A program made the position numbers and the translations under genes. Source: an uncultured Candidatus Saccharibacteria bacterium (lineage in GTDB: Bacteria; Patescibacteriota; Minisyncoccia; Phycocordibacterales; DATGWK01). Taken from it: a stretch of 27,394 bases of DNA. Below are positions 1 to 27,394 of the stretch, one piece after another (position 1 is the first letter of the stretch; each line of letters begins with the position of its first letter). The notes under the pieces are model-generated. The model saw only the letters and a list, made by a program, of their open reading frames with translations. It did not search any database and was not told the DNA's origin. The stretch spans positions 1 through 27,394 of the forward strand of contig CAYIYW010000006.1 in the NCBI GenBank assembly GCA_964367845.1, written 5' to 3'.

Positions 1-21
1 AGCACAAGAAAAACAAGCGAC

Positions 22-27
22 TATACT
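22..27 (+). promoter_or_regulatory. Candidate sigma70 -10 element (TATACT) for the ATP-cone nuclease gene
   Basis: TATACT at 22-27, about 30 nt upstream of ATG 57. No convincing -35 within the window. Confidence 0.35.
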
Positions 28-56
28 TAAGATGAGTAATCGGGCAGAATATAACG

Positions 57-878
57 ATGATAAAAATTCTGAAGGCAAACGGCCAGTCCGAAGCATTTGA
101 CCCGGACAAACTTGAGAAGTCGCTCTCGCGTTCAAAGGCCACGCCGGACGTAATTGCCAAAATAATTGCTCATGTCCAGAAAGAAATTACCGACGGGACG
201 ACTACGGCACAAATTTATAAACACGCCTTTTTCCTCCTGCATAAGACCCAAATGTCGGCGGCTCGCCGCTATGCCCTGCGTCGGGCCGTTATGAATCTCG
301 GGCCGTCTGGTTTTCCATTTGAGAAATATGTTGCGGAAATTCTAAAAAGTCAGGGTTACACGACGGAAACAGACCAAGTAGTTCAAGGCGGCTGTGTTAA
401 ACACGAAATTGATGTCGTTGCATGGAATGACAGTAAACTCATCATGGTTGAAGCCAAATTCCACAATGACCAGGGTCTAAAAACCGATTTAAAAGTCGCT
501 TTATATGTTAAAGCCCGTTTTGACGATTTGTCGGACGCAACTTATTTTTACGGAAACAAGCGCAGAACCGTCAGCGAGTCGTGGCTGGTTACCAATACCA
601 AGTTCACGACCACCGCCATTGAATACGGGTTGTGCAAAGGACTGGTGATGATTGGTTGGAATTATCCCGGAAAAACCAATCTTCAATCATTGATTGAGGA
701 CGGCGACCTGATGCCCCTGACCAGTTTAACGGAAATCAATCAAGCCGAACTCAAATTGCTTTTTGAGCAAGGTGTGGTTTTGTGTAAACAAGCCCGCGGC
801 AATGTTTCACTGCTCATTGACGCCGGACTCCACAGAGAGCGCGCCCAAAAAATCGTTGACGAAATCGCCATGCTCTAA
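57..878 (+). CDS. ATP-cone domain fused to an Mrr-like PD-(D/E)XK restriction endonuclease domain
   Basis: N-terminus IKILKANGQSEAFDPDKLEKSL matches the ATP-cone pattern (KxxGxxExFDxxK). FEKYVAEIL...HEIDVVA...MVEAKFH is the E...D...ExK Mrr-type nuclease core. Confidence 0.8.
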   Translation: MIKILKANGQSEAFDPDKLEKSLSRSKATPDVIAKIIAHVQKEITDGTTTAQIYKHAFFLLHKTQMSAARRYALRRAVMNLGPSGFPFEKYVAEILKSQGYTTETDQVVQGGCVKHEIDVVAWNDSKLIMVEAKFHNDQGLKTDLKVALYVKARFDDLSDATYFYGNKRRTVSESWLVTNTKFTTTAIEYGLCKGLVMIGWNYPGKTNLQSLIEDGDLMPLTSLTEINQAELKLLFEQGVVLCKQARGNVSLLIDAGLHRERAQKIVDEIAML

Positions 879-907
879 TAGCCGGGCGAACCGGAATTCC
901 AAATCAA

Positions 908-1756
908 ATGCCTTTCCCGACAAAAAAAAGAAAATGGTATCTTTTTGACCCGACTGCAAAAGAGCCGTTCAAAATAAGCCGAACAAAAATTGAACTCTTT
1001 ACTCAATGCAAGCGATGCTTTTATCTTGACACTCGGCTGGGGGTCCCGCGTCCCAAAGGCCCGCCTTTTGCTCTAAACAGCGCCGTTGACACTCTGCTCA
1101 AAAAAGAATTTGACATTCATCGGGCCAATAAAACCGCTCATCCGCTCATGAAGGTTTACGGCATTGACGCCGTGCCGTTTGCTCATGAAAAAATTGAAGA
1201 GTGGCGTGATGCTCTCAGGCGCGGGGTCTCAACTCTGCATAAACCGACGAATCTTTTTGTCCGCGGCGGCATTGATGATGTTTGGGCGAGTCCGAAAGGC
1301 GAGTTATTCATAGTTGATTATAAGGCCACCAGCAAAGACGGTCAGATTACGCTTGATGACGAGTGGAAAATTCAATACAAACGCCAAATGGAAATATACC
1401 AATGGCTTTTTCGGCAAAATGGATTCAAGGTTTCGGCTACCGGTTATTTTGTCTATGTGAACGGGAAAACCGACCGAAAATCCTTTGACGGCAAATTGGA
1501 GTTTGATGTGGCGGTTATTCCGTATAAGGGCTCCGACAAATGGATTGATAAAACCCTGAAATCCATCAAGGAATGTCTGATGCAAAATAAAATACCGTCC
1601 GCCGGCGACGATTGTGAATTTTGTTCGTATATAGAACTCGTGGAAACGGAAGTTGCGCCAGGAACATCTGCCAAATCAAAAACTGTAAACAAAGGTGCAG
1701 ACAAGAGCGCGGGCGCCCGGAAAAAAACCGGTGACGCAAATCAAAATTTGTTCTAG
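908..1756 (+). CDS. PD-(D/E)XK nuclease (RecB/Cas4-like) with four Cys and a disordered basic C-terminal tail
   Basis: GGIDD...FIVDYKAT...QMEIY nuclease motifs; CKRC (codon at 1007) and CEFC (codon at 1613); Lys/Ala/Gly-rich tail ending NQNLF. Confidence 0.8.
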   Translation: MPFPTKKRKWYLFDPTAKEPFKISRTKIELFTQCKRCFYLDTRLGVPRPKGPPFALNSAVDTLLKKEFDIHRANKTAHPLMKVYGIDAVPFAHEKIEEWRDALRRGVSTLHKPTNLFVRGGIDDVWASPKGELFIVDYKATSKDGQITLDDEWKIQYKRQMEIYQWLFRQNGFKVSATGYFVYVNGKTDRKSFDGKLEFDVAVIPYKGSDKWIDKTLKSIKECLMQNKIPSAGDDCEFCSYIELVETEVAPGTSAKSKTVNKGADKSAGARKKTGDANQNLF

Positions 1757-1769
1757 CAAATAATCAATT

Positions 1770-2399
1770 ATGACCCCGGAGAATTCGACACCAGTTGATG
1801 ATATGGCCACCCGCCGCGAGCTCATGAAAAAAATCAAGGACGAGGTCGTGAATCTTGAAGGGTCGCCACTCTATAAAGAAAGAATCGCGAACGGCGCGCA
1901 TCCCGTGATCGGCGAGGGCGACCATTTCGCCAAAATCATGTTTGTCGGCGAGGCCCCCGGCAAAAACGAGTCCGAAACCGGTCGGCCATTTTGTGGCGCC
2001 TCCGGAAGAATTCTGGATGAATTGTTGGCGTCCCTCGGCGTTGCTCGCAAATCGGTCTATGTAACAAATGTCGTAAAAGACCGACCGACACAAAACCGCG
2101 ACCCGTTACCGGATGAAATCGCTCTTTATGCGCCATTCTTGGTTAGGCAAATCGGCATAATCCAACCGAAAGTAATCGCCACCTTGGGCCGGTTCTCAAT
2201 GGATTATATTATGAAAAAGTTTGGCCTGGAATTTGAGCTCGGGCCAATTTCAAAAATTCACGGAAAAGTATTTAAGGCAGACGCGCCATTCGGCCGAATA
2301 AAAATCGTGCCGTTGTATCATCCGGCAGTCGCTCTTTACAACGGCGGAACCAAAAATGTTCTTCTGGAGGATTTTAAGGTTCTGACAACTCTTGTATAA
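1770..2399 (+). CDS. udg: Uracil-DNA glycosylase, family 4 type, lacking the Fe-S cysteines
   Basis: IMFVGEAPG, GRPFCGASG, YVTNVVKDRPxxNRDP and YHPA are family-4 UDG motifs. The start could alternatively be a downstream ATG. Confidence 0.88.
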   Translation: MTPENSTPVDDMATRRELMKKIKDEVVNLEGSPLYKERIANGAHPVIGEGDHFAKIMFVGEAPGKNESETGRPFCGASGRILDELLASLGVARKSVYVTNVVKDRPTQNRDPLPDEIALYAPFLVRQIGIIQPKVIATLGRFSMDYIMKKFGLEFELGPISKIHGKVFKADAPFGRIKIVPLYHPAVALYNGGTKNVLLEDFKVLTTLV

Positions 2400-2400
2400 T
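2395..2400 (+). promoter_or_regulatory. -10 element TATAAT 6 nt before the alaS ATG (putative leaderless promoter)
   Basis: Perfect TATAAT overlapping the UDG stop codon, followed by GAGCCG-ATG(2407). No SD. Confidence 0.55.
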
Positions 2401-2406
2401 GAGCCG

Positions 2407-4227
2407 ATGACATCGTCTGAAATTAGAAAGCGGTTTCTGATCTTTTTTGAGAAACGGGGACATGCAATTATCCCCTCGGCTTCATTGGTGCCGGAGAACG
2501 ACCCGACCGTGCTCTTCAACACCGCCGGTATGCAACCACTTGTGCCATTTTTAATGGGCAACAAACATTCGCAGGGCGATAAATTAGTAAATATTCAAAA
2601 ATGTGTTCGCACCACAGATATTGACGATGTCGGCGACAGAACTCACGCCACCTTTTTTGAAATGCTCGGAAACTGGTCGCTTGGTTCCTATTTCAAGGAA
2701 GAGGCGATTCGCTGGAGTTTTGAATTTTTGACGTCAAAATCAGACGGTCTCGGACTTGACCCGACTCGGCTTTATATAACCGTATTCGGAGGCAACGAAA
2801 AAGTGCCAAAGGACGAGGAAACCACTGAAATTTGGAAGAGCGTCGGCGTGCCTCAAGACAAGATTTTCTACAAAGGGGTTGACTCAAATTGGTGGCCGGC
2901 GGTTAAAGGAAAGGATGTCTGGACTGGTCCAACCGGTCCCTGCACCGAAATGTTTTATGATGTCTCGGGAACAGTCGGCGACATTAAGGGCATTGAGGAA
3001 TTTGATAAAGCCGATGAGGAGCAGAGAATTATTGAGGTTTGGAACGATGTTTTTATGGAATACGAAAAGAAGGAAGGGGCGATAGTCGGGAAGTTGGAAC
3101 AGAGAAACGTTGACACCGGCGCCGGGCTTGAACGGCTGGCCATGGTTATGCAAAATGTTGACAGTATATTTGAGACCGATTTATTTCTGCCGATTATTCA
3201 GAAGATTTATGAGCTATCGGGATTAGAAAATTCAAAGGATAATCCAAATGAGGACCCTGCCGTCAGAATTCTTGCTGACCACGTCAGAACAAGCGTCTTC
3301 CTCATCGCAGACGGCGTTATTCCATCAAACACCGACCGAGGATATGTGTTAAGGCGACTTGTCCGGCGGGCAGTGCGATTTGCCGACAAACTCGGCTTGG
3401 CTTTGGGCGATATTGCAAAATTGTCTGCGGTCGTTCCCCAAATTTACAACCATGCGCATGACAACATCTGGAATGATTTTGACCGTATCCAAAACATTCT
3501 CGCCGGAGAAGAGCAGAAATTCAGAAAGACGCTGTCTGCCGGAATCAAGGAAATCCCCCAAAAAGCCGTGGATAATGCCATTACCGGCGAAATTGCTTTT
3601 AATTTATCGTCAGTGTTCGGTATCCCGCCCGATGTTACCGCAGATGAAGCCAAGTCGTTAGGCATCAAAGTAAAAGGGAATTATGAACAGGATTTTCTGG
3701 ACGCTCAAAAAAGACATCAAGAACTGTCAAGAATCGGTTCAGGCCAAAAGTTCAAAGGCGGACTGGCCGATACCAGTGAAAAATCGCTCAAGTATCACAC
3801 GGCGACACATCTTTTGAACTCGGCGTTAAAAGCGGTGCTTGGCCCGCAAGTGAATCAAAAAGGAAGTAACATCACGCCGGAACGCTTGAGGTTTGATTTT
3901 ACCCACGACAAAAAACTTACCACCGAGCAAATTAAACATGTTGAAAAACTGGTCAATGGAAAGATAAAGGAAAATCTGACAGTTTTCTGCGAGGAAATGC
4001 CTCTTGAAAAAGCGAAGAGTATCGGCGCGATAGGAGTTTTTGACGGAAAATATGCCGACGCGGTGAAGGTCTACTCAATCGCCGACATAAAAACCGGCGC
4101 TGTTTTTAGTCGCGAGATTTGCGGCGGGCCTCATGTTGAGAAAACCGGCGTACTCGGCGATTTCAGGATTGTCAAAGAGGAGGCCGTCTCAGCCGGAGTG
4201 AGGAGAATAAAAGCTGTGCTCAATTAG
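2407..4227 (+). CDS. alaS: Alanine--tRNA ligase, short form without the C-Ala domain
   Basis: LFNTAGMQP, HATFFEMLGNWS, VDTGAGLER, PSNTDRGYVLRR; editing motifs HTATHLL and CGGPH; ends at VRRIKAVLN. ATG 2407 is preferred over TTG 2392 of the ORF track. Confidence 0.97.
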   Translation: MTSSEIRKRFLIFFEKRGHAIIPSASLVPENDPTVLFNTAGMQPLVPFLMGNKHSQGDKLVNIQKCVRTTDIDDVGDRTHATFFEMLGNWSLGSYFKEEAIRWSFEFLTSKSDGLGLDPTRLYITVFGGNEKVPKDEETTEIWKSVGVPQDKIFYKGVDSNWWPAVKGKDVWTGPTGPCTEMFYDVSGTVGDIKGIEEFDKADEEQRIIEVWNDVFMEYEKKEGAIVGKLEQRNVDTGAGLERLAMVMQNVDSIFETDLFLPIIQKIYELSGLENSKDNPNEDPAVRILADHVRTSVFLIADGVIPSNTDRGYVLRRLVRRAVRFADKLGLALGDIAKLSAVVPQIYNHAHDNIWNDFDRIQNILAGEEQKFRKTLSAGIKEIPQKAVDNAITGEIAFNLSSVFGIPPDVTADEAKSLGIKVKGNYEQDFLDAQKRHQELSRIGSGQKFKGGLADTSEKSLKYHTATHLLNSALKAVLGPQVNQKGSNITPERLRFDFTHDKKLTTEQIKHVEKLVNGKIKENLTVFCEEMPLEKAKSIGAIGVFDGKYADAVKVYSIADIKTGAVFSREICGGPHVEKTGVLGDFRIVKEEAVSAGVRRIKAVLN

Positions 4228-4248
4228 AGCAGTGCACTCTGCTATAAT
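4223..4248. repeat. Imperfect inverted repeat ATTAGAGCAG-tgcact-CTGCTATAAT overlapping a promoter
   Basis: 9 of 10 arm positions pair (one G.A mismatch); the right arm contains the extended -10. Confidence 0.5.
4240..4248 (+). promoter_or_regulatory. Extended -10 promoter TGCTATAAT, 7 nt before ATG 4256
   Basis: Exact TGn-TATAAT consensus in the 28-nt intergenic gap. Confidence 0.7.
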
Positions 4249-4255
4249 ATCTTAA

Positions 4256-5431
4256 ATGCACATGTCGTCATTTATCGGTTCTTCAAAAGAGCATGATTTG
4301 GTCCTTAATATCGGCAGTGGCAGTGTCTACGGAGCGATTGTTGAATTTCAAAAGTCCGCACCGCCGAAAATTCTGTTCACACATGAGTCCCGATTGCCGC
4401 TCAAATCAAACGTCGCGGCGGACAATCTGATTTCGCACATGTTGGACGCTCTGCACTCGGTGGTGATTGGCCTCGGGCGCCAGCATAAAAAAAGAATCCG
4501 ACGGGCTCACGTTGTTCTTGCTTCACCATGGTTTTCTTCGTTTTCCAAAGTCCTCTCAATAAAGGAGCAGTCGCCGTTTGTCGTTACAGACAAAACGATT
4601 GAAAAACTCGCAGTTGAGCATATCAATTCGGTTTCCAAGGATGTTATCGCGAGCAGTTCGTCAATCATTGAAAAGGCCCTGTCCGACATACGACTGAACG
4701 GCTACGAAACCAAGGAGCCGTACGGTAAGTCGGCAAAGACCTTGGATGTTTCGGTCTATGCAAGCGCCGCGCCGAAAGAGACAAACAAAAAGATTGAATC
4801 AAAAATATACCAAGTAATTCATCCGGGTTCAATTTCATTTCACACCTTTCCGTTTGTGGCATGGAATGTCCTTCGGTCTTTATTCGCGCCCAAAGATGAT
4901 TTCATTTTTGTGAATATCGGCGGTGAATTAAGCGATGTTTTTATCGTTCGCAGGAATTCAATCCGCGCCTTCGCCTCATTTCCGATCGGCCGAAACCATT
5001 TGACCAGAAAGGCCGCTCTTCATTTTGAAACCCAGCCCGAGCTTGCTTCCACCATTGTTAATCTTTACACAAACGACACGGCCGAAACAGCGTTGCGGGA
5101 AAAAATCAAAACCCTTGTCAACGCTTTTGGGGAGGAATGGAACCACGGCTTTTTGCGTGCCATCAAGGAAATGGAGGCCACACAAGATTATTTCCTCCCG
5201 CAACGGGCCTTTTTTGTTTCCACTCCCAATACATCGGTGATATTTTGTGATATAATCGGCAAGCAGATTCCAAATGTTACCCCACTGTCTCGAGAAAACC
5301 TTTCTCAATTTGTCGGGTTTGACAGCGGTGAGTCGCCGAGCGTGCCGATTATTTTGGAAGCAATTTATATAAACGGTCATTTTTCGGAAATTGAGACCGT
5401 TTACAAACAAGAGCAAACTCCTGTAAAATAA
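4256..5431 (+). CDS. Divergent FtsA-like actin-fold protein (possible pseudo-ATPase)
   Basis: Phosphate-1-like LVLNIGSGSV and phosphate-2-like FVNIGGELSD motifs; a segment resembling FtsA subdomain 1C (IRLNGYETKEPYGKSAKTLDVSVY); FPIGRNHLTR resembles the FtsA/PilM motif xGGxxxT. Confidence 0.6.
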   Translation: MHMSSFIGSSKEHDLVLNIGSGSVYGAIVEFQKSAPPKILFTHESRLPLKSNVAADNLISHMLDALHSVVIGLGRQHKKRIRRAHVVLASPWFSSFSKVLSIKEQSPFVVTDKTIEKLAVEHINSVSKDVIASSSSIIEKALSDIRLNGYETKEPYGKSAKTLDVSVYASAAPKETNKKIESKIYQVIHPGSISFHTFPFVAWNVLRSLFAPKDDFIFVNIGGELSDVFIVRRNSIRAFASFPIGRNHLTRKAALHFETQPELASTIVNLYTNDTAETALREKIKTLVNAFGEEWNHGFLRAIKEMEATQDYFLPQRAFFVSTPNTSVIFCDIIGKQIPNVTPLSRENLSQFVGFDSGESPSVPIILEAIYINGHFSEIETVYKQEQTPVK

Positions 5432-5436
5432 AAACG

Positions 5437-6783
5437 ATGAAAAAAATATTTTTGCAGGATGTCGTGCCTTCGGGAAAGCGTTCCATCCGCAATATTCCTT
5501 TGCCCAACAACAAGTCCGGACCGGCGACAAAGGATGCACAGGTGAATGAAACGAGAACCGGAAAAAATTCACCGAAAAAACCGTCAAACCGCCCGAGGTC
5601 AAACAGAAATTTTGGCAATCTCGGCATTTGGGTTATCGCTCTGATTGTGATTGTCGGGCTTGGCTATGCCGGTTCTTTTTTGTTTGTCTCGGCCACGGTC
5701 ACCGTCATTCCAAAAGAAATTAATGTCGCCATGAACCTAACCGGCACGGCATTTCTTGAGCCGGCAGGGGAGGAACTGGGCTTCACAATCGCGACCCTTA
5801 GCCGAGAAAGCAGCAAGATAATTCCGGCCAGCGGTGAAGAGAAGGTTGAGCGAAAGGCCAGCGGGAAAATTATTATCTATAACAATAACGGCAAGGCCGC
5901 GCAGAAACTTGTCGCCAATACCCGTTTTGAAACGCCGAATGGTTTGATTTTCAGAATTCAGGAATCGGTTTTGGTGCCCGGACAAAAAACCGTGAACAGT
6001 GTTGTTATTCCTGGAAGCGCGACGGCAACCATTTACGCCGACCAGCCGGGCGAGAAGTATAATGTGGGTCTCTCTGATTTCACCATTCCCGGTTTTAAGA
6101 GCGATTCTCGCTTCACAAAAATCATTGCAAAATCCGACCCGAAGTTTCCCATCAAGGGCGGTTTGATTGGAACCGTTAAAAAAATAGCTCCGGCGGATGC
6201 GGCGTCAGCGAAGCTCTCAATTGAAACCCAGCTCAAGAGCGAACTCCGAGAAGATCTGGAGTCGCAAATTCCGGACTCGCATATCCTATTCAACAACGCT
6301 CTCACCTTTAACTTTGAGGAACTGCCGCAGGATAACCAAAATAACGGAATGGAATCTGTCGCAAGGACAAGCACCACTTCCTTAACGGTTGTTGTAAAGG
6401 AGAAGGGCAGTATTTACGGTATTTTATTTGACAGAAACGCCCTCTCAAAATATTTGGCCGAGCGTTCGGTGGAAATCGGGCAAAAAGATGTTTTTGTCTC
6501 AAACCTTGACCTAATAAATTTCACCCTTGAAAACAAAGGCGCGTTTAATCCGGTCACGGCCAGCGAAATAACATTCAAATTGGCCGGCGACACAAGGTTT
6601 GTTTGGAATATCCACAAAGACATCATTTCCGAAGCCCTTGCCGGCCAAAAAAGGCGCGGCGTAAAGGACATTTTGGCTAATTTTGAGTCAGTTCATAAGG
6701 CAAATGTAGCGATAAGGCCGGTTTGGGTCTTTACCTTGCCCGACAAAACCGACAGAATAAAAGTCGCTGTTGGAGACAAATAA
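5437..6783 (+). CDS. Bitopic membrane protein with a baseplate J/gp47-like extracytoplasmic region
   Basis: Basic N-terminal segment and one TM helix (GIWVIALIVIVGLGYAGSFLFV), then ASGKIIIYN...TRFETPNGLIF...VPG...ATIYADQPGEKYNV, a pattern I recognise as baseplate-J-like. Confidence 0.55.
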   Translation: MKKIFLQDVVPSGKRSIRNIPLPNNKSGPATKDAQVNETRTGKNSPKKPSNRPRSNRNFGNLGIWVIALIVIVGLGYAGSFLFVSATVTVIPKEINVAMNLTGTAFLEPAGEELGFTIATLSRESSKIIPASGEEKVERKASGKIIIYNNNGKAAQKLVANTRFETPNGLIFRIQESVLVPGQKTVNSVVIPGSATATIYADQPGEKYNVGLSDFTIPGFKSDSRFTKIIAKSDPKFPIKGGLIGTVKKIAPADAASAKLSIETQLKSELREDLESQIPDSHILFNNALTFNFEELPQDNQNNGMESVARTSTTSLTVVVKEKGSIYGILFDRNALSKYLAERSVEIGQKDVFVSNLDLINFTLENKGAFNPVTASEITFKLAGDTRFVWNIHKDIISEALAGQKRRGVKDILANFESVHKANVAIRPVWVFTLPDKTDRIKVAVGDK

Positions 6784-6806
6784 GGTCTGGCTAATTCGTT
6801 CTAATG

Positions 6807-6836
6807 TTGACGAATAAGGGCTATTTCTGTTAGTAT
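6807..6836 (+). promoter_or_regulatory. sigma70 promoter for the infA/alpha operon
   Basis: TTGACG (6807-6812), N18, TAGTAT (6831-6836) with extended TG at 6828-6829. Confidence 0.7.
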
Positions 6837-6858
6837 GGCATCCATTGCGATATTTGAG

Positions 6859-7080
6859 ATGCAAGACAATAAACAACCTGTCAAAACCGTGTGCGGGGTA
6901 GTAACCGAGTCACTCCCGAACACGCTTTTTAAAGTGAAAATTGATGGGGCGGATGACGAAATGCTGGCCTATCTGGCGGGCAAAATGAGACTCCATAGAA
7001 TTAGAGTTCTCATCGGCGACAGAGTCAACATTGAGCTGGACCCGTATGGCGGCAAGGGCAGAATTGTAAAGCGTTTGTAA
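6859..7080 (+). CDS. infA: Translation initiation factor IF-1
   Basis: [15 protein letters not shown]...[28 protein letters not shown] 6859 is preferred because ATG 6835 overlaps the -10 element. Confidence 0.95.
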
Positions 7081-7081
7081 A

Positions 7082-7198
7082 ATGAGGGTCAAATCATCCG
7101 TAAAAAAAAATTGCGCGAAATGCCAAATAGTCAGACGAAAGGGCTATCTGTATGTCGTCTGCAAAGGTAACCCGCGGCATAAGCAAAGACAGGGATAA
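7082..7198 (+). CDS. rpmJ: 50S ribosomal protein L36, zinc-ribbon (C+) form; absent from the ORF track
   Basis: Manual translation: [38 protein letters not shown] (38 aa). Canonical position between infA and rpsM. Confidence 0.97.
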
Positions 7199-7200
7199 TT

Positions 7201-7581
7201 ATGAGAATTTTAGGTATTACCATTCCTGATAATAAGCGACTTGAAATTGGGCTGACCACTCTTTTTGGAGTTGGCCGTCCGAGAGCGTTGTCAATTTTAT
7301 CCCAAGCCAAGGTTCCGTTCGGTCTAAAACCGCCGGAGCTTTCGGCAGACCAGGAAAACGCCATCAGAAAAATAATCGGGGAAGTCAAAATTGAAGGCGA
7401 CCTCAAACGCGAGGTTGAAGCAAACATAAAACGGCTTAAGGACATAAAGAGCTACCGAGGATTGCGGCATTCCCGTGGATTGCCGTCCCGCGGCCAGCGA
7501 ACAAAAACAAATTCAAGAACTCGACGCGGCAACGTCAGAAAGACCATGGGAAGCGGTAAAAAGACCTTAGATAAGAAATAA
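7201..7581 (+). CDS. rpsM: 30S ribosomal protein S13
   Basis: EGDLKREVEANIKRLKDIKSYRGLRHSRGLPSRGQRTKTNSRT. Confidence 0.97.
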   Translation: MRILGITIPDNKRLEIGLTTLFGVGRPRALSILSQAKVPFGLKPPELSADQENAIRKIIGEVKIEGDLKREVEANIKRLKDIKSYRGLRHSRGLPSRGQRTKTNSRTRRGNVRKTMGSGKKTLDKK

Positions 7582-7582
7582 A

Positions 7583-8017
7583 ATGGGAAAACGAGCAATA
7601 AAAACTGGAGATGCCTCAACCGAGGCACCAGAAGTTAAAAAGGTTGAGAACGCCGTTTCCACAAAACGGAAAATTGAAAGCGCCCGTCTTTGCGTTGAAT
7701 CAACCTACAATAATACCAAACTGGTTTTGACCGATATGAGCGGTAATGCCATCGCCTCGCTGTCAAGCGGTGCTCTCGGTTTCGCCGGCGCAAAGAAGGG
7801 AACACCGTTCGCGGCGGCAAAAGTCGGTGAAGCCCTCGCTCTTAAGGCCCAAGCCGTGGGTGTGAAGGAAATCACTGTCTTCGTCAGAGGCGTCGGCTCC
7901 GGACGGGAAGCGGCAATCCGAGGATTTGTTTCAAGGGGCACGGCCATCAAGTCAATTTCCGACATCACGCCGGTGCCACATAACGGCCCCAAGCCACCCA
8001 GACCTCGTCGGGTCTAA
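7583..8017 (+). CDS. rpsK: 30S ribosomal protein S11
   Basis: STYNNT, GAKKGTPFAA, VRGVGSGREAAIR, DITPVPHNGPKPPRPRRV. Confidence 0.97.
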   Translation: MGKRAIKTGDASTEAPEVKKVENAVSTKRKIESARLCVESTYNNTKLVLTDMSGNAIASLSSGALGFAGAKKGTPFAAAKVGEALALKAQAVGVKEITVFVRGVGSGREAAIRGFVSRGTAIKSISDITPVPHNGPKPPRPRRV

Positions 8018-8025
8018 AAATCGCC

Positions 8026-8640
8026 ATGATTATCGGACCAAAATACAAAATTGCCCGTCGCCTGAATGCGCCTGTGTTTGAGAAAACACAGTCGCAAAAA
8101 TTCGCGTTGTCTCAGGCCCGAAAATCCAAAAAAAGCGTTAGCCGCGGTCCAAGGCAAAAATCCGCTTACGGAGAACAAATGATAGAGAAGCAAAAAGCCA
8201 GATTTACATATCTGTTAAGCGAAAAACAATTCTCCAATTATGTCAGGAAGGCAATCGCCGGAAAGGATAGCACCGTGCCGACTTTATTTGGGTTGCTTGA
8301 AGGCCGTTTGGATAACGTCGTGTACCGAATCGGTCTTGCCACGACGAGGTCGGGCGCCCGCCAGATGACCTCGCACGGTCATGTCACGGTCAACGGCAAA
8401 AGAGTGAACATTCCGTCCTTTCGGGTTTCGGAGGGCGATATCATCAGTGTCCGAGAAGGCAGTGCAAAAAAACCATTGTTTGCCGGCGCTTCGGAACGAA
8501 TGAGAAATTTCACTCCGCCGATTTGGATTAAAACCGATCCGGAGAAAATTCAGGCCGTCATCATCGGAAAGCCGTCAATGGTGAGCAGGACTGACGCCCT
8601 GTTTGACCTGAATTTGGTGATTGAGTTTTATAGTCGTTAA
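8026..8640 (+). CDS. rpsD: 30S ribosomal protein S4
   Basis: GPKYKIARRL, EKQKAR, LEGRLDNVVYRIG, ARQMTSHGHVTVNG, IEFYSR. Confidence 0.97.
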   Translation: MIIGPKYKIARRLNAPVFEKTQSQKFALSQARKSKKSVSRGPRQKSAYGEQMIEKQKARFTYLLSEKQFSNYVRKAIAGKDSTVPTLFGLLEGRLDNVVYRIGLATTRSGARQMTSHGHVTVNGKRVNIPSFRVSEGDIISVREGSAKKPLFAGASERMRNFTPPIWIKTDPEKIQAVIIGKPSMVSRTDALFDLNLVIEFYSR

Positions 8641-8662
8641 TTTATTATTTTTTTATATTTTT

Positions 8663-9619
8663 ATGATTCACCATTCAATTGTTCTACCTTCAAAGCCAAA
8701 GGTTGTCAGCGAGAACGGCTTCGTAGGCATATATGAGATTGACGGTTTTTACCCGGGCTTCGGCCATACTTTGGGTAACTCATTGCGCCGAATGATTTTG
8801 TCGTCTCTGCCCGGAGCGTCAATCACTTCCGTCAAAATCGCCACCGTCAACCACGAATTTTCCACCATTAGCGGGGTAAAAGAGGATGTCATAACTCTGC
8901 TTTTAAACCTGAAGAAAATACGGATAAACATGCTGACCGATGAACCCCAAACGCTCGTTCTGAAAATTAAGGGCATCCAAGAAATTAAGGCCGGTGATAT
9001 AAAAGCGCCCGGCCAAGTGACAATTCTCAATCCGGAATTAATCGTCGCCCACACAACTGAAAAAAATTCCGAACTTTCAATGGAAATCACGGTTGAAAAA
9101 GGTCTGGGATTTGTTTCCAAGGAATCGTTGCAGAAAAACCGAGTGGATATCGGCACAATCGCCGTTGACGCCGTTTTTACGCCAATTAAAAAGGTCAGCT
9201 ATGAGGTTGAGAATATGCGAGTCGGCGACCGAACTGATTTCAATCGTCTACGAATCAATATTGAGACCGACGGTTCAATCACGCCACGCGAGGCCCTTGA
9301 AAAAGCAATTGAAATAATGATTCATCAACTCAAAGCCATCGTCGGCTTTAAAGAGGAAGCGCCGATTCCAAGCGACAACGCCACCGCCAAGGACTCCAAA
9401 GGAGAAAAGGAATTAGACCAAGAATTCCTTAAGACCAGAATTGAGACCATGGAGCTCTCCCAGAGAACAATAAATGCCTTGACGGCGGTCAATATTAGAA
9501 CGGTCGGCGGTTTAGTCAGAAAGAGCAAGAATGATATTTTGGAAATTGACGGTCTGGGCGCCAAAGGTATCGGTGAGATAAAGAAGGTTCTGGGCGATTT
9601 TGGGGTCTCACTTAAATAA
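8663..9619 (+). CDS. rpoA: RNA polymerase alpha subunit
   Basis: GFGHTLGNSLRRMILSS, HEFSTISGVKEDV, YEVENMRVGDRTDFNRL, and the alpha-CTD. ATG 8663 follows a 22-nt all-A/T, T-rich spacer. Confidence 0.97.
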   Translation: MIHHSIVLPSKPKVVSENGFVGIYEIDGFYPGFGHTLGNSLRRMILSSLPGASITSVKIATVNHEFSTISGVKEDVITLLLNLKKIRINMLTDEPQTLVLKIKGIQEIKAGDIKAPGQVTILNPELIVAHTTEKNSELSMEITVEKGLGFVSKESLQKNRVDIGTIAVDAVFTPIKKVSYEVENMRVGDRTDFNRLRINIETDGSITPREALEKAIEIMIHQLKAIVGFKEEAPIPSDNATAKDSKGEKELDQEFLKTRIETMELSQRTINALTAVNIRTVGGLVRKSKNDILEIDGLGAKGIGEIKKVLGDFGVSLK

Positions 9620-9631
9620 TTAAACGAGATG

Positions 9632-9640
9632 TGTTATAGT
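9632..9640 (+). promoter_or_regulatory. Internal extended -10 promoter TGTTATAGT upstream of rplQ
   Basis: TGn-TATAGT in the 35-nt rpoA-rplQ gap, 14 nt before ATG 9655. Confidence 0.6.
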
Positions 9641-9654
9641 GTCATGCCACCGCG

Positions 9655-10002
9655 ATGAGACATCATAGCAAAATAAAAAAATTCGGAAGAGAACGGAACC
9701 AGCGACATGCTCTGATTCGGTCACTCGCCGTATCTCTCGTCAGAGATGGCAAAATCAAATCAACCGAACAAAAGGCAAAGGCCTTAAGGCCATTCATTGA
9801 AAGATTGGTGACAAACGGGAAAAAAAAGACCCTGGCCGCCCGACGCGGCATTGCCAATGAAATCGGCGACAAAAGCGCGGGACTGATTGTTAAAACAATC
9901 AGTCCAAAATATAGCGACCGGAACGGCGGTTACACCAGAGTTACAAAACTTGTCCGACGGGCAAGCGACGGAGCGAAACAAGCGATAATTGAATTTGTGT
10001 AA
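9655..10002 (+). CDS. rplQ: 50S ribosomal protein L17
   Basis: MRHHSKIKKFGR, TEQKAKALRPFIERLVT, RNGGYTR. Confidence 0.97.
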   Translation: MRHHSKIKKFGRERNQRHALIRSLAVSLVRDGKIKSTEQKAKALRPFIERLVTNGKKKTLAARRGIANEIGDKSAGLIVKTISPKYSDRNGGYTRVTKLVRRASDGAKQAIIEFV

Positions 10003-10003
10003 T

Positions 10004-10348
10004 ATGAAATACACTATTGATTCAACCAATAAGTCCATCGGCCGAGTCGCCAGCGAGGCGGCAACTGTTCTGATGGGCAAAAAAACGACAGGATACGCGC
10101 GAAATATCATCGCCCCCGTTGAAGTCCACATTACCAATGCCGCCAAAGTAAAAATGAGCTCTAAAAAATTGTCTGACACGGTTTTTAAGCATCACACGGG
10201 CTATCGCGGCGGTCTTAAGGAAATGGCCTTGAGTCAATTTTTGAAGGAAAAGGGTTACCGAGAGCTTTTCAGGAAAACGGTTTACGGGATGCTTCCAACC
10301 AACAAATTGCGTCCAAAAATGATTAAAAACCTTTATATTACCGAATAA
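10004..10348 (+). CDS. rplM: 50S ribosomal protein L13, short (114 aa)
   Basis: IDSTNKSIGRVAS, HTGYRGGLK, VYGMLPTNKLR. ATG 10004 lies 1 nt after the rplQ stop. Confidence 0.95.
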   Translation: MKYTIDSTNKSIGRVASEAATVLMGKKTTGYARNIIAPVEVHITNAAKVKMSSKKLSDTVFKHHTGYRGGLKEMALSQFLKEKGYRELFRKTVYGMLPTNKLRPKMIKNLYITE

Positions 10349-10351
10349 AAA

Positions 10352-10780
10352 GTGAATACACCTGAAATAAAAAAGAACACAGCGGACAGTGACAGATATG
10401 TGGAGGCCGTTGGCCGACGAAAGACAGCTATTGCCCGAGTTCGGCTTTTTGAAACGACCAAGACCTCTTTCCTCGTAAACGACCAAAACCTTGCAACTTA
10501 TTTCCCGACCGAACAACTTCAGGTCACCGTCAAGGAACCATTTACAAAAGTCAAATTGTCCGCAAAGTTTAAGGTTCTGGCTCACATCAATGGTGGCGGA
10601 ATCAGCGCTCAAGCCGAAGCTCTTCGCCACGGCATTTCAAGGGCCATCATCTTATACGACCAAACGCTTAGAAAGGAAATCAAACATTTTGGATTTCTGA
10701 AACGGGACCCGCGAGCCAAGGAGAGACGCAAGTTCGGTCTGAAAAAAGCGCGCAAATCCCCGCAGTGGTCAAAGCGATAA
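10352..10780 (+). CDS. rpsI: 30S ribosomal protein S9
   Basis: GRRKTAIARV, GGGISAQAEALRHGISRA, RDPRAKERRKFGLKKARKSPQWSKR. GTG start. Confidence 0.97.
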   Translation: MNTPEIKKNTADSDRYVEAVGRRKTAIARVRLFETTKTSFLVNDQNLATYFPTEQLQVTVKEPFTKVKLSAKFKVLAHINGGGISAQAEALRHGISRAIILYDQTLRKEIKHFGFLKRDPRAKERRKFGLKKARKSPQWSKR

Positions 10781-10786
10781 CGCCTT

Positions 10787-11407
10787 ATGGAGAATCCGAG
10801 GGACAAAAAAAAAATAGATACTGAAAATCAAAACCAAAACCCGCCAATTCCCGAAGAACTGAAATTTGAGCCCGAAATCGCCGATAACGGTGAGTATCCG
10901 AATCAGCAAAAAGACCTGATTGCCGAATTACGGAAGAAACTTAAAAAAAGTGAGGACGAAAAAAAGGAATACCTTTTGGGCTGGCAAAGGGCCAAAGCCG
11001 ATTACATAAATTCTCGGAGGCAAGACGAGCAGGACAACGAATTAGTGGTCAAGTTTGCAGAAGCCAAATTGCTTTCTGAATTGGTGCCCGTGCTTGACAG
11101 CTTTGATATCGCCTTTGCCAGCAAGGAAAAAACGACTGAACTGCCAAAAGAATGGGAAAGGGGAGTGGAACAAATTCGCAATCAGCTTCGCTCCGTTCTT
11201 CAGGAGCACAAATTGGAGATAATTGACCCTGCGGGGAGGCCGTTTGACCCTCGCGAGGCCGAGACAATCGGGTTTGTTGATACAGGAAATTCCGACGAGG
11301 ATGATATGGTTATTTCAGTTATTCAAAAGGGTTATAAATTGCACGAGCGAGTGCTTCGTCCGGCCAAAGTCAGAGTGGCTAAACATTCGGGACCGGAAAG
11401 GACTTGA
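10787..11407 (+). CDS. grpE: Nucleotide exchange factor GrpE
   Basis: QRAKADYINSRR, LVPVLDSF, FDPREAE, VIQKGYKLHERVLRPAKVRV. Confidence 0.95.
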   Translation: MENPRDKKKIDTENQNQNPPIPEELKFEPEIADNGEYPNQQKDLIAELRKKLKKSEDEKKEYLLGWQRAKADYINSRRQDEQDNELVVKFAEAKLLSELVPVLDSFDIAFASKEKTTELPKEWERGVEQIRNQLRSVLQEHKLEIIDPAGRPFDPREAETIGFVDTGNSDEDDMVISVIQKGYKLHERVLRPAKVRVAKHSGPERT

Positions 11408-11432
11408 AATCAATCGGCTGGACGAATATACT
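11404..11432 (+). promoter_or_regulatory. sigma70 promoter for dnaK: TTGAAA-N17-TATACT
   Basis: -35 at 11404-11409 (overlapping the grpE TGA), 17-nt spacer, -10 at 11427-11432. Confidence 0.7.
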
Positions 11433-11473
11433 TTTCACACATTAAGATTATTTATTAAATAAACAAAAGAACC

Positions 11474-13396
11474 ATGGCTAAAATAATCGGAATTGATCTC
11501 GGAACAACAAATTCGGCTGTTGCCGTCATGGATATGGGTGGCCCAAAAATCCTTGAGAATTCGGAAGGTGGCAGAACGACTCCGTCCATCGTCGCGACAT
11601 CCAAAACAGGCGAACGATTGGTCGGCTTGCTTGCCAGACGACAGTCGGTGACAAATCCAAAGGGAACGATTACGGGCATAAAACGATTCATCGGACATAT
11701 CTTTGACGACCCGGCGGTTCAGCGCGACCGGGCAAATGTTCCGTACGAGGTGGTGAAGAGCGCCAACAGCGGTGTCCTCGCAAAAATGTCCGGCAAAGAT
11801 TATCGGCCGGAAGAAATTTCTGCGATGATTCTCGCCAAGCTCAAGGCCGATGCTGAAGCCAAACTTGGCGGAAAAATTACAGAGGCGGTTATCACTGTTC
11901 CGGCCTACTTTAACGACGCCCAAAGAAAAGCCACGAAGGACGCCGGTCAAATCGCCGGTCTTGATGTTAAAAGAATCATCAACGAGCCGACGGCGGCCGC
12001 CCTTGCCTACGGTTTCAATAAAAAGAAAGAGGAGAAAATCGCCGTCTTTGATTTTGGAGGCGGAACATTTGACATTTCAATACTGGAAGTCGGCGATGAA
12101 GTCGTGGAGGTCAAGTCAACCGACGGCGATAGTCACTTGGGGGGTCGGGATATTGACCAGAAAATAATCAATTGGCTGGCCGACCAATTCAAGAAGGAAC
12201 AGGGCATTGATTTGCGCTCGGATGCCTTTGCCCTCCAACGACTGGACGAAGCGGCTGAAAAGGCCAAAATTGAGCTTTCTACGGCCGTTGAAACAGAAAT
12301 CAATATTCCTTTCATTACTTCAGACGCTTCCGGACCAAAACATTTTGTCCTGAAAATGACTCGGGCGAAACTTGAAGAACTCACGGCCGAGTTCATAGAC
12401 CGAGCGTTGATGATTACCAAACGGGCAATGGAGGCCTCGCCGTTCAAGGTTGGAGAACTCAACGAGGTTATCCTCGTCGGTGGCCAGACGCGAATGCCCA
12501 AAATTGTTGAGGAGGTCAAAAAATTCTTCGGTAAGGAACCGAACAAATCCATCAATCCCGATGAGGTTGTGGCTCTTGGAGCGGCGATTCAGGGTGGCAT
12601 TATCACCGGCGACGTTAAAGATATTTTGCTCCTTGACGTTATTCCGCTTTCGCTCGGTATTGAGACCATGGGCGGAGTGGCGACAAAACTTATTGAAAAA
12701 AATACGACGGTTCCGGCTTCAAAATCGCAAATCTTTTCAACCGCCTCCGACAATCAGACATCGGTTGAAATCCATGTCCTACAGGGCGAGAGGCCAATGG
12801 CCACCGACAATAAAAGTTTGGGGCGCTTCATTCTTGACGGTATTCCTACATCGCCCCGCGGTATGCCACAGGTTGAAGTTACTTTTGACATAGACGCAAA
12901 CGGCATCTTGAGTGTTAAAGCCAAGGACAAAGCAAGCAATCGCGAGCAATCAATTCGGATTGAGGCCAGCTCCGGTCTTTCCAAGGACGACATAGAAAAA
13001 ATGAAACGAGAGGCCGATGTCCATGCCGAGGAAGACAGGAAGAAAAAAGAGACGGCCGAATCCAGAAATATCGCCGAGCAACTTATTTATGTCGCCGAAA
13101 AGTCCCTGACCGATGCCGGAGCCAAAGTGCCTGACAACGTAAAAAAAACCATAACCGAAAAGGTAGACGCCCTTAAAAAAATAAAGGAGACAGGTGACGC
13201 TGATGCGATAAAGAAGGCCACCGCCGAGCTTTCGGCGGAAACCCAAAAAATCGGTCAGTATGTATCGCAAAATAATACCCAGGGCGGACAGACAGCCGGC
13301 GGTCCGACAGAAGGAAATCCCGCCGACGGAAATTCAAAAGACAATGTCCGCGATGCGGAATTCAAGGAAAAACCTGACGACACTCCACCGAAATAA
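11474..13396 (+). CDS. dnaK: Chaperone DnaK (Hsp70)
   Basis: [60 protein letters not shown]. Confidence 0.99.
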
Positions 13397-13443
13397 AAAA
13401 ATGGTGGCGGGGCTAAACATTAAAATAGGCGCATCAAAATAAA

Positions 13444-14529
13444 ATGGCTAAAGATTATTATCAAATCCTCGGCATAGATAAAAAGGCGTCAAAGGATGAT
13501 GTGAAAAAGGCCTTTAGGACGCTTGCTCACAAACATCATCCGGACAAAAAGGGCGGTGACGAGGCAAAATTCAAGGAAATAAACGAGGCATACACCGTGC
13601 TGTCCGACGAGAAAAAACGCGCCGAGTATGACGCGTACGGCCGAGTTTTTTCCGACGGCCAAGGTCCGGGCTCCGGCGCCGGCCAAAACGGCGGGTTTGG
13701 CGGTTTTGATTTTTCTCAATTCACTCAAGGCGGGAACGGATTCGGCGATATGAATTTTGGCGATATTTTTTCCGATTTCTTCGGGGGAGGCAGGGGCGAG
13801 CGTTCGCGGCGCGGGCGCGATATTTCCATTGACGCCGAACTGTCATTTGAAGAAGCAATTTTCGGCGTAACGAGAAAAATTCTGTTGAACAAAACCTCAA
13901 CCTGCCGGACATGCAATGGTTCAGGCGGAGCACCGGGAACCCAACTATCCACCTGCAAGACCTGCAACGGCAAAGGCAAAATTCGGGAGGTTAGGGGAAC
14001 TATTTTGGGTTCTTTTGCGACCGAACGAGTATGCGGCGCGTGCCACGGCAACGGCAAGGTTCCAAATGAAAAATGTAAGACCTGCGGCGGAGCCGGCGTT
14101 ACCCGCCAGGAAAATGAAATCAGCGTTAAAATTCCGGCTGGAATAGAGAACGGCGAAATGATTAGGTTGACAGCGGCCGGAGAAAGCGTTTCCGGCGGCT
14201 CGCCGGGCGATTTGTATATAAAAGTTCACGTTAAAAGACATCCTGTTTTTAGAAAGGAAGGGTTGAACCTGCTCACCGACCTAAAAGTAAAACTTTCCGA
14301 CGCGCTTCTCGGCGCCGAGTATTCATTAAAAACACTTGACGGTAATGTGGCGATAAAAATTCCCGCCCACATATCTTTCGGCGAGGTCTTGCGAATCAAG
14401 GGCAAAGGCGTACCGAGCGACCGAGGCCACAGGGGCGACCTGATGGTCAGAATTATCATTGAACTGCCGCAGACCCTCTCCCGCGAAGCCCGCAAAAAAA
14501 TTGAGGAGTTGAAAAGAGAGGGGGTGTAG
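13444..14529 (+). CDS. dnaJ: Chaperone DnaJ
   Basis: J-domain with HPD, G/F-rich region, four CxxCxGxG repeats, C-terminal domains. Confidence 0.98.
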   Translation: MAKDYYQILGIDKKASKDDVKKAFRTLAHKHHPDKKGGDEAKFKEINEAYTVLSDEKKRAEYDAYGRVFSDGQGPGSGAGQNGGFGGFDFSQFTQGGNGFGDMNFGDIFSDFFGGGRGERSRRGRDISIDAELSFEEAIFGVTRKILLNKTSTCRTCNGSGGAPGTQLSTCKTCNGKGKIREVRGTILGSFATERVCGACHGNGKVPNEKCKTCGGAGVTRQENEISVKIPAGIENGEMIRLTAAGESVSGGSPGDLYIKVHVKRHPVFRKEGLNLLTDLKVKLSDALLGAEYSLKTLDGNVAIKIPAHISFGEVLRIKGKGVPSDRGHRGDLMVRIIIELPQTLSREARKKIEELKREGV

Positions 14530-14581
14530 GTCTCAGTCAATTAGTTAAAATCCGCAATTGAAAAACGCCCAACCAGTGGTT

Positions 14582-14609
14582 ATCGGGCTATTTCTTTTAG
14601 CCCGATTTT
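14582..14609 (+). terminator. Probable intrinsic terminator after dnaJ
   Basis: Perfect 9-bp stem ATCGGGCTA / TAGCCCGAT with a 7-nt loop; short T run at 14606-14609. Confidence 0.55.
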
Positions 14610-14611
14610 CC

Positions 14612-14620
14612 TGTTATTAT
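14612..14620 (+). promoter_or_regulatory. Extended -10 promoter TGTTATTAT, 7 nt before the trpS ATG
   Basis: TGn-TATTAT followed by ATTGTTC-ATG(14628). Confidence 0.65.
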
Positions 14621-14627
14621 ATTGTTC

Positions 14628-15647
14628 ATGACCCCTTCAAAAACCTTTGTTTCCGGCATTAAACCAACCGGCCGGCTTCATATCGGCAACTATTTTGGCG
14701 CGGTAGGACAGTTCATAAAATTAAGTGAGGACCATGAGTCCTTTGTTTTTGTCGCTGACCTCCACGCTCTAACGTCTCTCCATAATCCTGAAGAGCTACG
14801 AAAAAACATCCTGAGTGTGGCGATTGACTATATTGCCCTTGGTCTTGACCCCCAAAAAACAACTATTTTCCTCCAATCAACAGTGCCGGCTCACACCGAA
14901 CTGGCTTGGATTTTCAACTGCATCACCACAATGCCGTATCTCATGCGCGCACACGCTTTTAAGGACGCCGAGGCCAAAAACAAGGAAATAAGCGTCGGGG
15001 TTTTTGATTATCCACTTCTCATGGCGGCCGACATTTTGCTTTATGACGCCGATATCGTGCCGGTTGGCCATGACCAAAAACAACATGTGGAAATCGCGCG
15101 GGACACGGCCCAAAAGTTTAATCGGACATTTGCCGACAGTAATGGTTCTAGCAACAGCGATGGTTCTAACGGCGGCGACATTTTCAAACTGCCCGAACCG
15201 CTTATCTTAGATGACGTCGGTGTTGTTCCCGGCATAGACGGCCAGAAAATGAGCAAAAGTCACAACAACACCATCGGACTTTTTGACAGTGACGCCGAGA
15301 TAAAAACAGCGGTTATGAAAATCCCGACGGATTCAAAGGGGGTCAACGAGCCAAAGGACCCAACGACTTGCAAAATTTTTGCCCTCCATAAATTGTTTGC
15401 GGATAAGGCCGAACTTGAAAATCTTCGCGAAAAATATGTCGGTGCCAAAATCGGCTACAAAGAATCAAAGGAGCTTCTCGCCGCCAACATTTCCCGTTTC
15501 GTGTCGCCGCTTCGCGAGAAAAGAGCCGAGATTGCTTTGAACCCCGAGTCCGTGCTCAAAATTTTAAGAGAGGGCGCCGAGAAAGCGCGGGAAAAATCCG
15601 AAAAGAAAATGGCGGTTGTAAGGAAAGCGTTGGGAATTTCCATTTAG
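14628..15647 (+). CDS. trpS: Tryptophan--tRNA ligase
   Basis: SGIKPTGRLHIGNY, YPLLMAADIL, VPVGHDQKQH, KMSKS. ATG 14628 is preferred over TTG 14622. Confidence 0.97.
   Translation: MTPSKTFVSGIKPTGRLHIGNYFGAVGQFIKLSEDHESFVFVADLHALTSLHNPEELRKNILSVAIDYIALGLDPQKTTIFLQSTVPAHTELAWIFNCITTMPYLMRAHAFKDAEAKNKEISVGVFDYPLLMAADILLYDADIVPVGHDQKQHVEIARDTAQKFNRTFADSNGSSNSDGSNGGDIFKLPEPLILDDVGVVPGIDGQKMSKSHNNTIGLFDSDAEIKTAVMKIPTDSKGVNEPKDPTTCKIFALHKLFADKAELENLREKYVGAKIGYKESKELLAANISRFVSPLREKRAEIALNPESVLKILREGAEKAREKSEKKMAVVRKALGISI
15136..15171 (+). repeat. Imperfect 18-nt tandem duplication inside trpS
   Basis: ACAGTAATGGTTCTAGCA / ACAGCGATGGTTCTAACG, encoding the DSNGSSNSDGSNGG insert. Confidence 0.6.
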
Positions 15648-15665
15648 CGCTATATAGAGCTAAAT
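15642..15665. repeat. 24-bp near-perfect palindrome between trpS and scpA
   Basis: ATTTAGCGCTAT|ATAGAGCTAAAT; 11 of 12 positions pair (one G.A mismatch). Confidence 0.65.
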
Positions 15666-15682
15666 TAATTCATAAAGGTTAA

Positions 15683-16405
15683 ATGGCATTTGAAATAAGG
15701 ACTGAACATTTTAACGGGCCATTTGACCTCCTGCTTGACCTCATTGAGCGTCGGAAATTCCTTATCAATGAGATTTCCCTAGCTAAAGTTACGGATGATT
15801 TTATCGCTTATATTGGCTCTCAAGAAAATTTTCCGATGGGCGAGAGTGCCCGCTTTATTTTAGTTGCTGCCACTTTGGTACTGATAAAGTCCAAATCGCT
15901 TCTGCCGACGCTGGAACTGTCCTCGGACGAGCAAGGCGACATCAAGTCATTGGAAATTCGGCTCGCAATGTATAGAAGAATACGCGAGGCGGGAGTCGGC
16001 TTGCAGGAACGATACGGAACGGTTTTACTTTTTGCTCCCGAGCAGAGAAATTTCGTGAAAACGGTTTTCGCGCCCGGCAATTTGTCTCGCGCAGGTATTA
16101 TGAGCGCGATTCAGAGAGTTGTCGCTCAAATTCCGAGAGTTGAAAAACTGCCGAAGGCCGTAGTTCAGAAAGTCATTAGTTTGGAAACCATGATAGAAAA
16201 ACTCACGAAGCGCGTGGAACAGAGTTTGAAAATAAATTTCCGAGAATTCTCCGGACGCGGGAAATCCGAAAAAATTAATGTTATAGTTGGATTTCTGGCG
16301 ATGCTTGAGCTCATAAAACGCGGCATCATCAAGGTTGAACAAAAAACGGCCTTTGATGAAATTGAGATGGAGACCGGCAGCATCGGCACTCCCAAATACA
16401 GTTAA
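15683..16405 (+). CDS. scpA: Segregation and condensation protein A (kleisin)
   Basis: FNGPFDLLLDLI, FILVAATLVLIKSKSLLP, GFLAMLELIKRGIIKVEQ. Confidence 0.93.
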   Translation: MAFEIRTEHFNGPFDLLLDLIERRKFLINEISLAKVTDDFIAYIGSQENFPMGESARFILVAATLVLIKSKSLLPTLELSSDEQGDIKSLEIRLAMYRRIREAGVGLQERYGTVLLFAPEQRNFVKTVFAPGNLSRAGIMSAIQRVVAQIPRVEKLPKAVVQKVISLETMIEKLTKRVEQSLKINFREFSGRGKSEKINVIVGFLAMLELIKRGIIKVEQKTAFDEIEMETGSIGTPKYS

Positions 16406-16417
16406 GAAAATTATTTT

Positions 16418-16966
16418 ATGCCACTTGAAGCAAAAATTGAAGCCGTCTTGTTCTGGAAAGGCGAGCCGGTAAACATCAAGGAGCTCGCAAAATTTTTGGG
16501 AATTGAAAAGGAAACGGTTGAGTCGGAAATCAAGGGATTGCAAAATTCCTTAGAGGGCAGGGGATTGACGATTGTCCAGAATGGCGAGGAAGTCATGCTC
16601 TACACCGCCCCGGAAACCAGCGAGCTTATTAAAAAACTGGCGCACGAAGAGATGGTTCGGGAAATCAGCAAGGCCGGAGTTGAGGTTTTGTCGCTGGTAA
16701 TTTATCGTGGGCCAATCGCCAAGCGAGACATTGATTACGTCCGTGGCGTTAACTCTAGCTATATCATCCGAAATTTGATGGTTCGGGGACTTATTGAGCG
16801 ATTGGATAGCCGCGACGCCGGAAGCTTTGTTTATCAGCCGACATTTGAGCTCTTGGCCCATCTGGGTGTCAGCCGAAAGGAAGATTTACCTGATTTTGCC
16901 GCCGTCCAGAAAGACATAGAAACGTTCATGTTGAACCCAGACCACGAAAAAGAAAACAATGGATAG
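16418..16966 (+). CDS. scpB: Segregation and condensation protein B
   Basis: LEAKIEAVLF, EVLSLVIYRGPIAKRDIDYVRGVNS, YQPTFELLAHLG. Confidence 0.93.
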   Translation: MPLEAKIEAVLFWKGEPVNIKELAKFLGIEKETVESEIKGLQNSLEGRGLTIVQNGEEVMLYTAPETSELIKKLAHEEMVREISKAGVEVLSLVIYRGPIAKRDIDYVRGVNSSYIIRNLMVRGLIERLDSRDAGSFVYQPTFELLAHLGVSRKEDLPDFAAVQKDIETFMLNPDHEKENNG

Positions 16967-17936
16967 TCATTATTATCAACCGAAAAACGAAAAGGTCTTT
17001 ATTGCCGCCGGGATAATCGGTCTGATACTGATAGTGATGGTGGTGCTTTTCATATATTCCAAAAATCAATACATCAGGATAGACGACATTAAAACCCCAA
17101 TCGCGGAAACAGAGGAAACGGAAAGGGTATTCGCTGAAGGAAAACCTTTTGACAATTTAATCCTGACCGCCAAAGCGACGGTTGTTTGGGATGTTTCAAA
17201 CAAAAAACTTATCTTCCAAAAAAATGAGAAGGATATTTTGCCATTGGCCTCGCTGACCAAACTGATGACCGCCCTAGTGGCGATTGAGCTCTTGCCTCGT
17301 CAGTCAACAATCAGGATTGCCAAGGAATATCTTGAGGAAGAAAATGGCGCAGGACTTTTGGCCGACGAACGCTGGAACTCTGACGACCTTATATCTCTCA
17401 CACTACTGACCTCCTCAAATGTCGGTGCTCGGGCAATCGCCACTGTTGCCGGAGCTTTTTTACCCCCAAACGACAAGACCTCAAACCCAAGGGGACTATT
17501 CGTGAAGCGCTTAAACAGGCGCGCGGCAGACCTCGGTCTCATCTCCATGCGTTATTACAATGACGGCGGACTTGATATTGACAAGGAACGCGGTGGCGCC
17601 TACGGAAATGCTCGAGACGTGGCTATTCTTATGGACCATATTTTAAATAATTATCCGGAGCTTCTTGAACCAACGAAACATTTGGAGCGTGAGATAATTT
17701 CAGCCGACAAAGTATCGCATAATTTTAGAAATACGAACGAAAAGGCAGTGACAATCCCCGGTGCCATAGGGTCAAAGACCGGATTTACTGACTTGGCCCA
17801 AGGCAATTTGGCTGTCGCGTTTTCGCCCGGTCTTGAGGGGCCGTTTATCGCCGTCGTTCTGGGTTCAACCTTTGACGGCCGATTCGCCGATATGGATAAA
17901 TTGGTGTCGGCAACCTTGAAGACGCTTGCCCAATAA
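16959..17936 (+). CDS. Membrane-anchored D-alanyl-D-alanine carboxypeptidase (peptidase S11)
   Basis: N-terminal TM helix; SxxK (LASLTK), SxN (SSN) and KTG (SKTGFT) motifs; no C-terminal beta domain. Confidence 0.88.
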   Translation: MDSHYYQPKNEKVFIAAGIIGLILIVMVVLFIYSKNQYIRIDDIKTPIAETEETERVFAEGKPFDNLILTAKATVVWDVSNKKLIFQKNEKDILPLASLTKLMTALVAIELLPRQSTIRIAKEYLEEENGAGLLADERWNSDDLISLTLLTSSNVGARAIATVAGAFLPPNDKTSNPRGLFVKRLNRRAADLGLISMRYYNDGGLDIDKERGGAYGNARDVAILMDHILNNYPELLEPTKHLEREIISADKVSHNFRNTNEKAVTIPGAIGSKTGFTDLAQGNLAVAFSPGLEGPFIAVVLGSTFDGRFADMDKLVSATLKTLAQ

Positions 17937-17940
17937 CGAG

Positions 17941-17946
17941 TATAAT
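17941..17946 (+). promoter_or_regulatory. -10 element TATAAT 7 nt before the mraY ATG
   Basis: Perfect TATAAT in a 17-nt gap, then AAAACCA-ATG(17954). Confidence 0.6.
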
Positions 17947-17953
17947 AAAACCA

Positions 17954-19033
17954 ATGATTATTGATATCGTAAAGGTCTTTCTCCCGTCTATTTTGGCTTT
18001 TGCCGGAGGTATTGCGATTACCTACATTCTCACGGCTCAACTCTATAAACACAAGATGTGGAAAAAGAAAGCCGGTAAGGTTGATTTTTCCGGCAATGAA
18101 ACGACGCTTTTTAACGAACTTCATAAGGATAGGGAGGTGAATGTCCCGCGAATGGGAGGAGTTGTCATTTGGTTGTCGGCGGGAATAACTATCTTTTTTC
18201 TTTGGGCTTTGGGTCAAATTTTCCCCACGGATTTATTTCAAAAAATTGATTTTTTAAGCAGGAATCAGACCTGGATTCCTTTGACGGCTCTTATCTTCGG
18301 CGGCTTGATTGGCTTAATTGACGATTACCTTGAGGTCAGGGGGTCGGGGAATAACCTTCATGGAGGATTGGCGCTAAAAAAACGCCTGATTGTCGTGGCC
18401 GTCGTCGGCCTGCTTACCGCCCTTTGGTTTTATTTTAAGCTTGATATTTCGTCAATCGGTTTCCCCGGACTGCCTAACGGGATTGAACTGGGATTTCTTT
18501 TTGTGCCGTTATTCATGATTGTGGCGCTTGCAATTTACTCCGGCGGAGTGATTGACGGCATTGACGGATTGGCCGGCGGTATTTTCGCCAGTATCTTTGC
18601 GGCTTACGGCGGTATCGCCTTCTATCAACAGCAAATTAATTTAGCGGCATTCTGCGCACTCATCGTTGGAGCGATTTTGGCCTTCCTTTGGTTTAACATT
18701 CCGCCCGCCCGTTATTACATGTCGGAAACCGGCACCATGGGTCTTACTTTAACCTTGACCGTTGTGGCGTTTATGACTGACCGGCTGGGAGGCGGTTACG
18801 GCTTACTTGTTTTGCCGATTATCGCTTTACCGCTCCTTGCGACATCCATTTCAAGCATAATTCAGGTTGCGTCAAAAAAATTCCGACACGGGAAAAAGAT
18901 TTTTTTAATCGCGCCTCTTCACCATCATTTTGAAGCCATTGGTTGGCCGGCCTACAAAGTAACAATGCGTTATTGGATTTTCGGGGTTGTCTGCGCCATT
19001 CTTGGCCTGATTATCGCCCTTGTAATCAGATGA
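17954..19033 (+). CDS. mraY: Phospho-N-acetylmuramoyl-pentapeptide transferase (divergent)
   Basis: PRMGG, GLIDD, DGIDGL, FLWFNIPPA, APLHHHFE; polytopic membrane protein upstream of ftsW-murG. Confidence 0.9.
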   Translation: MIIDIVKVFLPSILAFAGGIAITYILTAQLYKHKMWKKKAGKVDFSGNETTLFNELHKDREVNVPRMGGVVIWLSAGITIFFLWALGQIFPTDLFQKIDFLSRNQTWIPLTALIFGGLIGLIDDYLEVRGSGNNLHGGLALKKRLIVVAVVGLLTALWFYFKLDISSIGFPGLPNGIELGFLFVPLFMIVALAIYSGGVIDGIDGLAGGIFASIFAAYGGIAFYQQQINLAAFCALIVGAILAFLWFNIPPARYYMSETGTMGLTLTLTVVAFMTDRLGGGYGLLVLPIIALPLLATSISSIIQVASKKFRHGKKIFLIAPLHHHFEAIGWPAYKVTMRYWIFGVVCAILGLIIALVIR

Positions 19034-20142
19034 GACGCGAGCATCGCGTTGACAGATGGTTTCTGACTGCGGTCTTCGTCATGACCGTCGCCGGTTTTTT
19101 AATTTTTATTTCGGCCTCGCTCGGTTTATTAGCTCGCGAAGGAGCCAGATTCTCAAATGTTGCGTTCTCGCAGACCTTTTTGGGATTATTCATGGGCACT
19201 GTCGCCTGCATCGCCACCTCCAGAATCAATTACCGTTTTTGGAGAAAATACGCCTTTTACATCTTTTTGCTGTCAATCCTGATTACATTGCTTCTTTTCA
19301 TCCCTGGAGTCGGCGTGAAATACGGCGGAGCGGTTCGTTGGATTTTTGTCGGGCCGATTTCCTTTCAGCCCTCGGAATTATTAAAAATCGGTTTTATTAT
19401 TTATCTGGCGGCATGGCTCTCAGGAGCGAAAAAGAACGTCCAGACAATCCAATATGGAATTTTGCCGCTGGCTCTGCTCTGCGGACTTGTCGGGACTATC
19501 CTTCTAAGCCAACCCGATACCGATACTTTTCTCATCGTCCTCGGTGCGGCGCTGGCCATGTTTGCGGTCAGTGGAGGAAGGTGGCGTCATATTTTTTTAT
19601 TGATTTTAATAACCGCCATCGGTCTAGCCGTTTTTGCCTACTCAAAACCGTACATCAAGGACCGGCTCCAAACCTTTATTAATCCGAGTCAGAATCAACT
19701 TAGTTCAGGATATCAGCTCAATCAATCACTCATCGCCATCGGTTCGGGCGGAATGTTCGGTCGTGGATTCGGTCAAAGCGTTCAAAAATTCAGCTTTCTG
19801 CCTGAACCGATAGGGGATTCAATTTTTGCTGTCATGGCCGAAGAATTCGGTTTTGTCGGTAGCATCGGGCTGATATTTCTGTATTTATTTTTTGCTTTTC
19901 GCGGTTTGCGAATAGCCATGAATTCTTCAGATACCTTCGGTGGACTATTGGCATTTGGAATTGTTATACTTATAGTGACCCAGTCGTTTTTCAATATCGG
20001 CGCAATGCTTGGTATCCTGCCCCTCTCCGGAATTCCGCTTCTGTTTGTCAGCCACGGCGGCACCGCACTGTTTATCACGCTCGCCGAGGCCGGCATCGTC
20101 CTGAACATTTCGCGTTTCCAAAGTAACAAACGACTGGTTTAG
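19030..20142 (+). CDS. ftsW: SEDS peptidoglycan polymerase FtsW
   Basis: GAVRWI, FQPSELLK, QPDTDT, AIGSGG...QSVQKFSFLPEPIGDSIFAVMAEEFG, PLLFVSHGGT. ATG 19030 overlaps the mraY TGA (ATGA). Confidence 0.92.
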   Translation: MRREHRVDRWFLTAVFVMTVAGFLIFISASLGLLAREGARFSNVAFSQTFLGLFMGTVACIATSRINYRFWRKYAFYIFLLSILITLLLFIPGVGVKYGGAVRWIFVGPISFQPSELLKIGFIIYLAAWLSGAKKNVQTIQYGILPLALLCGLVGTILLSQPDTDTFLIVLGAALAMFAVSGGRWRHIFLLILITAIGLAVFAYSKPYIKDRLQTFINPSQNQLSSGYQLNQSLIAIGSGGMFGRGFGQSVQKFSFLPEPIGDSIFAVMAEEFGFVGSIGLIFLYLFFAFRGLRIAMNSSDTFGGLLAFGIVILIVTQSFFNIGAMLGILPLSGIPLLFVSHGGTALFITLAEAGIVLNISRFQSNKRLV

Positions 20143-20215
20143 GGGCCGAGACAATAGAAAAGAACGGCGCAGAAACCACAAATTTATCAGGTTTTTTATT
20201 TAATTTTATAACTGG

Positions 20216-21343
20216 ATGAAGATTCTCTTTACCGGCGGCGGTTCAGGCGGACATTTTTACCCAATCCTTTCCGTTTCCAAGGAAATTCAGAAACTGGCAA
20301 AAGAATACCGCCTTCTGCCGCCAAAACTGTATTACGTTTCAAATACACCTTACAACGAGGCGGTTTTGTTTGACAACGACATTGTCTATAAAAAAAACAC
20401 CGCCGGGAAAAGGCGGCTTTACTTTTCAATCCTGAACTTTTTTGACATATTCCGGACGAGCTGGGGAATCCTGACCGCCCTTTGGACCGTTTTTACCATC
20501 TATCCGGATGTTGTTTTCAGCAAAGGCGGTTACCCCAGCTTTCCGGTCATTCTCGCCGCCCGTTTTTTGGGAATTCCGGTCATCATCCACGAATCGGATA
20601 CGGTGCCCGGCCGGGTGAACAGATTTGCCGGCCGATTCGCAAAACGAATTGCCGTATCATATGAGGAAGCCGCGGAATTTTTTCCCAAAAGCAAAGTGGC
20701 CGTAACCGGCAATCCGGTCAGAGAAGAAATTACCGAGCCCCTTACCGACGGCGCCCACGAATTTCTCAAACTTGATAAGGAAACGCCGGTTATTTTTGTC
20801 TTGGGCGGATCGCTTGGAGCTCAAATGATAAATGACATCATAATTGACACACTTCCGGAGCTTGTGGAAAAATACCAAATAATTCATCAAACCGGAAAAA
20901 ATAATTACCCGGAAATAATCTCCAGAGCCGAAGCGGTTCTCTATAACAATCGCTACCGGACGCGTTACAGACCGTTTGATTACTTGAACGAACTAGCCAT
21001 CAGGATGTCCGCCGGCGTTGCCGACATCGTCATTTCTAGAGCCGGGTCTACGATTTTTGAAATAGCGTCTTGGGGCTTGCCGTCTATCCTTATACCAATC
21101 AGCGAATCGCACGGCGACCATCAGAGAAAAAACGCTTATGCCTACGCCCGAAGTAAGGCCTGCGTCGTCCTTGAGGAGTCAAACGTCACGCCCCACATTT
21201 TAATGTCGGAAATTGACCGAATTATTACAAAAAAGGAGGAGAGACAAGTCATGTCCGCCGCCGCTAAGGCCTTTTTCAGACCGGGTGCGGCCCGAGCGAT
21301 TGCTAAGGAGATTCTCTCAATCGCCGTCAAGCACGAAATATAA
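20216..21343 (+). CDS. murG: Lipid I N-acetylglucosaminyltransferase
   Basis: TGGGSGGHFYP, KGGYPSFP, IHESD, TGNPVR, GGSLG, SRAGS. Confidence 0.96.
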   Translation: MKILFTGGGSGGHFYPILSVSKEIQKLAKEYRLLPPKLYYVSNTPYNEAVLFDNDIVYKKNTAGKRRLYFSILNFFDIFRTSWGILTALWTVFTIYPDVVFSKGGYPSFPVILAARFLGIPVIIHESDTVPGRVNRFAGRFAKRIAVSYEEAAEFFPKSKVAVTGNPVREEITEPLTDGAHEFLKLDKETPVIFVLGGSLGAQMINDIIIDTLPELVEKYQIIHQTGKNNYPEIISRAEAVLYNNRYRTRYRPFDYLNELAIRMSAGVADIVISRAGSTIFEIASWGLPSILIPISESHGDHQRKNAYAYARSKACVVLEESNVTPHILMSEIDRIITKKEERQVMSAAAKAFFRPGAARAIAKEILSIAVKHEI

Positions 21344-21361
21344 AAGACCAAAATACAATTT

Positions 21362-22738
21362 ATGAAAAAATCTGATATTCATAAAGGAGTCGTTACCCGC
21401 TTCGCGCCTAGTCCGACCGGCAACCTTCACATCGGCAATTTCAGAACTGCCTTGTTCAACTACCTTTACGCCAAGCGCAACGCTGGCAAATTAATTTTAA
21501 GAATTGAGGATACCGACAGGGAGCGTTCCAAACCGGAATATGAAAAAAATATTTGGGACGGACTTGATTGGCTTGGCTTGAAATTTGACAAAACATACAA
21601 ACAATCCGAAAGGGGCGACATTCATTCCTACTATGTGTCAAAACTCATCACCGAAGGCAAGGCCTATATTTCTAAAGAAGAGGTCGGCCAAAACACCGAG
21701 GGCAAAAGGGATTCGGTTATCAGATTCAAAAATCCGAATAAGGTCATAAATTTTTACGACCTGATCCGAGGCGAAATCAGTTTTGACACAACCGAGTTGG
21801 GGGACTTTGTTATCGCTAAAAGTTTGAGAGAACCGCTCTATAACTTTGCCGTCGTTGTTGATGACCACGAAATGGGCATCACCCACGTCATTCGCGGCGA
21901 GGACCACATATCAAACACCCCGAGACAAATTCTGCTCGGTAAGGCCATCGGAGCAACTCCGCCAATCTATGCCCATGTTCCTCTAATCATGGCGCCCGAT
22001 AAAAGCAAGCTGTCAAAACGAAAAGGCGCGAGGTCTCTAACTGAATATCGGGAACTCGGTTACCTGCCCGAAGCGATGATAAACTACATGGCCCTTCTTG
22101 GCTGGAATCCGGGCACGAATGAAGAGATATTTTCTCTGGGCGACCTTGTAAAGCGATTTGATATTGCCGACGTTCAAAAATCCGGCGCGGTCTATAACGA
22201 GGAGAAACTTCGCTGGACCAACCGAGAATATCTGAAGAGAAGGACCCATGCCGAGATTGCGATTGACGCCCGGAAATTTCTTGAGGAATCATCGGTGTTT
22301 AAGGAAAATAAATGGGAACTTTCACCCGAATTAATGGCGGGACTCATACCGGTTCTGCTTGACCGAGTGAGCGTTTACGCCGATATCACCGCTCTGATTG
22401 ACGCCCATGAGTTTGATTACTTTTTTGATACGCCCAAATACGACTCAAAGGACCTGATTTGGCGCGATGGAGGTGGAACGGAAAATACAAAAAAATTCTT
22501 GGAGGAATCAATCGCCATTCTCGCCGACGCTCCGGACAAGGCGTTTTCAGAAGAAGATGGAGTTAAGCAACTGCTTTGGGGCTACGCCACCGAGCATGGT
22601 CGTGGCGCTGTTCTTTGGCCAGTCCGATTTGCGTTAAGCGGTAAAATGAAATCTCCCGACCCCTTCACTTTGATGTCTATCCTCGGCAAAAAGGAGACGC
22701 TGAAACGCCTCAAGCACGCCGTCGGGACTTTGAAATAA
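21362..22738 (+). CDS. gltX: Glutamate--tRNA ligase, compact form
   Basis: RFAPSPTGNLHIGN, LRIEDTD, THVIRGEDH, KLSKR, with the anticodon-binding domain present (so not GluQ). Confidence 0.95.
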   Translation: MKKSDIHKGVVTRFAPSPTGNLHIGNFRTALFNYLYAKRNAGKLILRIEDTDRERSKPEYEKNIWDGLDWLGLKFDKTYKQSERGDIHSYYVSKLITEGKAYISKEEVGQNTEGKRDSVIRFKNPNKVINFYDLIRGEISFDTTELGDFVIAKSLREPLYNFAVVVDDHEMGITHVIRGEDHISNTPRQILLGKAIGATPPIYAHVPLIMAPDKSKLSKRKGARSLTEYRELGYLPEAMINYMALLGWNPGTNEEIFSLGDLVKRFDIADVQKSGAVYNEEKLRWTNREYLKRRTHAEIAIDARKFLEESSVFKENKWELSPELMAGLIPVLLDRVSVYADITALIDAHEFDYFFDTPKYDSKDLIWRDGGGTENTKKFLEESIAILADAPDKAFSEEDGVKQLLWGYATEHGRGAVLWPVRFALSGKMKSPDPFTLMSILGKKETLKRLKHAVGTLK

Positions 22739-22770
22739 GCCGGCTGACGAATTAAAACAAACGAAGTAAG

Positions 22771-24072
22771 ATGAAAATGCCTGATGAAAATGCTAAATAT
22801 TTCAGCAAAATTTCATACGCTCTGTTCCTGTTGGCGCTCCTGACAAATTTTTCTTCAGTTCATGGAGCCGACGAGGCAACGATAGATGAACTCAAGCGAA
22901 ACATTGAAGCAAAAAACGCGCAGGTTGAGGCAATCAACAAGGAAATAAAACTGCTTGACAAGCAAATCCAAACAACCACCCAAGAGAGTCAAACCCTCAA
23001 AGGAGCGATTGGCTCTCTTGAGGCGTCAAGGAATAAATTGTTGAAGGAAATCCAGGCCACGCAGGGCAAAGTCAGCACCGCCAATCTGACTATTGAACAG
23101 CTGGGATTGGAAATAACCAATAAAGAGAGGAAAATTCAAGCCAGTCGGCTGGCATTGGGCGATGCCATCCGAAGCGTGAACCGAGCCGAGAGTTTTTCTC
23201 TGGCCGAGGCCTTGTTGGCCAATGAAAATGTTTCGGCGCTTTGGAATGAAATAGAGTCCTTGACCCGTTTTCAAGCCGGAGTCAGAAAAAACATGAAGGA
23301 TGTTAAATCACTTAAAGACCAACTGTCGCAAAAGAAATCTGAAAACGAATTGCAGAAAAAAAACTTGCTTGGGCTCAAAGGAGAGCTGGAGGACAAGAAA
23401 AAAATCGTTGATATAAATAAATCCCAAAAAACCAAGCTTCTCTCGGACACTCAAAGCAAGGAGGCCATTTTCAAAAAACAACTTGAGGAAAAGAGACGGC
23501 TCAGCGAGGCGTTCCTTCAAGAGATAAACACCTACGAAAGACAGCTTAAATTTATTATTGACCCCGGCAGTTTTCCAAGTTCCGGCAAAGGCATCCTTTT
23601 CTGGCCTCTTGAAAACATATTCGTAACCCAGAATTTTGGTGACACAGAGTTTTCGCGAAGCACCAATGCTTACAACGGCAAGGGACACAACGGCGTTGAT
23701 TTTCGGGCATCGTTAGGCACAAAAGTCATGAGCGCTCTCAACGGAACAGTTGAGGGAGTCGGGAATACTGACGCCGTGCGCGGTTGCTATTCATACGGCA
23801 AATGGGTGCTCGTCCGCCACGACAACGGTCTTTCAACCCTTTATGCCCATCTTAGCCTCATCAAGGTCAATCCCGGCCAACGGGTCGGCACGGGTGAAAT
23901 AATAGGGTATAGCGGTAATACCGGATACTCCACCGGACCCCATTTACATTTGGGAGTATACGCGACCCAAGGAGTTAAAATAATCAAGTACCAAAGCAAC
24001 ACCAACTGTAACGGTGCCATTATCCCCGTGGCAGATATTAGAGCATATCTTAATCCTTTGTTATACTTATAA
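22771..24072 (+). CDS. Secreted coiled-coil plus M23 metallopeptidase (murein hydrolase, EnvC/PcsB-like architecture)
   Basis: Signal-like N-terminus, long coiled coil, intact Zn motifs HNGVD and STGPHLH. The start may be ATG 22777. Confidence 0.87.
   Translation: MKMPDENAKYFSKISYALFLLALLTNFSSVHGADEATIDELKRNIEAKNAQVEAINKEIKLLDKQIQTTTQESQTLKGAIGSLEASRNKLLKEIQATQGKVSTANLTIEQLGLEITNKERKIQASRLALGDAIRSVNRAESFSLAEALLANENVSALWNEIESLTRFQAGVRKNMKDVKSLKDQLSQKKSENELQKKNLLGLKGELEDKKKIVDINKSQKTKLLSDTQSKEAIFKKQLEEKRRLSEAFLQEINTYERQLKFIIDPGSFPSSGKGILFWPLENIFVTQNFGDTEFSRSTNAYNGKGHNGVDFRASLGTKVMSALNGTVEGVGNTDAVRGCYSYGKWVLVRHDNGLSTLYAHLSLIKVNPGQRVGTGEIIGYSGNTGYSTGPHLHLGVYATQGVKIIKYQSNTNCNGAIIPVADIRAYLNPLLYL
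24059..24067 (+). promoter_or_regulatory. Extended -10 promoter TGTTATACT within the last codons of the M23 gene
   Basis: TGn-TATACT, 8 nt before ATG 24076. Confidence 0.55.
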
Positions 24073-24075
24073 ATA

Positions 24076-24297
24076 ATGAAAACGCGCGGTTACATAGTAT
24101 CAATTGTTCTGGTGATAGTGGCGATAATTTTGCTGAAGGTTTGGTTCGGTTTTGACCTTTTCAAATGGCTAAACTCGCCGGAAGTAAAAAGTTTCTTCGC
24201 AAAAATCTGGGAGATAATTTCCCAGATTTGGGATAAATTCCTGCGGGAAGCATTCCAGACGCTTTTTAAACTTATAAAGGACATCATTAATCGTTAG
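24076..24297 (+). CDS. Small membrane protein (73 aa): TM helix plus amphipathic helix
   Basis: Fills the gap in the operon direction; hydrophobic IVSIVLVIVAIILL, then FFAKIWEIISQIWDKFLREAFQTLFKLIKDII with hydrophobic residues every 3-4 positions. Confidence 0.75.
   Translation: MKTRGYIVSIVLVIVAIILLKVWFGFDLFKWLNSPEVKSFFAKIWEIISQIWDKFLREAFQTLFKLIKDIINR
24203..24229. repeat. Perfect 10-bp inverted repeat inside the small ORF
   Basis: AAATCTGGGA-gataatt-TCCCAGATTT. Confidence 0.7.
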
Positions 24298-24312
24298 GAT
24301 GAGGCATTTCCG

Positions 24313-25479
24313 ATGAAACCCGCATTGCGATTTCCGGAAAAATTTTTGTGGGGCGCGGCTTGCGCTTCTTATCAGGTTGAAGGCGGAATAGAAAACTGCG
24401 ATTGGGCCATGGCGGGCAGAGCGGGGAGAGTGCCTCCCTGCGGTTCGGCCTGCGACCATTACAACCGTTATGAATCCGATTTTGACAATGCGCAAAAGCT
24501 TGGACACAACAGCCACAGGATATCAATTGAGTGGGCTAGAATTGAACCTGAAGAAGGCCAATTTGACCGGAACGAGGTCGTTCATTACAAGAACGTAATC
24601 AAAGCGTTAAGGGCGCGCGGTTTGGAACCGATTGTGACTTTGTGGCATTTTACTTTGCCGGCCTGGTTCGCCAACGACCGCGGATTTGAAAATCCAAAAT
24701 CAGTGGAGCGTTTCGGGAAATATGCGGAATTCGTGGCAAAGGAAATTTTGAACGAAGTCAAATTCGTTCAAACCATAAACGAGCCGCTTGTTTGGGCCGG
24801 CAACGGCTATATCCGCGGTTATTGGCCACCATTCAGAAAGAACTATATATCCTATCTCAAGGTCGTTAGGAATCTCGCAACGGCTCACCAAAAAGCATAC
24901 GAAACGATTAAAACCGTGCGAGGAGATTTACTCGTTGGCATTGCCAAAAACAACATGTTCTTTTCGGCAAAGGGCGTGAATCCATTGAATTATCTGATGG
25001 CTGTTGTTTCCTCATATTGGTGGAACAGATATTTTTTGAGCAAAATCAGGCGGGAATCGGATTTTATCGGACTTAACTTTTATAAAACACTTGTATTCGG
25101 CCCCAAGTCGTCACTGCCCAAATCCGATATGGGCTGGGATATTTTTCCGGAGGGAATATATCATGTACTAAAAGAACTCGGCCGTTATAAAAAACCAATC
25201 TACGTAACGGAAAACGGAGTGGCTGACGCCGATGATTCCATCAGAAAAAATTTTATTCGGGACCATCTGATTCAGGTTCACGGAGCAATTCAGGAAGGTG
25301 TTGATGTCCGAGGTTACTTTTATTGGTCGTTATTGGATAATTACGAATGGGCCCACGGTTTTGAAAAACGCTTCGGCTTGATTGAAGTTGACTTTGTGAC
25401 TCAAGAAAGGCGAATCAGGGCCTCGGCCATCGCTTACAAAAATATCTGCGAAACCAACGCACTTGAAACCGAATCATGA
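24313..25479 (+). CDS. Glycoside hydrolase family 1 (compact beta-glycosidase)
   Basis: FLWGAACASYQVEG, DHYNRY, RISIEWARI, TLWHFTLP, acid/base TINEP, nucleophile YVTENG, WSLLDNYEW. Confidence 0.95.
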   Translation: MKPALRFPEKFLWGAACASYQVEGGIENCDWAMAGRAGRVPPCGSACDHYNRYESDFDNAQKLGHNSHRISIEWARIEPEEGQFDRNEVVHYKNVIKALRARGLEPIVTLWHFTLPAWFANDRGFENPKSVERFGKYAEFVAKEILNEVKFVQTINEPLVWAGNGYIRGYWPPFRKNYISYLKVVRNLATAHQKAYETIKTVRGDLLVGIAKNNMFFSAKGVNPLNYLMAVVSSYWWNRYFLSKIRRESDFIGLNFYKTLVFGPKSSLPKSDMGWDIFPEGIYHVLKELGRYKKPIYVTENGVADADDSIRKNFIRDHLIQVHGAIQEGVDVRGYFYWSLLDNYEWAHGFEKRFGLIEVDFVTQERRIRASAIAYKNICETNALETES

Positions 25480-26363
25480 ATAACTGGCTTTTATTCGTCG
25501 TCATAGGACAATTTTTCTACGCCGCAGTCGTTTTGACTGACAGATTCATCATCACTAAAGGCGTTGTTCCAAAACCAATTGTCTACACCTTTTATGTCGG
25601 CCTGTTGTCTATTTTTGCCATAGGCGCACTGCCATTTGGCGTCACACTGCCATCCGGAACGACAATCGGACTTTCCATTATCGCCGCAGTCAGTTATGTC
25701 CTCTCAATTTACTTATTGTATGAATCCCTAAAAAAGTCAAATCCATCGGAAGTCGTGCCGGTAGTCGGCGGAATAGCCGCCATTTCAGCGTTTATAAGTA
25801 GCGCGCTTATTTTGAACACGGGTCTACCCGGACATTTTCTTACCGGTTTTGCAATTTTGGTTGCCGGCATGCTCCTTATATCGCATTTCAGGTTTACCAC
25901 GCGGGCTTTTTTGTTTCTTTTCGGTTCCGGCGTCTTTTTCGGCCTTTCTACGGTTATCATCAAAGCCATCCTTGAAAATGAGACCTTTGTAAACGGTTTT
26001 TTCTGGTCACGAATGGCAAATGTTCTTGTGGCGATATCTTTCCTGTTGGTTCCAAGGATTTACACGGCAATTAAGGAGGACATCGGCCGGCCAAATAAAT
26101 CAGGCAAAACAACCATGGTAGTGGGGAATAAGATTTTGGCCGGAATGGGTTTTCTTTGCATTTTAATTGCCCTAAAATTCGGCAATGCCTCCATTGTCAA
26201 TGCTTTAACTGCAACCCAATATGTTTTTCTTTTAATTTTTGCGGTATTCTTTAGTAAACTCCTGCCGGAATATTTTGAGGAAACAGTTCACCGCCATGAA
26301 TTCCTCCACAAATCTCTTGCCACCGGCCTGATTGTTGTCGGATTCGTCGTCCTCTTTTTGTAA
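25476..26363 (+). CDS. EamA/DMT-family 10-TM transporter
   Basis: Two repeats of five hydrophobic helices; YESLKKSNPSEVVP and ALKFGNASIVNAL motifs; ATGA overlap with the GH1 gene. Confidence 0.8.
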   Translation: MNNWLLFVVIGQFFYAAVVLTDRFIITKGVVPKPIVYTFYVGLLSIFAIGALPFGVTLPSGTTIGLSIIAAVSYVLSIYLLYESLKKSNPSEVVPVVGGIAAISAFISSALILNTGLPGHFLTGFAILVAGMLLISHFRFTTRAFLFLFGSGVFFGLSTVIIKAILENETFVNGFFWSRMANVLVAISFLLVPRIYTAIKEDIGRPNKSGKTTMVVGNKILAGMGFLCILIALKFGNASIVNALTATQYVFLLIFAVFFSKLLPEYFEETVHRHEFLHKSLATGLIVVGFVVLFL

Positions 26364-26367
26364 TTTT

Positions 26368-26373
26368 TATAAT
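26368..26373 (+). promoter_or_regulatory. Candidate -10 element TATAAT upstream of the last gene
   Basis: Perfect TATAAT just after the EamA stop. Confidence 0.4.
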
Positions 26374-26389
26374 ACGAATCTCACGCTCT

Positions 26390-26413
26390 ATGTCACTAAT
26401 AAAACTCCAATAA
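26390..26413 (+). other. 7-codon ORF MSLIKLQ* abutting the TTG start of the last gene (uORF or frameshifted true N-terminus)
   Basis: ATG TCA CTA ATA AAA CTC CAA TAA, then T, then TTG(26415). Confidence 0.3.
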
Positions 26414-26414
26414 T

Positions 26415-27392
26415 TTGACCAAGAAAATCCTGCTTTTAATAATCATTTTCACCGGGTTGGCCGTCGCCTCAATTCGCAAAATGCCCGATAAAGTTGATTA
26501 CGGCGTTTCCTTCAGCGTCCTCCACGCCCGCGAGCTTGGTTTGGATTGGAAAATGGTCTATAACGCGCTCATAGATGACCTCGGCGTCCGTCAATTCCGG
26601 CTCTCGGCCCATTGGCCGATTACCGAACCAAAAAACGACGTTTTTAATTTTTCAGAACTTGACTATCAGATAACTAGAGCCGAAAACCACGGCGCCTCCA
26701 TAATTCTGGCCGTCGGCAGGCGTTTGCCCGGTTGGCCGGAATGCCACGAGCCCGAGTGGACAGAAAAACTTTCAAAAGAAGAAAAGCGTGAGGAGTTGCT
26801 TGAATATATTTCTCGGGTCGTAAACCTGTACAAGAACTCTCCCGCAATTTCCCATTGGCAAATTGAGAACGAGCCGTTCCTGACGGGATTCGCCAAGCGC
26901 CAGTGCCAGGATTTTTCAGACAAGGAATTTCTAAAAGAAGAAATCGCGCTTGTCCGGTCGCTTGACCCGAACAGACCGATTTTGGTCACCGACAGCGGTG
27001 AGATTGGTTTTTGGTACGATGCCTACAACCTTGGCGACTCATTCGGCACCAGTTTGTATCTTTATGTGTGGAATCAAAAAATTGGACCGTTTAGATATCC
27101 GATTACTCCGGCTTTTTTTAGGATTAAACGGAACATCATTGAACTCATATATGGAAAAAAGGACAGTTTACTCATTGAACTCTCGCTTGAGCCGTGGCTG
27201 TTACAGCCGATTAAGGATACGCCGATTGAGACATCGCTAAGCCGAATGGACATTGATAAATTCAACAAAATCATCAAATTTGCCCAAAAAACAGGTTTTG
27301 AGGTTCAGTACCTGTGGGGCGCCGAATGGTGGTATTACATGAAAATAAATAATCATCTGGAGTTTTGGAAGAGAGCGAGAGAATTATTTTGA
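26415..27392 (+). CDS. Membrane-anchored clan GH-A glycoside hydrolase (GH5/GH42-like TIM barrel; family uncertain)
   Basis: N-terminal TM (KKILLLIIIFTGLAVASI), FRLSAHWPITEP, GRRLPGWPECHEP, acid/base-like WQIENEP, TDSGE, IELSLEPW, LWGAEWWYY. Complete, with TGA at 27390-27392; start uncertain. Confidence 0.7.
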   Translation: MTKKILLLIIIFTGLAVASIRKMPDKVDYGVSFSVLHARELGLDWKMVYNALIDDLGVRQFRLSAHWPITEPKNDVFNFSELDYQITRAENHGASIILAVGRRLPGWPECHEPEWTEKLSKEEKREELLEYISRVVNLYKNSPAISHWQIENEPFLTGFAKRQCQDFSDKEFLKEEIALVRSLDPNRPILVTDSGEIGFWYDAYNLGDSFGTSLYLYVWNQKIGPFRYPITPAFFRIKRNIIELIYGKKDSLLIELSLEPWLLQPIKDTPIETSLSRMDIDKFNKIIKFAQKTGFEVQYLWGAEWWYYMKINNHLEFWKRARELF

Positions 27393-27394
27393 CA

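Follow-up and report, generated by a model that had tools for sequence, protein, structure and literature searches.

An actin-like protein and a membrane-anchored baseplate-J-like protein encoded by a conserved gene pair in Patescibacteria

What would join an actin-like protein to a membrane-anchored relative of a phage baseplate protein, when the two are encoded side by side among bacterial housekeeping genes? The question is raised by two adjacent genes, here called gene 1 and gene 2, in a stretch of 27,394 nt (the window) from an uncultured Candidatus Saccharibacteria bacterium (contig CAYIYW010000006.1 of GCA_964367845.1, an assembly of 624 kb that is 92.5% complete). A large part of bacterial diversity falls within the Patescibacteria, and we know of no function for most of their lineage-specific core genes, among which the pair is one of the most widely kept. 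A previous sequence-only reading had proposed the pair as an undescribed system. Its function is indeed undescribed, and our literature searches on baseplate J in Patescibacteria or the candidate phyla radiation and on FtsA or actin-like proteins in Patescibacteria turned up nothing about the pair; both families, however, carry public annotations, and Tn-seq data that include them have been published.

The features of the locus are compiled in Table 1. The two ORFs and the short gap between them are as first described, and the genes form a single read unit. Both are genuine and not chance ORFs: gene 2 has more than 1291 relatives, and 4180 cluster representatives were found for gene 1. The extended -10 that the sequence-only reading had assigned to the pair stands as a motif only: it ends 7 nt before the ATG of gene 1, a spacing at which the transcript would be of the leaderless type, but a consensus two-hexamer scan lists no -35/-10 pair at 4240-4248. 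The same kind of scan places a promoter-like site at 6807-6836, in front of infA, where the sequence-only reading had put the next promoter. After infA come rpsM, rpsK, rpsD, rpoA and rplQ; syntenic loci are annotated as eIF-1a, S13, S11, S4 and RpoA, and L17 was also identified. The pair had further been placed outside any phage or dcw context, which agrees with the absence of tail, sheath and ftsZ genes from the profile matches and ORFs of the window. It needs one correction: mraY-ftsW-murG lie within the window about 11 kb downstream of the pair, which is therefore separated from the wall-synthesis genes without being remote from them.

Table 1. Features of the gene pair and its immediate neighbours, in window coordinates.
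Feature	Position	Strand	Description
alaS (short, 611 aa)	2392..4227	+	ORF; conserved 5' neighbour of the pair
TGcTATAAT	4240..4248	+	extended -10-like motif, read directly from the sequence
Gene 1	4256..5431	+	391-aa ORF; actin-like protein, FtsA/PilM fold
Intergenic gap	5432..5436	+	5 nt
Gene 2	5437..6783	+	448-aa ORF; predicted N-in bitopic membrane protein with baseplate-J-like ectodomain
N-terminal peptide, gene 2 aa 5-23	5449..5505	+	conserved, predicted cytoplasmic; consensus QDVVPPxxRSIRNIPLP
Single transmembrane helix, gene 2 aa 60-83	5614..5685	+	from the structure model
Beta-barrel domain, gene 2 aa 135-248	5839..6180	+	common to baseplate J/gp47 and GlxA domain 2
infA	6835..7080	+	ORF; opens the downstream ribosomal alpha-operon block

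The predicted structure of gene 1 (pLDDT 87, pTM 0.86) has the FtsA/PilM fold, including a 1C-type insert, while its last 13 residues (379-391) are disordered and polar in the model and form no amphipathic C-terminal helix. Foldseek recovers the actin fold with its 1C (SHS2-type) subdomain, matching gene 1 to FtsA (3wt0, 4a2a, 7q6i) and PilM (5eou, 2ych) with E-values of 1e-16 to 1e-20 and TM-scores of 0.57-0.70 (0.59-0.70 over ~390 columns for the FtsA chains). Sequence profiles give less: gene 1 scores 25.7 bits against PF14450 (cut-off 31.8) and 23.6 bits against TIGR01174 (cut-off 175.85), and has no match to Pfam PilM_2 (PF11104). Its nucleotide-binding motifs have decayed, with N18 and N220 replacing the phosphate-1 and phosphate-2 aspartates, GGELSD standing where GGGTTD is expected, and the GGG adenosine motif lost.

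Gene 1 is distinct from the FtsA and PilM of its own genome. Contig 27 carries the canonical ftsA (247.8 bits) next to ftsZ, and PilM is found on contigs 20 and 31, these three contigs being the only ones with PilM_2 matches. The same separation is seen in five distant genomes, where canonical ftsA (359-399 bits) sits away from the gene 1 orthologue, itself a second, weaker match to the FtsA model (95-115 bits). In the tree, the long and short forms of gene 1 described below fall together, on a branch supported at 99/91 against FtsA, PilM and MreB, each of which is a 100/100 clade that excludes the gene 1 family. Within the FtsA/PilM branch of actin-like proteins, the family makes up a third lineage. 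That gene 1 might be the genome's only ftsA, a possibility raised with the original description, is ruled out by the ftsA-ftsZ locus on contig 27.

The model of gene 2 (pLDDT 84) consists of an N-terminal segment, one helix and a beta-rich ectodomain (residues 85-448). Its first 58 residues are strongly basic, and the segment preceding the helix is rich in K/R; together with the model, this basic N-terminus predicts an N-in topology. Near the start of the segment, D8, P11, I17, R18 and I20 vary little or not at all among 51 relatives, and other short forms carry variants of the motif. The peptide is the candidate docking site.

The ectodomain resembles phage baseplate proteins. Foldseek aligns it to at least 15 baseplate J/gp47/gp6 chains, from phi812, Pa193, XM1, A-1(L), Mu, diffocin and T4, with E-values of 5e-7 to 1e-3 and probabilities of up to 1.0, and VIA gives Z-scores of 10-12 for such chains. 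Cellular proteins labelled ‘baseplate J-like’ are matched structurally at an E-value of 1e-30. The barrel and the following domains of baseplate J are both present; residues 85-134 lie outside the structural matches. When the barrel is aligned by VIA-align, Mu gp47 gives a Z-score of 11.6 (rmsd 2.6 over 97 residues) and GlxA one of 14.2 (rmsd 1.8 over 98 residues), and gene 2 scores 22.8 bits against PF21110. By sequence, the likeness to baseplate J (PF04865) is marginal in the window's protein, at 12.3 bits (E-value 0.024) against a cut-off of 21.1, whereas longer orthologues from other families exceed the cut-off with 23-32 bits. No relatives longer than 822 aa or fused to other proteins were found in our search, which is weak evidence, and a phylum-wide PilM_2 scan showed no actin/J-like fusions among the 150 matches listed. 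The models and structure searches thus bear out what had been read from the sequence alone: an actin fold with an FtsA-1C-like insert and no C-terminal amphipathic helix in gene 1; a cytoplasmic N-terminus, one transmembrane helix and a beta-rich, baseplate-J-like ectodomain in gene 2.

Likeness of fold is also the sole reason to regard gene 2 as the leftover of a prophage or tailocin with gene 1 as an unrelated neighbour. Gene 2 carries a membrane anchor, its family, inherited throughout the phylum, occupies the same housekeeping position, and its counterpart in Southlakia epibionticum affects fitness; moreover, neither gp25 (GPW_gp25) nor sheath was matched anywhere in the 624-kb assembly. 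We give this explanation practically no chance, and a prophage remnant is ruled out by the phylum-wide distribution and the lack of gp25 and sheath matches in the assembly.

The pair occurs throughout the phylum and in most genomes of our 201-genome sample. The gene 2 family was detected in 172 of these genomes and the gene 1 family in at least 127 (E<=1e-10), and the coordinates and strand of the two agree. The two genes are nearly always adjacent, typically in the order alaS-gene1-gene2(-ruvX-mltG); they lie side by side in 26 extracted loci and in four more from the window's class, overlapping or separated by gaps of ~0-100 nt. In distant lineages, as in S. epibionticum, alaS is found 5' of the pair, and ruvX and/or mltG 3' of it. 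The co-conservation on which the sequence-only reading had made its proposal depend reaches far beyond the window's own lineage.

Several lineages possess gene 2 with no detectable gene 1: the order is alaS-gene2 in genomes G022 and G026, alaS-PGI-gene2 in G068, and alaS-gene2-sortase in four families. The A4 profile used for gene 1 is broad: it also matches canonical FtsA and PilM, and is insufficient by itself to establish absence; in G022 and G068, its best matches are the known ftsA/pilM loci. From these lineages it follows that gene 2 is the core of the pair and gene 1 an accessory. The N-terminal peptide motif is retained in G026, and therefore the peptide cannot serve solely for the docking of gene 1.

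Such loci lend some weight to another view, that gene 2 alone is a membrane-anchored extracytoplasmic binding or sensing module, for wall material for example, beside which gene 1 is a non-binding, dispensable neighbour kept by a frozen housekeeping gene order. The wider distribution of gene 2 (172 against 127 of 201) fits this, as does the stronger phenotype of its S. epibionticum counterpart, and a Chloroflexota cluster of the ESM Atlas joins a Ser/Thr kinase to a Baseplate_J outer part, which is the architecture of a sensor (a weak match, TM 0.30). Frozen order, however, does not account well for the tight adjacency or overlap that persists where the flanks differ, as in locus L097, where RNase J replaces alaS upstream of a pair that is still adjacent, or where another gene follows downstream. 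Both partners were altered on the same branch, and none of the loci examined had a member of the gene 1 family away from a gene 2 relative. We consider this view unlikely.

Published data are available for S. epibionticum, whose gene order is alaS - SEML1_0656 - SEML1_0655 - ruvX - mltG (PMC10633639). SEML1_0656 has the FtsA fold (PMC10633639, Tables S1/S2), and SEML1_0655 is a baseplate J/gp47 protein with a SpoIIAA-like domain (residues 6-105), a barrel and a gp6 C-terminal domain III (PMC10633639); the SpoIIAA-like assignment rests on Table S2 of that study. The two ORFs overlap by 47 nt. Both belong to Patescibacteria-enriched core families and appear in the Tn-seq tables without discussion (PMC10633639). 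SEML1_0655 was essential at T1 and T2, that is, after outgrowth, and SEML1_0656 showed a growth defect at T2 (PMC10633639). Part of the essential call for SEML1_0655 could reflect a polar effect on ruvX.

The SEML1_0655 and SEML1_0656 mutants are unequal in severity, which counts against the reading of the genes as a paired module.

These data bear on two further explanations. Should the pair be a variant of the type IV pilus inner-membrane alignment unit, gene 1 would stand for PilM and gene 2 for PilN/PilO. The fold of gene 1 matches PilM as well as it does FtsA, SEML1_0656 is publicly annotated as ‘PilM’, and the pair, together with a PilB-type ATPase, is also present in families that yielded no PilM_2 match at E<=1e-8; an Atlas cluster of 719-aa Komeiliibacteriota proteins, which have PilM_2/FtsA Pfam domains and matched the gene 2 ectodomain, is a putative lead in the same direction. 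Nevertheless, a bona fide PilM is present in the source genome and in most others, the gene 1 family forms a clade separate from PilM, pil genes flank the pair in none of the loci examined, and neither Foldseek nor VIA matched the gene 2 ectodomain to PilN/PilO. In S. epibionticum, the T4P genes are for the most part class I essential, while the pair is class II or shows a growth defect (PMC10633639). A pilus unit of this kind seems improbable to us.

We regard as similarly improbable that the module works at the cell surface in attaching to the host or in epibiotic contact, its baseplate-like domains being the adhesin or receptor-binding platform of such an apparatus and not serving the growth of the cell's own wall. 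Baseplate proteins belong to host-recognition machines in general; J/gp47/gp6, however, are structural wedge proteins and not the receptor-binding parts. The enrichment of the family in Patescibacteria and the class II behaviour of the S. epibionticum counterpart, which becomes necessary only once the cells have grown out on the host (PMC10633639), would suit such an apparatus, but the pair lies among housekeeping genes and is nearly universal whatever the host.

Comparison within the phylum shows two forms of the pair. Long-form gene 1 has the motifs DIGTE.VK, DIGGGTTD and CGGGSALP and a conserved C-terminal helix, none of which is present in the window's form, and long-form gene 2 has a conserved cytoplasmic N-terminal domain of ~85 residues where the conserved peptide is all that the short form has. 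Judged by these motifs and domains, the window's pair is a reduced derivative of the phylum-wide form. Since both partners were reduced in one evolutionary event, their joint reduction makes a weak argument for co-evolution. To see the short peptide as a relic of the long-form N-terminal domain is unsupported, the profile-profile comparison of the two (A3 against A2) giving a non-significant E-value of 0.76 at another place; compared with the PDB by sequence, the profile of the long-form domain gave only chance-level matches (E >= 0.8). The two forms amount to a natural experiment on which parts of the module are dispensable.

The explanation that we favour, with slightly more confidence than doubt, is that the pair is a conserved two-protein, membrane-spanning operon module in which gene 1 binds or positions gene 2 and which has a role in envelope growth or division. 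Gene 2 would be the core, an N-in single-pass protein displaying outside the membrane a wedge-derived module, whose beta-barrel and C-terminal alpha/beta domains may descend from phage J/gp47/gp6. We infer, by comparison with PilM-PilN, FtsA-FtsN and MreB-RodZ, that gene 1 binds the cytoplasmic N-terminus of gene 2 and may thereby cluster or position it. The sequence-only reading had likewise proposed that the actin-like protein docks on the N-terminal peptide of its partner, and that it organises a ring of wedge domains. When gene 1 was modelled together with gene 2 residues 1-40, the predicted complex scored 0.00, which weighs neither for nor against binding. Across most Patescibacteria, gene 1 resembles a functional ATPase and carries a C-terminal helix, and gene 2 would offer it a folded cytoplasmic domain of ~85 residues. 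Both proteins were reduced together in the window's lineage, and so gene 1 is here most likely a static adaptor on the short conserved peptide. The module would most likely act in cell envelope growth or division, a best guess from its neighbours (mltG, sortase and a LysM protein) and from analogy.

If the pair is such a scaffold, it would add a fourth case to the known designs of an actin-like protein with a bitopic partner, and would show clearly how a structural protein of phages can be recruited to a cellular task. A bolder proposal, which we find quite doubtful, is that Patescibacteria have domesticated a phage baseplate wedge protein as a near-universal component of their envelope, critical for fitness, whose gp6-type C-terminal domain forms rings or arrays outside the membrane that a dedicated third actin-like family organises from the cytoplasm; if true, this would be a trans-envelope machine of division or of the epibiotic cell cycle with no counterpart in model bacteria. 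The counterpart of the membrane partner is essential after outgrowth in the one available genome-wide screen. Southlakia epibionticum can be cultured and transformed, as can Nanosynbacter lyticus.

Among known systems, baseplate J, Mu gp47 and T4 gp6 share with gene 2 the beta-barrel and an identical order of following domains, in Foldseek alignments that span 350-390 columns, and the longer relatives of gene 2 pass the Pfam cut-off of baseplate J (PF04865) at 26-32 bits. Gene 2 differs from them in being membrane-anchored, cellular and vertically inherited across the phylum, with no other baseplate, tube or sheath genes beside it. TssF is the relative of the baseplate J wedge proteins in the T6SS. 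The closest single-domain match, to residues 138-241, is domain 2 of GlxA, a Streptomyces radical copper oxidase (PF21110, 4unm/5lqi; Z 14.2, rmsd 1.8, 24% identity), with which gene 2 has the barrel alone in common, lacking the oxidase domain.

FtsA-FtsN (7q6i, 4a2a, 3wt0) resembles the pair in several respects. Gene 1 shares the actin fold and the 1C-type insert, FtsA chains are its best structural matches (TM up to 0.70), its orthologues in other classes are the second-best match of the FtsA model, and both membrane partners are N-in bitopic proteins with a short cytoplasmic peptide. Unlike FtsA, gene 1 scores 23.6 instead of 175.85 bits, belongs to a separate clade and is not linked to ftsZ, and in the window's form it has no C-terminal membrane helix and its ATP motifs are decayed; the ectodomain of gene 2 is baseplate-like, not SPOR as in FtsN. 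PilM-PilN (2ych, 5eou), of the type IVa pilus alignment subcomplex, is matched by the fold of gene 1 equally well and has the same order of an actin-like gene followed by a bitopic partner. The conserved N-terminal peptide of gene 2 ends in prolines and is reminiscent of the PilN N-terminal motif. The pair is set apart by the missing PilM_2 match and separate clade of gene 1, the real PilM elsewhere, the lack of pil neighbours and an ectodomain unrelated to PilN/PilO.

In MreB-RodZ, a cytoplasmic actin-like protein is bound by the small folded N-terminal domain of RodZ, which is bitopic and N-in and has a beta-rich domain outside. For the long-form pair of other classes this analogy is the better one, although MreB belongs to another actin subfamily, the ectodomains are unrelated, and the N-terminal domain of long-form gene 2 is reported to be SpoIIAA-like (PMC10633639), not helix-turn-helix as in RodZ. 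What likens the pair to all three scaffolds, PilM-PilN, FtsA-FtsN and MreB-RodZ, is a conserved actin-like gene directly followed by the gene of an N-in bitopic protein.

The best-supported reading of gene 1 and gene 2 is that of a membrane-spanning module, in which a baseplate-like bitopic core (gene 2) is accompanied by a dedicated cytoplasmic actin-like protein (gene 1).

Location of the two genes and of the adjacent alaS in the window
Feature	Position	Strand	Remarks
alaS (short)	2392-4227		upstream of gene 1
gene 1	4256-5431	+	ORF, 391 aa
gene 2	5437-6783	+	ORF, 448 aa; 5 nt after gene 1, same strand

On its downstream side, the pair is followed by infA-rpsM-rpsK-rpsD-rpoA, and the other genes of the window include the housekeeping genes grpE-dnaK-dnaJ, a class Ib tRNA synthetase (Trp/Tyr family), scpAB, a DD-carboxypeptidase, mraY, ftsW, murG, gltX and an M23 peptidase. 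The source assembly, of the Patescibacteria type, measures 624 kb and is 92.5% complete. The motif TGcTATAAT ends 7 nt upstream of the gene 1 ATG; -10-like hexamers whose ends coincide with the start codons of gene 1 (4240-4258) and infA (6807-6837), or lie a few bases away, suggest leaderless transcripts or mis-called starts. A public gene call of gene 1 begins at the second Met (389 aa). The mraY ORF (17954-19033) overlaps by 91 nt the listed ftsW ORF (TTG at 18943; both within 17954-20142), whose true start probably lies further downstream. Positions 24313-27392 hold two glycoside-hydrolase-like genes with an EamA transporter in between, an unusual cargo for such a small genome; the first encodes a 388-aa GH1 protein whose match is limited to the first ~250 of 453 family-model positions, and the second is a GH42/GH10-like ORF that reaches the window end.

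Structure models of both proteins, built with alignments of relatives, are confident. The gene 1 model (pLDDT 87, pTM 0.86) is matched equally well by FtsA and PilM structures in Foldseek (E 1e-16 to 1e-20, TM 0.57-0.70), and by sequence gene 1 falls far short of the FtsA family cut-offs (PF14450, 25.7 vs 31.8 bits; TIGR01174, 23.6 vs 175.85). The gene 2 model (pLDDT 84) has an N-terminus that is basic and disordered, a single helix (60-83) and an ectodomain rich in beta structure, which resembles the baseplate J/gp47/gp6 chains of phi812, Pa193, XM1, A-1(L), Mu, diffocin and T4 over 350-390 columns (Foldseek, E 5e-7 to 1e-3; VIA-align, Z 10-12). The barrel by itself aligns with GlxA domain 2 (VIA-align, Z 14.2, rmsd 1.8). 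The AlphaFold DB adds matches to cellular "baseplate J-like domain" proteins (E 1e-30 to 1e-21). The baseplate J sequence signal is marginal in the window's gene 2 (12.3 bits); longer relatives exceed the Pfam cut-off. These fold matches bear out the sequence-only reading, which had proposed an FtsA-like actin homolog beside a membrane-anchored baseplate-J-like protein.

Both families carry annotations in public records and are widespread. A word-based search yielded more than 1291 gene 2 relatives, and the gene 1 profile matched 4180 cluster representatives, 1687 of them with E <1e-30. The pair is co-conserved: among 201 genomes spread over the phylum (E<=1e-10), the gene 2 family is found in 172 and the gene 1 family in 127, the latter an underestimate, since gene 1 lies just under the threshold in four loci of the window's class. 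These tallies take in one unpublished genome (G154), on which alone no claim depends. By coordinates and strands, the order gene 1 to gene 2 is the same nearly everywhere in this sample; the ORFs are adjacent, with gaps of roughly 0-100 nt, in 26 of 28 extracted loci (counting L097, with a divergent gene 2), and the pair is also present in the four loci just mentioned, out of seven more extracted from the window's class. The recurrent upstream neighbour is alaS, while on the 3' side ruvX and/or mltG occur in three distant lineages and the ribosomal alpha operon in others; the complete Kazan-3B-28 genome was among the distant genomes examined. Upstream of alaS, the window (57-2399) and a Taylorbacteria contig (L013) share a block that encodes an ATP-cone plus Mrr-type nuclease protein, a PD-(D/E)XK (Cas4-like) nuclease and a uracil-DNA glycosylase, so synteny extends beyond the pair. 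In another genome (G194:C11; L132:2978-5989), alaS and the gene 1 orthologue share one 1003-aa frame (Pfam tRNA-synt_2c, tRNA_SAD and FtsA), which could reflect a genuine fusion, a lost stop or an assembly error; relatives of the same family keep separate genes.

The possibility that gene 1 is simply the genome's only ftsA, for which the sequence-only reading had left room, is ruled out, as is a housekeeping PilM: a canonical ftsA (247.8 bits) adjoins ftsZ on contig 27 of the same assembly, and contigs 20 and 31 carry PilM genes. In five distant genomes, likewise, the canonical ftsA (359-399 bits) is found elsewhere, with the gene 1 orthologue ranking second among the FtsA-model matches (95-115 bits). 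In a maximum-likelihood tree of 54 sequences, FtsA, PilM and MreB each form a 100/100 clade, and the gene 1 sequences, long and short forms alike, lie together on the opposite side of a 99/91 branch. The short forms branch long and their exact position is less sure, but it is inside neither the FtsA nor the PilM clade. Judged by sequence, the gene 1 family is a third actin-like lineage; a rival reading takes the pair as a pilus-alignment variant. Another sees in it a host-contact apparatus. Gene 2 as a phage remnant is rejected, as neither gp25 nor sheath has a match in the 92.5%-complete assembly.

In most classes the pair has a long form. Gene 1 then has 414-447 aa; its phosphate-1, phosphate-2 and adenosine motifs are canonical, and its C-terminal helix is conserved. 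Gene 2 has 480-650 aa and opens with a cytoplasmic domain of ~85 residues that is well conserved; a linker, variable in sequence or length, connects this domain to the membrane helix. In the window's lineage, both motif Asp residues of gene 1 are Asn, GGGTTD has become GGELSD, and the GGG motif and C-terminal helix are missing; gene 2 has lost the N-terminal domain and retains only the nearly invariant peptide QDVVPPxxRSIRNIPLP. By these features the pair in the window is reduced, and its gene 1 probably serves as a non-catalytic adaptor. G077, a genome of the same class, retains the long form of both genes, and in G143, of the same order, both are short. That both faces of the presumed interface are reduced would be expected of partners, but this represents a single event.

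We take gene 2 to be the core of the module because several lineages keep it in place without gene 1. The usual place holds alaS-gene2 in G022 and G026 and alaS-PGI-gene2 in G068, while in four families (L127-L131; G059, G003, G106, G128, G148) alaS is followed, in this order, by a 690-783-aa gene 2, a sortase and rpsM; the 300-400-residue N-terminal region of these longer proteins has no Pfam match. The best actin-like matches in G022 and G068 fall on the known ftsA and pilM loci, and the G026 gene 2 retains the peptide motif despite the absence of gene 1. Some genomes carry short gene 2 paralogues elsewhere. In a genome of the window's order (G178), ~1 kb without any ORF >=150 aa separates alaS from gene 2 (L149:1309-2294) and may be a decayed gene 1. 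A rival reading makes gene 2 alone a sensor or binder; the sensor idea fits a Chloroflexota ESM Atlas cluster (834 aa) in which a Ser/Thr kinase is linked to a J-like outer part and half of the members carry Baseplate_J, but the ectodomain matches it weakly and it is no more than a lead. A Komeiliibacteriota cluster (719 aa, PilM_2/FtsA Pfam) also matches weakly, and in both clusters the J-like module may be naturally fused to a cytoplasmic partner.

Counterparts of the pair occur in Southlakia epibionticum ML1, equated by synteny, sizes and domain architecture rather than by aligned sequence. The order there is alaS (SEML1_0657), SEML1_0656, SEML1_0655, ruvX, mltG (Wang et al., Cell 2023, Tables S1/S2, PMC10633639). 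SEML1_0656 (1284 bp, FtsA fold) is named "pilus assembly protein PilM" and SEML1_0655 (1671 bp) "baseplate J/gp47 family protein", the latter parsed into a SpoIIAA-like domain (6-105), a beta-barrel (256-365), a G3P-like domain and gp6 C-terminal domain III; both are flagged as core, Patescibacteria-enriched families. The HMM calls at T0/T1/T2 are NE/ES/ES for SEML1_0655, the paper's class II essential (normalised reads 373, 34, 24), and NE/NE/GD for SEML1_0656 (2427, 660, 221). The main text is silent on both genes ("baseplate" and "FtsA", 0 occurrences). Since the upstream gene SEML1_0656 tolerates insertions, strong polarity is not likely, and the requirement for SEML1_0655 is probably due to that gene itself; a polar effect on ruvX may contribute.

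Only its neighbours (mltG, sortase and, in Southlakia, a LysM protein) and analogy point to a role of the membrane-spanning module in wall growth or division. The actin-like accessory would work with its bitopic core as PilM does with PilN, FtsA with FtsN or MreB with RodZ.
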